Origin: Armatimonadota bacterium
Lineage (GTDB): Bacteria; Armatimonadota; SYMT01
DNA: 64,000 nt
Assembly: GCA_046292385.1 (NCBI GenBank)
Contig: JBKBRF010000013.1
Location: 32,001 to 96,000, forward strand
Direction: 5' to 3'
Position numbers and translations under genes: made by a program. The notes below the pieces were generated by a model. The model searched no databases, was not told the DNA's origin, and saw only the letters and a program-made list of their open reading frames with translations. Of the stretch, positions 1 through 64,000 are shown one piece after another. Position 1 is the stretch's first letter. Each line of letters opens with the position of its first letter.

Positions 1-1734
1 CGGAACAAGGTCGAGAAGGAGATGGGCGATACCCAGCGGGAGTTCATCCTGCGGGAGCAGCTCAAGGCGATCCAGCAGGAGCTGGGCGAGCGGGACGAGC
101 GCGGCTCCGAGATCGAAGAGTACCGGGAGAAGATCCAGAACGCCAAGATGCCAGAAGAGGTGGAAGAGCGCGCCCTGAAGGAGCTCGACCGCCTGGAGAA
201 GATGCCGTTCCAGGCGCCGGAAGGCGTGGTGGTGCGGACCTATCTCGACTGGCTCACCGCCCTGCCGTGGTCCGTCTGCTCCGAAGAGACGCTGGAGATG
301 GACAAGGCGCAGGAGACGCTGGACGAGGACCACTACGGCCTGGCGAAGGTGAAGGAGCGGATCCTGGAGTTCCTGGCGGTCCGCAAGCTCTCCAAGGAGA
401 TGCGCGGCCCCATCCTCTGCTTCGTGGGTCCTCCCGGGGTCGGCAAGACCTCCATCGGCAAGAGCATCGCCCGGGCGCTGGGACGCAAGTTCATCCGCGT
501 CTCTCTCGGCGGCGTGCGGGACGAGGCGGAGATCCGCGGCCACCGGCGCACCTACATCGGCGCGCTCCCCGGCCGCATCATCCAGGGGATCAAGACGACC
601 GCCACCAAGAATCCGGTCTTCATGCTGGACGAGATCGACAAGCTCGGGATGGACTTCCGCGGCGACCCGTCGTCCGCGCTCCTGGAAGCGCTCGATCCGG
701 AGCAGAACAACGCCTTCAGCGATCACTACCTGGAGGTGCCGTTCGACCTCTCCGACGTGATGTTCATCACCACGGCGAACCTGCTCGACCCGATCCCGGC
801 GGCGCTGAAGGACCGCATGGAGGTGATCCAGTTCCCCGGCTACACGGAGGAAGAGAAGCTCGCCATCGCGCGGGACTTCCTGCTCCCCAAGCAGCGCAAG
901 GAGAACGGCATCACCGAAGAGCACCTGCAGGCGACCGAGGCCGCCCTAATGCAGGTGATCCGCGAGTACACGCGCGAGGCGGGCGTCCGGAACCTGGAGC
1001 GGGAGATCGGCACCCTTTGCCGCAAGATCGCCAAGAACGTCGCCAGCGGGCAGGACGAGCTGGTGAAGCTGGACGAGGGCGACCTGAAGCCGTACCTCGG
1101 CCCGCGCCGCTTCCACTACGGACGCGCGGAGGAGAAGGACGAGATCGGCGCGGCGACCGGCCTGGTCTACACTGAGTTCGGAGGCGACGTGGTGGCGGTC
1201 GAGGCGAGCGTCCTCGCCTTCCACGAGCTGAAGCTCACCCTCACCGGGCAGCTGGGCGAGGTGATGAAGGAGAGCGGCATGGCGGCGATGAGCTACGTCC
1301 GCTCCCGCGCGCGCCTGCTCGGCTTCGACGAATCGCTCTTCGAACGGAGCGAAGTCCACATCCACGTGCCCGCCGGCGCGGTGCCGAAAGACGGCCCGAG
1401 CGCCGGCATCACCCTCGCCACCGCCCTCACGAGCGCCGTGACCAAGCGCCCCGTGAAGAAGGATGTCGCCATGACCGGCGAGATCACCCTCCGGGGCAAG
1501 GTGCTGCCGATCGGCGGGGTGAAGGAGAAGGTGCTGGCCGCCCACCGCGCCGGCATCCGCACCGTGATCCTTCCCGCGGAGAACGAGCGCGACCTGGAGG
1601 AGCTTCCGGAGAAGGTGCGCGCGGAGCTGAAGTTCCACCTGGTCGACCACATGGACCAGGTAATCCCGCTCGCCCTCCAGGACGCCCCCCGGCCCAGCCC
1701 CGCCTACGTAGGAGCGAAACCGGCTACCGCTTGA
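1..1734 (+). CDS. lon: ATP-dependent Lon protease (endopeptidase La), 5' end outside window
   Basis: Walker [30 protein letters not shown], catalytic PKDGPSAG and Lys in GGVKEK; frame open to base 1. Confidence 0.98.
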
Positions 1735-1737
1735 GGA

Positions 1738-1770
1738 AGGGTCTAGGGTTTAGGGGGATAGGGTATCTGG
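1738..1770 (+). repeat. Heptamer (NNAGGGN) tandem repeat with G-quadruplex pattern
   Basis: agggtctagggtttagggggatagggtatctggg; same unit as the arms at 56216-56344. Confidence 0.7.
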
Positions 1771-1920
1771 GACGGCTGCTCCGCGGCCGTCCCTCTGCAT
1801 TCGTGGAGCGAGGTGGAGCTTGCAGGTTATGCCGGAGTGACGCGCTTGCGCGGCCTCCCTACCAGTGAGCGGCTACTCTCGCCGAATGGCAGGCGGTCGG
1901 CGTCTCGCTGACTCCCGGAC

Positions 1921-2004
1921 CAGAGTAGGATTCCGAGTAGGAGTAAGAGTAGGAGTCCGGGCTCGGGAGGCTGCCCATCCCCCTCATCCCCGTCCCCCAT
2001 CCCC
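1921..2004 (+). repeat. Dispersed repeat family E: (gagtag/gagtaa)n plus ggctgcccatccccctcatcccc
   Basis: 23 nt at 1969-1991 identical to 59773-59795, both preceded by GAG-hexamer runs. Confidence 0.75.
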
Positions 2005-2034
2005 TTATCTCCTGAAAAAGGTTCGGAGATTCCC

Positions 2035-2487
2035 ATGGCAAAGGTCCCGCGTCCCATCATTACGGTTCATGGCGAGGACGTGAACCTGGAGGTGCCCGGC
2101 ATCCTCACGCTGCGTGCCAACTTCCTCTCGGAAGGGCTCTTCGACGAGGCGGCGCAGGGGGACCCGGACGAGGAGGACCTGTATGAGATCGAGCTGACCG
2201 ACGAGTCAGATGACGCGCCGATCCCGATCTCGTTCACCCGGCTGGCGCAGTCGGCCCCCGACGCCTGGCTGGCGGAAGTCGACGAAGACGAGCCGGAGGC
2301 GCCGCGCAGCCTGCCGATCGAGGGGTTTCTACTGGCGCTGGCGTGGCAGCTCGCGCACACCGACCCGTCGGAGTGGTACCCGCTCTGTGAGAGCGCCCGC
2401 CGGTGGGACGGCTGGACAATCGACGACCAGCTCGAGCGCCTCCCCGCCGACTGGACCCCCGCCTCCCTGCCGCCCACGGACGATTAA
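2035..2487 (+). CDS. Hypothetical acidic protein (150 aa)
   Basis: GGAG RBS before ATG, host-like codon usage, D/E-rich; no family recognised. Confidence 0.75.
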   Translation: MAKVPRPIITVHGEDVNLEVPGILTLRANFLSEGLFDEAAQGDPDEEDLYEIELTDESDDAPIPISFTRLAQSAPDAWLAEVDEDEPEAPRSLPIEGFLLALAWQLAHTDPSEWYPLCESARRWDGWTIDDQLERLPADWTPASLPPTDD

Positions 2488-2586
2488 GAGCGCTGTCGCC
2501 GGCCCGCGCAAGTAAACTCGGCGCTGGCGGTTCCAGCCTTCGCGCTCTTCCCTCCCTTCGCGCCTTCGCGTCCGTTCGGAAGGGAT

Positions 2587-4053
2587 TCACGCCAGCAGGC
2601 CGGGTACCACCTCTCCGTGGACGTCGGTGAGGCGCCGCTGGATGCCGTTGTGGTAGTAGGTGAGCCGCTTGTGATCGAGGCCCAGCAGGTGCAGGATCGT
2701 GGCATGAAGGTCGTGGACCGTTACCGGGTCGCGCCCCACGGCGTAGCCCACCTCGTCGCTCTCGCCGTGGGTGTAGCCGGGCTTCAGGCCGGCGCCGGCC
2801 ATCCAGCAGGTGAAGGCGTGCTGGTGGTGGTCGCGGCCGCGGGCGCCGACGCCCTGCGTAAACGGCGTGCGGCCGAACTCGGTGGTCCAGACCAGCAGCG
2901 TGTCGTCGAGTAGCCCGCGCTGCTTCAGGTCGCGCAGGAGACCGGCGACCGGCTGATCCATGCTCCCCGCTTCCTGGGTGTGGTTCTGGACCAGGTCTTC
3001 GTGGGCGTCCCAGTTGATGCGCGGCGAGGCGAAGGCGCCGCCGTGGTAGAGCTGCACGAAGCGGACCCCTCGCTCCACCAGCCGCCGGGCGAGCAGGCAG
3101 TTCCGGCCGAAGCCGGCGGTCGGCGCATCGTCCAGCCCGTACAGCGCGCGGGTCTGCGGCGTCTCGTCATCCAGGCGGGTCACTTCCGGGATGCTGAGCT
3201 GCATCCGCGCCGCCAGCTCGTAGCTCCGGATCCGCGCGGCGACGCTCCCCTCCCCCTCCACCTCGCGCTGGAACTCCCGGTCGATCTCCGCCAGCAGCCG
3301 CCGGCTGGCGCGCTCGGTGGCGTCCGGAACCGCGCGCGCAGGGAAGAGGTTCGGGATCGGGTCCCCCTGGGTGCGGAACGCCACGCCCTGGTAGGCCGCG
3401 GGGAGAAACCCGGCGGTCCAGTTGGTGGCGGCGCCGGCCGGGAGCTGCCGCGGGTCCGGAAGGACCACGAAGGCGGGGAGGTCTCGCGACTCGCTGCCGA
3501 GGCCGTAAGTCACCCAGGAGCCCATGCTCGGAAAGCCGTTCAGGGTGAACCCGGAGTTCATCATGAAGGTGGCGGGCGTGTGGTTGTTGCTCTTGGAGAC
3601 CATCGAGTTGACGATCGTCATCTCGTCCACGCAGCCGGCCAGGTGCGGGAGCAGGTCGCTCACCGCGTGCCCGCACTGGCCGCGCTTCGCAAACTTCCAC
3701 GGGCTCTTCATCAGGTTGCCCGGCTGCGCGAAGAAGGTGTCGACCTTCCCCTTCCCGGTCAGCGGCTTTCCGTGGAGGCGCTCCAGCTCCGGCTTGTAGT
3801 CGAGCGTGTCGACGTGGCTCACCCCGCCGCACAGGAAGATCTGGATCACCCGCTTCACCTTCGGGGCGAAGTGCGGGGGGCGCGGGGCAAACGGGTCGGG
3901 GGACGCCGCCGGCGCGGCCAGGGCGGCCGACTGCGACTCCAGCCAGGCCAGGGCGATGCCGCCCAGCCCGCCGCCGGCCCGCCAGAGCAGCTCCCGGCGG
4001 CTCAAGCCGGCCCGCTCCATTCCCGAGCAGGGAGTGGTTCGACGCGGCCTCAT
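2587..4053 (-). CDS. DUF1501 domain protein with Tat-like signal
   Basis: SRRELL twin-Arg, KRVIQIFLCGGVSHVDTLD, ARRLVERGVRFVQL, WDAH, EFGRTP, GRDHH. Confidence 0.93.
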   Translation of the reverse strand: MRPRRTTPCSGMERAGLSRRELLWRAGGGLGGIALAWLESQSAALAAPAASPDPFAPRPPHFAPKVKRVIQIFLCGGVSHVDTLDYKPELERLHGKPLTGKGKVDTFFAQPGNLMKSPWKFAKRGQCGHAVSDLLPHLAGCVDEMTIVNSMVSKSNNHTPATFMMNSGFTLNGFPSMGSWVTYGLGSESRDLPAFVVLPDPRQLPAGAATNWTAGFLPAAYQGVAFRTQGDPIPNLFPARAVPDATERASRRLLAEIDREFQREVEGEGSVAARIRSYELAARMQLSIPEVTRLDDETPQTRALYGLDDAPTAGFGRNCLLARRLVERGVRFVQLYHGGAFASPRINWDAHEDLVQNHTQEAGSMDQPVAGLLRDLKQRGLLDDTLLVWTTEFGRTPFTQGVGARGRDHHQHAFTCWMAGAGLKPGYTHGESDEVGYAVGRDPVTVHDLHATILHLLGLDHKRLTYYHNGIQRRLTDVHGEVVPGLLA

Positions 4054-4068
4054 GGGAGTCTCCCGGGA

Positions 4069-7000
4069 TCAGCGGACATAGACGAGCTCGCTGGCGTTGA
4101 AGAGCACGCGGCAGAGGGCCGGGAGGCCTTGTTCGCGCGCGAACGCGACCGCTCGCCCGGTCTCCGCGGCCGTGGGCGCGCGCGCGAAGAGGAGCTGGTA
4201 GGCGCGCTCCACCTGCCGCGCCGGGTGCGGGCCCGCCTCCCGCTCCAGCCGCGCCGCCAGCGCCTCCGACTGGCGCAGCACGAACGAGTCGTTCAACAGC
4301 GTCAGCGCCTGCAGCGGCGTGGTGGTGGAGCTCCGGCGCGGGGTCTTCACGCTCGGGTCCGGACAGTCGAATGCCTCCAGCAGCGGCACGCCGGTTCCGT
4401 TCAATACCGTCCGGTAGATGCTGCGGCGCTGGTACTCCGGCCCGGTGCGGTCCTCGTAGTTGTAAAAGTGGCTGTTGCTGATCGTGATGCTGAACGGCCG
4501 GAAGCCGGGCCCCTCCGCTTCCAGGTTGAGCTGGCCGCTCACCGCCAGCATCGCGTCCCGCAGCTCTTCCGCCTGGAGGCGCCGCGGCGCCTGCCGCCAG
4601 AGCAGCCGGTTCTCCGCATCGACCGCCGACGCGCGCGGATCGAGCCGCCCCGCCTGCTTGTAGGTGTTCGAGGTGACGATCAACCGATGCAACCGCTTCA
4701 CCCGCCATCCGAAACCCTCTTGAGGGATGAAGGATGAGGGAAGAGGGATGAATCTCGAACCCTTACTCCCGGAGGCGACGGCTGGCCCACGCAAAGCGGC
4801 GGCTCGGACTCCCGCTGTCCCTCTGTCTCTCTGTCTCTCCGTCCCTCTGTGGTCTCTCCGTCTCTCTGTCGCGTCCGCACCAGCGGCAGCTGGCGTCGCG
4901 AAAACAGAGGCGAGGAAGTCGAGGAGCTCCGGGTGCGAGGGCAAATCGCCGGAACGGCCGAGATCGCTGGGGCTGGGGGCGAGCGGGGCGCCGAAGTGGT
5001 GCTGCCAGACACGATTCACCAGCGTCCGGGGCGTGAGAGGATTCTTCGGGTGCGTGAGCCACTCCGCCAGCTTGCGGCGGCGCTCCGCGTCCGGGGCATC
5101 GGGCGAAAGGCCGAAGTCGGCGGAGAGGCCCGGAATGGCGGAGAGCCCGCCGGGCGAGAGCAGCTCTCCCCGGGCCTCGACGTCGCCGCGGTGGAGCAGG
5201 TAGACCTTCGGCGCGGTCTGCGCCACGGCGGCGTAGACGAGCGGCGGAGCCTGCAGGCCCTTTAGCTCCGCCATCAGGCGGTCCCGCTCGGCCTGATGCC
5301 GGGCGCGCTCCGCCCGCTCCGCAGGGTTCAGCGCGCCGAGCAGCTCTGCCCCGGGAATCTCCTCGATTCCCTCGCGGAAGGAGGCGGCGACTTCCTCCGC
5401 CGTAAGGGCCCGGGTGTAGACGCGCGCTTCTTCGATCTCGCCCGAGAGTCGGTCCCTCGCGCCGGTGTGCCGCAGGCCGAAGAGGACGCGGCTGCTGCCT
5501 GCAGGATAGGTGTGGAGCCGCGCCTCCGGCACGTAGCTCTCGCCGTAGGGCTGCCCGTTTCGATAGAGCGAAATGCGACCGTCCGCCGCGTAGGTGATCG
5601 CCAGGTGGACTCGCTCGCCCGCGCGGGTCTCCGGCGCCACGCTCCGATCCTGCGTCCGCCGGAAGTTCTCGCTGCCCGCCATCCACCGTCTGGGCTGGCG
5701 CTCCCCGAAGACGATCGCGTCGAACGCACCGCCCTCCGGGGTCTCCACCGTCAGCGCGCTGCCGCCCTTCTGATCCAGGTCGGCCAGGCGGACCCACGCC
5801 TCCAGCGTCTTCGCGCCGAGCTCGAACGGCAGCGGCGGCGACTCCGCGGCCGCGGTGCCGCTCAGCACCAGGCGCCCGCCGCTCACCGCCGCGCCGCCGG
5901 AGAGGCGAAGCTCCACGCCCGCGGCTTCGTCGCGGGTGCTCGACTCGAAGCTCCAGCGCAGCGCGGGGCGGACCGTCGCCTCCGCCGGGGCCGGTTCGCC
6001 GCGGGCGGCGCGGACCCGCTTTCGGGCCTCACGATCGAACCGGTCGACCGCCGCCTCCGCGTCGGCCACGCGCTCCCGCACGCCCTGCGCTTCCCGCTCC
6101 CGCGCCGCCTGCTCGGAGCCGGAGAGCGCGGGACGGTTCCCCGCGGTCACGCCGGCGAGGGCCGCCTGCAGGCGGAAGTAGTCTGCCTGGGGGATCGGGT
6201 CGAACTTGTGGTCGTGGCAGCGGGCGCAGTTGACCGTCATGCCGAGGAAGGTCTGGCCGACCGCCGCAACGATCTCCTCCAGCTCGTCCTCTCGCGCTCG
6301 GGCTCGCATTACCGGGCTCGCCTGGGAGAGGCCCACCTCATCCCGCGGACCCGCCACCAGGAACCCCGTGGCGACCACGCTCTCCCCGGTGGCGTCCGGC
6401 AGCACGTCGCCCGCCACCTGCTCCCGCACGAAGCGGTCGTACGGTTTGTCCGCATTGAACGCCCGGATCACGTAGTCGCGGTACCGCCAGGCATGGTCGC
6501 GCAGCTTGTCCCGCTCGAAGCCGTCACTCTCCGCGAACCGCGCCAGGTCGAGCCAGTGGCGCGCCCACCGTTCACCGTAGCGGGGCGAGGCGAGGAGCCG
6601 ATCGACGAGCCGATCGTAGGCATCGGGCCGGCGGTCCGAGACGAACGCCTCCACTTCCTCCGGAGTCGGGGGCAGCCCAATCAGGTCGAACGAGAGCCGC
6701 CGGATCAATGTGCGGCGGTCCGCCGTGGGGGCCGGGGAGAGGCCCTGCGCCTCCAGCCGCGCCAGCACGAAGGCGTCGATCGGGCTGCGGACCCATGCCG
6801 CGCGGCGGACCCGCGGCATGGCCGGACGCCGGAGGGGCCGCAGCGACCACCACGAGCTCTCCTCACTCCCCGGCCACTGCGCCCCGGCCGCGATCCATCG
6901 CCGCAGCACCTCCTGCTCCGCGGCGGGCAGCGGGCTGCCGGGCGGCATCCGCAGTCCCTCGGTGGCGGCGACCAGGCGATAGAGCGGGCTCTCCGCCGGC

Positions 7001-7284
7001 TTCCCCGGCACGACCGCCGGCCCGCCCTTTCCGCCCTTCAGCGCTCCCTCCCGGGTCCGGAGATCGAGCGGAGAGCTGGAGCCGCCGCTGTGGCACTGGA
7101 AGCAGCGGCGAGCCAGGATCCCGTGCGCCTGCTGGACCAGCGAGCCCGCAGCCCGCCTGGCCGGCTCGGAGGGTGCGGCGTAGGAGACGGCGACGAGAGG
7201 ACAGAGAGCGGCCATGGCGGCTGCCGTGGTGAGGCAGCTTCGCAAACGCGAGGACCGGCTCCGGCAATGGCCGCGGCGTTGCAT
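4069..7284 (-). CDS. Planctomycete-type cytochrome c / DUF1549 (PSD2) / LamG-like / DUF1553 (PSD1) protein; start may be 7216
   Basis: CFQCH and CARCHDHKFDP, SPRYGERWARHWLD, PSHPELLD, RRSIY, LamG-like central domain; directly upstream of DUF1501 as usual for this family. Confidence 0.92.
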   Translation of the reverse strand: MQRRGHCRSRSSRLRSCLTTAAAMAALCPLVAVSYAAPSEPARRAAGSLVQQAHGILARRCFQCHSGGSSSPLDLRTREGALKGGKGGPAVVPGKPAESPLYRLVAATEGLRMPPGSPLPAAEQEVLRRWIAAGAQWPGSEESSWWSLRPLRRPAMPRVRRAAWVRSPIDAFVLARLEAQGLSPAPTADRRTLIRRLSFDLIGLPPTPEEVEAFVSDRRPDAYDRLVDRLLASPRYGERWARHWLDLARFAESDGFERDKLRDHAWRYRDYVIRAFNADKPYDRFVREQVAGDVLPDATGESVVATGFLVAGPRDEVGLSQASPVMRARAREDELEEIVAAVGQTFLGMTVNCARCHDHKFDPIPQADYFRLQAALAGVTAGNRPALSGSEQAAREREAQGVRERVADAEAAVDRFDREARKRVRAARGEPAPAEATVRPALRWSFESSTRDEAAGVELRLSGGAAVSGGRLVLSGTAAAESPPLPFELGAKTLEAWVRLADLDQKGGSALTVETPEGGAFDAIVFGERQPRRWMAGSENFRRTQDRSVAPETRAGERVHLAITYAADGRISLYRNGQPYGESYVPEARLHTYPAGSSRVLFGLRHTGARDRLSGEIEEARVYTRALTAEEVAASFREGIEEIPGAELLGALNPAERAERARHQAERDRLMAELKGLQAPPLVYAAVAQTAPKVYLLHRGDVEARGELLSPGGLSAIPGLSADFGLSPDAPDAERRRKLAEWLTHPKNPLTPRTLVNRVWQHHFGAPLAPSPSDLGRSGDLPSHPELLDFLASVFATPAAAGADATERRRDHRGTERQRDRGTAGVRAAALRGPAVASGSKGSRFIPLPSSFIPQEGFGWRVKRLHRLIVTSNTYKQAGRLDPRASAVDAENRLLWRQAPRRLQAEELRDAMLAVSGQLNLEAEGPGFRPFSITISNSHFYNYEDRTGPEYQRRSIYRTVLNGTGVPLLEAFDCPDPSVKTPRRSSTTTPLQALTLLNDSFVLRQSEALAARLEREAGPHPARQVERAYQLLFARAPTAAETGRAVAFAREQGLPALCRVLFNASELVYVR
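4717..4900 (-). repeat. In-frame insertion of intergenic-type repeats within the DUF1553 domain
   Basis: About 60 extra codons between PELLDFLASVF and GWRVKRLHRLIV, made of (gagagaca/gagggaca) octamers and (ttcatcc) heptamers; 4722-4763 matches intergenic 8969-9016. Confidence 0.8.
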
Positions 7285-7369
7285 GCGAGTGGGTATCTCC
7301 GGCCCCGGTGCTGGGCCCGCGGGGGCGGGCTCAGCTCTTCGCAGCCTCAGGCGCCAGCCCGAGGAGAAG

Positions 7370-8707
7370 CTACCCCACCAGCTCGCGGATCGGCTCGTGG
7401 CCCGGCATCAGGTAGTGCGGACGGCCGACGCTGTCGATCACCTCGGTACTGGCGATGTCGATCCCCAGGTTGTGGTAGAGCGTGGCGAAGACGTCCCGGA
7501 AATGCAGGGGTCGCTCGTCCGCGTAGCCGCCGTCCGGCGTGGTGGAGCCGATCACCTGTCCGTTCTTCATCCCACCGCACGCCAGCAGCGCGGCGCCCAC
7601 CGGCGGCCAGTGGTCGCGTCCCGCGTCTTTGTTGATGCGCGGCGTGCGGCCGAACTCGCCCCAGACGATGACGCTGACGTCCTTGTCCATGCCGCGGTCG
7701 TGCAGGTCGGTCACCAGGCCGGTTACCGCCTGGTCGAGGGTCGGCAGGTGCGTCTTGAGCTGGCCGAAGTTGTTGCCGTGGTAGTCCCAGCGGCCGTAGC
7801 CGAGCGTCACGCAGCGCACGCCGGCTTCCACCAGGCGGCGCGCCACCACGACCTGGTCGTTCCAGCAGGGGCCGCCGTCGTCCACGTTCTTCGGGCTGCC
7901 GCGGCCGTACAGCTCGCGGATCTTCTGCGGCTCCCGCTCCACGTCGAGCGCCTCCTGCAGCTTGCGGGAGGTGAGCATGTCGAAGACCTGCTGCTGCACC
8001 TCGCCGACGCCTTCGAGCACCGGCTCGCTCTCGCGCTTGAAGCGGTCGACCGCCGCCAGGAGCCGGCGCCGGTCGCGCAGGCGCTCCAGGGAGACGCCCT
8101 TCAGCGTCATGTCTTCCATCACCGGCCCGTTCGGCTGGAACGGGTTGTACGGCAGACCCAGAAAGCCCCCGTCACCCGGGTGCGCCCACGGGGAGTGACC
8201 CATCTTTACGGAAAGGCCGACGAACGGCGGCACGGTCGGATCGACCGGTCCCTTGAGCCGCGCCACCACGGAGCCGAGCGCCGGCACCGGGTTGTTGCGC
8301 AGCTCCGCCAGCGTGAAGCCGTGGTTGCAGATCTGGGAGGCGTGCTCGTCCCGGGCGCCGACCAGCGAGCGGATGATGGTGAACTTGTCCATCATCTTCG
8401 CCAGCCGCGGCATGTGCTCGGTGACCTGGATCCCGTCGACGTTGGTCCCGATCGGCTTGAACTCACCCCGGATCTCGGACGGCGCATCCGGCTTGAGGTC
8501 CCACATGTCCTGGTGCGGCGGGCCGCCGCACAGGAAGATCATGATGACCGCCTTGTGCGAGTTGCGGGTGCCGGCGCGCGCCTCCGCCGCCAGGATGTCG
8601 GCCATCGTCATCCCGCCGAGCGCCAGGCCGCCGATCTTCAGAAACTCGCGCCGGTTGATACCGTCGCAGAACTGCCCGCCTCTTCCGCCCGCTGTGATCG
8701 TCAACAT
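7370..8707 (-). CDS. DUF1501 domain protein
   Basis: NRREFLKIG, IMIFLCGGPPHQDMWDLKPDAPSEIRGEF, ARRLVEAGVRCVT, WGEFGRTP, GRDHWP. Confidence 0.93.
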   Translation of the reverse strand: MLTITAGGRGGQFCDGINRREFLKIGGLALGGMTMADILAAEARAGTRNSHKAVIMIFLCGGPPHQDMWDLKPDAPSEIRGEFKPIGTNVDGIQVTEHMPRLAKMMDKFTIIRSLVGARDEHASQICNHGFTLAELRNNPVPALGSVVARLKGPVDPTVPPFVGLSVKMGHSPWAHPGDGGFLGLPYNPFQPNGPVMEDMTLKGVSLERLRDRRRLLAAVDRFKRESEPVLEGVGEVQQQVFDMLTSRKLQEALDVEREPQKIRELYGRGSPKNVDDGGPCWNDQVVVARRLVEAGVRCVTLGYGRWDYHGNNFGQLKTHLPTLDQAVTGLVTDLHDRGMDKDVSVIVWGEFGRTPRINKDAGRDHWPPVGAALLACGGMKNGQVIGSTTPDGGYADERPLHFRDVFATLYHNLGIDIASTEVIDSVGRPHYLMPGHEPIRELVG

Positions 8708-8968
8708 CGCCGGAGCCTTCCCCGCTGCTCACCGCCGGCCCCGGAGCAAACCGCTCGAGCCAGCGCTGTCCCCCATCGATCCAGAGCCTGTGACACCCGC
8801 GCCGGTGAGTAAGTTACACCCGCCTTCCGAAGACGGAGCGCCCCTGGGCAGCCTCATTCTGCAGCGCCGTAGCCCGGGCGGCCATCGCCGGAGGTAGCTC
8901 GAGCTCGCGACGACGTGCCGGAATGGCGTAGATCGCCAGCGCGCAAGAGCAGGACCTCCCGGTTACGG

Positions 8969-9016
8969 AGGGTTCGAATTCATCCCTCATCGTTCATCCT
9001 TCATCCTTCATCCTTC
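8969..9016 (+). repeat. Heptamer tandem repeat (ttcatcc)n
   Basis: agggttcgaattcatccctcatcgttcatccttcatccttcatccttc. Confidence 0.8.
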
Positions 9017-9091
9017 GAATGCCCTCTGCACGTTCATTGCCGGCCCGGCACGTACCAGTACCGGGTGCGAATCTCGCCGTTCACGCCACGT

Positions 9092-9115
9092 GTTTGGCCC
9101 GCGCCCGCCGGGTAA
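9092..9115 (+). promoter_or_regulatory. SigB/SigF-type promoter candidate
   Basis: GTTT-N14-GGGTAA, about 60 nt before ORF 9179. Confidence 0.55.
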
Positions 9116-9178
9116 ACGGATTCTGAGCCGGGCGCCGCCGGGCTCTTGAAGCACTGAAAACTACGAGAGGAACGTCCG

Positions 9179-9442
9179 ATGACTGATACGCGATTGAAGG
9201 AGGAGCGCCGGCACGCAACCGCGGTCACCCCCCACGTGGAGGAGCCGCTGCCGATTACGGTAGTGCCGGACTGGGAGCAGCAGGTGCAGCGCGCCGGCGA
9301 GCTGTGCCGCCTGGTGGACCGCCACCTCGACTACGAGGCCCGGGGCCGGCTGCTCGCAGACCTGCGCGACTTTCGTCCCCAGCACCTCTGCCCGGAGCAG
9401 CGGGTACAGATGGTGAGCGACTGCTACGGCGGCACCCGGTAG
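9179..9442 (+). CDS. Small hypothetical protein (87 aa)
   Basis: GAGGA RBS, host-like codons, upstream promoter motif. Confidence 0.65.
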   Translation: MTDTRLKEERRHATAVTPHVEEPLPITVVPDWEQQVQRAGELCRLVDRHLDYEARGRLLADLRDFRPQHLCPEQRVQMVSDCYGGTR

Positions 9443-9540
9443 GCTGCTGCCGCGCCGATGAAGAATCTCACCGCGGCCCGTCCGGTGGCGGGCGGGCCGT
9501 GCCGCAACGGCGAGCCCGTTGCTCATCCGGACCGGTCCGG

Positions 9541-9984
9541 CTACCGCTCGAATTCCGCGCCCAGCTTGCGCGGGTTGAAGAGAAAGGGCCAGCGCGTCTG
9601 CCGCGAGTAGGTGGCGCCGCGGAGACTGATCGCCCGGAGGTCCGCGCCGCGGAAGTCGCTGCCGCGGAGGTCCGCTTCGTCCAGGAGCACCTCGTAGAGG
9701 CTCGCCTGCCGGAGATCGGCCCCCCGGACAGAGGCCATGCGCATGTTCGCTCGCGCGAGCTGCGCGCCCCGCAGGGAGGCGCCGTCGAGCCGGGTGGTAT
9801 AGAGATCGGCCGTGCCCAGGTGGGCACCGTCCAGTAGGGCGTTAGCCAGGTTCGCCCCTCGCAGCGTGGCCTGCCGGAGATAGGCACCCCGCAGATCCTT
9901 ACCGCTCAGGTCCACCCCTTCCAGAGAGTCTGCCTCCACTACCAGCAGAATCTCCTCCGTATCCCGATGCCTGATCTCGATCAC
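9541..9984 (-). CDS. Pentapeptide repeat protein
   Basis: Tandem A(D/N)LxG-type pentapeptides; probable GTG start at 9984 (VIEIRHRD) with GGAG upstream. Confidence 0.88.
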   Translation of the reverse strand: MIEIRHRDTEEILLVVEADSLEGVDLSGKDLRGAYLRQATLRGANLANALLDGAHLGTADLYTTRLDGASLRGAQLARANMRMASVRGADLRQASLYEVLLDEADLRGSDFRGADLRAISLRGATYSRQTRWPFLFNPRKLGAEFER

Positions 9985-10212
9985 AGGAGGTAGCCGCTCC
10001 GCCCTAAAAGTCAGCTGCTCAGCTCGTCGTTCACTCGTCTTCAATGGCTTACAGGCAGCGTCCGTGCCGGTGACTTGGCCGGAATCTGCCCATAGTCGTG
10101 CGGAGCCCGTGTCGAATCGTCTGCCGCCGCCTAGCTCCTGGCTCGCGGCCGGTGAAGTATACCACGATGCCACCCGGGCCACGCGCCGCGCCCCGCCGCC
10201 GCCCGCCCGGGC

Positions 10213-10239
10213 GTTTGGCCCCATTTCGGCGAGGGGTAC
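10213..10239 (+). promoter_or_regulatory. SigB/SigF-type promoter candidate
   Basis: GTTT-N17-GGGTAC before the PRC-barrel gene. Confidence 0.55.
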
Positions 10240-10301
10240 AACCGGGCGACAGGGCGGAACCGGACTCGGGGGAGCCACGAGTTAGAGAAGGGGGAGAGAA
10301 G

Positions 10302-10787
10302 ATGGGTCAGTTTCCGAAGAATCGCCTCCAGGCTTACATGCCGATGGAAGACCTGGAGAAGCAGCGAGACTTCAGCTTTCAGGATATTCGCGGCTTCAAG
10401 ATCATGAACACTACCGGCCACCAGGTGGGCCACGTGAAGAACATCTTCGTCGACCCGAATACCCTGGAGCCGTGCTTCGCGCTGCTCGACTACGAGAAGT
10501 TCATGAACTTCAACGTCAAGAGCCTGCTGGTGCCGTGGGAGGAGCTGCGCATCGGCGACGACTTCGTGCAGACCCGCTGGACCGAGGATCAGCTGCTGCC
10601 GGAGACTCGCGCCGAACAGGAGCGCAACCTGGCCGGGCACGGCGGCCCCGCGCGCCGGATCTCGACGCCGGGCACCTCCAGCAGCTCAATCTTCGATACC
10701 GATGAGGGGAACGACACCGACGAGGTGACGAGCTACGATACCGGAGAAGGGGACGAGGAGCTGGTCACCGGCGCGGGCCGCGCGTAG
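10302..10787 (+). CDS. PRC-barrel domain protein
   Basis: DIRGFKIMNTTGHQVGHVKNIFVD...LLVPWEEL; GGGGAG RBS before ATG 10302. Confidence 0.85.
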   Translation: MGQFPKNRLQAYMPMEDLEKQRDFSFQDIRGFKIMNTTGHQVGHVKNIFVDPNTLEPCFALLDYEKFMNFNVKSLLVPWEELRIGDDFVQTRWTEDQLLPETRAEQERNLAGHGGPARRISTPGTSSSSIFDTDEGNDTDEVTSYDTGEGDEELVTGAGRA

Positions 10788-10814
10788 AGACGCGTCGCAG
10801 ACGCCTTTCCGTAC

Positions 10815-10850
10815 AAAGAAAGGACCCCGCTGGCTCGCGCCGGCGGGGTT
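10815..10850 (-). terminator. Intrinsic terminator with U-tail on the minus strand (may also serve the PRC gene)
   Basis: aaccccgccggc-gcga-gccagcggggtc followed by ctttcttt on the minus strand. Confidence 0.7.
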
Positions 10851-10930
10851 CTCCATCAGGGAGTGAAGCGATGTTGTGATACGCACTTCCTGGGACCCCC
10901 CATAGCAACTGGAGTTTCAGCTATGTTTGC
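10815..10930 (-). ncRNA. Candidate structured small RNA or attenuator
   Basis: Hairpin 10901-10925, irregular stem 10845-10899 and a terminator with no minus-strand gene upstream. Confidence 0.35.
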
Positions 10931-11235
10931 TCGGCGCGGAAATTGGTTGCTTGCTCGCGGGCCGCGCGCCGGGGCCGGAGAACCCCACCGCCGCTGAGCT
11001 CCATCCTGCGTCCAGGCCCCCTCCACGAGTCCGTCATTCTGACCGCAGGGAAGAATCTCGGCAGCCGTCCCGGTCCGGAGCACGCATGCTCCTGACGAGG
11101 ACCCAGCCGGGCGACGCGCTCCCCTGGCCCGCCGACCGATACGCGCTGCGCGGCGGATTCGGGAGTAATTCGGACGCCGGGCGTCGAACAGCGTACAACG
11201 ACTTCTGTTGTGCGAGTTCAGACCACCGGAGATCC

Positions 11236-12771
11236 ATGTCCACCGCCCCCACGATTCACGCCTCGCCGGAGACTCGCGGCCAGGCGCCTCTGCTGCAGAT
11301 GCTCGGGATCAGCAAGCGCTACCCCGGGGTCGTGGCACTCGATGACGTCAGCTTTGAAGTGCGCTCGGGCGAAGTCCACGCCCTCATGGGCGAGAACGGG
11401 GCCGGGAAGTCGACCCTGATGAAGACTCTCGCCGGCGCGGAGCGGGCCGACACGGGCGAGATCCGCCTGGACGGCAAGCCGGTCCAGATCCAGTCCCCGC
11501 ACGACGCGATGGACCTGGGCATCAACATCATCTACCAGGAGTTCAACCTGGTCCCCCACCTCAGCGTCGCGGAGAACATCTACCTGGGCCGCGAGCCCGG
11601 CGCGGCGGTGCCCGGGTTCATCAACTTCAAGAAGCTCTTCGCAGATGCCCAGGCGGTGATGGACTCGCTGGGGGTGCACGTGGACGTGCGCGCGGAAGTG
11701 AGCCGCCTCTCCGTCGCCCAGCAGCAGATGGTCGAGATCGCCAAGGCGACCTCCCGGAACAGCCGCATCATCGCGATGGACGAGCCGTCCGCCACGCTGA
11801 CCGACCACGAGCTGAAGAACCTCTTCGAGCTGATCCGCCGGCTCAGGTCACAGGGCGTAGGGATCATCTACATCAGCCACCGGATGGAAGAGATCACCGA
11901 GATCTGCGACCGGGTGACGGTGCTGCGGGACGGCCGGTTCGTCTCCACGCGCGACATCGCCGAGACCGACCGGGACGAGATCATCCGCATGATGGTGGGC
12001 CGGGAGCTGAAGGAGAGCATCCCCAAGCGGCCGGCGGAGGTGGGCGAGCCGGTGCTGGAAGTCCGGAACCTCACCCGCAAGGGCGTCTTCGAGGACATCA
12101 GCTTCACCGTGCGGCGCGGCGAGATCGTCGGCATCGGCGGGCTGGTCGGCGCCGGCCGCACGGAGGTCGCGCGCGCCATCTTCGGAGCGGATCCGGTCGA
12201 TTCCGGCGAGATCCTGGTCTTCGGCAAGCCGTACCGGCCGAAGTCGCCCCGAGACGCCATCGCCTCCGGCATCGGGCTCGTGCCGGAAGACCGCAAGAGC
12301 CTGGGGCTGGTGCTCAACATGGCGGTGCGCGAGAACACGACGCTCGCCAACCTCGACCTGCTCACCATGCTCGGCTTCGTGAACCGCAAGCGGGAGCGCG
12401 AGGTGGCGGAGGAGTACCGCAAGGACCTCCGCATCCGCACGCCGACGATCGAGCAGGAAGCGAAGAACCTCTCCGGCGGCAACCAGCAGAAGGTGGTCCT
12501 GGCGAAGTGGCTCTTCACCGAATCGCAGCTCCTGATCTTCGACGAGCCGACCCGGGGCATCGACGTCGGCTCCAAGGTCGAGATCTACGAGCTGATGAAC
12601 GAGCTGGCCGCCAAGGGCGCCGCCATGATCATGATCAGCAGCGAGCTCCCGGAGCTGCTCGGTATGAGCGACCGCGTGCTGGTGATGCACGAGGGGCGGC
12701 TGGCGGGCGAGCTCTCCCGGGAGGAGGCGACCCAGGAGAAGGTGATGCAGCTCGCCACCGGCGGTGAGTGA
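11236..12771 (+). CDS. Monosaccharide ABC transporter ATP-binding protein (RbsA/MglA type, two ABC domains)
   Basis: GENGAGKST, MDEPS, YISHR, LSGGNQQKVVLAKWL, DEPTRGIDVG; GGAG RBS before ATG 11236. Confidence 0.95.
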   Translation: MSTAPTIHASPETRGQAPLLQMLGISKRYPGVVALDDVSFEVRSGEVHALMGENGAGKSTLMKTLAGAERADTGEIRLDGKPVQIQSPHDAMDLGINIIYQEFNLVPHLSVAENIYLGREPGAAVPGFINFKKLFADAQAVMDSLGVHVDVRAEVSRLSVAQQQMVEIAKATSRNSRIIAMDEPSATLTDHELKNLFELIRRLRSQGVGIIYISHRMEEITEICDRVTVLRDGRFVSTRDIAETDRDEIIRMMVGRELKESIPKRPAEVGEPVLEVRNLTRKGVFEDISFTVRRGEIVGIGGLVGAGRTEVARAIFGADPVDSGEILVFGKPYRPKSPRDAIASGIGLVPEDRKSLGLVLNMAVRENTTLANLDLLTMLGFVNRKREREVAEEYRKDLRIRTPTIEQEAKNLSGGNQQKVVLAKWLFTESQLLIFDEPTRGIDVGSKVEIYELMNELAAKGAAMIMISSELPELLGMSDRVLVMHEGRLAGELSREEATQEKVMQLATGGE

Positions 12772-12786
12772 CGCCCAATAATCTCA

Positions 12787-12966
12787 CAACAGGACCGGCC
12801 GTCTAAAGGTGAAACTAAGGAGATCTAAAGAACGTCTAAGCAGATGACTACGACAAGCAGCCTCTCTTCGCTAGCGGCGTCATCTGCTTACAGACGTACT
12901 ACCCTCAACGGCCCTAGTTGAAGAACCCGCCACACCTTCTCGGGGTGCGGCGGGATTTCTTTTTTT
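12787..12966 (+). ncRNA. Candidate 6S-like structured RNA ending in an intrinsic terminator
   Basis: Closing stem 12787-12802/12908-12920, asymmetric central bubble, 17-bp inner stem 12832-12848/12879-12897, then terminator. Confidence 0.45.
12926..12966 (+). terminator. Rho-independent terminator
   Basis: cccgccacacc-ttctcg-gggtgcggcggg followed by atttcttttttt. Confidence 0.85.
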
Positions 12967-13011
12967 CTGACGCGGAGCCTGGACCAGCGGCGAAGAAGGC
13001 GCCGCCTCCCG

Positions 13012-13037
13012 GTTTAGCGTTTTTCTCCGCCGGGTAA
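13012..13037 (+). promoter_or_regulatory. SigB/SigF-type promoter, probable autoregulation of the sigma gene
   Basis: GTTT-N16-GGGTAA about 140 nt before the sigma start. Confidence 0.65.
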
Positions 13038-13177
13038 AGTGGAGGGTCTCCGCGCGGTCTCGGCTTGCCGCTAGCAAGCGAGGCCCCGGGGGAGCACCGG
13101 TAAAAGAACAAGAACCGTCCTGGGAACCAGCCCGCCCCGAGCGGCGGGAGGGGATCTCGGGCCTCGGAGAGCCTATA

Positions 13178-13960
13178 ATGCCCACCGTCTTGGCCGAAGA
13201 TCAGCATCGCACTGACGTCAGTACGGAAGCCCTTCTCCGGCAGTACGCCGCCCACCGTGACCCGCGGCTGCGTGACCAGATCATCGAGCGACACGAGGCG
13301 CTCGTCCGTTCCCTCGCCCACAAGTTCGCCCGGCCCGGCGTGCCGGTCGAAGACCTCGTGCAGAGCGCCTGGATCGCGCTGATCGGTGCGCTCGACCGGT
13401 TCGACCCGTCCCACGAGACGAAGTTCAGCACCTACGCCGTCCACTGCATGGTCGGCGAGATCAAGCGCTACTTCCGGGACCGCACCTGGGGAATCAAGGT
13501 GCCGCGCTACCTGCAGGAGATCGCCGCCAACCTGAACCGGATGGAGGACGAGCTCTACCGCAAGCTCCAGCGGGCGCCGACGGTAGCGGAGATGGCGGAG
13601 GCGTTCAACATCACGGAAGAGGACCTGGTCCAGGCGATGGAAATGTACCGCGCCTACCAGACCCAGGGCCTGGAAGACCGCCGCGAGATGGAAGACGGCA
13701 ACGACTCCCTGGCGCTGGGGGAGATCGTCGGCGGCGCCGACCCGGAGATGGAAGGTGTGGTAGAGTACTCGCCCCTGCACGACGCCCTGGCGACCCTGGA
13801 CGAGCGGAAGCAGACGATCCTGCGCCGGCGCTTCTTCGAAGGGTTCAGCCAGCAGGAGGTGGCGGACGAGCTGGGCCTCTCCCAGATGCACATCAGCCGC
13901 CTGGAGCGAGCCGCGCTGCAGCAGCTCCGCAACCAGATGGCGACCGCCCACGCGGCGTAG
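13178..13960 (+). CDS. SigB/SigF/SigG family RNA polymerase sigma factor
   Basis: LVRSLAHKF, EDLVQ, DRFDP, FSTYA, GEIKRYFRDRTWGIKVPR, SQQEVADELGLSQMHISRL. Confidence 0.95.
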   Translation: MPTVLAEDQHRTDVSTEALLRQYAAHRDPRLRDQIIERHEALVRSLAHKFARPGVPVEDLVQSAWIALIGALDRFDPSHETKFSTYAVHCMVGEIKRYFRDRTWGIKVPRYLQEIAANLNRMEDELYRKLQRAPTVAEMAEAFNITEEDLVQAMEMYRAYQTQGLEDRREMEDGNDSLALGEIVGGADPEMEGVVEYSPLHDALATLDERKQTILRRRFFEGFSQQEVADELGLSQMHISRLERAALQQLRNQMATAHAA

Positions 13961-13984
13961 CCCGCATCGGTTTCACACAGCCAG

Positions 13985-14025
13985 AGGGGCCGGGGAGTGG
14001 CAGACCGCCGCACCCCGGCCCCTTT
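13985..14025 (+). terminator. GC-rich hairpin after the sigma gene
   Basis: 11-bp stem aggggccgggg/ccccggcccct then tt. Confidence 0.6.
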
Positions 14026-14046
14026 GCCTACGGGACCCGTTTACCG

Positions 14047-14148
14047 GGCGGTTGAAACCGCAGCAACCACGGCGCGAAGTCCCCCTGCGGGGACTCAGAA
14101 GGCGCTGGCTTGGGCGTCCGGAGGACGCGTGGCCGCAGGCCTTCCAGC
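14047..14148 (+). repeat. REP-like multi-hairpin element, copy A
   Basis: Aligns over about 100 nt with 41401-41501, with a compensatory base-pair change in hairpin 2. Confidence 0.85.
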
Positions 14149-14613
14149 AAGCTAGGGACAGTGGGAGGTGGTCTGCAGTCATGGACGGAGCGGAAGCGGT
14201 GGGGAGGTAGTAAGTGCGTCACGCTCTCCCCGCGCCTCTTTCTCCCGTGATCGGGCGCTGGAGAAGTCGGAACTGCTTCCCGGAACCGGGTTTCACGCCG
14301 ACCTGAGTATCAAGCGCCGAAACCCGGTGCATCCGGCCCTTCCGTCGCCTGGGATCGGCTTGGTCGATCGCTGTCCATCTCTCCCCTACGGCGAGCCTTC
14401 ATCGAGAGCACCTCTAGCGCCTGAGGACGAGTTCCTTCTCCACCACACGCCCGACCATGGCGTCGGCTTCGTATGGACCGCAGGATTGACAAGCGACAAA
14501 CCAACGAGGATCTTACGATGGAGGACTTTCTTCGGGTGAAGTGTAATGATCAATCGATAGCTAGCTGTGCAGGCGGCCGCTGGCCTGGCCCAACCCGTGA
14601 GAGGACCCCAATC

Positions 14614-16506
14614 GTGACTGTCTCACCACGAAGAATCGTCTGGCTCGCATTCGTATTGCTCACCCTGGACTGGTTTACAATCCGCCCTGCAAACGCAGAA
14701 ATCAAACTCACCACGTCGCGAGAATCCTTTGAGACCAACGTACTATCGCCGGTCAAGGTGGATTTCGAACTGGTTTCCTCTACCGGCGCCTATCGCGTTC
14801 CGTCTGGAACCTACACCCATTCTAGCGGAGTTACCTTCTCTGGAGCTATTCCGGGATATGGCGACTATCTATTCATAATTGGCTCACGATTCAACAACGA
14901 GTCGACTTTCGATTGGGGCTCGGGCGCTATCCTGCAAGGCCCGTCAGACAAGTGGGGTAGTGGCGGCGGCGGCATAGTAGTGAGCTTACCCGAGAACATC
15001 ACAGCGGTTGGCTCCGACATAATGAGCCGCGCAGTAGACAACTCATCCACTGGAGCCTCGTTTCGCGTGTGGGTGGGCGTGAGAAACAGTTCGGGAGAGC
15101 AAGCAACCCACGGGCCCTTCGAGGTCAGTTCCTTTCGCCAACCCAATCGTGCATTCGTCGGGATTAGCGCATCTGACGAGATGATCGAGAGTCTCCGCTT
15201 TCAGGCGGTAACACCTGGCGCAACACAGCACGTCCCATTGCTAGACAACTTCATAGCCGGGACATTCAGTGGCGAGAAGATAGCTATTGATGCTCCAGCC
15301 GAGATTCGCCCGTCAATCCTCCGGTACAACGGTTGGGGTGTTGATCCAACGCGGGTTTATGGCAGGCGGGGCGCGGAGTTGATGCCTGTTGTCATCAGAA
15401 CCGAGCCCAACAAAGCATTGCGAATCTACATCACTCCCACGAGCAGCTCCGGCGGGCATGCACACGAGGGAACTCGACCCCACGGCTGGCTCCTGTTATC
15501 GGATCGCCGCGGATTGCCGAGACCGGGCAAGAACGCCCGACCGGGCACGAACGACTACAGTACGATCGAGAGAGCCTTTCGTGTTAACAGCGGCAAGTCG
15601 GGAGAAGTGACGATTTACTACGTGGCTCCTGAAATCAGCGGCGAAGAGGTGATTACCGCTACTGTTAGCGATGATGATGGCAATACCGACCAGGCGACGC
15701 ATCAGGTCGCCGTAAAGGTGCCAGACCTGATCTCGCTATGGAGCGATCCACAGGACGGGTTTACGCTCTACGGGGTCACCAATAGTCATCCGGAGAACTG
15801 GTACATCGCGGGCAATGCGAATGTCGCGCTCAGAGCCGCGGCCCTCAAGTATCGCCAGCTCCAGGAGAATGATTCAGGAACTGGGGCACTACCTGCTTTG
15901 CTTTCCGCGCTAGCGGACTACGGCTATGACTTTCCCTTCAACCCTCCCTTCGGAGAGAACCCGGGCGGGTTTCATCTGCCGCTGAGTCCGGAAGACATTT
16001 TCGTCAATGACGTGAGCCTTACCCATGGTGGTCTCTTCGATCTAGACGCCGGTTGGACAGCGCAGGAGGGCCACAAGGGTCATCGAACCGGGCACCATCT
16101 TGATATTCGAAGCGTGCATTTGTACATACCACCTCAACCGAAGAAAGGCGAAGGGCCCAAGGGGCCGTATCGCTTGGTTGGCCGGACCGCGCCTAACCAA
16201 AGGGTGCTTCCGCCTGCAGAAGGGTACAGCCAGGCCGTAGGCGACCCACGGCTCAGCGCCCGGAAAGGCTTGGCGCCCTTCCGAGACAGCGATACGCGGC
16301 GAGACGCATCTGGCAACCCCGTTCTGGGCGGAGACGGGCAGCCGTTGAAATACGATGCGGCGACACGACGAAAGATGAACGACCTAGTAAAAAGGGTTCA
16401 TTTCCGCCGACTGGCATTACTCATCGAATCACTGCGCGTGCCGGCTGACGGAGTCCAGGGCATCTTTGCGATGGAAGGCAACCACATTCACGTGCAGTAC
16501 GACTAG
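14614..16506 (+). CDS. Secreted multidomain protein with C-terminal LAS-type (MepA/M15-like) zinc peptidase; AT-richer islet
   Basis: Signal peptide ending ANA after GTG 14614 (GAGGA RBS); H-x6-D (HRTGHHLD) and HxH (NHIHV) motifs; atypical codon usage. Confidence 0.7.
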   Translation: MTVSPRRIVWLAFVLLTLDWFTIRPANAEIKLTTSRESFETNVLSPVKVDFELVSSTGAYRVPSGTYTHSSGVTFSGAIPGYGDYLFIIGSRFNNESTFDWGSGAILQGPSDKWGSGGGGIVVSLPENITAVGSDIMSRAVDNSSTGASFRVWVGVRNSSGEQATHGPFEVSSFRQPNRAFVGISASDEMIESLRFQAVTPGATQHVPLLDNFIAGTFSGEKIAIDAPAEIRPSILRYNGWGVDPTRVYGRRGAELMPVVIRTEPNKALRIYITPTSSSGGHAHEGTRPHGWLLLSDRRGLPRPGKNARPGTNDYSTIERAFRVNSGKSGEVTIYYVAPEISGEEVITATVSDDDGNTDQATHQVAVKVPDLISLWSDPQDGFTLYGVTNSHPENWYIAGNANVALRAAALKYRQLQENDSGTGALPALLSALADYGYDFPFNPPFGENPGGFHLPLSPEDIFVNDVSLTHGGLFDLDAGWTAQEGHKGHRTGHHLDIRSVHLYIPPQPKKGEGPKGPYRLVGRTAPNQRVLPPAEGYSQAVGDPRLSARKGLAPFRDSDTRRDASGNPVLGGDGQPLKYDAATRRKMNDLVKRVHFRRLALLIESLRVPADGVQGIFAMEGNHIHVQYD

Positions 16507-16540
16507 CGCTAAGCCACGGGTAGCACGCAGTTGGTTCGGG

Positions 16541-18787
16541 TTAGTCGCTGCGAACGCAGAAGCGACGTTCGGCGCAGTGGGAGCCGGGCGCCGCTTCGGG
16601 CGGGACGGGGGTGAGGTACTCCACGTCGAACTCCACCTCACGGCAGATCGGATAGAAGACATCCGGCCCGAAGAGCAGGTAGAGCGCGAGGGTGTAGGGC
16701 CGGTCATTGACGTAGGGGAGCGATTCCGCCCGCTGCCAGAGCCGCCGGACCCAGGCGGCGCAGAGGAGCTCCAGCCGGAGGTCCACCGCGGCGACCGCTT
16801 CCTCCAGGGCCGTGTCCTCCGGAAACGAGAGGATGCGCGGGCTCCCCGCTTCCGCCGAGAGCCGCCGCCGCTCCGGCAGCCGCCGGCGACGCCGCTCCAG
16901 CAGCTCCTCACGCTCCGCCAGCAAGCGCTCGATACATTCCACCGCCGCGGCGGGGAGCTCACGGCCCAGGCGCTCCAGCCGTTCTCGCGCCTCCGGGTCG
17001 GCGCCGAGCTGACCGCACAGCTTCTCCAGCCGCGGATCGACGCGGCGCGCGGCGGAGAGATCCCCTCCGCGCGCGTTGAGACACAACAGCCGCGCCAGGT
17101 GGACCTGCTGTCCCGGCTCGCAGCGGGCGAGCAGCTCCAGATCGGCGCGCGCCTCGGCGGCCACCTCTCGCCAGCGGAGGGCGATCTCCCGGCACAAGGC
17201 GGAGGGACCGAGGGCGGAGCGGAGGAACACCGGCAGCCGCAGCGGCAGCTCTCCCAGGGCGGAGAGGCGATCGAGCGCGTTCAGCCCGATCCGGATCAGC
17301 AGCCCGGTCGGGTGGCGGAGCACTCCCCGCGCGCGGAGGCCGCCGAGGAGGTGATCGACCATCGGCGTGTACTTGCTCCCCTGCCGCGGCAGCCCCAACC
17401 CACGCGGAGAGCGCTGCATCTCCGCGGCGAAGGTCGCCGCCTTCCCGACGATCGCCAGCTCCGCCGTGGAGGGGAGGTGGTCCAGGAGCGCCCGCGCGAA
17501 ATCGTAGGCCGAGCGGACCAGCCCGTCGGCCTGCACGGTGTGGCTGCCGGCGCTCGGGTTGGAGAGCGTGATCGTGGTCCGCTCCACGCCGGAGAGCTCG
17601 ATGCCGAAGCGATAGACCGGCGTCCCGTGTCCCCCCGGCGCGAACTCGACGAAGAACGGCGGGGCATACTCGCCCGTCTCCGGCCGGTACTTCATCCGCT
17701 GCAGGCCGTAGCCGACCCGGTTCAGCGCCTCGTTGTACGCGTCGGTGAACTCCCCCGGGTGGCGGAGCGCCAGGTCGAGGAAGAAGTGGAGGGTCTCCTC
17801 CGGCCGGCGGAGGTCGTCCAGCTCCGCGCGGCTGATGCCGTTGAAGTGGCTGGCGCGGTCCAGATCGACCCGGTCCGACGGGAAGACCTGCGCGGTGAGC
17901 CAGCGCCCGAGCGCCGCCTGGAAGTCGGCCAGGCTCGCCGCGGGGTAGTCGCGCAGGAGCTCCTCGCCCCAGGCCGCCAGCGCGCGGGCGCGAGCCTTCA
18001 CCGCGCGCCGGTGGGAGGCGCCGGCCGCCATCCGCATGGCCCCGGCCGCCGCGGCGCGGACCAGCAGCCACGCGCCGGCGGCGCGCAGCTCCGGCTCGCT
18101 CGCGGGGATGCTGGAGAGGATGACGTTTTCGTTCTCCACCGGCACGACGCCGTAGAGCCCGTCGGTCTTGGTGAGCGCGTAATAGAGCGCGGCGTCCGGA
18201 TAGCCGGAGAACGCCTCCCGCATCTCCTCCCGGTTCACGGCGGGACCCAGGCGCGTCACGGCATCCGCGGCCGTGTCCGCCGCCGGCAGCGCCACGCCCA
18301 GCGCCCGCAGGGCCTCGTCCCACCCCGCATCCGGAGTGAGACTGCTGCCGAGACGGACCCACTCCGCCGCGAGCCGGTGCAGCGGCAGACCGGCGGCGGC
18401 GTACTGCTCCGGAGAGACCGCCTCGGTGAAGAAGAGCCCGTGGGAGATGTCCTGGTGCTCCCAGACGGCGCCGGCGCGGCCGCGGTAGTAGTCTTCCGTC
18501 AGCACGTAGCGCCGCCCCTGTTTGCGGAAGTGGCGCGCCAGGCGGGCGTCGCAGGTGCCCAGGCGCTCGTCCTGGATGAAGAAGGTGATCTCGGAGGCGC
18601 TCTCCCCCACCGCCCGCGCGAGACAGTGGTTGGCGAGAACGGCATCCCACGCCTGGTTCTGGTCGCCCTTGAAGACGTGGAGCACTTCCCGCGCGGCAAG
18701 CGCCTCTCGGATCTCGGCGGGCCGGTCGGTGGTAGCGCGGAGGGTGACGAAGTTGTCTCCCTGGTTGATCACCGTCGCGGGCTTCAT
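16541..18787 (-). CDS. Hypothetical protein (748 aa), possibly a distant BshC-like / HUP-fold ligase
   Basis: Long ORF with host-like codons; FKGDQ, FFIQD, GSKYTPMVD, C-terminal coiled coil then NDRPYTLALYLLFG. The CDS is confident; the function is tentative. Confidence 0.6.
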   Translation of the reverse strand: MKPATVINQGDNFVTLRATTDRPAEIREALAAREVLHVFKGDQNQAWDAVLANHCLARAVGESASEITFFIQDERLGTCDARLARHFRKQGRRYVLTEDYYRGRAGAVWEHQDISHGLFFTEAVSPEQYAAAGLPLHRLAAEWVRLGSSLTPDAGWDEALRALGVALPAADTAADAVTRLGPAVNREEMREAFSGYPDAALYYALTKTDGLYGVVPVENENVILSSIPASEPELRAAGAWLLVRAAAAGAMRMAAGASHRRAVKARARALAAWGEELLRDYPAASLADFQAALGRWLTAQVFPSDRVDLDRASHFNGISRAELDDLRRPEETLHFFLDLALRHPGEFTDAYNEALNRVGYGLQRMKYRPETGEYAPPFFVEFAPGGHGTPVYRFGIELSGVERTTITLSNPSAGSHTVQADGLVRSAYDFARALLDHLPSTAELAIVGKAATFAAEMQRSPRGLGLPRQGSKYTPMVDHLLGGLRARGVLRHPTGLLIRIGLNALDRLSALGELPLRLPVFLRSALGPSALCREIALRWREVAAEARADLELLARCEPGQQVHLARLLCLNARGGDLSAARRVDPRLEKLCGQLGADPEARERLERLGRELPAAAVECIERLLAEREELLERRRRRLPERRRLSAEAGSPRILSFPEDTALEEAVAAVDLRLELLCAAWVRRLWQRAESLPYVNDRPYTLALYLLFGPDVFYPICREVEFDVEYLTPVPPEAAPGSHCAERRFCVRSD

Positions 18788-18944
18788 AGCGGTGAGGCTC
18801 TCCAGTGAGCGCGGGGCAGCAAATCGAACTCCAACAGAGCCGCGCGTCGCCGGAGCCGGCGGGGCGAGCCCGGACGAAGTTTACCGGCCTGTTTTTCGGG
18901 AGTAAAGGCGGGCAATCATCCGAGAGCCCTCCACCCTCCTCCGC

Positions 18945-19385
18945 CTACGGCACCTGCGCCGGGGTGCGCGCCGCCTCCACGGCGCGGTCCGCCGCGCTCT
19001 TGACCCGGCCCAGGCGCTTCGCCAGGTCCCCGATCGTCCGCGCCTTGCGCGAGAGATCGACTTTCTGCTCCCCGATCGCTTCCGCGGCCTGCGAGCCCTG
19101 CGGCTTCAGCTCCGCGGCGATGCGGCGAGTGGTCTCCACGCGCTGCTTCACCTTCTGGGTCACCCCCTTCACGCGGCCCGCCATCGCGGTGCCTTCCCGC
19201 GCGGCGGAGATCGCCATTGCCTTCCCGAGCTCGGCGAGCGCCTGGCCTTCCTTCACCGCCGGGGTGACCTGCCGCCGCGCCCGCTTGAAGGTCTGCAGCA
19301 TTAGCCAGCCCGCCACGCCCATGGCGATCAGGGACAGCACCTGCAGCCCCAGCAACACCAGGAACACGATATCGCCCGTGGTCAT
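18945..19385 (-). CDS. Membrane-anchored helical protein, DUF948/YtxG-like
   Basis: N-terminal TM helix then amphipathic helical region; AGGAGG RBS. Confidence 0.7.
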   Translation of the reverse strand: MTTGDIVFLVLLGLQVLSLIAMGVAGWLMLQTFKRARRQVTPAVKEGQALAELGKAMAISAAREGTAMAGRVKGVTQKVKQRVETTRRIAAELKPQGSQAAEAIGEQKVDLSRKARTIGDLAKRLGRVKSAADRAVEAARTPAQVP

Positions 19386-19412
19386 CGTTGCGCCTCCTGT
19401 CCGAAAGACTGT

Positions 19413-19438
19413 ATACCCGGGCCCGCCCCCCTCGAAAC
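19413..19438 (-). promoter_or_regulatory. SigB/SigF-type promoter candidate
   Basis: GTTT-N16-GGGTAT on the minus strand, 27 nt before ATG 19385. Confidence 0.65.
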
Positions 19439-19481
19439 GGCCGCTTGCTTGGCCTGGACGCGCCACCTCACTCCTGGATAT

Positions 19482-19647
19482 GTGGGAGTGGGAGCGAGCG
19501 AGCGTGGGAGAGTGGGAAACCCGCTCCCGTCTGTTTTCAGGTTGCAGGTTAACAGGTTGCAGGTTCCGAACTCCGCCTCCCGTGTTCCCAACCTGAAACC
19601 TGCCAACTTGCTAACCTGCAACCGACATCTCCCACTCCCCCTTGCCA
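19482..19647. repeat. Dispersed composite inverted repeat, family D copy 1
   Basis: (gggagt)n...(gcaggtt)n...(aacctgc)n...ctcccactcccccttgcca; homologous to 48265-48435. Confidence 0.85.
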
Positions 19648-19679
19648 GATCCACGCCTCCATCTCGGCCTGATGGAGTA

Positions 19680-20591
19680 CTAACCTGGTACCGCTTCCGC
19701 CGCGGCCCCTTCCGTGTCGAAGTCGAGCGCCAGCCACCGGGCACCCGCCCCCGCGGCCCGGACGGCCGCCGCCATCGCCTCGCCGACTTCCTCCTCCCGG
19801 CCGGTGGTGAACGCCAGCATGGTGGAGCCGCTCCCGCTGAGGCAGGCGCCCGCCGCGCCGGCCTCCAGCGCGCCCCGCATCGCGGCCTCGAAGCCGGGGA
19901 TCAGCCCCGCCCGGTACGGCTGGTGCAGGCGGTCCTGCATGGCAGCCCGAAGCACCTCCGTCCGCCCCGTCAGCAGCGAGGCGACGAGCAGCGAGACGCG
20001 GCCGACGTTGAAGACGGCGTCGGCGCGGGAGTAGCTTTCCGGGAGCACCCGGCGGGCGGCCGCCGTGCTGACCGCGGCGTCCGGCACGCAGACCACCGCC
20101 CGCAGGCCCGGCGGCGGCGGGATGGAGAGATGCAGCAGCCCCTCCTCCGTGAGGGAGGTGACCTGGAAGCCGCCGAGGAGCGCCGGCGTGACGTTATCCG
20201 GGTGGCCTTCCATCTCCACCGCCAGCGCGAGCACCGCCTCGCGGTCGAGCGGTTCCCCCAGCAGCGCGTTCGCCCCCAACAGCCCCCCAACGATCGCGGT
20301 GGAGCTGCTCCCGAGACCCCGGCTCACCGGGATCGCGTTCCGCAGGTGAATCCGCAGCGCGGGCGCCGCCGCGCCGACCTCTCGACAGAGGCGGCACACC
20401 GCACGGTAGACCAGGTTCTCCTCTCCGCTCTCCAGAAGACCTTCGCCTTCTCCCTCCACGGAGACGCGGGTCGGGCCGTCGACCCGCTCCAGCTCCAGGC
20501 GATTGTAGAGACGCAGCGCCAGGCCGAGCGCGTCGAAGCCCGGCCCCAGGTTGGTGGTGCTCGCAGGCACCCGAACATGAATGCGGTCCAT
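19680..20591 (-). CDS. thrB: Homoserine kinase
   Basis: VRVPASTTNLGPGFDALG, IPVSRGLGSSS, EGHPDN, DRLHQPYR, LSGSGST. Confidence 0.96.
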   Translation of the reverse strand: MDRIHVRVPASTTNLGPGFDALGLALRLYNRLELERVDGPTRVSVEGEGEGLLESGEENLVYRAVCRLCREVGAAAPALRIHLRNAIPVSRGLGSSSTAIVGGLLGANALLGEPLDREAVLALAVEMEGHPDNVTPALLGGFQVTSLTEEGLLHLSIPPPPGLRAVVCVPDAAVSTAAARRVLPESYSRADAVFNVGRVSLLVASLLTGRTEVLRAAMQDRLHQPYRAGLIPGFEAAMRGALEAGAAGACLSGSGSTMLAFTTGREEEVGEAMAAAVRAAGAGARWLALDFDTEGAAAEAVPG

Positions 20592-20823
20592 ATCTCGATT
20601 CTCGCCTAAGCGCTGCTCGCTTGTCTCACTTCTTGGGGGGAACGGTCGCTTGCCGGGAGAAGTCCGTTCGCCTGCTTGCCTGTCAACTTTCGGTGGTTTT
20701 CGGCCGCCGGGAGCCGTACCTGCCTTCAACTCGTGTCAATCTGAGCCACCATCAGAATAACCCGGCCGGGAGCCGCGCGAGACGCGGAGCCACCTCGCGG
20801 CCCAGCGTAGAAGTAGACCAGTC

Positions 20824-21168
20824 ATGCAATTTCCCTCCCCGGAGATCCTGATCGTCCAGTTCACCCAGCCTGCCGACGCGGAAAGCCCCGCCGGCCTCAA
20901 GCAGCGCCTGCTCGCCGCCGTGGAGCATCCCGGGCACGTGGTGCTCGACCTCCGCCCCGTGCGGCTCGATGCCGGCCGCCTCGGGGTGATCCTCTCGCTC
21001 CAGCGGCGCCTGGAGCTGCAGGGGCGGCGGCTGGTGGTCGCCGGCTCCGCGGACCTCACCCTGCTGCTGGAGCGCGCCGGCGCGGAACAGGCGCTGACGG
21101 TCTTCCCGGACCCGGCACAGGCGGAAGCGTTCGCGCGGTCGCAGCCCGCCGTATCCCTGGCGGCCTAG
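20824..21168 (+). CDS. STAS domain protein (anti-sigma factor antagonist-like)
   Basis: VVLDLRPVRLDAGRLGVILSLQRRL...RLVVAG...LLERAG; canonical DSS serine absent. Confidence 0.75.
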   Translation: MQFPSPEILIVQFTQPADAESPAGLKQRLLAAVEHPGHVVLDLRPVRLDAGRLGVILSLQRRLELQGRRLVVAGSADLTLLLERAGAEQALTVFPDPAQAEAFARSQPAVSLAA

Positions 21169-21538
21169 CCGAGGGCGGAGTAGAGAGGTCGGAGTGCGGA
21201 ATTCCGGACTCCGCCCTCTCCCGCCGCCAGCAGGAGCGCGAGCACTGCCAATCCTCACTCACCCGTGAGGGCGGGTGCGACACCCTCGCTGTATCGCGGC
21301 AGTGCTGGCCGCGCCGCTGCCAGCACTGCGACGACCGCCCGCCGCGGCATCTTTCCCGCACGAACAGATCACCCTCACCCCTTCACCGCCCTGGGGCGCC
21401 CTCCTCACCCGTGCGTTCTGGCGAGCCGGACCCCGCTCGCTCGAGAAGTGCAGCAGAGGGCTACTCCGGTCTCACTCCGAACGAAGGGAATAGAGAAGCC
21501 TGCTTGAGGAGCAGACGTACCGCAGCGGGAGGTCTACG

Positions 21539-21955
21539 ATGACCGGACGACTCTTGGCGGGTCGAGACAGCTTCGAGGTTACCGCGTGGTCCGCGATCCT
21601 CACAAGCGACCTCGGGTTGGACCTCGACCTCCGTGTCGCGCTGGACGTAAACCTCGCTCCCGGCCAGGAGTTGCCGTCCGGCTATTCCGTGGAGATCCAC
21701 TTCGAGCACGCGACGGACGCCGATTCTGTCGCCAGCCACTTCCCGGCGCCGGAAGAGCCGGGCTTCACCGGAACGGTTCTCGTCGAACCGTTTCTCCCTC
21801 CCCGGGTGGGACCGGCTCGCGTCGAGGTCACTATCCTGGCGCAATCGATGGGTAAGTCACTACCGGAAGCGCAGACCAAGTTGGATCACAAAGGCGACGT
21901 GACGCTGACGGTCACCTATTGCGCGGACCCGCACCCACTGCCCTCGCGTCGCTAA
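21539..21955 (+). CDS. Hypothetical protein, AT-richer islet
   Basis: GGAGG RBS before ATG, beta-rich sequence, atypical codons. Confidence 0.55.
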   Translation: MTGRLLAGRDSFEVTAWSAILTSDLGLDLDLRVALDVNLAPGQELPSGYSVEIHFEHATDADSVASHFPAPEEPGFTGTVLVEPFLPPRVGPARVEVTILAQSMGKSLPEAQTKLDHKGDVTLTVTYCADPHPLPSRR

Positions 21956-22066
21956 TCCGGCCAGTCAGGTCCGCTGCGACAGCCCGTGGCCGTGACAGAA
22001 AGGGAAGACGCCCGGCCCCTCCGCTGGAGAAGGGTCGGGCGTCTCGAGCTTTCCGGGAGAGCGCGC

Positions 22067-23065
22067 TTACTCTTCGGAGAAGGCGGCGTCGAAGGCGACG
22101 TTGCTCGGCTTGAAGTCGGCCTTCTTCAGGAACGCGGCGGCTTCGGCGGCGCCGAACTCGCGGTCCATGCCCATGTCTTCCCACTCCACGGAGAGCGGGC
22201 CCTGGTAGTTGATCCGGTTGAGGGCGCGGATGATCTCTTCGAAGTCGACCCGCCCGTGCCCGATGCTGCGGAAGTCCCAGCTGCGGCGCACGTCGCCGAA
22301 GTTGGTGTGCCCGCCGAAGACGCCCGCCTCGGTGGGCGTGGGCGACCACCACACGTCCTTCATGTGGCAGTGGTAGATGCGGTCCGCGAAGTGGTGGATG
22401 AACTTCACGTAGTCGACGTTCTGGTACCCCAGGTGGCTCGGATCGTAGTTGAACCCGAACGCTTCCCGGCGGCCGACCGCCTCCAGCGCCATCTCGGCGG
22501 AGGCGATGTCGAACGCGATCTCGGTCGGGTGCACCTCGAGGGCGAAGCGGACCCCGACGCGGTCGAACTCGTCGAGGATCGGGTTCCAGCGGTTCGCGAA
22601 GTCCTGGAAGCCTTCCTGGATCTGGTTCGGAGCGACCGGCGGGAACGAGTAGAGGAGGTGCCAGATGGAGGAGCCGGTGAAGCCGTTCACCACCTTGAGG
22701 CCCATGTTGGCGGCGGCGCGGGCGGTCGCCTTCATCTCCTCCGCGGCGCGCTGGCGCACGCCTTCCGGATCCCCGTCGCCCCAGAGGCGCGGCGGCAGGA
22801 TCGACTTGTGCCGCGGATCGATGTTGTCGCACACGGCCTGGCCGACCAGGTGGTTACTGATGGCGAAGCACTGGAGCCCGTACCGGTTCAGCGTCTCCCA
22901 GCGCTGGTCGCAGTAGGCCTTGTCCTGGGCCTTGTCCACTTCGAAGTGGTCGCCCCAGCAGGCGAGCTCGATGCCGTCGTAGCCGAACTCCTTGGCCTTC
23001 CGGCACATGGTTTCGAACGGCAGGTCGGCCCACTGGCCGGTAAAGAGTGTTACAGGTCGTGCCAA
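22067..23065 (-). CDS. Sugar phosphate isomerase/epimerase (xylose isomerase-like TIM barrel)
   Basis: [44 protein letters not shown] start with GAGGAG RBS. Confidence 0.93.
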
Positions 23066-23317
23066 TTCTCATCTCCTCGCGGGCGTCAGCGGAGACGCCC
23101 GTGATCCTTCGTTTCCGCAGGCGCTCTCCTCTGGAGGAAGCACCTGCCTGATCAACCCCCTGAGAGTTGTGGAGCCCGGCCGCAAAATCCTGCCGCGGGC
23201 AAGATGGAAGACGGGAGAAGAAAGATGAAAGACGGTGACTACGGCGCCGCGGCCTCTGTGCCGGCGCCACGCGAGCTTCCCGCGGGGCAGCAGCGCGTGC
23301 CCTCGGGGTCAACTCGG

Positions 23318-24349
23318 TCATTTTCCATCCGCCAGGGCAGCGGCTAGCAAGCGCTCTGCTCCCTCACGCACCACGTCGGCGGCCGGAAGGCCGGTCTCGT
23401 CTTCGGCGCGCGCGATCGCCGCCTCCGCTTGCTCGCGGGTGAGACCGCTCGGGTTGATGGCGAGGGCGGCGACGCGGCCCCGGTGGAGCGGCGCGAGGGC
23501 GTCTTCATAGCGCCGGACCCACTCCGGCAGCGGCGGAATCGCCGTCTCCTGGTAGCGGATCGTCTCCCGGCCGGCATGGTGGACCAGCACCATGGCGTCC
23601 GGCAGGCTCCCGTGCAGCAGCGCCAGGGTGACGCCGGAGTAGGCGGGGTGAAGCAGGCAGCCCTGCCCCTCCACCACCACCAGGTCGGCGTCGCCGCGCT
23701 CCAGCACCAGCCGCTCCGCCCAGCCCGCCATGAAGTCGCCGGGGACGCGGTCGAGCGTCACGCCGCTCCCCGCGATCAGCATCCCCGTCTGCCCGGTCGC
23801 CGCCATCTCCGCCCGCAGCCCGCGCCGGCGGGCGGCGCGGACCAGCTCCACGGTGGCGGCCATCTTGCCGACGTTGCAATCGGTTCCCACCGTCAGGATC
23901 CGCCGCGCCCGCGTGCTCCGCGCCCGTCCACCGGCGATCGGCTGGTCCGCCGGCGGACGGCGGAGGTCGACGATCTCCGTCCCCCGCTCCCGGGCAAGCC
24001 GCGCCAGCTCCGGATCGTCGCCGAGAAAGGTGTGGAGCCCGGAGAGCACCGCCACCCCGGCGTCGAGGCACGCCCGCAGGATCGGCCGCCACGCCTCCGG
24101 CAGCGCTCCCCCCGGCGGCGCGATCCCGATCACCAGCGCGTCCGGCCGCAGCGCCATCCCCTCCGCAATGGTCCCGACCACCGGCACCGCGGCCGGCGTG
24201 CCGAGCACCTCCCGCGTGGTGCGCCCCGCGTGGACACTATCGAGCACCCCCACCACGTGCTCGGGCCGATAGCGGACGAGGCAGGTGGCGGTCTTGGCGG
24301 TAAAGACGCCGAGCTCGCCTTCAGCGAGAATGAGGAGACGCTGGTGCAT
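23318..24349 (-). CDS. DUF1611 domain protein (P-loop)
   Basis: AKTA, IGIAPPGG, SGLH, VGTDCNVGKM, ATGQTG, VEGQG, LLHGSLPD. Confidence 0.92.
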   Translation of the reverse strand: MHQRLLILAEGELGVFTAKTATCLVRYRPEHVVGVLDSVHAGRTTREVLGTPAAVPVVGTIAEGMALRPDALVIGIAPPGGALPEAWRPILRACLDAGVAVLSGLHTFLGDDPELARLARERGTEIVDLRRPPADQPIAGGRARSTRARRILTVGTDCNVGKMAATVELVRAARRRGLRAEMAATGQTGMLIAGSGVTLDRVPGDFMAGWAERLVLERGDADLVVVEGQGCLLHPAYSGVTLALLHGSLPDAMVLVHHAGRETIRYQETAIPPLPEWVRRYEDALAPLHRGRVAALAINPSGLTREQAEAAIARAEDETGLPAADVVREGAERLLAAALADGK

Positions 24350-24394
24350 TGGTGTGGGGCGCTAAGGGGTCCGCTGGAGTGATTGGCCGCTTTC

Positions 24395-24450
24395 GCCTCG
24401 GACTAAAGTCGAGGCTACACGGAGCGAAGCCCGCCTTCGCGGGCTCAGAA
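24395..24450 (+). repeat. REP-like element, shorter relative of 14047 and 41401
   Basis: gcctcggac-taaa-gtcgaggc, tacacggagcga, agcccgc-cttc-gcgggct, cagaa. Confidence 0.7.
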
Positions 24451-24861
24451 CTCCACTGAAAAACGTGTCAGTGACTTCCCCCAACCCCTTAGGAGAAGAG
24501 GCTTCCGAGATGAGAGTCCAGCGCCATCATTCGTCGTGCGGCAGTCTTCCTACTCCACTGATTCCGCAGCCGCGCTGGGCGACGGCCTAAACCAGGGAGC
24601 CTGGAGGCGCAGCCGGAGGCTGGGCTGGAAGGCTCCCCTTGTGGCCACCCCTGGCGAGGGGTGGCTGCTTGAGCCGGACGGAGTGGCCCGTGAGTCGCCG
24701 TAATGACCGAGCCGAAGCAGCCGGCCGCGGAGCCTAACCGGCTGGAGCGCACGCCCGGAGCAGTCCGCTAGCGGAGGCGCAGCCGGAGCGTGAAAGGGCT
24801 GCGGGAGGGCCAAACACGCGGGAGGGCCGCTCTGTTCGGTGAGGGCACGGGGTGGAACCTC

Positions 24862-24904
24862 GGGGAGATGCGGCTCACGACAGGCGAGCGTGCCGCATCT
24901 CCCC
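24862..24904 (-). terminator. 13-bp hairpin after the alpha-2-macroglobulin gene
   Basis: ggggagatgcggc/gccgcatctcccc, 6 nt after stop; no clear U-tail. Confidence 0.5.
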
Positions 24905-24910
24905 AAGACC

Positions 24911-27900
24911 CTACTCCGCGTCCCGGATGGAGAGCCCCATCTCGTCCGAGAGGGTGCGGATGTCCGGGGCGTACATCGCGTATCCGTTGGTCGGCAGGGT
25001 GTGGAACCGGCCCGGCACCTCCGCCCGGAGGCGGTAGGTGAGGGTGCTGGTCCCCTGCCGGATGCGGTCGAGGAAGAACGCCACCTTGGTGTCGCGGAAC
25101 TCCACGTAGGCGCCGACTCCCTTCTCCCAGCGGTAGCCGCTGCGGACCTCCGCCGCCTCGCAGCCGGACGGCTTCAGGTCCTCGAAGACCAGGTAGTCGT
25201 ACTCGTTCTTGCTCTCCAGCTGCAGCTCTACTTCCAGCAGGTCCCCGCTAGTCACGGTGGCGCCGTCTTCCAGCGGCACCCGCTCGTAGCGCGGCCCCAG
25301 GTTCACGTCCCGGTAGCCGGTCCACTCGCCGCCGTCGTCCAGCAGCTCGTACCGGCCGGTGAGGAACGGGTTCGGTCGCTTCGGGTCGAGCGGCTTCGCC
25401 TCCGGCTGGCCGCCGGCGGTGCCGGGGACGAGCCGGAAGTACTGCCGCCGCACTGAGATCTCGTTGCCGGTGGCGCGCAGCGGCTCTTCCAGCGAGAAGT
25501 AGGTGGTGTAGGCGGAGAAGTAGAGCGCTCCCGGCCCGTCCTTCCGGATCGTCAGCGGCTGCTCCCCCGTCTCCAGCAGCTCGTCCGGCACGACGAACTG
25601 GTTGTCGAAGAAGAGCGCGTTCTCCCGGGTGACGGTGTACTCGCGCCGGATCTTGCCGCCGAGGTCGACCGTGACGGTGTACTCCGGCGCCAGCTCCTTG
25701 TTCACCCGGATGTAGTCGGCCAGGGCGTAGACCGCCCACGCCGTCTCCCGGGTGCTGTGCCAGAAGTTCCCGCGGCGGTTGTTGACCAGCCACTTCACCA
25801 TCAGCGGCGGCAGCTCCGCATCCGGACGGACCGCCATGTAGGCCTGCAGCACGGTGGCGTTCGTCTCCACCTGGTTGTGGTACCAGCGCCACCAGTCCCC
25901 ACCCCGGCCCTGGTCCCAGTTGGCGGTCCCGTTCTCGCGGTCGATCTTGGCCGTCGTCTCCAGGTTGCGGAGCATCACCTCCGCCTTCTCCTGCTCTCCC
26001 AGCCCGTGCAGCGCCAGCGCGAGGAGTGCCCGGGAGTACGGAGTCAGCCGCTCGCGGTTCTCCCAGAGCCTGCCGGTGGTGATGGGGCGGATCGCCTCCC
26101 GGTACCGCGGCTCCATCGAGAGGACCCGCGCCTCGTAGGTGAGGAGGTGGAAGTTGTCTTCCTCCGGGAAGCGCTGCGCCAGGAACTGCATCCCGCGCTC
26201 CAGCACGCCGGGATCGACCGGCACGCCCGCGCTCTTCGCCACCTGCAGCCCGTAGAGCACGTAGCTGCTCATATACGGGTCGCTCGTCTGCCCCGGCCAC
26301 CAGCCCCAGCCGCCGTCGTGCTGCTGCGCGCCCTGGATGCGGTCCAGCCCCTCCCCAATCAAGCGCTGCAGCTCCGCGCCGTTGAAGACCGGGCTCCCGG
26401 CGGTGCGGAGGTAACGCGCCATCTCCCGCACCCGGATCGTGCCCGGGCGCCCTTTCGGGTAGGTGTAGGGGCTGTTCTCGACCGTCGCCCCGCCGGGCCG
26501 CGCCGCATCACCGGCCCGCGCCTTCTCTTCCAGCTCCCGGGCCCGCTTCTCCAGCGCCTCCAGGTCGTAGCCCAGGTCGGCCAGCGTCTTGCGGACCAGC
26601 ACCGCGGGAATGAAGCGGGAGACGGTCTGCTCGATGCAGCCGTACGGATACTCCACCAGGTACGGCAGGGCGTCGAGCATCGTCGCGGCGAGCGACGGGT
26701 TGAGCTGCACCACCAGCTCGGAGCTGCCCGGCTTCCGCTCGCGCGGCAGGGCGATCGGCAGCGACGCGGTGCCGCCGCGCTCCCCGCGGAGGACGCCGCT
26801 GCGGGCGAGCTGCCGCTCCACTCCGTGGACCAGCACCGGGAACGCCAGCTCGGTGGCGTCCGCGGCGGTCTGCGTCTGCGCCGTCAGCCGGATCCGCAGG
26901 TTCCCCTCCCGCGCCACGCGGAGCCGCCAGTCGAGCCGCTTCTCCCCGCCGCTCGGCACCTCGATCCAGCTCTCCGGCTCGGCGGAGCCCTGCGGCGCCA
27001 TGCTGGCGGTATCGTCGCGGAGGTCGAGCCGCACCCGCACCCGCTGCGCCTGCGGCAGGTAGTTGTGGATGTTGCCGGAGACGACCACCTCGTCCCGCTC
27101 CACGAAGAAGCGCGGCGCCTGGAGACGGACCAGCAGGTCCTTCTTGGTGCGCACGCTTGTCTCGTCGGTGCCGACCTGCGCCGAGGTGGTGTTGCCGATC
27201 GACTTCAGCCGCCACTGCGTCAGGTTGTCCGGCCACACCACTTCCGCGGTGGCGTTCCCCTGCGCGTCGGTAGTGAGGGTCGGCACCCAGAGCGCCGTGT
27301 CCGCCAGCCGGGTGCGGAGCGAGGCCTCCGCCAGGCCGCCGTCCGGAAGCTCCGGCGCGGGAGAGGCGTTGGGACGGCTCGCCGCCTCGGCCTTCATGGC
27401 CATGCCAGGCGCCGCCGGCGCGCTCATCATCCTACCGGCCGCCATGCCGCCGCCGAAGCCGCCCATGCCGCCGAAGGCTCCGGGCGGGCCGGCGGGTCCT
27501 CTCGCACCGAGCATGCTGTCCCCATCGCGGTAATACGCCATGTTCTGGATCTGACCCAACACGCTGCGCTGGTGCCAGTAGTACCCGGCGCGGTCCGGCC
27601 CCGGCCAGTCGGGGACCTGCCCCATCCCCTCCGGCAGCAGCCACTCGTGCGTGCGGAAGCTGCCGCGCGGCTGCGTGTCCTCCATGCCGGGATAGAAGAC
27701 CGTGCCCGCGGAGCTGCCTTCCGGCACCGCGTCGGAGCGGCGCTCGCCGTAGTGGTAGGTGCGGATATCCGGCGCGTAGTCCTTCTGGATGTAGCTGAGC
27801 GAGGCGTCGGTCACCGCCAGCGCCAGCTCCGCCCGCACCGGCCGCCCCTGCCAGTCGGTCGCCTTCACCTGCAGCCTCGCCTTCTGTCCCGGCTCGTACT

Positions 27901-30900
27901 GCTCCCGGTCGGCCTGCACCGCCACCTTCAGAAGCTCCCGCACCGGCGGGACGAACAGCTCGGTGAGCGACTGGTGCACGCGGCCGTCCCGCACCATCAT
28001 GGCGGTGACGTAGACGTTCGGCACGTCGTTTCGGGTGACCGGCAGCTCCAGCTCCACGGAGCGGCCCTTCACGCGGACCACTCGCTGCTCCGTGATCTGG
28101 TTGTTCGCCTCTCGCGTGAGGAGCACGGTGCAGTCCGGCTCCGGCGTCACCAGCAGCACCTTCGCCGTCTGGCCCTGTTCGTAATAGAGCTCCTTCACCT
28201 GCAGGTAGACGTTCTGCAGCAGGAAGCGGCCGGCGTCCAGCTCCGGCCCGGCGACCCAGACCTGGGTACGACCGGCAACCTGCTGCCCCGCCCGGTCCCG
28301 CGTCTCGAAGCGGATCTCGTAGTGCCCGCCCTCCTCGGCGCGCCACTCCAGGTAGCCGCGGCCTTCTTTGTCGGTCGTCAGCGGCTCCTGGTGGACCAGC
28401 CGCTCTTCGCCCTTCTCCTGCTCCCGCATCCGGAAGACTTTGGCGGTGCCCGCCACCGAGACCGGCGTCTCCGAGGGATCGATCGTCGCCACCTCCACCC
28501 GGAGCAGGTCCCCCTTGCTGGCGTAGCCGTGGGGGAAGTTCAGGAAGGCGTAGACGTCCTGACGGGTCGCCGTCACGGAGCCGCTGCCGGTGATGACGCG
28601 GCGGCTGGCGTCCTGGACCTCCGCCTCGATGGTGTACCGGAAGTCGCTGTTCGCCTGGTTGGCCGGCGCTTCGGTCTTGATGCTGATCTCGGCATTGCCC
28701 TGGGCGTCGGTGCGCGCCTCACCCTGGCTCACCACCTCCCCGTTCCGGTAGTAGAGGTTGTAGTCGCCGTTCCCGTAGTAGGGGTAGAGGAAGTCGAACG
28801 GGCGCGGAAACCGGTAGCTGACCCAGTGCGGGTTCCGGTAGACGCGGTAGGTGACCTTCGCGTTCGGGACCGGCCCGCCGAAGTAGTACTCCGCGTGGAT
28901 CCGCGCCGCGGCGGTCTCTCCCAGCCGCACCCGGTCCGAGGTCGGCTTCACCGTCACCTCGACTTCCGGCTTCTTGTACTCCTCCACGCGGAAGCGGTTC
29001 CCGCCGTAGTTCTGCACCTGCTCGGAGATGTTCGGAATCGTCGCGCCGATGACGTACTCGCCCAGCCGCGCGCTCGCCGGGATCGTGAACGAGCCGCTCA
29101 CGCTGCCGAACTGGTTCATCGTCTCGGAGAGCTCGTGCATCCGGGAGCCGGTGTTGTCTTGCACCACCACCTGGAGCTGCTGACCCGCCGCGGGCCGCCA
29201 CTCGCCGTTCACCCGCCGCATCGCCACCTGGCGGTAGTGGACCGTCTGCCCCGGCCGGTAGACGGCGCGGTCGGTGATGGAGTAGGTGCGGTAGATCTCC
29301 GGGTTGTCGTGGTCCCACCACGACTGGAGCATCTGCGTCACCGCATAGCGCTCACCGGTCCAGGCGAGGGCCTGCACGGAGAAGCCGCGGCGGTTCGGCG
29401 CCCGGCGCAGCGGCATGCTGAACAGGCCGTTCCCGTCGGTCTTGCCCCGGACCGAGTCGGCGTGACGCTCGTTATCGCTCCACCACTGCTTGGCGACGAT
29501 CTCGGCATTGGCGACCGGCTTACCGGTGGCGCGGTTCGTGGCGAAGAAGAGCGCCCGGTCCCGCTCCAGCTTCTCCACCACCACCAGGTCGGTGACCAGG
29601 ACCACGGTCGCCGCGCGGGCACCCGGCACGGTGGCTTCCAGCACGTAAGCGCCGGTGGCCTTCACCGGGAGCGTTACCTTCCGGTTCACCCACCGGTAGT
29701 CGCCCTTGTCGTCCGTCTTCACGTCCCACCGGGCCACCGGCGGACCGTACCACCGGTCGGCCGTCTTCAGCTCGCCGAAGTTGCGGCCGAAGTTCTCGAA
29801 CGTCGTTTCCGGATCGGAGAGCCGCGCGGGCTGCGTGAGCGGCCGCTCCAGCTCCACCTTGAACAGCTCCAGGTGCACCTGCCCGGCATTGCGCGTCCCG
29901 ACGGTGACCACGGGCGCGCTGCCCGGGGCCGGCGGCTCGGCGGTGGTCAGGTTGATGCGGCGCAGCAGCAGCTCCTGGAGCCGGAGCTTCGCGTCCTCGG
30001 TCCACTTGCTCTGCGGAAGCTCCCGGATCAGCTTCCGGTACTCCGCAACCGCCTGCTTGTACTCTCCCTCGGCCTCGCGGAACATCCCCAGGGTGAACTG
30101 CGCCTGGTCTCGGAGGGAGTCCTGCGGGTACTGACGGACCAGCTCTTCCAGCGGAGCGGTCGGCTTGACGTCCTGGTACGGATACGGGATCTGCACCCAC
30201 TTCTTGCCATCGTACCGGCGGGCGTTGCTCTGCATCATTTGGTGGTACTGCTGCAGCCAGACCGCCTCTCCCAGGAGCGCGATGGCGCCGGAGTGGGGGC
30301 GGTCCTGCCGGTCGGCCAGCCACCGGGCGTGCCGGTAAAGGTAGAGGACCTTCTTCGGCGCGAGCCACTCCAAGGAGTAGTCCTGCGCCGGGTCGACCTT
30401 CCACTGTGGGTCGGCGGGCGGGGCCCAGTCCTGGCCCTGGATCCAGGCGTAGTACGACGGGTCCTGCGGAAGCTGCCGGGCCAGGTCGAAGTCGAGCTGG
30501 ATCTCCTCCTCGCCCGTCCGGTGCGCCTCCCGGAAGCGGGGGTAGAGCACCCGCGCCGCCTCCAGGGCGTCGACGGCGTTGCGCGAGTCCTGCTGGTGGA
30601 GGTAGACCTGCTCCGCGGCGGCGCCCCCGCCCCGCGGCACGTCCGCACCGCGGTGGACCGCTTCCCCCACCCGCCAGCCGTGGTGCGGCACGCCGAGGTA
30701 GAGCCGTCCCAGCCAGTAGAGCCCCCGCGGCTCCCACACCGTGCCGCGGCGGGCCTTCACGAATTCGAGGCCGGCTTCCAGCGCCCGGTCCCACTTCTCC
30801 GTTTTCCCGAGGGAGACGACGACCCGGTACTCCACCTCGTCCTGCCGCGCTGCCGGAACGCGCTTCGCCTCCAGCAGCTTCAGGTAGCCCTCCAGCGCCG

Positions 30901-31060
30901 CGGCGTAGCTCTTCTCTACGTACAGCTTGTCCGCTTCCGCCAGCGTGGGGATCGCGTCCTGCGCGTACAGCCCCAGCGCCGGCCACCCGAAGACCAGCAG
31001 CGCCAACCCGAGCGCCGCTAGCAGCCGCGCCGCGAACCCGTGTACCGTCACCGTTCTCAT
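24911..31060 (-). CDS. Bacterial alpha-2-macroglobulin family protein with N-terminal TPR-like region
   Basis: Signal peptide, TDRAVYRPG, FRVEEYKKP, PDNLTQW, thioester YPYGCIEQ, DGGWGWW, WHSTRETA. Confidence 0.95.
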   Translation of the reverse strand: MRTVTVHGFAARLLAALGLALLVFGWPALGLYAQDAIPTLAEADKLYVEKSYAAALEGYLKLLEAKRVPAARQDEVEYRVVVSLGKTEKWDRALEAGLEFVKARRGTVWEPRGLYWLGRLYLGVPHHGWRVGEAVHRGADVPRGGGAAAEQVYLHQQDSRNAVDALEAARVLYPRFREAHRTGEEEIQLDFDLARQLPQDPSYYAWIQGQDWAPPADPQWKVDPAQDYSLEWLAPKKVLYLYRHARWLADRQDRPHSGAIALLGEAVWLQQYHQMMQSNARRYDGKKWVQIPYPYQDVKPTAPLEELVRQYPQDSLRDQAQFTLGMFREAEGEYKQAVAEYRKLIRELPQSKWTEDAKLRLQELLLRRINLTTAEPPAPGSAPVVTVGTRNAGQVHLELFKVELERPLTQPARLSDPETTFENFGRNFGELKTADRWYGPPVARWDVKTDDKGDYRWVNRKVTLPVKATGAYVLEATVPGARAATVVLVTDLVVVEKLERDRALFFATNRATGKPVANAEIVAKQWWSDNERHADSVRGKTDGNGLFSMPLRRAPNRRGFSVQALAWTGERYAVTQMLQSWWDHDNPEIYRTYSITDRAVYRPGQTVHYRQVAMRRVNGEWRPAAGQQLQVVVQDNTGSRMHELSETMNQFGSVSGSFTIPASARLGEYVIGATIPNISEQVQNYGGNRFRVEEYKKPEVEVTVKPTSDRVRLGETAAARIHAEYYFGGPVPNAKVTYRVYRNPHWVSYRFPRPFDFLYPYYGNGDYNLYYRNGEVVSQGEARTDAQGNAEISIKTEAPANQANSDFRYTIEAEVQDASRRVITGSGSVTATRQDVYAFLNFPHGYASKGDLLRVEVATIDPSETPVSVAGTAKVFRMREQEKGEERLVHQEPLTTDKEGRGYLEWRAEEGGHYEIRFETRDRAGQQVAGRTQVWVAGPELDAGRFLLQNVYLQVKELYYEQGQTAKVLLVTPEPDCTVLLTREANNQITEQRVVRVKGRSVELELPVTRNDVPNVYVTAMMVRDGRVHQSLTELFVPPVRELLKVAVQADREQYEPGQKARLQVKATDWQGRPVRAELALAVTDASLSYIQKDYAPDIRTYHYGERRSDAVPEGSSAGTVFYPGMEDTQPRGSFRTHEWLLPEGMGQVPDWPGPDRAGYYWHQRSVLGQIQNMAYYRDGDSMLGARGPAGPPGAFGGMGGFGGGMAAGRMMSAPAAPGMAMKAEAASRPNASPAPELPDGGLAEASLRTRLADTALWVPTLTTDAQGNATAEVVWPDNLTQWRLKSIGNTTSAQVGTDETSVRTKKDLLVRLQAPRFFVERDEVVVSGNIHNYLPQAQRVRVRLDLRDDTASMAPQGSAEPESWIEVPSGGEKRLDWRLRVAREGNLRIRLTAQTQTAADATELAFPVLVHGVERQLARSGVLRGERGGTASLPIALPRERKPGSSELVVQLNPSLAATMLDALPYLVEYPYGCIEQTVSRFIPAVLVRKTLADLGYDLEALEKRARELEEKARAGDAARPGGATVENSPYTYPKGRPGTIRVREMARYLRTAGSPVFNGAELQRLIGEGLDRIQGAQQHDGGWGWWPGQTSDPYMSSYVLYGLQVAKSAGVPVDPGVLERGMQFLAQRFPEEDNFHLLTYEARVLSMEPRYREAIRPITTGRLWENRERLTPYSRALLALALHGLGEQEKAEVMLRNLETTAKIDRENGTANWDQGRGGDWWRWYHNQVETNATVLQAYMAVRPDAELPPLMVKWLVNNRRGNFWHSTRETAWAVYALADYIRVNKELAPEYTVTVDLGGKIRREYTVTRENALFFDNQFVVPDELLETGEQPLTIRKDGPGALYFSAYTTYFSLEEPLRATGNEISVRRQYFRLVPGTAGGQPEAKPLDPKRPNPFLTGRYELLDDGGEWTGYRDVNLGPRYERVPLEDGATVTSGDLLEVELQLESKNEYDYLVFEDLKPSGCEAAEVRSGYRWEKGVGAYVEFRDTKVAFFLDRIRQGTSTLTYRLRAEVPGRFHTLPTNGYAMYAPDIRTLSDEMGLSIRDAE

Positions 31061-31205
31061 CGCCCACTCCCCGGCGGCCTCCCCGCCCTGAACGCCAGTA
31101 GGACGCGCGGACGATCACGTGGGTTACAGCTCGAGACGGTGAGACGGAGGGAGGTTCTCGGAAACAGGCAATGCCCCGAGAAGTCGCCTCCGGAGAGCGG
31201 GCCAC

Positions 31206-31586
31206 CTATCGTGAATCTGCGAGCAGCCGCTCGACCATGCCGGGAAGCAACTCCAGCACCTTCTCCGGCCGGAGGTAGGCGTCCACCCCCGCGGCCCACC
31301 CGATGATGTCCTCATCCTTCGGGTCGCGCGGGTCGAGGACCAGCGTCGGCACCGCGGCAAGCGGCCCGGCCATCCGCTGCCGCACCAGCTCCGCGAAGGG
31401 GCCGTTCCGCTCGCCTGGCGCTCCCAGCGCCTCCAGGTTGAGGATCAGCAGCACCGGGAGCAGCTCGGGATCGACCGGGAGCAGATCGGTGAAACGAAGC
31501 GCCAGCCCCCGCGCGTGCAGGCATTCACGCACGCCTTCCGGGAGAGGTCCTGCGACTGGAACGATGAGTGCATAGCCAGCGTCCAT
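31206..31586 (-). CDS. Degenerate stand-alone receiver-like protein
   Basis: PVLLILN in place of PDLILLD, VPTLVL, GWAAGVDAYLRP. Confidence 0.55.
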   Translation of the reverse strand: MDAGYALIVPVAGPLPEGVRECLHARGLALRFTDLLPVDPELLPVLLILNLEALGAPGERNGPFAELVRQRMAGPLAAVPTLVLDPRDPKDEDIIGWAAGVDAYLRPEKVLELLPGMVERLLADSR

Positions 31587-31639
31587 CGATAAGTCCCCCG
31601 GTGGTGCCCTCAGGGTGGAACGGCATGCTGCAGGAACGG

Positions 31640-31667
31640 AAAAGGGGAGCGGATCGCCCGCTCCCCC
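31640..31667 (-). terminator. Intrinsic terminator after the redoxin gene
   Basis: aggggagcgg/ccgctcccct stem then ttt on the minus strand. Confidence 0.65.
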
Positions 31668-31692
31668 TCCAGTGCGCTGTTTCCCGACGGCG

Positions 31693-33564
31693 TCAGTTCC
31701 CGCCGAAAAGCAGGCTCAGGAACCCACCCGGACTCCCGCCGGCCGGCTCCTGCTCGTGGACGAACTCGATAAAGGCGAACGCCATCTCGTCGGTGGTCTG
31801 CTCCCCGAAGCGGACCAGCTTCGGCGGGTCGTTCGGGTTGCGCGGGTTGTCGCTGCTGTTGTCGAAGTAGGCGGTCATCTTGATCTTCGTCCCCTTCGGC
31901 ACCTTCTGCAGCTCGCGGTAGCGGTAGGTGTCCTGCCACCGGTAGTCCCAGTCCTTCACCCAGATCAGCGGCTTGCGGGTGCCGTCCGGGAGCTCCGCGG
32001 TCACCTCCATCTCCTTGCCGAGGAGGTGCATGTGCGGGGTGATCGAGATGAGCTGCACGTCCCACGGCACCGTCAGCGTCTGCTCCAGCTTCCAGCGCTT
32101 TTCGCCGGGCGGGATGTGGATCGCCAGGTTCGTGAGCGGGAAGACCCGCAGGCGCTTCTCCACCGGCTCCTTCGCGAAGTAGAGACCGACCCGCGTGCGG
32201 TCTTTCTCCACCTTGCCGGTCTTGTGGTAGTGGACCTGCATCACCAGGTCGGAGTTGGCCGGGAGCGGCATGCCGACTCCCTTGGGAAGGTAGCGGGCGA
32301 AGTTGCCCGGCGCCCAACCGCCGAGGCTGCCGCTCGGGAGGATGCCGATCCCGCCCGGCCCGGAGTTGTAGCCAGGGAGCGGGTCCTTCTCGTCGAGCCG
32401 GCGCGCGGCGCCGCCGGTGTCGAGGAAGTTCAGAACGTGGTGGACCACCCGCGCGTTGCCGGGGCGGATATCGACCGCCACCACCTGCTTGTCTTCCTTG
32501 AGCCCCGTGGGGATCACGAAGCAGCGGAAATCGTCCTCACCGTTGGCGCCGACGGTGTACTCCTCCGGCATCTCCAGCACCAGGTCCGGCGTGCCGAGGC
32601 TCCACTCGTCCTTCCACTCCTTCGGCGCGGGTGCGTCCTTCGGATTGCCGGCCGGCGCCCCGGCGTCGGCCCAGCGGGCGAGGGTGGCGATCTGCTCGTC
32701 CGTCAGGCGGCGGGCGTCGAGGAAGTCGCCGTGCCCCGGCGCCGCCTGCCACGGGGGCATCTGGCGGCTCTGTGAGAAGCTCTTGATCTCCGCGGCCCAG
32801 CTGCGGGCGTCCTGGTAGCTGGAAAGGGAGAACGGCGCGACCTGGCCGGGGCGGTGACAGCCCTGGCAGCTCTCCTGGATGATCGGCGCGACGTCCCGGT
32901 AGTAAGTCACCTGCTTCGCGGCGGCCGTCTGGTAGTCGCGCGGGATCGCGCAGCCATAGGCGGTGGTGACCGGGGTCTCGACCGGCTTCTTCGCCAGGAC
33001 CGCCTCGATCGCGTTCTTCAGGTCGTGGGAGCGCACGTGCCGCCGCTTCTGCGTGCGGCTGGCGTAGGCGTCGTTGACCCGGCCGCGGTAGCGCACCACG
33101 CGGCTGGAGTCGAGGACGAAGACTTCCGGGGTGACGCGCGCGTCGAGCGTCCGCGCCAGCTTCTGCTCCGGGTCCTTCAGGACGGGGAAGCCGAGCGCGT
33201 ATTCCTTAGCGTGCTTGGCTACGGCCGCGACACTCTCGTACGGCAGCGCGTTCACGCCGAGGAACTGCACTCCCTTCGGCGCGTACTGCGCGGCAAGCTG
33301 CGTGAGCGGCTGGGAGTAGTCGTTGCTAATGGGGCACTCGGTCCCGGTGAAGACGAGCACCAGCACCTGCTTCTGCGCGAAGTCACGCAGGCTCCGCTCG
33401 CCGCCGGAGGGGTCCTCCAGGCGGAAGTCGGTGACTCTCATCCCCGCCTTCGGAGCGCCGGTCGCCTTCCCCGGCGCGGCCGCCATGGCCGTAATCCCGA
33501 GGCCCGCCACGCTCGCCGCCAGGAGCGCGCCGCCGGCCGCCCGTCGCCAACCTGCACTCGCCAT
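31693..33564 (-). CDS. Secreted redoxin + cytochrome c + copper type II (PHM/DBM-like) monooxygenase protein
   Basis: FTGTECPIS, PEVFVLD..YRGRVND, CQGCH, VVHH, QVHYH, PHMH, TTDEM. Confidence 0.85.
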   Translation of the reverse strand: MASAGWRRAAGGALLAASVAGLGITAMAAAPGKATGAPKAGMRVTDFRLEDPSGGERSLRDFAQKQVLVLVFTGTECPISNDYSQPLTQLAAQYAPKGVQFLGVNALPYESVAAVAKHAKEYALGFPVLKDPEQKLARTLDARVTPEVFVLDSSRVVRYRGRVNDAYASRTQKRRHVRSHDLKNAIEAVLAKKPVETPVTTAYGCAIPRDYQTAAAKQVTYYRDVAPIIQESCQGCHRPGQVAPFSLSSYQDARSWAAEIKSFSQSRQMPPWQAAPGHGDFLDARRLTDEQIATLARWADAGAPAGNPKDAPAPKEWKDEWSLGTPDLVLEMPEEYTVGANGEDDFRCFVIPTGLKEDKQVVAVDIRPGNARVVHHVLNFLDTGGAARRLDEKDPLPGYNSGPGGIGILPSGSLGGWAPGNFARYLPKGVGMPLPANSDLVMQVHYHKTGKVEKDRTRVGLYFAKEPVEKRLRVFPLTNLAIHIPPGEKRWKLEQTLTVPWDVQLISITPHMHLLGKEMEVTAELPDGTRKPLIWVKDWDYRWQDTYRYRELQKVPKGTKIKMTAYFDNSSDNPRNPNDPPKLVRFGEQTTDEMAFAFIEFVHEQEPAGGSPGGFLSLLFGGN

Positions 33565-33723
33565 TCACGCCTCCGCTCGCCGCCGTCGTACCGCTTCCAG
33601 AACCAGTATAGCCCGCAGCCGGCCACAAGAACGCCGCGGCCGCCGCCACTGTTCCAGACGGAATCGTGGGCCAAGCATTCCGAACTTGCCCGGTGCTTTC
33701 GCGCAGGAAGTGGCGCTCGGAGC

Positions 33724-34737
33724 TCAGTCGAGCTGCCCTTCGTCCCGGTAGGGTCGGGACATCAGGTATTCGACCGCTTCCGCGACGGCCCGGCCCTCGA
33801 AGAGCACGCGGTAGAGCTCGCTCAGGATCGGCACTTCCACCCCCAGCTCGCTCGCCAGGCGGCAGGCCGCCTCGGTGGTCGGCACCCCTTCCGCGGTCTG
33901 GTGCACCTCGTCCTGCGCCTGCCGCAGGCTCTCTCCCTGCCCGAGTGCGAAGCCGACCCGGTAGTTCCGGCTGAGGGGACTCGCGGCCGTCGCGATCAGG
34001 TCGCCCAGGCCGGAGAGGCCGCTGAACGTCTCCGCGCGGGCACCGGCCGCAACACCCAGCCGGGTCATCTCCGCCAGGCCGCGAGTGAGGAGGCTCGCCT
34101 TCGTGTTGTTACCAAAGCCGAGCCCGTCGCAGATGCCGGACGCGATGGCGATCGGGTTCTTCAGCGCGCCGCCCAGCTCCACGCCGGTCACGTCGCGGTT
34201 GGTGTAGACGCGGAAGAGCGAGGTGGAGAAGAGCTCCTGCAGCCCGCGGGCGAGCGCGGAGTCCTCCGTGGCGATGACGGAGGCGCTCGGAATCCCACGG
34301 ACGATCTCGCCGGAGAGATTGGGACCGGAGAGCACCGCCACCCGTCCGGCCTTCGCCGCTCCCAGCACCTCTTCAGAGACCAGCGAGAGCCGCCGGCCAG
34401 TCCCTCGCTCCAGCCCCTTCGCGGCGAGGACGATCCCGCCGGAGGGGGGAAGCTGCTCCCGGCAGCGGCCGAGCAGCTCGCGGACCGCCTGCGCGGGCAC
34501 CGCCAGCACGACCGTTTCCGCCCCCTCCAGCGCGCCGCGGAGCTCGGCAGTGGCGCGGAGCGGCTCCGGGAGCCGGAGATCCGGCAGGTACCGCCGGTTC
34601 ACACGGCTTGCCTGCACCTCCTCGGCGTGGGCCGCATCGCGGAGCCAGAGCCGTACCGGGATACCCTGACCCGAGAGCAGCCAGGCGAGCGCCGTCCCCC
34701 AGCTTCCTCCCCCGAGAACCGCCACCGGCGCGCTCAT
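33724..34737 (-). CDS. gpsA: NAD(P)H-dependent glycerol-3-phosphate dehydrogenase
   Basis: VLGGGSWGTALA, KGLE, LSGPN, GVELGGALKN, GLGDLIAT, SRNYRVG; ATG at 34737. Confidence 0.96.
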   Translation of the reverse strand: MSAPVAVLGGGSWGTALAWLLSGQGIPVRLWLRDAAHAEEVQASRVNRRYLPDLRLPEPLRATAELRGALEGAETVVLAVPAQAVRELLGRCREQLPPSGGIVLAAKGLERGTGRRLSLVSEEVLGAAKAGRVAVLSGPNLSGEIVRGIPSASVIATEDSALARGLQELFSTSLFRVYTNRDVTGVELGGALKNPIAIASGICDGLGFGNNTKASLLTRGLAEMTRLGVAAGARAETFSGLSGLGDLIATAASPLSRNYRVGFALGQGESLRQAQDEVHQTAEGVPTTEAACRLASELGVEVPILSELYRVLFEGRAVAEAVEYLMSRPYRDEGQLD

Positions 34738-34775
34738 CGCAGTACCTCTTCCACTGGCCGACGGGTGAACGGAGG

Positions 34776-35825
34776 TCAGGACTGCCGCCCGAGGGCGTAC
34801 CGCGCGATGTCCCGGATCGCGTCGCCGTAGGCGCCTTCCGGCCGGGCCCGCTCCAGCGAGGAGAGGGCCGCGTCGGTGTGCTCCCGCACCCGCTCGGCGA
34901 CCGACGCCTGCGTGCCGAGGCTCTCCATCAGCGACAGCGTGGTCTCCACGTCCCGCTCGCGGAGCGCAGTCCGGAGACGCTGCCCCTCGGGGGTCTGCTC
35001 CGGAGCGGCGGTGAGCGCGTCGACCACCGGCAGGCTGCGCTTGCCCTGGATCAGGTCGCTCGCGACCGGCTTCCCGGTGAGGGCCGGGTCCCCCCAGATG
35101 CCGAGGAAGTCGTCGCGGCACTGGAAGGCGAGCCCGAAGCTGTAGCCGAACCGGGCGAGCGCCTCCACCCGCTCCGTCTCGTCGGTCCCGAGCATGGCGC
35201 CGACCCGCAGCGCGCCCTCCAGCAGCGCCGCGGTCTTGCCGCCGGTCATCCGGAAGTAGCGCTCCAGGGAGATGCCGTGCGTGTCCTCCGCCGCCATGTC
35301 GAGGAACTGCCCCTCGGTCATCAGCAGGACCGCCTGGTTCGCCGCGTGGAGCGCCTGCACTACCCGCTCCGGACCGTAGTGTGCGGTGAGCCGCAGCAGC
35401 GCGGAGTCGACCAGCGCCTGCATGTTGGAGCCGGTGTTGATCGCCTGCGGAATCCCCCAGAGCTTCCACACGGTCGGCCGGTGGCGGCGCGACTCATCGT
35501 TGTCTTCCACGTCGTCGTGGACCAGCGAGAAGTTGTGCACCAGCTCGATGGCGGCCCCCGCGGCCGCGGCCGAGGGTCCGTTCCCGCCGACCGCCTCGCA
35601 AGCGAGGATCGTCAGCACCCCCCGCAGCCGCTTTCCGCCATGGCGCCGGCGCTCGCTCTCGGAGAGCGGCTGCAGCACCTCGTCGAGCCACCCGAGGTGG
35701 TAGCGGATCCACTGGTACAGCTCCAGGTCCGGGGAGGCCGAGGCGAGGGTGGCTTCGATCTCGGCATCGAGCCACGGAACGCGCTGGTCGATCAGGGCGG
35801 CAGTCGGGGCGGGAATCAGGCTCAT
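34776..35825 (-). CDS. Polyprenyl diphosphate synthase (IdsA/GGPP synthase-like)
   Basis: GGKRLR, HNFSLVHDDVEDND..RRHRPT, EGQ, KTAAL, AFQCRDDFL. Confidence 0.93.
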   Translation of the reverse strand: MSLIPAPTAALIDQRVPWLDAEIEATLASASPDLELYQWIRYHLGWLDEVLQPLSESERRRHGGKRLRGVLTILACEAVGGNGPSAAAAGAAIELVHNFSLVHDDVEDNDESRRHRPTVWKLWGIPQAINTGSNMQALVDSALLRLTAHYGPERVVQALHAANQAVLLMTEGQFLDMAAEDTHGISLERYFRMTGGKTAALLEGALRVGAMLGTDETERVEALARFGYSFGLAFQCRDDFLGIWGDPALTGKPVASDLIQGKRSLPVVDALTAAPEQTPEGQRLRTALRERDVETTLSLMESLGTQASVAERVREHTDAALSSLERARPEGAYGDAIRDIARYALGRQS

Positions 35826-36016
35826 GTCTCGGTTCAATGGGACGGTAGGAGAGGTCCGCCTCACGTTCTGCCGGGGGCGGGGCAAGTCCTCCCGCCGGCA
35901 CGCATCCCGGCGGCAAGCCGCAGCCGCGGGCCTCCGCGCCCGGAGGAATCACGGTTGAGCAGTGGAAACTGGGCGGTAACCCAAGTAGGGCGGGAGACGG
36001 GGCGCAGGGGGCAACG

Positions 36017-37759
36017 ATGACTCCACGTGAAGCAGGGCTGGCCGCGCTGAAATCCGGCAATGCCGCCGAGGCAGTCCGGAGCCTGGAGGCGGCGGTGCGC
36101 CAGATCCCGACCGACGCCGCCGCGTGGGGCGGGCTGGGCGTGGCGCTCTGCCAGACCGGGCGCCCGGCCGAGGGCCTCCGCGCGCTGGAGAAGGCAATCA
36201 CCCTCTCCCCCGCGCAGGCCGGGCTGCAGTTCAACTATGGGCGCGCGCTGGAGAGCATTGGCCGCGCGCCGGACGCGCTGCGCGCCTTCAAGCGATGCCT
36301 GGAGCTCGACCCCGCCCATGCCGGCGCCCAGGCCGCGCTGCGCCGTCTGGAATCGAGCGGCGCTCCCAGGGCCGCGGCAGCGACCGCTGCGGCGCCGGCG
36401 GCCCCGCTCACCCCGCCGGCGCCGCCGGCCGGGCTGGGTGACTTCGACTTCTCCTCTCCCCCGCCGGTCGACCCGACCCGCCGGCCGCAGCCGGTCCCAC
36501 CGGCCACCGCGCCGCTGCCGCCTGCCGGGGAGGTCAGCGGCCCGGCGTGGCCTTCGCCTCCGGCCGGGTCGCCGAATGGCCCGATGGGCGCGGCGCTGCC
36601 GCCTCCGCAGCCGGTCGCCGCGCCGATGGCTCCCGCCGGCGGGTACCACGCCCCCGGGGCACCCCCGCGCCGTTCCTCCGGCGCGCCGTGGGTCTGGATC
36701 GTGGTCGGCATCCTCGGGATGGGCGCGCTGGGGGTCATCCTTCTCGCCGCCATTCTCTTCCCGGTCTTCAGCCAGGCGCGCGAGGCGGCCCGCCGCGCGA
36801 GGGAGCGCCGGATGGGAATTCCGTCCCCGCTCCCGGGCGGCGCCCCAACGGTGGGACAACCCAGCCGCGGCGAAGTGCTCTGGCCGCTCGGTGCCGGAGG
36901 CGGCGGGGTGAACCTGGCGAGCGCGGAGGGCGGGGTCGAGATCCACGACGCCCGATTCGGGGTCACGGCCCGCTTGCCGCTCGGATTCCCGCCCGCGAGC
37001 GCGACTTCCGGGATGGACGTCACGGGCGCGGGAGGGACCACCCCTCCCAGCCTCTATTCCTCCCGGGTGGGCCGGAACGAGTGCTTCCTGATCTGTCTAG
37101 GCTTCCCCGCGGAGACGGTCAACGCGATGGGACGAGACCATCTGCTGAAGACCATGAGACAAGCAGTGCTGCGGCAGGGAGCACAGGAGATGGAGAGCGG
37201 CCCCGTCTCCCACCAGGGATACACCGGGGAGGAGGTCACCTACCGTCGCGTCAGGGCCGGACAGAGCCGCACCGGGAGGGTCCGGACACTCCTCGCCTCC
37301 CCGCGGCTCTTCATCATCGGCTTCGAGGGCGCGGATGAGGGGGAGGTCAGATCCGCCGCCGCGAACGCGTTCCTCGACTCGCTCTCCATCCGCGCGGGCG
37401 TCACCCCCGCCGGCGCGACGACCCCGATCCGGATGGGGCGGCCCACCATGCCGGAGCTGTCGATGCCCTCCTTCGGCTCGATGCCGCCCACCCCCGGCTT
37501 CAGCCGCCCGGAGATCCCCCGTCCGCCGCGCTTCGAGCCACCGCAGCTCCCGGAGCCGCCTCGCTTCCAGCCACCCACTTTTGAGCGGCCGAGCTTCCCC
37601 ACCGGGCCACGCTTCGGGCCGAGCGGGCCGGACGGCAGCTTCGGCCCGGCCGGTCCGGGCGGGCCACCCGGGGGGCCACCCTTCGGTCCGGGCGGACCTC
37701 CCCACGTAGGGCCGCCGGGCTTCGGCCCGCCCGGCTTCGGCGGTGCCAACGGACCCTGA
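36017..37759 (+). CDS. TPR + Pro-rich + pilin-like TM + extracytoplasmic domain + Pro/Gly tail protein
   Basis: Three N-terminal TPRs; TM ending LAAILFPVFSQAREAARRA. Confidence 0.75.
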   Translation: MTPREAGLAALKSGNAAEAVRSLEAAVRQIPTDAAAWGGLGVALCQTGRPAEGLRALEKAITLSPAQAGLQFNYGRALESIGRAPDALRAFKRCLELDPAHAGAQAALRRLESSGAPRAAAATAAAPAAPLTPPAPPAGLGDFDFSSPPPVDPTRRPQPVPPATAPLPPAGEVSGPAWPSPPAGSPNGPMGAALPPPQPVAAPMAPAGGYHAPGAPPRRSSGAPWVWIVVGILGMGALGVILLAAILFPVFSQAREAARRARERRMGIPSPLPGGAPTVGQPSRGEVLWPLGAGGGGVNLASAEGGVEIHDARFGVTARLPLGFPPASATSGMDVTGAGGTTPPSLYSSRVGRNECFLICLGFPAETVNAMGRDHLLKTMRQAVLRQGAQEMESGPVSHQGYTGEEVTYRRVRAGQSRTGRVRTLLASPRLFIIGFEGADEGEVRSAAANAFLDSLSIRAGVTPAGATTPIRMGRPTMPELSMPSFGSMPPTPGFSRPEIPRPPRFEPPQLPEPPRFQPPTFERPSFPTGPRFGPSGPDGSFGPAGPGGPPGGPPFGPGGPPHVGPPGFGPPGFGGANGP

Positions 37760-37822
37760 CAGCTCGGCCGCGCGACATCTCTCCTCTCCACTCATCCAAC
37801 TCGCACCCGTTATACTCGGGGG

Positions 37823-38764
37823 GTGAGCGGAGCAGCCCCCAAACCTGGCAAGCGGACCCTCCGGGCAGACGACGCAGCGCGCGCGGCGGCGCTCTCTCTC
37901 GGCGCTAACCTCTTCCTGGTCGCCATCAAGATCTCGGCCGGCTTCCTCTCCGGGTCGATCAGCGTGCTGGCCGAGGGCGTCCAGTCGACGATGGACGTCG
38001 TCGCCTCCGCGCTGATCCTCTTCACCGTGCGCGCGGCCGCCCAGCCGCCGGATCCGGAGCACCCGTACGGACACGGTAAGTTCGAGAATCTCGCTTCCCT
38101 GGGGCAGATGGTGCTGATCCTGGGGAGCGCGGTCTATCTGTTCGGCGCGGCCTGGGAGCGCTGGCAGGACCCGGTGCTGCCGCGGGTCGACTGGGGTGCC
38201 GGCGCCCTCACCATCGCCGTGGTAGTGAACCTGGTCGTCTCCAACCGACTGTTCCGGGTTGCTCAGCGCACCGGATCCCAGGCACTGGAGGCGGAGGCGC
38301 TCCATCTGCGCGGCGACATGCTCTCCTGCGTCGGCGTCCTCGCGGGGCTGTTCCTCGTCTGGATCACGCAGGAGCCCCGGCTCGACCCCCTGATCGCGGC
38401 GGTGATGACGGTGCTCATCGTCGTCGGCGCGGTCCGGCTCCTACGCGAGAGCCTGCGGCCGCTCCTCGACGAGAGCCTGCCCGCGGAAGAGGAAGAGATG
38501 GTCCGCGCGGTGCTCGACGAGCATCCGGAAGTGCGCGGCTACCACCGCCTGCGGACCCGCCGGGCCGGCTCGCACCGCCTGATCGACCTGCACGTGCTGC
38601 TCGACGACGACCTCACCTTCCGCCGCGCGCACGAGCTGAGCGAAGAGATCGAGGAGGCCATCCGCGCCTGCTTCCCGAACGCCGACGTCATCGTCCACGC
38701 GGAGCCGTACGAAGAAGAGCAGCGCCACCAGGAAGAGGTGCATCACCACCGCCTGTCGCGGTAG
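37823..38764 (+). CDS. Cation diffusion facilitator family transporter (FieF-like)
   Basis: SGSISVLAE, PPDPEHPYGHGKFE, HLRGD, C-terminal IDLH...AHE...VHAEP. Confidence 0.94.
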   Translation: MSGAAPKPGKRTLRADDAARAAALSLGANLFLVAIKISAGFLSGSISVLAEGVQSTMDVVASALILFTVRAAAQPPDPEHPYGHGKFENLASLGQMVLILGSAVYLFGAAWERWQDPVLPRVDWGAGALTIAVVVNLVVSNRLFRVAQRTGSQALEAEALHLRGDMLSCVGVLAGLFLVWITQEPRLDPLIAAVMTVLIVVGAVRLLRESLRPLLDESLPAEEEEMVRAVLDEHPEVRGYHRLRTRRAGSHRLIDLHVLLDDDLTFRRAHELSEEIEEAIRACFPNADVIVHAEPYEEEQRHQEEVHHHRLSR

Positions 38765-38786
38765 CGCCGCTCGTCAGAAACGGAGA

Positions 38787-39497
38787 CTAGCGACCGCCGC
38801 GGACCTGCTCGCGCGCGCGGTCTACGCGGGCCTGCGGCGTCGGGTGCGTGCGCAGCCAGTTGAACCCGCCGCCTCCGCCGCCCTCCCGCCGCAATAGCTC
38901 CAGTAGCCGCACCAGTCCCTGCGGATCGTAGCCGGCCTGGCGCATCAGGCGGATCGCGGCGTCGTCGCTGTCGTACTCCTGGCGGCGGCTGTAGCTGAGC
39001 AGCTCCAGGTTCGCCGCGATCTGCGCCGCCGCGCCCACGTCGCCGCTGGTGGCACGGCCCAGGATCTCCGCCCCCAGGCCGAAGAGCTGGGAGCGCTCCA
39101 TCTGCCGCACCGCGTGCCGCTCTTCCACGTGCCCGATCTCATGTCCCAGCACGCCGGCGATCATGTCTTCGTCGCCGGCGATGCGCTGGAGCAGTCCCTC
39201 AAAGATGTAGATCGGCCCGCCGGGCAGCGAGATTGCGTTGACCTCGGGCGACTCGATCACCCGGAACGACCATGGCAGGTCCGGTCGCTCGCTGTAGGCC
39301 GCAAGCCGGTTCCCGATCCGGGTCAGCGTGGCATCGCCGCGGGTGCGGTACTGCCGCTCGATCGCCTGGGCCGTCTCCCGGCCCATCTGGACCTCCTCCC
39401 GTTTGCTCACGCTGCTGCCGGAGCGGCAGCTCGAGAGACCGAGGACGACGGGCAGGAGCACGAGGGCAAGCAGGTGACGACGGGGGTGACTGCGCAT
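38787..39497 (-). CDS. M48 family metallopeptidase lipoprotein
   Basis: Lipobox LSSC, NAISLPGG, HEIGH, YSRRQE, AGYDP, THP; GGAGG RBS before ATG 39497. Confidence 0.92.
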   Translation of the reverse strand: MRSHPRRHLLALVLLPVVLGLSSCRSGSSVSKREEVQMGRETAQAIERQYRTRGDATLTRIGNRLAAYSERPDLPWSFRVIESPEVNAISLPGGPIYIFEGLLQRIAGDEDMIAGVLGHEIGHVEERHAVRQMERSQLFGLGAEILGRATSGDVGAAAQIAANLELLSYSRRQEYDSDDAAIRLMRQAGYDPQGLVRLLELLRREGGGGGGFNWLRTHPTPQARVDRAREQVRGGR

Positions 39498-39614
39498 CGG
39501 ATCAACCTCCTTTGGCAGGGCGAATGACGCCTGGTTTCGGAGGTAGGGTACCGCCGTTCCCCGAACGACCAAACGCGCGGCCTCCCGACAGGCGGCAGCA
39601 GTGTTTAGCGCGAG

Positions 39615-40163
39615 GTGGTAGTGCGGCAGGTGGTTTCCGGAATCGTGAGCGCGGGCCTCTTCCTCGGCGCGGCATCGGCGTTCGCGTGGTGGGGCGGCAC
39701 GCTCGGCTACCTGTTCGCCGGGACCGTGCTCCTGGTCTGGGTCTTCCGCCTCTACCCCGCGTACGCGCGCATCCGGCGCCTGCGGGCGATCCGGCTGGCG
39801 CAGGTCGATACGATGAGCGGCGACGAGTTCGAGGACTACGTCGCGCTCCTGCTGCAGCACCGGGGCTACGTGGTGGAGCGCACCGGCGGCTCCGGCGACC
39901 TCGGCGTCGACCTGGTGGCGAGCCGCCGCGGGGAGCGCTGCGCCGTACAGGTGAAGCGGAGGTCGCAGCCGGTCTCCCGCCGCGCGGTGAGCGACGCCGT
40001 GGCCGGCGCGGACCACTACGAGTGCGACACCGCGCTGGTGGTGACGAACCAGACCTTTACGCGCGGGGCCCTGGAGCTGGCCGCCTCCACCGACTGCGGC
40101 CTGGTGGGCCGGGACGAGCTCTCGGAGTGGATCGCCGCCTACGCCGGCGGACGGCGGAAGTAG
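39615..40163 (+). CDS. Membrane-anchored Mrr-like restriction endonuclease domain protein
   Basis: Two N-terminal TM helices, MSGDEFE, GDLGVDL, AVQVKR, VVTNQTFT. Confidence 0.88.
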   Translation: MVVRQVVSGIVSAGLFLGAASAFAWWGGTLGYLFAGTVLLVWVFRLYPAYARIRRLRAIRLAQVDTMSGDEFEDYVALLLQHRGYVVERTGGSGDLGVDLVASRRGERCAVQVKRRSQPVSRRAVSDAVAGADHYECDTALVVTNQTFTRGALELAASTDCGLVGRDELSEWIAAYAGGRRK

Positions 40164-40166
40164 CCG

Positions 40167-40577
40167 CTACCTGCGCCCGCGGATCAGCGCCACGATCCGG
40201 ACGGTCCGCTTTCCCCAGCGGGAGGCGAGCCGGTGCGTCTTGAAGCGCAGGTCCACCTGCCGGGAGCCGACCCCGCCGCCCACGTCGTCGACCTTGGTCC
40301 ACCCGTAGCCGGGAACGTGGATGCGGGAGCCGAGCGGCGCCACCTGGGGCCGTCCGCGGCGGGCCACCGCCGCGCCGCGCCGGCTGCGCGTGCCGGTGGC
40401 GGTCAGCCCGCGGGTCTCGCAAGTTCTGCACGGGCCCAGGCAGTAGCCGGTGGCGGTCACCCTCCGGATGACTCGCCGGATAAACTCGGTGCGGGTCTGG
40501 GCGCTCTGCGGGATCGAGAGAAAGCAAGCGGCGAGGACTACCCCGCCGAGGCGTGGGAGAAGTCTGTAGTCAACCAT
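40167..40577 (-). CDS. Secreted 3D-domain (lytic transglycosylase-like) protein
   Basis: Signal peptide, TATGY, TATG, PLGSRIHVPGYG, VDDVGG...QVDL. Confidence 0.85.
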   Translation of the reverse strand: MVDYRLLPRLGGVVLAACFLSIPQSAQTRTEFIRRVIRRVTATGYCLGPCRTCETRGLTATGTRSRRGAAVARRGRPQVAPLGSRIHVPGYGWTKVDDVGGGVGSRQVDLRFKTHRLASRWGKRTVRIVALIRGRR

Positions 40578-40785
40578 AGGCGCAGATCATCCGGCGCTCC
40601 TGCCCGGGCGTGCCCGGATAGGCCAGTTCGGCAGCGGCTGCGGTGAAGCCGCCGGAGGGGCATGAGCGCCCGGCCAGCTCCCGGTATCCGCCGGAGCGGA
40701 ACCGCCTCACGTGCAGCCCTCCCCTCATTCCAGCCCTCCTGCCAGGCACGGAGAGAGGGGTGCTTGCCCGCCGGTCCGTCGCAAC

Positions 40786-40811
40786 ATACCCGCAAGTCGG
40801 GTCGTCTAATC
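40786..40811 (-). promoter_or_regulatory. SigB/SigF-type promoter candidate
   Basis: GATT-N16-GGGTAT on the minus strand, about 210 nt before the 3D gene. Confidence 0.4.
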
Positions 40812-40890
40812 CTTTCCGGCGGCGAAAAGGTGCGCCGCTGCGAACTGGCGTGCAGCGGACAACCACTAAGCCTACGAGAGGGACCAGGCG

Positions 40891-41295
40891 ATGGAGAGCG
40901 ACGCGAAAACCCGCGGCGCAGCGGGAAACACCCTGCTGCTGCTGCTCGTCGTGCTGGTGGTCGGCGCGGTCGGCTTCGGCGCTGGCTGGCTCCTGGCGCG
41001 CTCCGGCTCTGCCGTAAACGCGACCAGTCCCGCCGTCCAGGCCGCGGAGCAGGAGCGGGACGAGGCGCAGTCGCGCGCGGACGAGCTCCAGCGGGAGCGC
41101 GACCGGCTCAAGCAGCAAGTAGCGGCACTGGAGGAACGGGTGGCGCAGGCCCGCAAGGAGACCGACCGCGAGCTGATCGCCAGCTACTCGATCCTGGAGT
41201 CCGAGCGCGACCAGCTCAGAAGCCGCGTGAGCTACCTCGAGCAGCAGGTCGCCGACCTGGAGGCCCGCCTGCAAGACGCGCAGTTCTCACGCTGA
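40891..41295 (+). CDS. Membrane-anchored coiled-coil protein
   Basis: N-terminal TM helix then heptad-rich E/Q/R region. Confidence 0.8.
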   Translation: MESDAKTRGAAGNTLLLLLVVLVVGAVGFGAGWLLARSGSAVNATSPAVQAAEQERDEAQSRADELQRERDRLKQQVAALEERVAQARKETDRELIASYSILESERDQLRSRVSYLEQQVADLEARLQDAQFSR

Positions 41296-41400
41296 GCGCT
41301 TCGCGAGGGGGCAGCGGTGAGGGTGCAGCGTGCAGGTCTGTGCGGACGGACTGCGCCGTGCGGATGCGGTACCGGGGAAGGCGTTTTGGCCCGGGAACCC

Positions 41401-41520
41401 GGCGGTTGAATCCGCGGCAACCACGGCACGGAGTCCGCCTTGGCGGACTGAGAAGTCCCGGTTTGGGCGTCCAGAGGACGCATGGCCGCAGGCCGTCCAG
41501 CGAGGTATTTTAATGCCTCG
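41401..41520 (+). repeat. REP-like multi-hairpin element, copy B
   Basis: Homologous to 14047-14148; extra hairpin cgaggtat-ttta-atgcctcg. Confidence 0.85.
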
Positions 41521-41543
41521 CGATCCCACGGGAACCGAAGCCC

Positions 41544-42146
41544 TCAATCTATGATTACCAGCACACCTTCACCGTGTTGAGCGACCTCCCGATAGAAGCT
41601 CCGGAAGCGGTCGAAGTACCTCCACAACGTTCTCCAGGTCTCCTCTGTCACGTCCCTGGCACCGAACTTGTAAATGCAGGCCGCTTCCACCCAATCCGGC
41701 ACGAAGTGCAGCCTGAGCTGGGCCTCGGTGACGGTCTCTATCGAGGCCGCAATGGCGCGCACTTCCACCGGCTCCACGTAGCGAACCGGGATGCCCTGCA
41801 CTCCGACCGCAGCCGGCGCGATCTCCACACGTCCCCGGACCGCCCAGTCGCGTGCAGCCGTCTCCGCGGATCCGCGGCGGCGGTTCTCCGAGAGGAGAAA
41901 CAGCAGCATATCGTACCACCTGGCGCCATCGAATTGCCTCGTCGCCAGGCCGGGATGCGCTTCCGCATCCCGGAGCGCCGCCTGCCACAGTGCCTCGCCG
42001 GGACCGCCCGGTAGATGCGCTGTGCCGCAACCCCGAAACCAGAGCGGCAGCAGACAGAGACACTCCGCGGCTTCCAGGTCGGCAGCGACCCGTCGCATCA
42101 CCTGCCCCTCGTGCGGGATCGCTTGATAAGTCGCATTGAGCCCCAT
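41544..42146 (-). CDS. DUF1877/YfbM-like protein, AT-richer islet
   Basis: MGL start, W...L.FLL, VRYVEP.EV, C-terminal F..FY..A..GEGVLV pattern. Confidence 0.7.
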   Translation of the reverse strand: MGLNATYQAIPHEGQVMRRVAADLEAAECLCLLPLWFRGCGTAHLPGGPGEALWQAALRDAEAHPGLATRQFDGARWYDMLLFLLSENRRRGSAETAARDWAVRGRVEIAPAAVGVQGIPVRYVEPVEVRAIAASIETVTEAQLRLHFVPDWVEAACIYKFGARDVTEETWRTLWRYFDRFRSFYREVAQHGEGVLVIID

Positions 42147-42213
42147 CTCCGCCGCCTCATGTGATGTAAAGAAGCGCCGGGCGAGGAGAGATCCCCCACA
42201 CCCGGCGCCCTTG

Positions 42214-42236
42214 TAGCCTTTAGCCTTTAGCCTTTA
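42214..42236 (-). repeat. Heptamer repeat (aaggcta)x3 overlapping a stop codon
   Basis: tagcctttagcctttagcctttaa on the plus strand. Confidence 0.65.
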
Positions 42237-43262
42237 AGAGATCCTCATCACGATCTTCAGGACCTCGGAGTCCTTCACCTTGCCGAAGGCGTCCGGGGCC
42301 TCTTCGAGGGAGACCTCGTTGGTGACCCACTCCTCCGGCTTGACGATGCCGAGCTTCACGAAGTCCATCATCGACTTGTGCGCGGCGGGCTCGTCCGGCG
42401 CCAGGAGGCCGAACCAGAAGCTGGAGGGCATGTGCCGCATCGAGAGCGGGAACTGCTCCAGGTTGTTGATGCCGTAGACGCCCAGCTTGCCGTCGGCGGC
42501 GAGCAGCCGGCAGAGGTCGATGTAAAGCGACGCGTCGCCGGTCGCCTCGATGATGAAGTCGACGCCCTTGCCCCCGGTGATCTCCATCACCCGCTCCCGC
42601 AGGTCTTCCTGCCGGGTGTTGATGGTGTGGTCCGCGCCGAGCTTGCGGGCGAGCGCCAGGCGCTCGTCGCGGCGGCCGACCGTGATCACGTCGCGCACGC
42701 CGTGCAGCTTCGCCATCTGGGTAAAGGCGAGGCCGACGCCGCCGGCGCCCATCACCAGCACGCTGCTCTCCCACCGCACGCCGATGTTGCGGAGGGCGCT
42801 GTAGCACTCCTTCAGGTTGATCAGGACCGGCGCCACGTACGGGTCGACCCACTCCGGGATCACCTGCTGCATCGGCCAGTTGAAATGGACCGGCGTCTCC
42901 GGGTGGTCCTGCAGCAGCGCGCGGTAGTCGGTCACCACCCCCCACTCCGCGAAGCTGCCGAAGAAGCAGCCGAGGCCGGGGACCTCCGCCCGCGGGCGGA
43001 AGACATGGTCGCCCTCTTTGAAGGCGGTCACTTTAGAGCCGAGCTTCACCACTTCCCCCACCCCCTCGTGGCCGAGGATGCCGGGATACTGCTGGCCGTC
43101 GAGCCAGTCCATCGGGAAGCGGCCGGTCAGGATCTGGGAATCGGTGCTGTTGCAGATCGACGCGGACTTGATCCGCACCAGTGCCTGGTAATCGTTGATC
43201 TCCGGCTCGGGTACGTTCTCCACCCGAACCTCGCCGGGCCGGGGGACCACCAGTGCTTTCAT
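42234..43262 (-). CDS. Zinc-binding alcohol dehydrogenase (MDR) family protein
   Basis: ICNSTD, LGHEGVGEV, GAGGVG, GKGVDFIIEATG; no 4-Cys structural zinc lobe. Confidence 0.92.
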   Translation of the reverse strand: MKALVVPRPGEVRVENVPEPEINDYQALVRIKSASICNSTDSQILTGRFPMDWLDGQQYPGILGHEGVGEVVKLGSKVTAFKEGDHVFRPRAEVPGLGCFFGSFAEWGVVTDYRALLQDHPETPVHFNWPMQQVIPEWVDPYVAPVLINLKECYSALRNIGVRWESSVLVMGAGGVGLAFTQMAKLHGVRDVITVGRRDERLALARKLGADHTINTRQEDLRERVMEITGGKGVDFIIEATGDASLYIDLCRLLAADGKLGVYGINNLEQFPLSMRHMPSSFWFGLLAPDEPAAHKSMMDFVKLGIVKPEEWVTNEVSLEEAPDAFGKVKDSEVLKIVMRIS

Positions 43263-43370
43263 CTTACTTCCTCGCTATCATTCGCCCGGGGCGCGCCTCA
43301 CTGCGGCGTCTGCCCACCGGCCCCCGTTCTCCCCAGGCGTGCCCGGCTCCTGCCCGGCTCCACGTCCGGG

Positions 43371-43396
43371 GTTCGAGCAGCCGTGGGTGGGGGTAA
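43371..43396 (+). promoter_or_regulatory. SigB/SigF-type promoter candidate
   Basis: GTTC-N16-GGGTAA before the BON-SRPBCC gene. Confidence 0.5.
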
Positions 43397-43444
43397 GTTA
43401 CGGATGCGCTCTGGCCGCGGGGGCGGGGCGTGAAGGGGATGGTG

Positions 43445-44599
43445 ATGGACCGGAACAAGGGTCTCGCATGGGTCACGGCTCTCGCGGCGGGTGCCGCGGC
43501 AATCTATTTCCTCGATCCGGTCCAGGGCCGCAGACGCCGAGAGCAGGTTCGAGACCGGCTGCGAGACCTGCTGTCGGAGAGTGAAGCCTCGGGCGCTGAA
43601 GCAGCGCGCCCGCTGCGGCGTCCCCCGATGATCCGGCGCTCCGCCGACGAGGTACTGGACGAGGACCGGACGCTCGTCGAGCGGGTCTGCTCCGAGCTGA
43701 TGCGTCTCACCTCCAATCCCGGCTCGATCGAGGTCGACGCGGACGACGCGATCGTCACCCTCCGCGGCTCGATCCCGGAGCACGAAGTCGGCCGGCTGCT
43801 CACTTCGCTGCGGCACCTGCCGGGCCTGCGCCGCGTGGAGAGCCTGCTCTACACGGTAAAGAGCCCGTTCCAGCGCGCGGAGGCGCCCTCGCCGGAGACT
43901 GCCAACCCGGCCGGTGAGGCGGACGGCCCCGGCGAGGGGGAATGGTCGCCGGAGCTGCGGCTCGGCGTCGGGACGGTCGGCACCCTGCTGGCGCTCTGGG
44001 GGATCCGGCGGGGAGACGCGCCCGGGGTCATCGCGGCGGCGGCCGGGGGAATGGCGCTGGCCCGCGCCGTGGCGAACGTGCCGCCGTCGCGGATGGCCGG
44101 GCTCGACCGCTCCATCCCGGTAGAGCGGACCGTGGAGGTCGACGCCCCGATCGCCCGCGTCTTCGCCTTCTGGAGCAGCTTCCGGAACTTCCCACGCTTC
44201 ATGCAGCACTTGCAAGAGGTGACCGAGGACGAGAGCGGCGTCTCCCACTGGGTGGCGGACGGCCCCGCAGGGCTCCCGGTCTCCTGGAAGGCGGAGGTGA
44301 CGACTCTGCAGCCGCACCGGGCCATCGCCTGGCGAAGTCTGCCGGGCTCCACCGTGCAGAGCTCCGGCGAGGTGATGTTCGAGGAGCTGGAAGGCGGCCG
44401 CACCCGGCTGCAGGTGAAGATGATCTACCATCCGCCCGCCGGAGTGGTCGGCCACGCGGTGGCGCGTTTCTTCGGCGCGGACCCGGAGCGCCAGATCGAA
44501 GACGACCTCCAGAGCTTCCGGGCACTCCTGGAGGAAGGCAGCGAGACCGCGCACGGGCGGCCGATCGCCGCGCTCAAGGCGCTGCCGGAAACCTCATAG
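43445..44599 (+). CDS. BON + SRPBCC (cyclase/dehydrase) domain protein
   Basis: YFLDPVQGRRRR, BON-like IEVDADDAIVTLRG, WSSFRNFPRFMQH, IAWRSL, YHPPAG. Confidence 0.9.
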   Translation: MDRNKGLAWVTALAAGAAAIYFLDPVQGRRRREQVRDRLRDLLSESEASGAEAARPLRRPPMIRRSADEVLDEDRTLVERVCSELMRLTSNPGSIEVDADDAIVTLRGSIPEHEVGRLLTSLRHLPGLRRVESLLYTVKSPFQRAEAPSPETANPAGEADGPGEGEWSPELRLGVGTVGTLLALWGIRRGDAPGVIAAAAGGMALARAVANVPPSRMAGLDRSIPVERTVEVDAPIARVFAFWSSFRNFPRFMQHLQEVTEDESGVSHWVADGPAGLPVSWKAEVTTLQPHRAIAWRSLPGSTVQSSGEVMFEELEGGRTRLQVKMIYHPPAGVVGHAVARFFGADPERQIEDDLQSFRALLEEGSETAHGRPIAALKALPETS

Positions 44600-46954
44600 G
44601 CCGCCCGGGAGAAACGGTTCGGTCCGGACCGAGCCGGGCTCGACCCGCACGGTGACCATCCCGCCCTGGTCGGTGCGCGCCACCGGGATCCCGGCCGCCT
44701 CCAGGCGCTGGAGCACGATCGGCTTCGGATGGCCGACCCGGTTGTCGCGCCCGCAGGAGAGGACCGCCTGCCGCGGCCGCACCGCCTGGAGGAAGGCCGC
44801 GGTCGACGAAGTGTCACTGCCGTGGTGGGCGACCTTCAGCACGTCGGCGCGGAGACCCTCCCGCCACCGGAGCAGCGCCCGCTCCGCATCCGCTTCCATG
44901 TCTCCGGTCAGCAGGAAGCGCGCCCCCGCGATGTCCCAGCGGAAGACGAGCGAGGCCTCGTTATCGGTGCGCGCGGCACCGAGCGGCCCAAGCACCGCCA
45001 GGGTGGAGCCCCGGATGCGCAGCCGGTCTCCCGCCGCGAGCCGCCGCACCGGCACGCCGCGCTCCCGCGCGACCCGGTGCGCCTCGGCCCACGCCTGCGC
45101 GGGGTCACCGGCCCGACCCGCCGTCTCCGGAAGCGCGTGCGCCAGCAGCCCCACGCGGTACTCCGCCAGCACCTCCGGCAGGCCGCCGACGTGGTCGTCG
45201 TGCGCGTGCGAGACAACCACCGCGTCGAGTGCGGGCACCCGGAGGGAACGCAGCGCCCGCACCACCGCGGGCCCCGCTGCTTCCGGGCCGGCGTCGACCA
45301 GCACCGCGGTGCCGTCCGGCCCCTGCAGCAGGAGGCTGTCTCCCTGCCCCACGTCGAGCGCGCGCAGGGTCGGCGCGGAAGGGGGTGGTGAGGGCGCGGC
45401 GGTGGAAATGGCCAGGAGCAGCGCGACCGATCCGAGCGCGGCGATCAGCCGGAGCCGGCCCGGGGGTGCCAGGGTGGGCAGCGCCATGCCGACCAGCAGC
45501 GGCGGGATGAGCCAGACCGGCGCCGGGAACGCCGTCTCGCCGCCGGCGCCGGCAAACAGGCTTGCCCAGTGATACAGCCCCTCCGCCTGCCACGCCAGCA
45601 GCGGCGCCCAGAAGTAGAGCCCCAGCGCGGAAAGCCCCAGGTGCAGGAGCGCGGAGAGCATGAGGAAGCCGGAGAGGAGCGCCGCCCCGACGTTGGCGAG
45701 CGGAGCGATCCAGGTGACGCGATGGAAATGGTAGGCGAGCACCGGCGCGGTGCCGAGGAACGCCGCGAGGCAGGTCGCCACGCCCGCCGCCAGCGACTGG
45801 TGGAGGTGCCGGGCGAAGCGGTCGTGCGCGCCCGGCGCTGCCGGGGCGGGGCCGAGCGCCCGGCCCAACGGGCCGGCGACCCGGACGAGGGCCCAGACCG
45901 CCGTGAACGAGAGCTGCGCGCCGATGTCAAGCACGAGGAGCGGATCGAGCGCCAGGAGCGCCAGGCCGGCGGCGCCCAGGCAGTTCTCACCGTCCGGCTC
46001 CCGCCGCACCGCCAGGGCGGCCACGTAGATCCCGCCCATCACCGCCGCTCTCGTGATGCTACTGTCGCCCCCGGTGAGGAGATAGTAAAACCCGAGCGCC
46101 AGCAGCCCGGCGGTCCAGCAGAGACCGCGGAAGCGCCAGAGCCGCCGCCCGAGGCCGATGAAGAAGCCGAGCACCAGCATCACCTGGGCTCCGGAGACCA
46201 CCAGCAGGTGCAGCGTGCCCGACTCCCGGAAGGCCGCCTTCACCTCCTGCTCCACCTCCGGAGCCGGCGAGGCGCTCTCGCCGATCAGGAAGCTGTTCAC
46301 GATCAGCGCCGCCCGGGGCGGCAGCGTGCGCCGGTTGCTCTCCAGCACCCACGCCCGCGCCCGCTCGGCGAGCTGCGTCAGCGGGGAGCCGGCCCCGGCC
46401 GCGAGCTTGCGATAGCCTTCCGGACGGACCGCGAGCGTGCGGTGCGCGCCGCGCCGGAGCCAGGTCAGCCGCGGCGAGCTGCCGCCCGGGTTGGTGGCCG
46501 GCGGCGGACGGCGGACCACCCCGCTCACCTCCACCCGGTCTCCCGGCCTGGCGTCCGCCGGCGCGCGCATTCCGTAGACGGCAGTGTCGGGCGCCCATCC
46601 CGCCGGGGTGCGTCGGGCTTCACTCTGGAGGAGAACCGGGCGCGACTGCTCCCGCGCCGGGAAGACCCGCGCCACCGTCCCGCGTACGGTAAGCGGCGTG
46701 CCGGGCACCGGGAGCCCGGGCGGCGCCTGCAGTCGGAGGGCCGCCGCCGCCCCGAAGCAGAGCGCCACGGCCAGCACCGCGGCGAAGGGACGCGCCGGGC
46801 GCACGAGGAGGCCGGAGGAGACGAGCGCCGCCGCGCCGAGCCACACCAGCGGGGGCCGCTCCGCGTCGATCGCCGCGAACGCCGCCGCCACCGAGGCGAG
46901 CGCGCACCAGAAGAGCGGACGGCGGTAGAGCCACGCGGAGGAGAGCGGAAGCAT
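44594..46954 (-). CDS. comEC: DNA internalization competence protein ComEC/Rec2
   Basis: ATNPGG (DUF4131), SGTLHLLVVSG, RAAVM, GAQLSF, LDVGQGDS, SHAHDDHVGG, VAHHGS. Confidence 0.94.
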   Translation of the reverse strand: MLPLSSAWLYRRPLFWCALASVAAAFAAIDAERPPLVWLGAAALVSSGLLVRPARPFAAVLAVALCFGAAAALRLQAPPGLPVPGTPLTVRGTVARVFPAREQSRPVLLQSEARRTPAGWAPDTAVYGMRAPADARPGDRVEVSGVVRRPPPATNPGGSSPRLTWLRRGAHRTLAVRPEGYRKLAAGAGSPLTQLAERARAWVLESNRRTLPPRAALIVNSFLIGESASPAPEVEQEVKAAFRESGTLHLLVVSGAQVMLVLGFFIGLGRRLWRFRGLCWTAGLLALGFYYLLTGGDSSITRAAVMGGIYVAALAVRREPDGENCLGAAGLALLALDPLLVLDIGAQLSFTAVWALVRVAGPLGRALGPAPAAPGAHDRFARHLHQSLAAGVATCLAAFLGTAPVLAYHFHRVTWIAPLANVGAALLSGFLMLSALLHLGLSALGLYFWAPLLAWQAEGLYHWASLFAGAGGETAFPAPVWLIPPLLVGMALPTLAPPGRLRLIAALGSVALLLAISTAAPSPPPSAPTLRALDVGQGDSLLLQGPDGTAVLVDAGPEAAGPAVVRALRSLRVPALDAVVVSHAHDDHVGGLPEVLAEYRVGLLAHALPETAGRAGDPAQAWAEAHRVARERGVPVRRLAAGDRLRIRGSTLAVLGPLGAARTDNEASLVFRWDIAGARFLLTGDMEADAERALLRWREGLRADVLKVAHHGSDTSSTAAFLQAVRPRQAVLSCGRDNRVGHPKPIVLQRLEAAGIPVARTDQGGMVTVRVEPGSVRTEPFLPGGL

Positions 46955-47096
46955 CCTCGTTCCCGGCAACAGCGGAGGTGGAATCAAACAATTCTTCTCT
47001 CGATTAGGAGGGGAAGGAGGCCTCTCCTGCCGCGTGGAACGCTGAGGCAATGGAACGGATTGACGGTCGCTCCACGGGCATGCGGCAGCGCTCTCG

Positions 47097-47151
47097 ATAC
47101 CCGTAACAATCGGAGGCGAATCAGGCGTTAGCAGCCGTGTGACGTGGGTAT
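47097..47151. promoter_or_regulatory. Back-to-back SigB/SigF-type promoter candidates for comEC and the sigma-70 gene
   Basis: Minus strand: GATT-N16-GGGTAT (47122-47097); plus strand: GTTA-N15-GGGTAT (47127-47151). Confidence 0.4.
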
Positions 47152-47357
47152 ACCACGGTGGCACGGGCCGAGCTCCCTCGTCTCCGGATGACGTCCCGCT
47201 GCGAGACGGCCGATCCGCAATCGTTAACTGTCCGGCGCAAGATCTTGCCACCTGTTCCGAACCTGTGTAGGGTCCTCCTCCGGCTCCCTGACTCGCGGGG
47301 CCTCGGACGGAGGGAGCCCGGACGCCAGCCATCCGGGTTTCGCCCGAGGAAGCGCGC

Positions 47358-48239
47358 ATGCACCAACTGATGGAATCGAGCCCACTGGGCGCAGCAGAGG
47401 TCGAGGCCTCGTTCTCTCACGAGCCCAACCACCTCCACTGGCTTACTTCCACGGACGCCGCGCTGTTGACGGCGGAGGAAGAAGTCCTGCTCTCGCGACA
47501 GGTGCGTGCCGGCAGCCTGGAAGCCCGGCAGCGAATGGTCGAGTCAAACCTCCGCCTGGTGATCAGCATCGCCAAGCGATACCGCTGTCGCGGGCTCTCC
47601 TTCGAGGACCTGGTGCAGGAAGGGATCATCGGGTTGATGGCCGCGATCGCCCGGTTCGATCCGGAAAAGGGCTACCGGTTCAGCACCTACGCCACCCACT
47701 GGATCCGCCAGGCAATCGGACGCGCGATCGATAACCACAGCCGCCTGATCCGGCTGCCCAGCCACGTCTCGGACGCCCTCCGCAAGCTGGAGCGCTGCCG
47801 CGCGCTGCTGGCGCGGCGGCTGGGACGCCAGCCGACCGCCCTGGAGCTGGCCACGGAGGCGGAGCTGCCGCTGCCGAAGATCCAGAGCCTGCTCCAGTCT
47901 TCCCAGGAGCCGCTCTCGCTCGACGCGCTGCTCGGAGAGACGGAGGAGACCTCCCTGGGCGACCTCCTGCTCGACGTCGGCGCGCCCGATCCGGAGACGC
48001 AGACGATCCACAGCCGCACCCGGGAGTCGCTGGAGCGGATGCTCAGCGTGCTGCGGCCGCGGGAGCGGCGCGTGATCGAAAAGCGCTTCGGCTTCGTGGA
48101 CGGCCGCATCCACTCTCTGCAGGAGGTGGGCGAGCAGATGCAGATGTCCCGGGAGGGCGTGCGCCAGATCGAAGTCCGCGCGCTGCGCAAGCTCCGCGAA
48201 GCCGCTCACAGCCACCGCCTGGACGACTGCCCCGTTTAG
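47358..48239 (+). CDS. RpoD/SigA-like sigma-70 factor lacking region 1.1 (group 2-like)
   Basis: LLTAEEE, NLRLVISIAKRY, DLVQEG, GYRFSTYATHWIRQAI, SREGVRQIE. Confidence 0.93.
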   Translation: MHQLMESSPLGAAEVEASFSHEPNHLHWLTSTDAALLTAEEEVLLSRQVRAGSLEARQRMVESNLRLVISIAKRYRCRGLSFEDLVQEGIIGLMAAIARFDPEKGYRFSTYATHWIRQAIGRAIDNHSRLIRLPSHVSDALRKLERCRALLARRLGRQPTALELATEAELPLPKIQSLLQSSQEPLSLDALLGETEETSLGDLLLDVGAPDPETQTIHSRTRESLERMLSVLRPRERRVIEKRFGFVDGRIHSLQEVGEQMQMSREGVRQIEVRALRKLREAAHSHRLDDCPV

Positions 48240-48264
48240 CGGCGTTTCCACCTGCTTCTGACGT

Positions 48265-48435
48265 GTTGGAGTGGGAGCAAGGGAGACTGGGGGAATGGGA
48301 GAGCCGCTCCCTCGCTCCTGTTGCCAGGTTGCAGGTGGGCAGGTTCCAGGTTCCGAACCCCGCGCACCGGGGAGCTCAGCCTGCAACCTGCCAACTTGCG
48401 AACCTGCAACACACGTCTCCCACTCTCCCTTGCCA
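48265..48435. repeat. Dispersed composite inverted repeat, family D copy 2
   Basis: Homologous to 19482-19647. Confidence 0.85.
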
Positions 48436-48494
48436 AACTCGCCCGGCAATCCCGACCTCACGGTGTACCAGACCGGGCTGTAGGCCCATGAATT

Positions 48495-48526
48495 GAGGGG
48501 CGGGGAGTCAGTGCTCCCCGCCCCTC
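48495..48526. terminator. 13-bp hairpin between convergent genes
   Basis: gaggggcggggag/ctccccgcccctc. Confidence 0.65.
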
Positions 48527-48551
48527 TTCGCGTGTCCGGTCCCGAGCCCGG

Positions 48552-50291
48552 TTACTCCAGGGTGATGCGGTCCAGGTAGACCCGCGGCTCCTTCTGACCG
48601 GCGAAGAAGTGGATCCCGGTGAGCGTGCCGCCCGCGACGCCCGCGTCGGCGATCGGCACGGAGACCTCCACCCAGCCGTCCTTGGTCGGAATGCCGCCGT
48701 AGTTGCGCAGGTTCAGGCTCTGGCTCTTGCCGCCGGCCGTGGTGATGAACCGCACGCGGAGCTGCTGCCCGCCGAGCTTGCCGCCGTGCATCACCAGCTT
48801 CAGCACGCTCTTGCCGGCAAGGGAGACGCCGCCGCCGCTCAGCTCCAGCTTGCCGTCGACCCGCTTCACGGCCAGCCCGATCGAGCGGCTGCCCTCGTAG
48901 ACCGGTGACTGCGCCGAGAGCGTCCCCTTGGCGCCGCGCATCCGGGCGCTCCAGCCGTTCTGCAGGCTGTCGCGGTAGATCACGGTGGCGCTGCCCGGGT
49001 TCCCACCGGGGTTGCTCCCGCCGTTGTTACCGCCGCCGTCGTTGCCGCCGCCGCTATCGCCGCCGCCGCTGCCTCCCCCGCCCGGGACGCCGTCCGCCTC
49101 GAAGCAGCCGAGGTCCGGGTTCGGACCCTGCGGTCGCAGCAGGCCATTCAGGTCGCCGGTCAGGAGCAGTGTGCCGGCGTCCCGCGCCCGGGAGCTGGCG
49201 GAGAGCTTGTAGCCGGTGGTGAAGCCGGGATCGCCCTCGATCGAGTTCGCGTCGTTCCCGCTGGCGCGGCGCCAGCTGGCGAGGTTGGAGCTGTTCACCG
49301 CCCCGCGGGGGGAGGAGAAGCAGTTGAAGTTCGACTGGATCGGCTCGGCCGCTTCCATCGCCGGGCCGGAGCCGCAGGAGAGGATGTTGTTGAACAGCTT
49401 GTTGCCGGTGGCGCCCTCGGTGAACTGGATGCCGAACCGCCCCACCCCGCTCCGGAAGACGATGGTGTTGTGGTAGATCTGGTTGTTCTTGCAGCCGAAG
49501 CTCACCCCGCCGCCGCCGTGCCAGAGCGCCATGCCGCCCGCCAGATTCTCGCGCACCAGGTTGTTCGAGATCGTGGAGTTCTGGACGCCCATCATGTTGA
49601 TTGCGGCGCCGCCGACCTTCCCGTTCCCCCACAGCTCGTTCGCTTCGATCAGGCAGTTCTTGGAGACGCTGTCGAAGTCGGTGTTGCCCGGGTTGTAGCC
49701 GCCCTCTTCCACCGCGTTGATCTGCAGGCCCGCCTTCGTGTTGTTGTAGAGCTTGCAGCGCCGCACCGTGAGACGGTCGCCGGACTGGGAGAGGTAGATG
49801 CCGTGCTCGTCGCGGCTGCCGTAGGCGGAGCAGTCCTCGATCAGCACGTCGGAGGTGTTGCCGCTCAGCAGGCCGCTCCGGCCGTTGTTCTCCAGGACGC
49901 AGTTCCGCACCGTGAGGCCGCGGGAGAGCACCACGAAGATACCGAACCGGCGGGCGTTGCGGATCTTCACGCCCTCGATCTTGATCCCGGAGCTCTGGTA
50001 GACGCTGATGCAGTCGTCGCGGGAGCCGTTGCTTCCGTCGATCACCGCGCCCGGCTCACCCTTGATGGTGATGTTGCGCTCCTCGATGTAGGCTCCGCCG
50101 TCGTAGACGCCGGCCTTCAGGAGGATCGTATCGCCGTCTCGGAGCGCCTTCTCGGCGCGCAGGAAGGTGCGAAAGGGGGCGGTGGTGCCGTTGTTGCTGT
50201 CGTTCCCGCTCGGGGAGACAGTGTAGGTGGCGGCAGCCGCAGGGCCGGCGACGAACAACGCCGCCACGGCCAGAGGCCATGTGTACTGCAT
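48552..50291 (-). CDS. Secreted right-handed parallel beta-helix protein with Gly-rich linker and CBM-like C-terminus
   Basis: Signal peptide, VSPSGNDSNNGT..PFRT, PbH repeats, EHGIYLS, PDLGCFE. Confidence 0.88.
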   Translation of the reverse strand: MQYTWPLAVAALFVAGPAAAATYTVSPSGNDSNNGTTAPFRTFLRAEKALRDGDTILLKAGVYDGGAYIEERNITIKGEPGAVIDGSNGSRDDCISVYQSSGIKIEGVKIRNARRFGIFVVLSRGLTVRNCVLENNGRSGLLSGNTSDVLIEDCSAYGSRDEHGIYLSQSGDRLTVRRCKLYNNTKAGLQINAVEEGGYNPGNTDFDSVSKNCLIEANELWGNGKVGGAAINMMGVQNSTISNNLVRENLAGGMALWHGGGGVSFGCKNNQIYHNTIVFRSGVGRFGIQFTEGATGNKLFNNILSCGSGPAMEAAEPIQSNFNCFSSPRGAVNSSNLASWRRASGNDANSIEGDPGFTTGYKLSASSRARDAGTLLLTGDLNGLLRPQGPNPDLGCFEADGVPGGGGSGGGDSGGGNDGGGNNGGSNPGGNPGSATVIYRDSLQNGWSARMRGAKGTLSAQSPVYEGSRSIGLAVKRVDGKLELSGGGVSLAGKSVLKLVMHGGKLGGQQLRVRFITTAGGKSQSLNLRNYGGIPTKDGWVEVSVPIADAGVAGGTLTGIHFFAGQKEPRVYLDRITLE

Positions 50292-50849
50292 AGATTACTC
50301 CGCTCGATCAACCCAGTGGATGGCCTGCCTCTTTGGGCGGGCCTTATTTGTTCGGAGCCTTCTTACCGACCGCTGGAGGACTGGCCCCTCGCTCGCTGGC
50401 GATGCGATCTAACAATGGCTCCGGCTTCGTTCGGGTATGCGCCTGGATTACCAGACAAGCTGATTATGGGCTCGCTACCAACCGAACTTGAGGATAGGAA
50501 GCGATCTTTTGTATTGGGGGGATTCAGCGGGAGGCTCAAGGGGCGACCGGGCAGGTGCCGGCAGAGCGATCCCTATGGGTCCTGGCGAGGCGGGGGTGGA
50601 GGGGCGAGGGGCACACCGGACGAAGCCAGTGTTCTTCCACGGGGGTTATCGGAAGCGGCGCGGCGGAGGGAGAGGGTGAGATTCTTCGAAATCTCGCTCC
50701 GCTTTCGAAGGGGCGGGTGCGGGACTGCCTGACGGAAGGCGGCGGCGGGTGTCGCGCTCTAAAGTTACGCCGCTGGCGGCGCAGGCGAGATTGGCCGCCG
50801 TCCGGCGTTCGGGAAGGGCAGGAAAAGCTCGGCCGCGTTCGATTTCCCA

Positions 50850-51015
50850 CCCCAGTCACCCTGAATGAAATGAAGGGTCTACGTCGCCTACTTTGCGCCG
50901 GAGCGGGAGGCCTCGCGCGCGGAAGAGGACCGGCAGCGGAGTCCGCGTCACCCGCCTGCGTACTCCGGACCAGCGCGGCTGCCGAGATCCTTCACTCCGT
51001 TCAGGATGACTGGGG
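50850..51015. repeat. REP-like inverted pair (GTCAyCCTGAA...AGATCCTTC...TTCAGGATGAC type)
   Basis: Arms 50850-50880 and 50985-51015 are imperfect reverse complements about 100 nt apart. Confidence 0.8.
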
Positions 51016-51176
51016 TAGGGGCACGTGAGGGACCGCTCGTACTCACCGGCAGAACCTACGCTGCGCCGCGGGTGCACTGACCTTACAGCGGGTGACACAC
51101 GCCCCGCCACTCCCGAGACGCAGCCGCGCCGGGTCCCGACCGGCGATCGGGAAGGTCCGCTCTCCGGGATGCGGAC

Positions 51177-52913
51177 TCAGTACCCGACGGACGCCGAGTC
51201 GGGGTTGCGCGGATCGGAGGCGCCGAAGCGGAGCCCCGTTTCGGGGTCGACCAGCACGCCCTCGGCATCCCCCATGTAGGCCGGCCGCTCGGCCAGCTCG
51301 TGCCCCCGCGCGCGCAGCGCCTCTTGCACGTCGCGGGAGAGACCGTACGGCTCGTGACGCACCACGTCCGGCAGCCACTGGTGGTGGATGCGGGGAGCGG
51401 CGATCGCCTGCTGCAGGTTCATGTCGTGGTCGATCACGTTCAGCGTCACCTGCAGAACGGTGTTGATAATGGTGGGACCGCCGGGGCTGCCCACCACCAT
51501 GAAGAGCTTGCCGTCCTTCAGCAGGATCGTCGGCGTCATGGAGGAGAGCGGGCGCTTGCGGGGGGCAATGGCGTTGCGCTCGCCCTGGATCAGGCCGAAG
51601 AGGTTGGGGGAGCCCGGCTTCGACGTGAAGTCGTCCATCTCGTTGTTGAGCAGGAACCCGGCCCCTTTCACCGTGACGCCGCTGCCGTAGGCGGCGTTGA
51701 GGGTGTAGGTGACGGACACGGCGTTTCCGGCGCGGTCGACGACGCTGTAGTGCGTCGTCTGCGGCGACTCGTACGGGGCGGGATTGCCGGGTTTCACCTG
51801 CGCGCTGGGGGTGGCGCGCCGGCGGTCGATCTGCTGGAACAGCCTCTCCGCGTAGCCGGGAGAGGTGAGGCCGCGGACCGGCACTCGGACGAAGTCCGGA
51901 TCGCCCAGGTACTCGGAGCGGTCCGCAAAGGCGCGGCGCATCGTCTCGATCAGCAGGTGGTACCGCTCGGACGACGAGTGACCGAGCGACCGGAGCTCGA
52001 ACCGCTCCAGCACGTTCAGCATCTGCAGCAGCGCCACGCCGCCGGAGCTGGGCGGGGGCATCGTCAGGATCTCGTAGCCCCGGTAGCGCCCGCGCAGCGG
52101 CTCGCGTATCACCGGCCGGTACGCCTTCAGGTCTTCGGGCGTGATCAGTCCGCCGTGCGCCCGCATTTCGTCCGCCAGCAGGCGCGCCGTCCGGCCGGTG
52201 TAGAGCTCCTCCGGCCCTTCCTTCTGCAGGCGGCGGAGCGTGGCGGCGAGGTCCGGCTGCCGGAGCCGCTCGCCCGGCTCGTAGTAGTCGCCGTCCCGCT
52301 GGAAGATCCGGCGCGTCTCCGGGAAACGGGAGAGCAGCCGGGTCCGGCGCAGGTCGCCGGCCAGCTCGTAACTCACCGGAAAGCCCTCGGCGGCCAGCTT
52401 CCGGGCCGGCTCCACCATGTCGCTCCACCGGCGGGTACCGTACCGCTCCAGCGCCAGGGCGAGGCCGGCTACGGTGCCGGGGACGCCCACCGCCCGATAG
52501 CCGACCGTCGACGCCTCCGGGATCACGTCGCCTTTCGGATCGAGGTACATCTCGCGGCTTGCCGCCGCCGGCGCCGTCTCGCGGAAATCGACGACCGAAG
52601 CGGTGCCGTCCGCCATCCGGAGCACCATGAAGCCGCCGCCGCCGAGGTTGCCCGCGGCCGGATAGGTCACCGCCAGCGCCAGGCCCACCGCTACCGCCGC
52701 GTCGACCGCGTTCCCGCCCTTCCGGAGCACCTCCGCGCCGACCCGGCTAGCGTGCGCGCTGGCAGAGGCGACCATCCCATGCCGGGCCGCCACCGGGTAG
52801 CCGACCTGTCCCCACGAGGGACGAGGCCGCGCCGGAGGAAGCTGCACCAGCGCGCCCGCGGCGAGTGCCAGGGCGGCGATCAACGGAAGGAGGCGGAGAC
52901 GAGCGGCAGGCAT
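51177..52913 (-). CDS. ggt: Gamma-glutamyltransferase
   Basis: GGNAVDAA, GNLGGGGF, DFRETAP, nucleophile TTHYS, LNNEMDDF, RPLSSMTP, GSPGG. Confidence 0.97.
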   Translation of the reverse strand: MPAARLRLLPLIAALALAAGALVQLPPARPRPSWGQVGYPVAARHGMVASASAHASRVGAEVLRKGGNAVDAAVAVGLALAVTYPAAGNLGGGGFMVLRMADGTASVVDFRETAPAAASREMYLDPKGDVIPEASTVGYRAVGVPGTVAGLALALERYGTRRWSDMVEPARKLAAEGFPVSYELAGDLRRTRLLSRFPETRRIFQRDGDYYEPGERLRQPDLAATLRRLQKEGPEELYTGRTARLLADEMRAHGGLITPEDLKAYRPVIREPLRGRYRGYEILTMPPPSSGGVALLQMLNVLERFELRSLGHSSSERYHLLIETMRRAFADRSEYLGDPDFVRVPVRGLTSPGYAERLFQQIDRRRATPSAQVKPGNPAPYESPQTTHYSVVDRAGNAVSVTYTLNAAYGSGVTVKGAGFLLNNEMDDFTSKPGSPNLFGLIQGERNAIAPRKRPLSSMTPTILLKDGKLFMVVGSPGGPTIINTVLQVTLNVIDHDMNLQQAIAAPRIHHQWLPDVVRHEPYGLSRDVQEALRARGHELAERPAYMGDAEGVLVDPETGLRFGASDPRNPDSASVGY

Positions 52914-52980
52914 GGAGAGCGGCTCCTCGGGCCGGCAGCAGTACCGGAGCTACCTTGAGAATACCGCAGCGTAGGGATGC

Positions 52981-53490
52981 CTACTGGACGGAGACCACTT
53001 CGCGCACCTTCTCCCGCAGCGCCCGCATGTGGTCTTCGCTGTAGCCTTCGAAGTTAGCGGCCTCCCCGTCGCGCGTGAGAAGGATCGTCCGGGGAATCGC
53101 CGAGACGCCGTACTGGTCCGAGACCGCTCCCCCGTCCGGCAAGATGGTGACCGGCGTGTCCGTCAGGTACTCCGCCGAGCGGAGGAGGTCGGCGCTCTCG
53201 TCGGAGATCAGCACCACGCTGAGCCCGCGCTCCCCGTATTCCTGCTGCAGCCGGACGAGGTGAGGAAACTCCTCACGGCAGCCCGGTCACGTGGTACTGA
53301 AGAAGCTGAGCAGCACCGGCCCGCGCTCCAGCCGCTCCGAGAGGCGAAATTGCGCACCCTGGAGGGTGGTGGCGGTGAAGTCCGGACCCGGCGCCCGGGA
53401 GTCGCCGAGCCGGCGAGCTCCCTCATAGAAGAAGAGGCCGCCCAGCAGCAGCGCAACCACCGCGATGACGACTTTTGCCCCCGTGCTCAC
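52981..53490 (-). CDS. Membrane-anchored TlpA/ResA-like redoxin, probable selenoprotein (U at TGA 53287-53289)
   Basis: GGAAGGAG RBS + GTG; reading through TGA gives LLSFFSTT-U-PGCREEFPHL...YGVSAIPRTILL; both halves in frame. Confidence 0.85.
53253..53286 (-). promoter_or_regulatory. Bacterial SECIS-like hairpin
   Basis: UGA-ccgggc-ugcc-gugagga-guu-uccucac-cuc-guccgg; upper stem starts 11 nt after UGA, G in the loop. Confidence 0.7.
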
Positions 53491-53530
53491 CGGAACACTC
53501 CTTCCGCCCACTCCTCTTCCCAGTCTACCA

Positions 53531-53572
53531 GAAAGCAAGAGAGGCGCTCCGGTGGTTACCGGAGCGCCTCTC
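53531..53572 (-). terminator. Intrinsic terminator after the KGG gene
   Basis: 15-bp perfect stem 53539-53553/53558-53572 followed by ttgctttc on the minus strand. Confidence 0.75.
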
Positions 53573-53596
53573 GATCTGAAGCGGGCCTGCGGCCGG

Positions 53597-53851
53597 TTAA
53601 CCGGTCGCCCGGCGCTTCTTAACGCCCTTGTTGCGGGCGGCGATTTCCGAATAGAAGCGCAGGCCGTACTTCCGGATGACTGCTTGCGAGCCGCGGCGAC
53701 CGATCTTCGCCATGTGCTCGGAACCATACTTGTCCACCACCGCGCGGCCGCCGGTTGCGGCCTGCTCGGGCAGGTGGGCATAGCGGTCCGTTTCTCCGGA
53801 TTCGTTCAGTTGCTGCGCGTGCGTATCGTCTCGCTCCTCGACTTCCTTCAA
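53597..53851 (-). CDS. Small KGG-motif-like (GsiB/Em-type) general stress protein
   Basis: GGRAVVDKYGSEHMAKIGRRG, KYGLRFYSEI; GAGGAGG RBS, TTG start. Confidence 0.75.
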   Translation of the reverse strand: MKEVEERDDTHAQQLNESGETDRYAHLPEQAATGGRAVVDKYGSEHMAKIGRRGSQAVIRKYGLRFYSEIAARNKGVKKRRATG

Positions 53852-53928
53852 TCCATCCTCCTCATACTGGCCTTAGCCACCTTACTATAACGGTGGGCGG
53901 GCCAGAGGCGGATCGCCTTAGGGAGTTC

Positions 53929-55053
53929 TTAAGGCTGAGAGATTCCTGAGCCGCGGCGCAACACTTCCTCGTAGACGCGCACCGTCTCCCGGGCGGTCCG
54001 CCGCCAGTCGAACTCCCCGGCTCGCCGCAGCCCGGCGGCGCTGAGCCGCGCCCGCAGCGGTTCCTGCTCCAGCAGCCGGCGCATGCCGTCGGCAATCGCG
54101 TTCGTGTCGCGAGGATCGACCGTGATCGCCGCCTCCCCCACCACTTCCGGGAGCGACGAAGTATTGCTGGTGAGCACCGGCGTTCCGCACGCCATCGCCT
54201 CCAGCGGCGGCAGGCCGAACCCCTCGTAGAGGCTGGGATACGCGAAGAGGTCGGCGCCGCGGTAGAGATCGGGGAGGTCGGCGTCCGCCACGTAGCCGGC
54301 AAAGATCGGATCCTTCCCCGGAGGCGCCTCGTCCACCGCCTCCCGCAGCTCGTCCGGCGCCCAGCCTTCCTTCCCGGCCAGCACCAGCCGGTGCGGGATG
54401 TGCCGGGCGATCCGGTTGTAGGCGCGCACCAGCCGGGGGAGGTTCTTGCGGGGCTGGAGCACCCCCACCGCCAGGATGTACGGCACCGGGATGCGCAGCC
54501 GCCGCCGCACCGCCGCGCGGGCCGCCTCCCGGTCGCCCGGCGAGTAAACCGGATCGACTCCGTACGGCGTCACGAAGACCTGCTCCGGCGGGAGGTCGTA
54601 GAGCTCCAGGAGGTCGCGCCGGGTCGCCTCGCTTCCGGTAATCACCGCCGCCGCGTGGCGGGCCGAGCGGGGGATTAGGGCGTTCAGCAGCAGGCGGTGC
54701 TTGAGTGGGAACAGCTCCGGAAAGCGCCGGAACGCGATGTCGTGGATCGTGGTGACCACGGGGCAGTGCGTCACCGGCGGCACCAGGTACTGCACGTGCG
54801 CCAGACTCACTCGCCGGCGCCAGAGGTCGCGGGGAAAGACGAAGGGAGTCCAGGTCCACCGCGGCACCGCCGGGAGCACCACCGGACGGAAGTTCGGCTG
54901 CTCCAGCTTCGTGAGGGTGGTCGGCTCCCAGGTGTAGAGCAGGTACTCGTGCTCCGTATCGACTTCCGCCAGCGCGCGGGAGAGGTTGAGCGCGTAGGTG
55001 CGGTCCCCCGTTTTGGGAGAGGTGACGGTGCGGCAGTCGAGGGCGACGAGCAT
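53929..55053 (-). CDS. GT4 family glycosyltransferase
   Basis: [30 protein letters not shown]. Confidence 0.95.
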
Positions 55054-55138
55054 GGCTCTTTAGCTGTATCGCGTCCGAGCAAGCTGGAAGAAGAAAGAGC
55101 GTAGAAGAAAGACCTGCCGCCGGTGGGCCGACCGCCGT

Positions 55139-56218
55139 TTACTTCGAGCCGAGCTCCGCGTAAAAGTCGGCGGTCTCTGCCGCCAGGGCGGCGTAGCTGT
55201 TCCGCTCGGCGTAGTCCGCCGCGGCGCGCTCCAGCGCCGCGCGGGCGGTGGGAGAAGCAAGCTCCCGCACCGCCTCTGCCAGCGCGGCCGGGTCGCCGCT
55301 CGGGAAGAGGCGGACGCAGGGCAGTCGGCGGTTCTCCGGCAGGTCGGAGGCGACAACCGCTTTCCGGCGCGCGAGTGCGTAGGACAGCGAGGCGGAGCCG
55401 CTCATCTCCCGGAACGGTGCCAGGATCACCTCCGCCAGGGCGGTCGCATGCTCCAGCTCCTCCGCACCCAGGTAGCCGGAGACGACGAACCGGTCCCCCA
55501 TCCCCAGGCGCTGCGCTTCCTCGCGCAGCACCGCCTCCGTGCCGGAGCGATCCGCCACGTGCTCCCCGCCCGCCGCCAGGAGCACGTAGTCCGGCGGGAG
55601 CTGCCGCAGCGCCTCGAGCGCCACGTCGTACCCCTTCCGGCGCGCCAGGAAGCCGAGAATCGCCAGCACCCGCTTCCCCTCCAGGCCGAACCGCCGCCGC
55701 AGCGGGCTTGGATCGACCGGAGCCTCCGGCGCGGTCGGCACCGGCATCGGGCGGTATCGCACCCGACCTTCCGGCGCGCCGAGCTCCAGCAGCGCGTCCC
55801 GGAGCGCGGCGGAATGGACCATCCAGCCGGAGACCGCCGGGTGGAGGAAGGTGGCGCGGTTGAACCTCCGCTTGTAGGCCACCTCCAGCGGCGGCGGAAG
55901 CCGGTAGGCGCCGGTCGGCTGAACATCCAACTCGTGCACCGTCAGGAGCAGCGGCACCCGCACTTCCGCCGCCAGCGCGCCCCATCCGGAGCGCAGCGGG
56001 TGCATCCCCCCGAAGAAGGCGTAGGAGTGCTGCACGTGGGCCACGTCTCCCCCGTTCAGCGCCCGCCCCATGGAGGCGTAGACCACCCGCGAGCTGCGGC
56101 GGAAGGTCGCCGGCACCACCTCCACCCCCACCCGCTCCCGCAGCGCCGGCACCAGGCCGCGGCTGTACTCCGCGATCCCGCAGCGCTCGTCCCAGGAAGT
56201 AAGGAAAGTGACCTGCAT
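55139..56218 (-). CDS. GT4 family glycosyltransferase
   Basis: CGIAEY, HVQH, TVHE, GFLARRKG, SGSASL...VVASD. Confidence 0.88.
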   Translation of the reverse strand: MQVTFLTSWDERCGIAEYSRGLVPALRERVGVEVVPATFRRSSRVVYASMGRALNGGDVAHVQHSYAFFGGMHPLRSGWGALAAEVRVPLLLTVHELDVQPTGAYRLPPPLEVAYKRRFNRATFLHPAVSGWMVHSAALRDALLELGAPEGRVRYRPMPVPTAPEAPVDPSPLRRRFGLEGKRVLAILGFLARRKGYDVALEALRQLPPDYVLLAAGGEHVADRSGTEAVLREEAQRLGMGDRFVVSGYLGAEELEHATALAEVILAPFREMSGSASLSYALARRKAVVASDLPENRRLPCVRLFPSGDPAALAEAVRELASPTARAALERAAADYAERNSYAALAAETADFYAELGSK

Positions 56219-56344
56219 TCTTAGGGCCTAGGGTTCAGGGTATAGGGTTTAGATTGGCGCATAGGACAGGCCTCCGTCCCCGTCGAAGAGGCGTGTCATC
56301 GGGATCCCCACACCCTCTACCCTATCCCCTAGACCCTAAGAATG
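56216..56344. repeat. Heptamer/G4 inverted repeat spanning the whole divergent intergenic region, including both start codons
   Basis: cattcttagggcctaggg (56216-56233) vs ccctagaccctaagaatg (56327-56344), 17/18 complementary. Confidence 0.85.
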
Positions 56345-57043
56345 AACGTTCTCGCCATCGGCGCGCATCCGGACGACCTGGAGATTCTCTGTGCGGGCAC
56401 CCTCGCGCGCTGCGCGGAGCGGGAGGACCGCGTGACGATGCTGATCGTGACCGACGGCAGCGCGGGCCATGCGGAGATCCCGCCGGACCGCCTGGCGGGG
56501 ATCCGGGAGGCGGAGGCGCGGGCGGCGGCGGGGGTGATCGGCGCGGAGCTGGTCTGGCTCGGCCTGCGCGACGAGTTCGTCTTCAACGACGAGCCGACCC
56601 GTCTCCTGCTCCTGAACGCGATCCGCGGCGCCAGCCCGGAGCTGATCCTGACCCACGCGCCGGAAGACTACCATCCGGACCACCGCGCCGTCAGCCGCGC
56701 GGTGTTCGACGCCAGCTTCATCATGGGACTGCCGAACGTGCGGACCGAGAACCCGGCGCAGCCCGGCGTCCCCGCGCTCTACTACTTCGACACGCTCGCC
56801 GGCCTCGGCTTCACTCCCGCGGAGTACGTCGACGTCACTCCCGCCTGGGAGACCAAGTGCGAGATGCTGCGCCGGCACTCCAGCCAGGTCGACTGGCTGC
56901 AGTACCACGACCAGATCGACATCCTCGGCTTCATGGAGACGGTCGCGAAGTTCCGTGGGCTCCAGTGCGGCGTGCCCTTCGCGGAGGCGTTCCGCCCCGC
57001 CGACGCCTGGCCCCGCCGCCGTCCCGCGCGTCTCCTGCCCTGA
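56342..57043 (+). CDS. PIG-L/LmbE family deacetylase
   Basis: [34 protein letters not shown]. Confidence 0.95.
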
Positions 57044-57060
57044 TCGGAACCGCTTACCTC

Positions 57061-59757
57061 ATGCTGCGCCCCCTGCTCCCCGCCCTCCTCGCCACGGCTG
57101 CCCTGACCGCGCTCTCTCCCGGCCCCGCCGCGCCGACCGCGACCTCCGAACCCATCACGCTGTTCCAGACGAACGGGGCTTACGATCCGCGCCTCGACCT
57201 GAAGACCGACCTCGTGGCGATCCACGCCCACGGCGCTGCGCCGGAGGCCGTCGCCCGCGCGATCGAATCGTGGAAGGGCGCCGGGTATCGGGTCCACCGG
57301 ATGTTCTTCATCGGCTCGGACGCCCGCGGCCGCTACACCCGCGGCGAGCTCGACGGCCGGCCGCACCTCGACGAGACGGAGACCGATGCGGAAGGCCGCG
57401 TCCTCGCCATCGGAAGCCGGCCGTACATGGTCCCCACCGCGGGGTGGCTCGCCTACCTGAAGGAGGAGATCCGCCGCTCGATCGACGCCGGCGCCGACGG
57501 GATCTGGCCGGAGGAGCCGCTGATGCACGCGGCGAGCGGCTACTCCGAGGCGTTCAAGGCGGCGTGGGGGCAGGCGTACGACACACCCTGGGAGCCTCCC
57601 CACGGGTCACCGTCCGCCTACTTCCGCGCCTCGCGATTGAAAGCGGACCTCTACCTGAACGCGGTGCAGGAGCTGCTGCAGGCGACCCGGGAGCACGCCC
57701 GGCGGAAGGGCCGGCCGGTGAAGTTCCTGCTGCCGGTCCACTCCCCCATCAGCTACGCGAGCTGGAACCTGATTTTTCCCCACGCGGCGGCCTCGAAGCT
57801 CCCGCTGGACGGCGTCATCGCGCAGGTCTGGACCGGCCCGGCGCGCTCGCCCGTCACCTACGAGGGCAGCTCCGGTCCGCAATTCTTCGAGAGCAGCTGG
57901 ATGATGTACAGCTACTTCGCCACGCTGATGGAGAAGACCGGCAAGCCGCTCTACTTCCTGGCCGATCCGGTGGAAGACGACCTGAGCTACGGCTGGCCGG
58001 ACTACGAGAAGTGGTACGAGTCGGTCCTCGCCGCGTCGCTGATGTTCCCGCAGGCGACCGGCTACGAGGTGATGCCCTGGCCGGAGCGGATCTACCTGCC
58101 GGGACGCACCACCGGCGGCGGCACCCCGGCGCCGACCGCGTACCGCACGGAGCTTTCCAACGTGATCGCCGCGCTGCAGGAGCTGCCCGCCGCGGGGCGG
58201 GCGCGCTGGGAAGGCGGGACGCGCGGGATCGGAGTGGTCACGCTCGACACCCTCATGTGGCAGCGCGGCGGGCCGCAGGGCAGCTCCATGCGCTCGCTGC
58301 ACGGGCTGGTGCTCCCGCTCCTGAAGCGAGGGGTACCGGTCGAAATCGTCCCCGGCGAGCGCGCGGCGGATCCGGGCTTCCTCTCCCGGTTCAAGGTACT
58401 GCTCGTCTCCTACGACATGCAGAAGCCGCTCGCACCGGAGGTGAACGAGGCGCTTGCGCGGTGGGCACGCGCCGGCGGGAGCCTGGTGGTCCTCGGCGGC
58501 GAGGATGCCTACAACGGGGTCGACGGCTTCTGGCGCGAGCGCGGCTTCCCCGGCCCGACCGAGCACCTGCTCTCCGAGTGCGGCGCGCGGGTCGACCTGG
58601 CGCAGCGCTCCGCAGCCAACGCCCAGGGCCGGTTCCAGCCGGTGCTCCGTGCCGACGGCCCGCACCGCGACCTGAAGAACCGGCGCTTCTACACGGTCGA
58701 CCTCTCCCCCCACCGCGGAAAGAGCGGCGCGGCGCTGGTGCGCCTCTCGGACCTCTACCCGCAGGACGGCTGGGGCGCCTGGATCGGACGGGTGCGGCTG
58801 CTGGATGGCAGCCGCGTGGCGGCGGAGTTCCAGGCCGGCACGCCGGAGGAGCGGCCGTTCGTAGCGCTCGACTCCGGCTCCACCGCCGCCGCGACCCACC
58901 GCTTCACCGACCGGGACGCGGAGGTGGTCTATCGCTTCGAGAAGCTGGGACCCGGCGCGCGGCTGGAGCTGGAGCTCGGCAACCAGTTTCTCGTGAGCGT
59001 CGCGCCCGCCGAGTCGCTGCCGACACTGGAGCCCGCCCGGAAGCCGCTCCCCTCCCTCACCGTCCCGGTCACCTACCCGCTGGTGCGGTTCCCGGCCACC
59101 GGCGCGAAGCCGCTCTACCACGGAAGCAAGAGCGAGCTGCCGGCTTGGACCTCGCCGGTCGGCAAGGGCAGCCTGCTCTACTGCGGTCTCCCCGCGGCGT
59201 TCATGGCGGACAGCGCGGACGGTGCGACTCTCCTCCGCGCCCTGACGCGGCTGGCCTGCGAGGAAGCCGGGCTGAAGTACGCCGAAGGCCCGCTCGTCAC
59301 CCGGCGCGGCCCCTACGTCATCGCGCACGCGCAGGGGCGGCCGGTCCGGCTCCGCGGCCGTTACCTCGACCTCTTCGACGCGGAGCTGAAGCTCCTGGAG
59401 AATCCGCTCCTGCCGCCGGACGAGCCGGTACTGCTGAAAGCGGTCCGCAGCAGCGGCAAGCTCCCCGCGCTGCTCCACGCCAGCCGGAAAACGCGAGTGG
59501 TCGAACGCACCGCCACCGCCCTGCGCCTGACCGCCTCCGGCCCCGAGGGCACGACGGGCGTCGTCCGCGTCGACCCCGCCGGAAGGCAGCTCCACTCCGC
59601 CCAGGCCACCAACCCCCAGGGCCGCCGCGTACCGGTGGAGGCCCTGGAAGAGAGCGGAACGGTGCTGGTGCGCTACCCCCTTTCGCCGCAGGAGCTGGCG
59701 ATTACGCTGCGCTGGCAGTCCCGAACTGAGAAAGAGAAAGAGAAGGAGAACGAGTAA
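57061..59757 (+). CDS. Secreted glycoside hydrolase-like multidomain protein
   Basis: Signal peptide from ATG 57061; TIM-barrel-like region with GADGIWPEEP; GATase1/trimerisation-like region (VLLVSYD...WARAGGSLV). Confidence 0.6.
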   Translation: MLRPLLPALLATAALTALSPGPAAPTATSEPITLFQTNGAYDPRLDLKTDLVAIHAHGAAPEAVARAIESWKGAGYRVHRMFFIGSDARGRYTRGELDGRPHLDETETDAEGRVLAIGSRPYMVPTAGWLAYLKEEIRRSIDAGADGIWPEEPLMHAASGYSEAFKAAWGQAYDTPWEPPHGSPSAYFRASRLKADLYLNAVQELLQATREHARRKGRPVKFLLPVHSPISYASWNLIFPHAAASKLPLDGVIAQVWTGPARSPVTYEGSSGPQFFESSWMMYSYFATLMEKTGKPLYFLADPVEDDLSYGWPDYEKWYESVLAASLMFPQATGYEVMPWPERIYLPGRTTGGGTPAPTAYRTELSNVIAALQELPAAGRARWEGGTRGIGVVTLDTLMWQRGGPQGSSMRSLHGLVLPLLKRGVPVEIVPGERAADPGFLSRFKVLLVSYDMQKPLAPEVNEALARWARAGGSLVVLGGEDAYNGVDGFWRERGFPGPTEHLLSECGARVDLAQRSAANAQGRFQPVLRADGPHRDLKNRRFYTVDLSPHRGKSGAALVRLSDLYPQDGWGAWIGRVRLLDGSRVAAEFQAGTPEERPFVALDSGSTAAATHRFTDRDAEVVYRFEKLGPGARLELELGNQFLVSVAPAESLPTLEPARKPLPSLTVPVTYPLVRFPATGAKPLYHGSKSELPAWTSPVGKGSLLYCGLPAAFMADSADGATLLRALTRLACEEAGLKYAEGPLVTRRGPYVIAHAQGRPVRLRGRYLDLFDAELKLLENPLLPPDEPVLLKAVRSSGKLPALLHASRKTRVVERTATALRLTASGPEGTTGVVRVDPAGRQLHSAQATNPQGRRVPVEALEESGTVLVRYPLSPQELAITLRWQSRTEKEKEKENE

Positions 59758-59795
59758 GAGCTAAGTTCGGTTGGCTGCCCATCCCCCTCATCCCC
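59727..59795 (+). repeat. Dispersed repeat family E, copy 2, overlapping a gene end
   Basis: (gagaaa)n encodes EKEKEKENE-stop; 59773-59795 identical to 1969-1991. Confidence 0.75.
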
Positions 59796-59797
59796 AC

Positions 59798-62700
59798 CTA
59801 CTTCCCCTGCAGCGTCACCTTCGCTTCTCCGGTGGCGATCCGGACCGTCGGCACGTACATGTCGCTCGCTACCGCCGGGAGGGCGCGGAAGGTGCCGGCG
59901 GTCTCCGGGCGGACGTAGTACTCCAGCACGTGCGTGCCCTTCTCGACCGTGCGCATGAAGAAGCTCACGCGGTCGTCTCGCACGTCCTGGTGCGCCCACC
60001 AGTTGTCCCACGGGCCGACCTCCACGTCGCCGCGGTCCTGGACCTCCCACCCGGTGGGGCGGAAGTCTTCCAGCATCATGAACTCCAGCGGCCGGTCGGT
60101 CTTGAGCGTCAGGCGGACCAGGACGCGGTCGCCCACCTGGAAGCGGTCGGCCGGACGCGCAGCGGGGAGCACCTGCGGGCGGCCGTGGGCGTCGGCCCGC
60201 GTCTCCAGGCGGAAGTACTCGCGGGTCAGGGAGACCCCCGGCAGCGTGCTTTCTGCCTGGAAGCCCACCGCGGGGACCTGCTGCGTCACCTGCACCGTGT
60301 AGTAGACCGTTCCCTTTCCGGTCTTCTTCAGCTCCAGCCGGCTTCCGCCTCGCAGCCCCTTCAGCTCCACCACCGGCAGCCGGACCACCGTCTCGTCCCG
60401 CAGCGCGTCCTCGGGCGTGGCATCCTCCGCGTGGAGCTTCTTCCCGTTCAGGTAGACGTCGAGGTGGTAGTCCGGCCTCAGCTCGCCGGTCTGCTTCAGG
60501 TAGTCGGTCAGCGCGAAGAGGATCCAGGCGGTGTCCCGGGTGGAGACCCACCGGTTCCCCTGCCGCTGCAGCATGAGCCACTGCACCACACCCGGGATGC
60601 GGCGGTCGGCCGGGTCGACCGCCACCGCCGCCTTCAGCGCCACGGCGGTCGTCTCCACGCGCTGCGGGGTGCCGTACCGGTGCTCGCCGGAGGTCCCGTC
60701 GCTCCAGAACGCGAGGCCGCCGGAGCGCGTGGAGGCTTCCCACAGGTACTCCATCGCCGCCTTCGCCCGCTCGCGCTCGCCCAGCTCGTGCCAGCCGAGG
60801 ACGCGGTAGCCGAGGGAGCGCAGCAGCAGCCGCTCGCGGCGGTCGCCCTGCTCCACGCGCTGCAGCAGGGTCCGCGCTTCCTTTTTCTTCCCGGCCTGGG
60901 CCAGGACGTACGCCATGAACATCTGGTCGTCCGGGCTCACCTTCGGGTTCTCCACCTCCTGCGCGAGCGCGTTGAGACCGTTCTCGTAGATCGCGTCGTT
61001 CAGCTCCAGCCCGGCGCGGCGGGCCTGGGTCATGCCGAAGAGCACGTAGGCGGTCATCCATGGATCGAGAGCGTCGTGGTCGAACCAGCCCCAGCCGCCC
61101 GCCGGCTGCTGGAAGCCGTAGAGCTTGAGCAGGCCGGAGCGCGCCATCTCCGGCACCCGCAGCTCCAGCTCGGGTCGCCGCAGATTCAGCTCCTTCAGCG
61201 CCTGCAGCAGCACCACGTCCGGCAGGAAGCCGCTCATCGTCTGCTCCGTGCAGCCGTACGGGTAGGTGGCGAGGTATTCCAGCGACCCGAGCAGCGCGCC
61301 CGCCAGGGTGGGCGAGAGGCGCACTTCGACTTCTCCGCCGACCGCTCCGGGCTCCACCTCGAACTGCTCGACGACCGACTCGCCGGTGAGGGCGCCGGTG
61401 CGGTGATCCACGCTCTCCCGCGCGAACGGCTGCACCGGCGCGGTGATCTCCACGCCGTCCGAGAAGCCGCCTCCGGAAACCGTGGCGGTGACCTTCGCCG
61501 TGCCGCCCGTGCCGGCCACCGCGTCCCACGAGAGCGGCACCGCCTCACCCGGCTTCAGCCGGAGCTGGCGGCGGCTGTCTCCATTCACCGCGACACCTTC
61601 GGCGCGCAGATCCGCGGTCGCGTTCAGCTCGCGGTCGGAGTAGTTGTGCGCGACCGCGGTCAGCGTGAAGCGGTCCCCCTCCGTGAGGACGCGCGGGAGC
61701 TGGACCCGCAGCGTCAGCTCCTTCATCACCCGGATGTTGTGCCGCGCCTCGCCGACCTCCGTCTTCGCGGTGTGGCCGACCACGCTCGCGCGCCAGCTCG
61801 TCAGCGAATCGGGAAGGCGGATCTCGACCGTCGCGCGGCCGCCGGCGTCGGTGCGGAGCAGCGGGAGCCACTCCGCGGTGTCAGGGAACTCCTTCCGCAC
61901 CTGCACGTCGGCGTCTTTGCTGGCGTCGCCCAGGTAGACGTCCGGGTAGGAGAACTGGGTCTCCACTTCGTTGCGACGGCGGGGGTAGAACGCCTCCCAG
62001 AGGCGGTCTTCCGGCTCCGCGCGGATCGCGTAGACCGACTCGTCGACCAGCCCGAACGAGACCTCCGCCGGCACCGGACGGCCACTCGCGTCGCGCGTGG
62101 TGACGGTGAACCGCGCGGTGTCCCGCGGGTGGTAGACCTCGCGATCGCTCTCCACCGCCACCTGGAGGCGATGGCTGGAGGCGTCGATGTTCAGGCGGGC
62201 GCTGCTCTGTGCGAGCTCGCCGCGCCGGACGAAGCAGGCGCTGACGTAGACGTTTGGCTCGTAACCCTCGCGGATCGGGAAGCGGACCACCGTCGACTTC
62301 CGCTCCAGCTTCACCGTGCGGTACTCCAGCACGTCCTCCGCCTCGATCGCCACGAGCGCCGTGGAGCCCGGCCGGTCGGTGTTCAGCAGCACCTGGGCCG
62401 TCTGCCCGGCCCGGTACTGCTTGCGGTCCGGCAGCACCGCCAGGGTCGGGTAAGTGCGCTGCAGGTCGCCGCCCTCTTCCGTGCTCACCCAGAGGTCGGC
62501 GGTCGTCTCCACCCGGTTGCCGCGCGAGTCGGCGCCGCGAAAGCGCACCATCACCAGTCCCGGCTCCGGCAGGCGCACGGAGAGCCGGGCCATGCCGTCC
62601 GCGCCGGTGCGCAGCTCCTGCGTCAACAGCTCGCGCTCGGTCGACTTCGCGCCGTCCCACTGCTCCAGCACGGCGCTGGCGGTGATCGGCAGGTTCGCGA

Positions 62701-64000
62701 CCGGGCGGTCTTCCATGTCGAGGACCCGCACCTGGACCGGGACCTGCTCGCCCGGCTGGCCGAACGAGCGCTCCGCCCGCGCGTCGAGCCGCACCGCGCC
62801 GGGACTCACCCGGACACTGCCGTTTCCATCCGCGTAGCGATTGCTCGCGTCGGAGACGCCGACTTCGACGTTGTACTGGTACTCCGCCGAGGCATCCTGG
62901 TCCGCCGGCAGGGTGGTGTCGAACTCGAAGCGGGCGGTGCCGTCGGCATCGGTGCGCAGCGTCCCTTCCGTAACGAGATCGCCGTAGGTGTCGGCGTAGC
63001 CGTCCTCTTCCTCGGCGCCGGCTTCCTCACCGTCCCACCAGCTCCAGCGGCGGGCGCGGTAGACGCTGTAGTTGACCTCCGCGTAGCCGACCGGCGCGCC
63101 GTAGTAGTACGACGCCTTCACGCTGACGGGGACCCGGTCGCCGCGGATGTAGTGGTCGCGCGGGAAGGTGACGTCGACCTGCCACTCCGGCTTGCGGTAC
63201 GACGCCACCGCGAACCCGTCCGAGTAGACCTCCTCGCCCAGGCTCACGTTGAGCGTGTACCAGCCGCCGGCCGCCGCGGCGGGAAGCTGGAACGCGCCGG
63301 CGAACGAGCCGCTCTCGCCGAGGGGCACGTCGCCCTCCCAGATGGAGGTGCCCTGCCAGTCGGTCACGCCCACGCCGACCGTCTGCGAGGACGGCAGCGC
63401 GTACGTGGAGCCGCTCGGGCGGCGGACGATGCCCTTGAACTGAACCCGGTGCCCGGGGCGGTAGACGGGGCGGTCGGTGTAGGTGAGCACCCGGTGGGTG
63501 AGCGTCTCCTGGCCGCCGGTCCACGACTGCGTGAAAGCGAGCGAGTCGCCGCGGCGCGCGACCACGTCGACCCGGCCGTTCGCGTTGATCGGGAAGTCGG
63601 CGAGCCCCCGCGCGTCGGTCTGCCGCCCGCCCAGGCGCGCGCTCTCCCCGATCAGGCTCACCTCGGCGCCGGGTACGGGGCTGCCGGTGCGGAGGTCGAC
63701 CGCGTAGGTGAGCACCCGGCCGGGGCGCGACTTCGTGACCAGCGCGAGGTCGGTCACCATCATCCAGCCGAGCGCCGCCTGCCGCTCCCCTTCCGCCTCC
63801 ACCAGGTAGATCCCCGGGGAGAGCCGCTCCAGCCGCTCGTCCTCATAGAAGACCCCCTCCGCGTCCCGCTGCCGCACGGCGTGCACCCACTCCCGCACCC
63901 GGCGCACGTGCGGCCCCTTCAGGATCGGGAAGGAGCGCGGCTGCGCGGTGGCCGCGACCGGGCTCAGGAGCGCGCGGAGGTCCGAGCCGTGCTCCCGCAC
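59798..64000 (-). CDS. Bacterial alpha-2-macroglobulin family protein, 5' end outside window
   Basis: YTDRPVYRPG, YRKPE, PDSLTSW, thioester YPYGCTEQ, GGWGWF, WVSTRDTA. Confidence 0.95.
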   Translation of the reverse strand: MREHGSDLRALLSPVAATAQPRSFPILKGPHVRRVREWVHAVRQRDAEGVFYEDERLERLSPGIYLVEAEGERQAALGWMMVTDLALVTKSRPGRVLTYAVDLRTGSPVPGAEVSLIGESARLGGRQTDARGLADFPINANGRVDVVARRGDSLAFTQSWTGGQETLTHRVLTYTDRPVYRPGHRVQFKGIVRRPSGSTYALPSSQTVGVGVTDWQGTSIWEGDVPLGESGSFAGAFQLPAAAAGGWYTLNVSLGEEVYSDGFAVASYRKPEWQVDVTFPRDHYIRGDRVPVSVKASYYYGAPVGYAEVNYSVYRARRWSWWDGEEAGAEEEDGYADTYGDLVTEGTLRTDADGTARFEFDTTLPADQDASAEYQYNVEVGVSDASNRYADGNGSVRVSPGAVRLDARAERSFGQPGEQVPVQVRVLDMEDRPVANLPITASAVLEQWDGAKSTERELLTQELRTGADGMARLSVRLPEPGLVMVRFRGADSRGNRVETTADLWVSTEEGGDLQRTYPTLAVLPDRKQYRAGQTAQVLLNTDRPGSTALVAIEAEDVLEYRTVKLERKSTVVRFPIREGYEPNVYVSACFVRRGELAQSSARLNIDASSHRLQVAVESDREVYHPRDTARFTVTTRDASGRPVPAEVSFGLVDESVYAIRAEPEDRLWEAFYPRRRNEVETQFSYPDVYLGDASKDADVQVRKEFPDTAEWLPLLRTDAGGRATVEIRLPDSLTSWRASVVGHTAKTEVGEARHNIRVMKELTLRVQLPRVLTEGDRFTLTAVAHNYSDRELNATADLRAEGVAVNGDSRRQLRLKPGEAVPLSWDAVAGTGGTAKVTATVSGGGFSDGVEITAPVQPFARESVDHRTGALTGESVVEQFEVEPGAVGGEVEVRLSPTLAGALLGSLEYLATYPYGCTEQTMSGFLPDVVLLQALKELNLRRPELELRVPEMARSGLLKLYGFQQPAGGWGWFDHDALDPWMTAYVLFGMTQARRAGLELNDAIYENGLNALAQEVENPKVSPDDQMFMAYVLAQAGKKKEARTLLQRVEQGDRRERLLLRSLGYRVLGWHELGERERAKAAMEYLWEASTRSGGLAFWSDGTSGEHRYGTPQRVETTAVALKAAVAVDPADRRIPGVVQWLMLQRQGNRWVSTRDTAWILFALTDYLKQTGELRPDYHLDVYLNGKKLHAEDATPEDALRDETVVRLPVVELKGLRGGSRLELKKTGKGTVYYTVQVTQQVPAVGFQAESTLPGVSLTREYFRLETRADAHGRPQVLPAARPADRFQVGDRVLVRLTLKTDRPLEFMMLEDFRPTGWEVQDRGDVEVGPWDNWWAHQDVRDDRVSFFMRTVEKGTHVLEYYVRPETAGTFRALPAVASDMYVPTVRIATGEAKVTLQGK

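Follow-up and report, generated by a model that had tools for sequence, protein, structure and literature searches.

Membrane-anchored, extracytoplasmic thiol-disulfide reductases include ResA of Bacillus, DsbE/CcmG and TlpA. In the ResA, CcmG and TlpA family the reductase domain is on the periplasmic side, where a membrane transporter of the CcdA/DsbD type keeps it reduced.

Redoxins with selenocysteine (Sec) in the active site have also been described. Table 1 of a 2026 review (PMC13188914) has one entry for a 'Prx-like thiol:disulfide oxidoreductase, PF00578, UxxC/UxxU' and another for a 'Thiol:disulfide interchange protein, UxxC', both predicted with high confidence, and the ocean survey PMC2398784 reports 225 'Prx-like 1' UxxC selenoproteins. 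As these sources present them, selenoprotein catalogues have included UxxC redoxins of PF00578 from the first surveys onwards; one more gene of the kind is no surprise. In addition there is a curated family of ResA-like selenoproteins with a WAxxUGC motif (NF041054). Of the papers that a literature search on Armatimonadota and selenocysteine turned up, none, judged from the listing, deals with redoxins.

The DNA analysed, here called the window, is a stretch of 64,000 nt to which all unprefixed coordinates refer, and G000 is the window's own genome. The window carries a gene that appears to be broken and is almost certainly an intact UxxC selenoprotein gene. A first-pass annotation had described two pieces of one reading frame separated by a single TGA, and both the ORF list and the sequence bear this out: the open frames 53287..53781 and 52981..53217, on the minus strand, share one frame (53289-53217 = 72) and the TGA at 53289..53287 is the sole interruption of the minus-strand frame 53490..52981. 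Translation from the GTG at 53490 with TGA read as U reproduces the 169-aa protein that had been proposed, together with its motifs (...PDFTATTLQG...LLSFFSTT-U-PGC-REEFPHL...YGVSAIP). The DNA around the Sec codon reads ...AGT ACC ACG TGA CCG GGC TGC CGT GAG GAG TTT CCT CAC... and the parts of the locus are as follows.

52981..53490, minus strand: complete predicted selenoprotein gene of 169 codons and a TAG stop, with a GTG start and a single in-frame Sec-UGA as codon 68
53498..53505, minus strand: Shine-Dalgarno-like GGAAGGAG, 7 nt 5' of the GTG start, read from the sequence
53428..53472, minus strand: hydrophobic core (residues 7-21, VVIAVVALLLGGLFF) of the putative N-terminal membrane-anchor or signal helix
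53287..53289, minus strand: predicted Sec-UGA, codon 68, in the place of the attacking (N-terminal) Cys of CxxC, identical in contigs X2, X3 and X7 (see below)
53278..53280, minus strand: TGC for Cys71, the resolving cysteine of UPGC, an invariant column of a 37-row alignment
53092..53094, minus strand: CCC for Pro133 (AIP-R-T), the thioredoxin-fold cis-proline, likewise invariant in the 37 rows
53539..53572, minus strand: terminator-like hairpin between the small upstream ORF and the selenoprotein gene, with 15 pairs and after them a T-rich tail

The GTG at 53490 was taken as the start because the longer ORF in the list runs, at its 5' end, into the upstream gene and the terminator-like hairpin; moreover, the N-termini of the orthologues line up with this GTG in the 37-row alignment. 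Third-position GC content (GC3) in the one frame is 0.84 before the TGA and 0.89 after it, so the coding signal runs on past the TGA. A scan for sigma-70 promoters found none.

The protein belongs to the AhpC-TSA (60.5 bits, cut-off 26) and Redoxin (54.7 bits, cut-off 26.6) families of Pfam, which match residues 35-142. The best NCBIfam model is the ResA subfamily, followed by DsbE, StoA and TlpA, all of them below cut-off; the scores for ResA, DsbE and TlpA proper were 55.9 against 170 (NF002854), 33 against 123.15 (TIGR00385) and 28.7 against 230 (NF047696), and with such scores no specific substrate can be assigned. Among solved structures the best sequence matches are a thioredoxin-family protein of Geobacter (3kcm) and then ResA (4nmu and 1st9). 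In these alignments U68 falls on the leading Cys of the motif, CPPC in 3kcm and CKPC in ResA, which confirms the earlier placement of the TGA at the attacking Cys of a CxxC site. In an alignment of 37 sequences (21 Sec and 16 Cys forms) the TGA column is an invariant Cys/Sec, the other invariant columns are G45, C71, P76 and P133, and E74 is found in at least 90% of the rows.

The fold agrees with these matches. An AlphaFold2 model made from the 37 aligned sequences (mean pLDDT 92.1) begins with a helix (residues 3-29) and continues as a thioredoxin fold, in which U68 stands directly before the helix 69-88 and C71 lies in its first turn, i.e. U68 and C71 form a CxxC-type site at the N-end of helix alpha-1. 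The first matches of this model to the PDB in Foldseek are DsbE (3gl3) and entries of ResA, with target-normalised TM-scores of 0.83-0.86. A hydrophobic N-terminal segment is present in all seven orthologues and is preceded by K or R in most of them, although in the window's own protein the charges around the helix are ambiguous, with one K before it and R, R and R together with E and D after it. The N-terminal helix and the resemblance to the family suggest that the domain is extracytoplasmic, the outward topology being taken over from the homologues.

Compared with ResA (1st9, 4nmu), DsbE and TlpA, the protein has the same fold, CxxC-x-x-E-x-P motif and cis-Pro and a putative N-terminal anchor, but it has predicted Sec instead of the attacking Cys, its scores are far under the family cut-offs and its gene is not beside genes for cytochrome c maturation or copper-centre assembly. 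The members of NF041054 are likewise ResA-like redoxins with an active-site Sec; nevertheless the protein scores only 22.7 bits against that model's cut-off of 300, its motif is STT-U-PGC and not WAxxUGC, and it has 169 residues whereas the model has 354 positions. With the 'Prx-like' UxxC class, to which it belongs by family and motif, it shares the Pfam family (above the cut-off) and Sec as the first residue of UxxC. Cys homologues and a SECIS element directly after the UGA are common to both as well. The present group differs from that class in its predicted N-terminal membrane helix, in its restriction to one bacterial family among the genomes searched and in its alternation between Sec (two members) and Cys (five members).

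The RNA 3' of the UGA, CCGGGC ugcc GUGAGGA guu UCCUCAC cuc GUCCGG, can fold into a hairpin with an upper and a lower stem.

53260..53276, minus strand: putative SECIS core, a 7-bp stem GUGAGGA/UCCUCAC with the triloop GUU, the stem being the codons for R-E-E-F-P-H
53251..53286, minus strand: full local fold including the lower stem CCGGGC/GUCCGG, which shows no conservation

The hairpin begins 13 nt after the TGA and its loop 17 nt after the UGA. The SECIS-like structure described by the first-pass annotation holds for the upper 7-bp stem and the loop, which are conserved, but not for the lower stem, which near relatives and paralogues do not conserve: its 3' arm is altered in X2 and its 5' arm in X7, for which reason it was left out of the functional element, and it is missing from most paralogues. 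According to the consensus bacterial SECIS (the bSECISearch model), as quoted in section 5 of PMC13188914, the 3-nt loop starting with G-U, the 7-bp upper stem and the 17-nt spacing are all within limits, loop and spacing being at the small end of the allowed ranges. Another difference from the consensus is that the stem is here written in the codons of a conserved motif, R-E-E-F-P-H, and since the hairpin overlaps this peptide a part of its sequence conservation is protein-driven.

The same geometry, a stem of 5-8 bp around a triloop at positions +21..23 (numbered with the U of UGA as +1), was found in 26 of 30 Sec forms, which come from 12 genomes and are paralogues and kin and not independent samples, and in none of 18 Cys forms, a convenience sample of the Cys-form genes in the best-match-per-genome loci and not every Cys form. 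Of the four Sec forms that deviate, two have a loop of 5 nt (AGUUG), one has a stem of 4 bp and one (L058) has a different hairpin slightly further on. Loop sequences among the Sec forms are GUU, GUA or GGC. The stem varies in a compensatory manner, the variants being GUGAGGA/UCCUCAC, GUGCGGA/UCCGCAC, GUAUGGA/UCCAUAC, CUGUGGA/UCCACAG, AUGAGGA/UCCUCAU, ACGCGGA/UCCGCGU and GCGCGGA/UCCGCGC. In the 30-row alignment 94.3% of the stem cells are paired, compared with 79.7% in column shuffles (none of 500 shuffles reached 94.3%), and when the partner was slid by 1-3 columns as a control pairing fell to 34-62%. Cells with a double change number 30 where 8.2 are expected, and they are seen in four of the seven pairs. 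The substitutions in the 5' arm change amino acids (Glu to Ala, Arg to His), whereas the compensating changes in the 3' arm are mostly in synonymous third positions of Pro and His codons, e.g. CCU to CCG and CAC to CAU, a pattern that would not be expected from protein selection alone. Moreover the hairpin requires UUU (or UAU) and CCU, codons whose genome-wide share is 10% for Phe (UUU), 13% for Tyr (UAU) and 9% for Pro (CCU).

Across G000, 60 of 131,166 TGA triplets (0.05%) are followed at the exact distance by a stem of at least 7 bp and a triloop with G first, and five of these 60 sites are Sec-redoxin paralogues. A covariance model built from the 30 sites and run against the whole of G000 found only its eight training sites, the next hit being a Cys paralogue (E 0.058); the model adds specificity without adding new members. 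The folding energy of a 76-nt segment was no better than that of shuffles (z = -0.23), a measure that is uninformative in such GC-rich sequence, and the case for the SECIS therefore rests on position and conservation and not on stability. An Rfam scan of 52900..53600 with E values up to 10 returned no SECIS family and only weak unrelated matches near the upstream terminator hairpin.

The genome has the machinery that a selenoprotein needs and that had been expected from the locus. In the G000 assembly (7.04 Mb, 91 contigs, 98.45% complete, 68.9% GC) selA (578 bits), selB (367.5 bits), selD (362 bits) and a tRNA-Sec with anticodon tca (66.6 bits) were all found above their curated cut-offs. The selA gene directly adjoins selD, the tRNA-Sec lies beside selD, and selD has an in-frame TGA of its own (...VKCGGUASK...). 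These three genes form one cluster at C11:87438-90122 on the minus strand, which a tRNA-Ala adjoins, and SelD is itself a selenoprotein (CGGUASK).

When 41 genomes of the same phylum were searched with the read-through protein, redoxin matches were obtained in 38. Among the matches listed, 30 have exactly one in-frame TGA, eight of them in G000, and in all 30 the TGA is the first position of CxxC (UPGC, UGAC, UPPC, UGFC, UAGC and others). The gene is thus one of at least eight Sec-redoxin paralogues in G000, and the seven others share the hairpin and likewise have their in-frame TGA where CxxC starts:

C18:43638-44006, plus strand: Sec-redoxin paralogue
C4:280352-280747, plus strand: Sec-redoxin paralogue
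C17:7135-7527, minus strand: Sec-redoxin paralogue
C22:72657-73046, plus strand: Sec-redoxin paralogue
C6:130692-131108, minus strand: Sec-redoxin paralogue
C14:76283-76687, minus strand: Sec-redoxin paralogue, first of a tandem pair
C14:77468-77872, minus strand: Sec-redoxin paralogue, second of the tandem pair

Several of these paralogues sit in longer open frames of 393-837 aa and are consequently fusion proteins.

A maximum-likelihood tree was built from the domains of 30 Sec and 21 Cys forms, 51 sequences in all; it is midpoint-rooted only and does not resolve the base of the orthologue clade. It places the window's protein, with support 100/100, in a clade of seven that has a single member from each genome of the taxonomic family. 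Sec is found in the members of G000 and G004, from two genera, and Cys in those of G001, G002, G003, G005 and G006, five genomes from four genera. In the genomes searched the group is restricted to this one bacterial family, and a search of genome contigs yielded no close orthologue, its eight loci being distant ones from named but unrelated organisms. The orthologue of G004 (L021 1438..1983, 181 aa), which is from another genus, has 46% identity to the window's protein and is syntenic: its gene follows the small protein and GT4 glycosyltransferase that also precede the window's gene. The TGA and the hairpin, whose conservation had been left to be checked in relatives, are both kept in it and covary among the relatives.

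It could be argued that the locus is a pseudogene, in which a CxxC TlpA-like gene has suffered a recent nonsense mutation from TGC/TGT to TGA, or an assembly error, next to an incidental hairpin. The Cys at the Sec position in five of the seven orthologues of the family and the unexceptional folding energy of the segment would agree with this. The same alternative of a sequencing error or recent mutation had been raised at the outset, and it was checked in contigs of four public runs from four studies, compared over 52950..53550. The contigs counted (record 2 of X2, record 6 of X3 and record 14 of X7) extend over 53287..53289 and more than 31 letters beyond it in both directions; those of X5 were left out, their TGA not being spanned with 31 letters on both sides. 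The TGA and the upper stem with its loop (53260..53276) are identical to the window's in X2, X3 and X7, while each of the three differs at 7-10 other codons, about half of these changes being synonymous and the rest conservative. Because three other studies have the TGA in their contigs, amid nearby substitutions, it is not an assembly error. A nonsense mutation is further contradicted by the retention of TGA and hairpin in an orthologue of such low identity, by the seven paralogues of the same genome with TGA and hairpin in the same position, by a GC3 that is still high 3' of the TGA, by the intact cis-Pro and C-terminal fold and by the rarity of such a hairpin at such a distance, which by chance would follow about 5 in 10,000 TGA triplets. 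A pseudogene is accordingly very improbable. Just as little credit can be given to a UGA that is read as Cys or Trp by a near-cognate or mischarged tRNA, or to a TGA reassigned in the lineage, for which no observation speaks: TGA is the terminator of 840 of 2,018 long open frames with high GC3 in G000 and hence is not reassigned, a hairpin with SECIS geometry follows the TGA in the Sec forms only, and the full Sec pathway is in the genome, including a SelD that contains Sec.

Granted a selenoprotein, its activity could still be that of a peroxidase of the peroxiredoxin-like kind rather than of a disulfide reductase of the TlpA/ResA type. The best Pfam family is AhpC-TSA, the corresponding class is named 'Prx-like' where PMC13188914 and PMC2398784 list it, and peroxiredoxins stand 34th, 40th and 46th in the list of fold matches. 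Yet the top 30 of these matches are DsbE, ResA and thioredoxin-like reductases, and the best NCBIfam match is ResA. The active site is also of the thioredoxin type, with UxxC at the N-terminus of a helix and the resolving Cys three residues on, and the protein matches ResA in the family Glu (E74) and the cis-Pro. A peroxidase is for these reasons unlikely, although less so than the two preceding alternatives. We consider it very likely that the region is one intact selenoprotein gene, with SelB/SECIS-directed Sec at codon 68, and that it encodes a membrane-anchored reductase like TlpA, ResA and DsbE.

The incorporation of selenium at codon 68 is a prediction from the sequence. SelB with Sec-tRNA(Sec) would bind the small hairpin that begins 13 nt 3' of the UGA (GUU loop, stem of 7 bp) and would insert selenocysteine at this codon during translation. 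The product would have an N-terminal membrane anchor or export helix and then a TlpA/ResA/DsbE-like thioredoxin-fold domain with the U-P-G-C site. By analogy with the family this domain would face the periplasm and act as a reductase, in which the selenolate of U68 may attack a substrate disulfide or another oxidised sulfur and Cys71 would resolve the mixed selenenylsulfide. The oxidised Se-S bond could then be re-reduced by a membrane electron transporter of the CcdA/DsbD type, for which a DsbD_TM gene of G000 (C84:7763-8395) is a candidate.

The neighbours of the gene are glycosyltransferases, a small hydrophilic protein and a gamma-glutamyltranspeptidase. The small hydrophilic ORF (84 aa, 53597-53851, minus strand) lies just upstream of the redoxin and is syntenic in G004 and G003; it had no NCBIfam match and in Pfam only a sub-threshold match to LEA_5 (E 0.021). 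The terminator-like hairpin, a strong one read as 53572..53539, comes after it. On the other side, 67 nt downstream and on the same strand, is the gamma-glutamyltranspeptidase gene (51177-52913, minus strand, 604 bits in Pfam). In the 12 loci tested this adjacency was seen only in the window's own and in none of the 11 related ones, and a functional link with the gamma-glutamyltranspeptidase was dropped, since the neighbourhood is not conserved. The conserved neighbours, i.e. the glycosyltransferases and the small hydrophilic protein, offer no clue to the substrate.

What is known of selenocysteine decoding and of TlpA-like proteins is left unchanged by this gene, which is an addition to the known UxxC class and a correction of annotation. 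Standard gene callers split the gene at the TGA and consequently the protein is missing or truncated in the annotation. The correction adds one entry to an apparently large selenoproteome, in which Sec-redoxins alone number at least eight. Moreover, the seven orthologues, of which those of two genera have Sec and those of five genomes (four genera) have Cys, are a convenient natural matched Sec/Cys experiment in a predicted exported reductase.

The distribution of Sec and Cys together with the shared element would fit an ancestral Sec-redoxin that was expanded by duplication and repeatedly reverted to Cys, a history that we put forward tentatively and do not hold to be probable. If it is true, the orthologues are a matched set in which the benefit of selenium to an exported disulfide reductase can be measured. 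The Cys-form orthologues of G003 and G001 have one shared neighbour each, either the small protein or the GT4 glycosyltransferase. Two other Cys forms, L023 (G005) and L026 (G002), retain a part of the hairpin's top (GGA-AUA-UCC and GGA-GUU-UCC, 3-4 bp), and both keep U-ending Tyr/Phe codons that are rare in their GC-rich genomes. These remnants may, as a very weak indication, be the relic of a lost SECIS.
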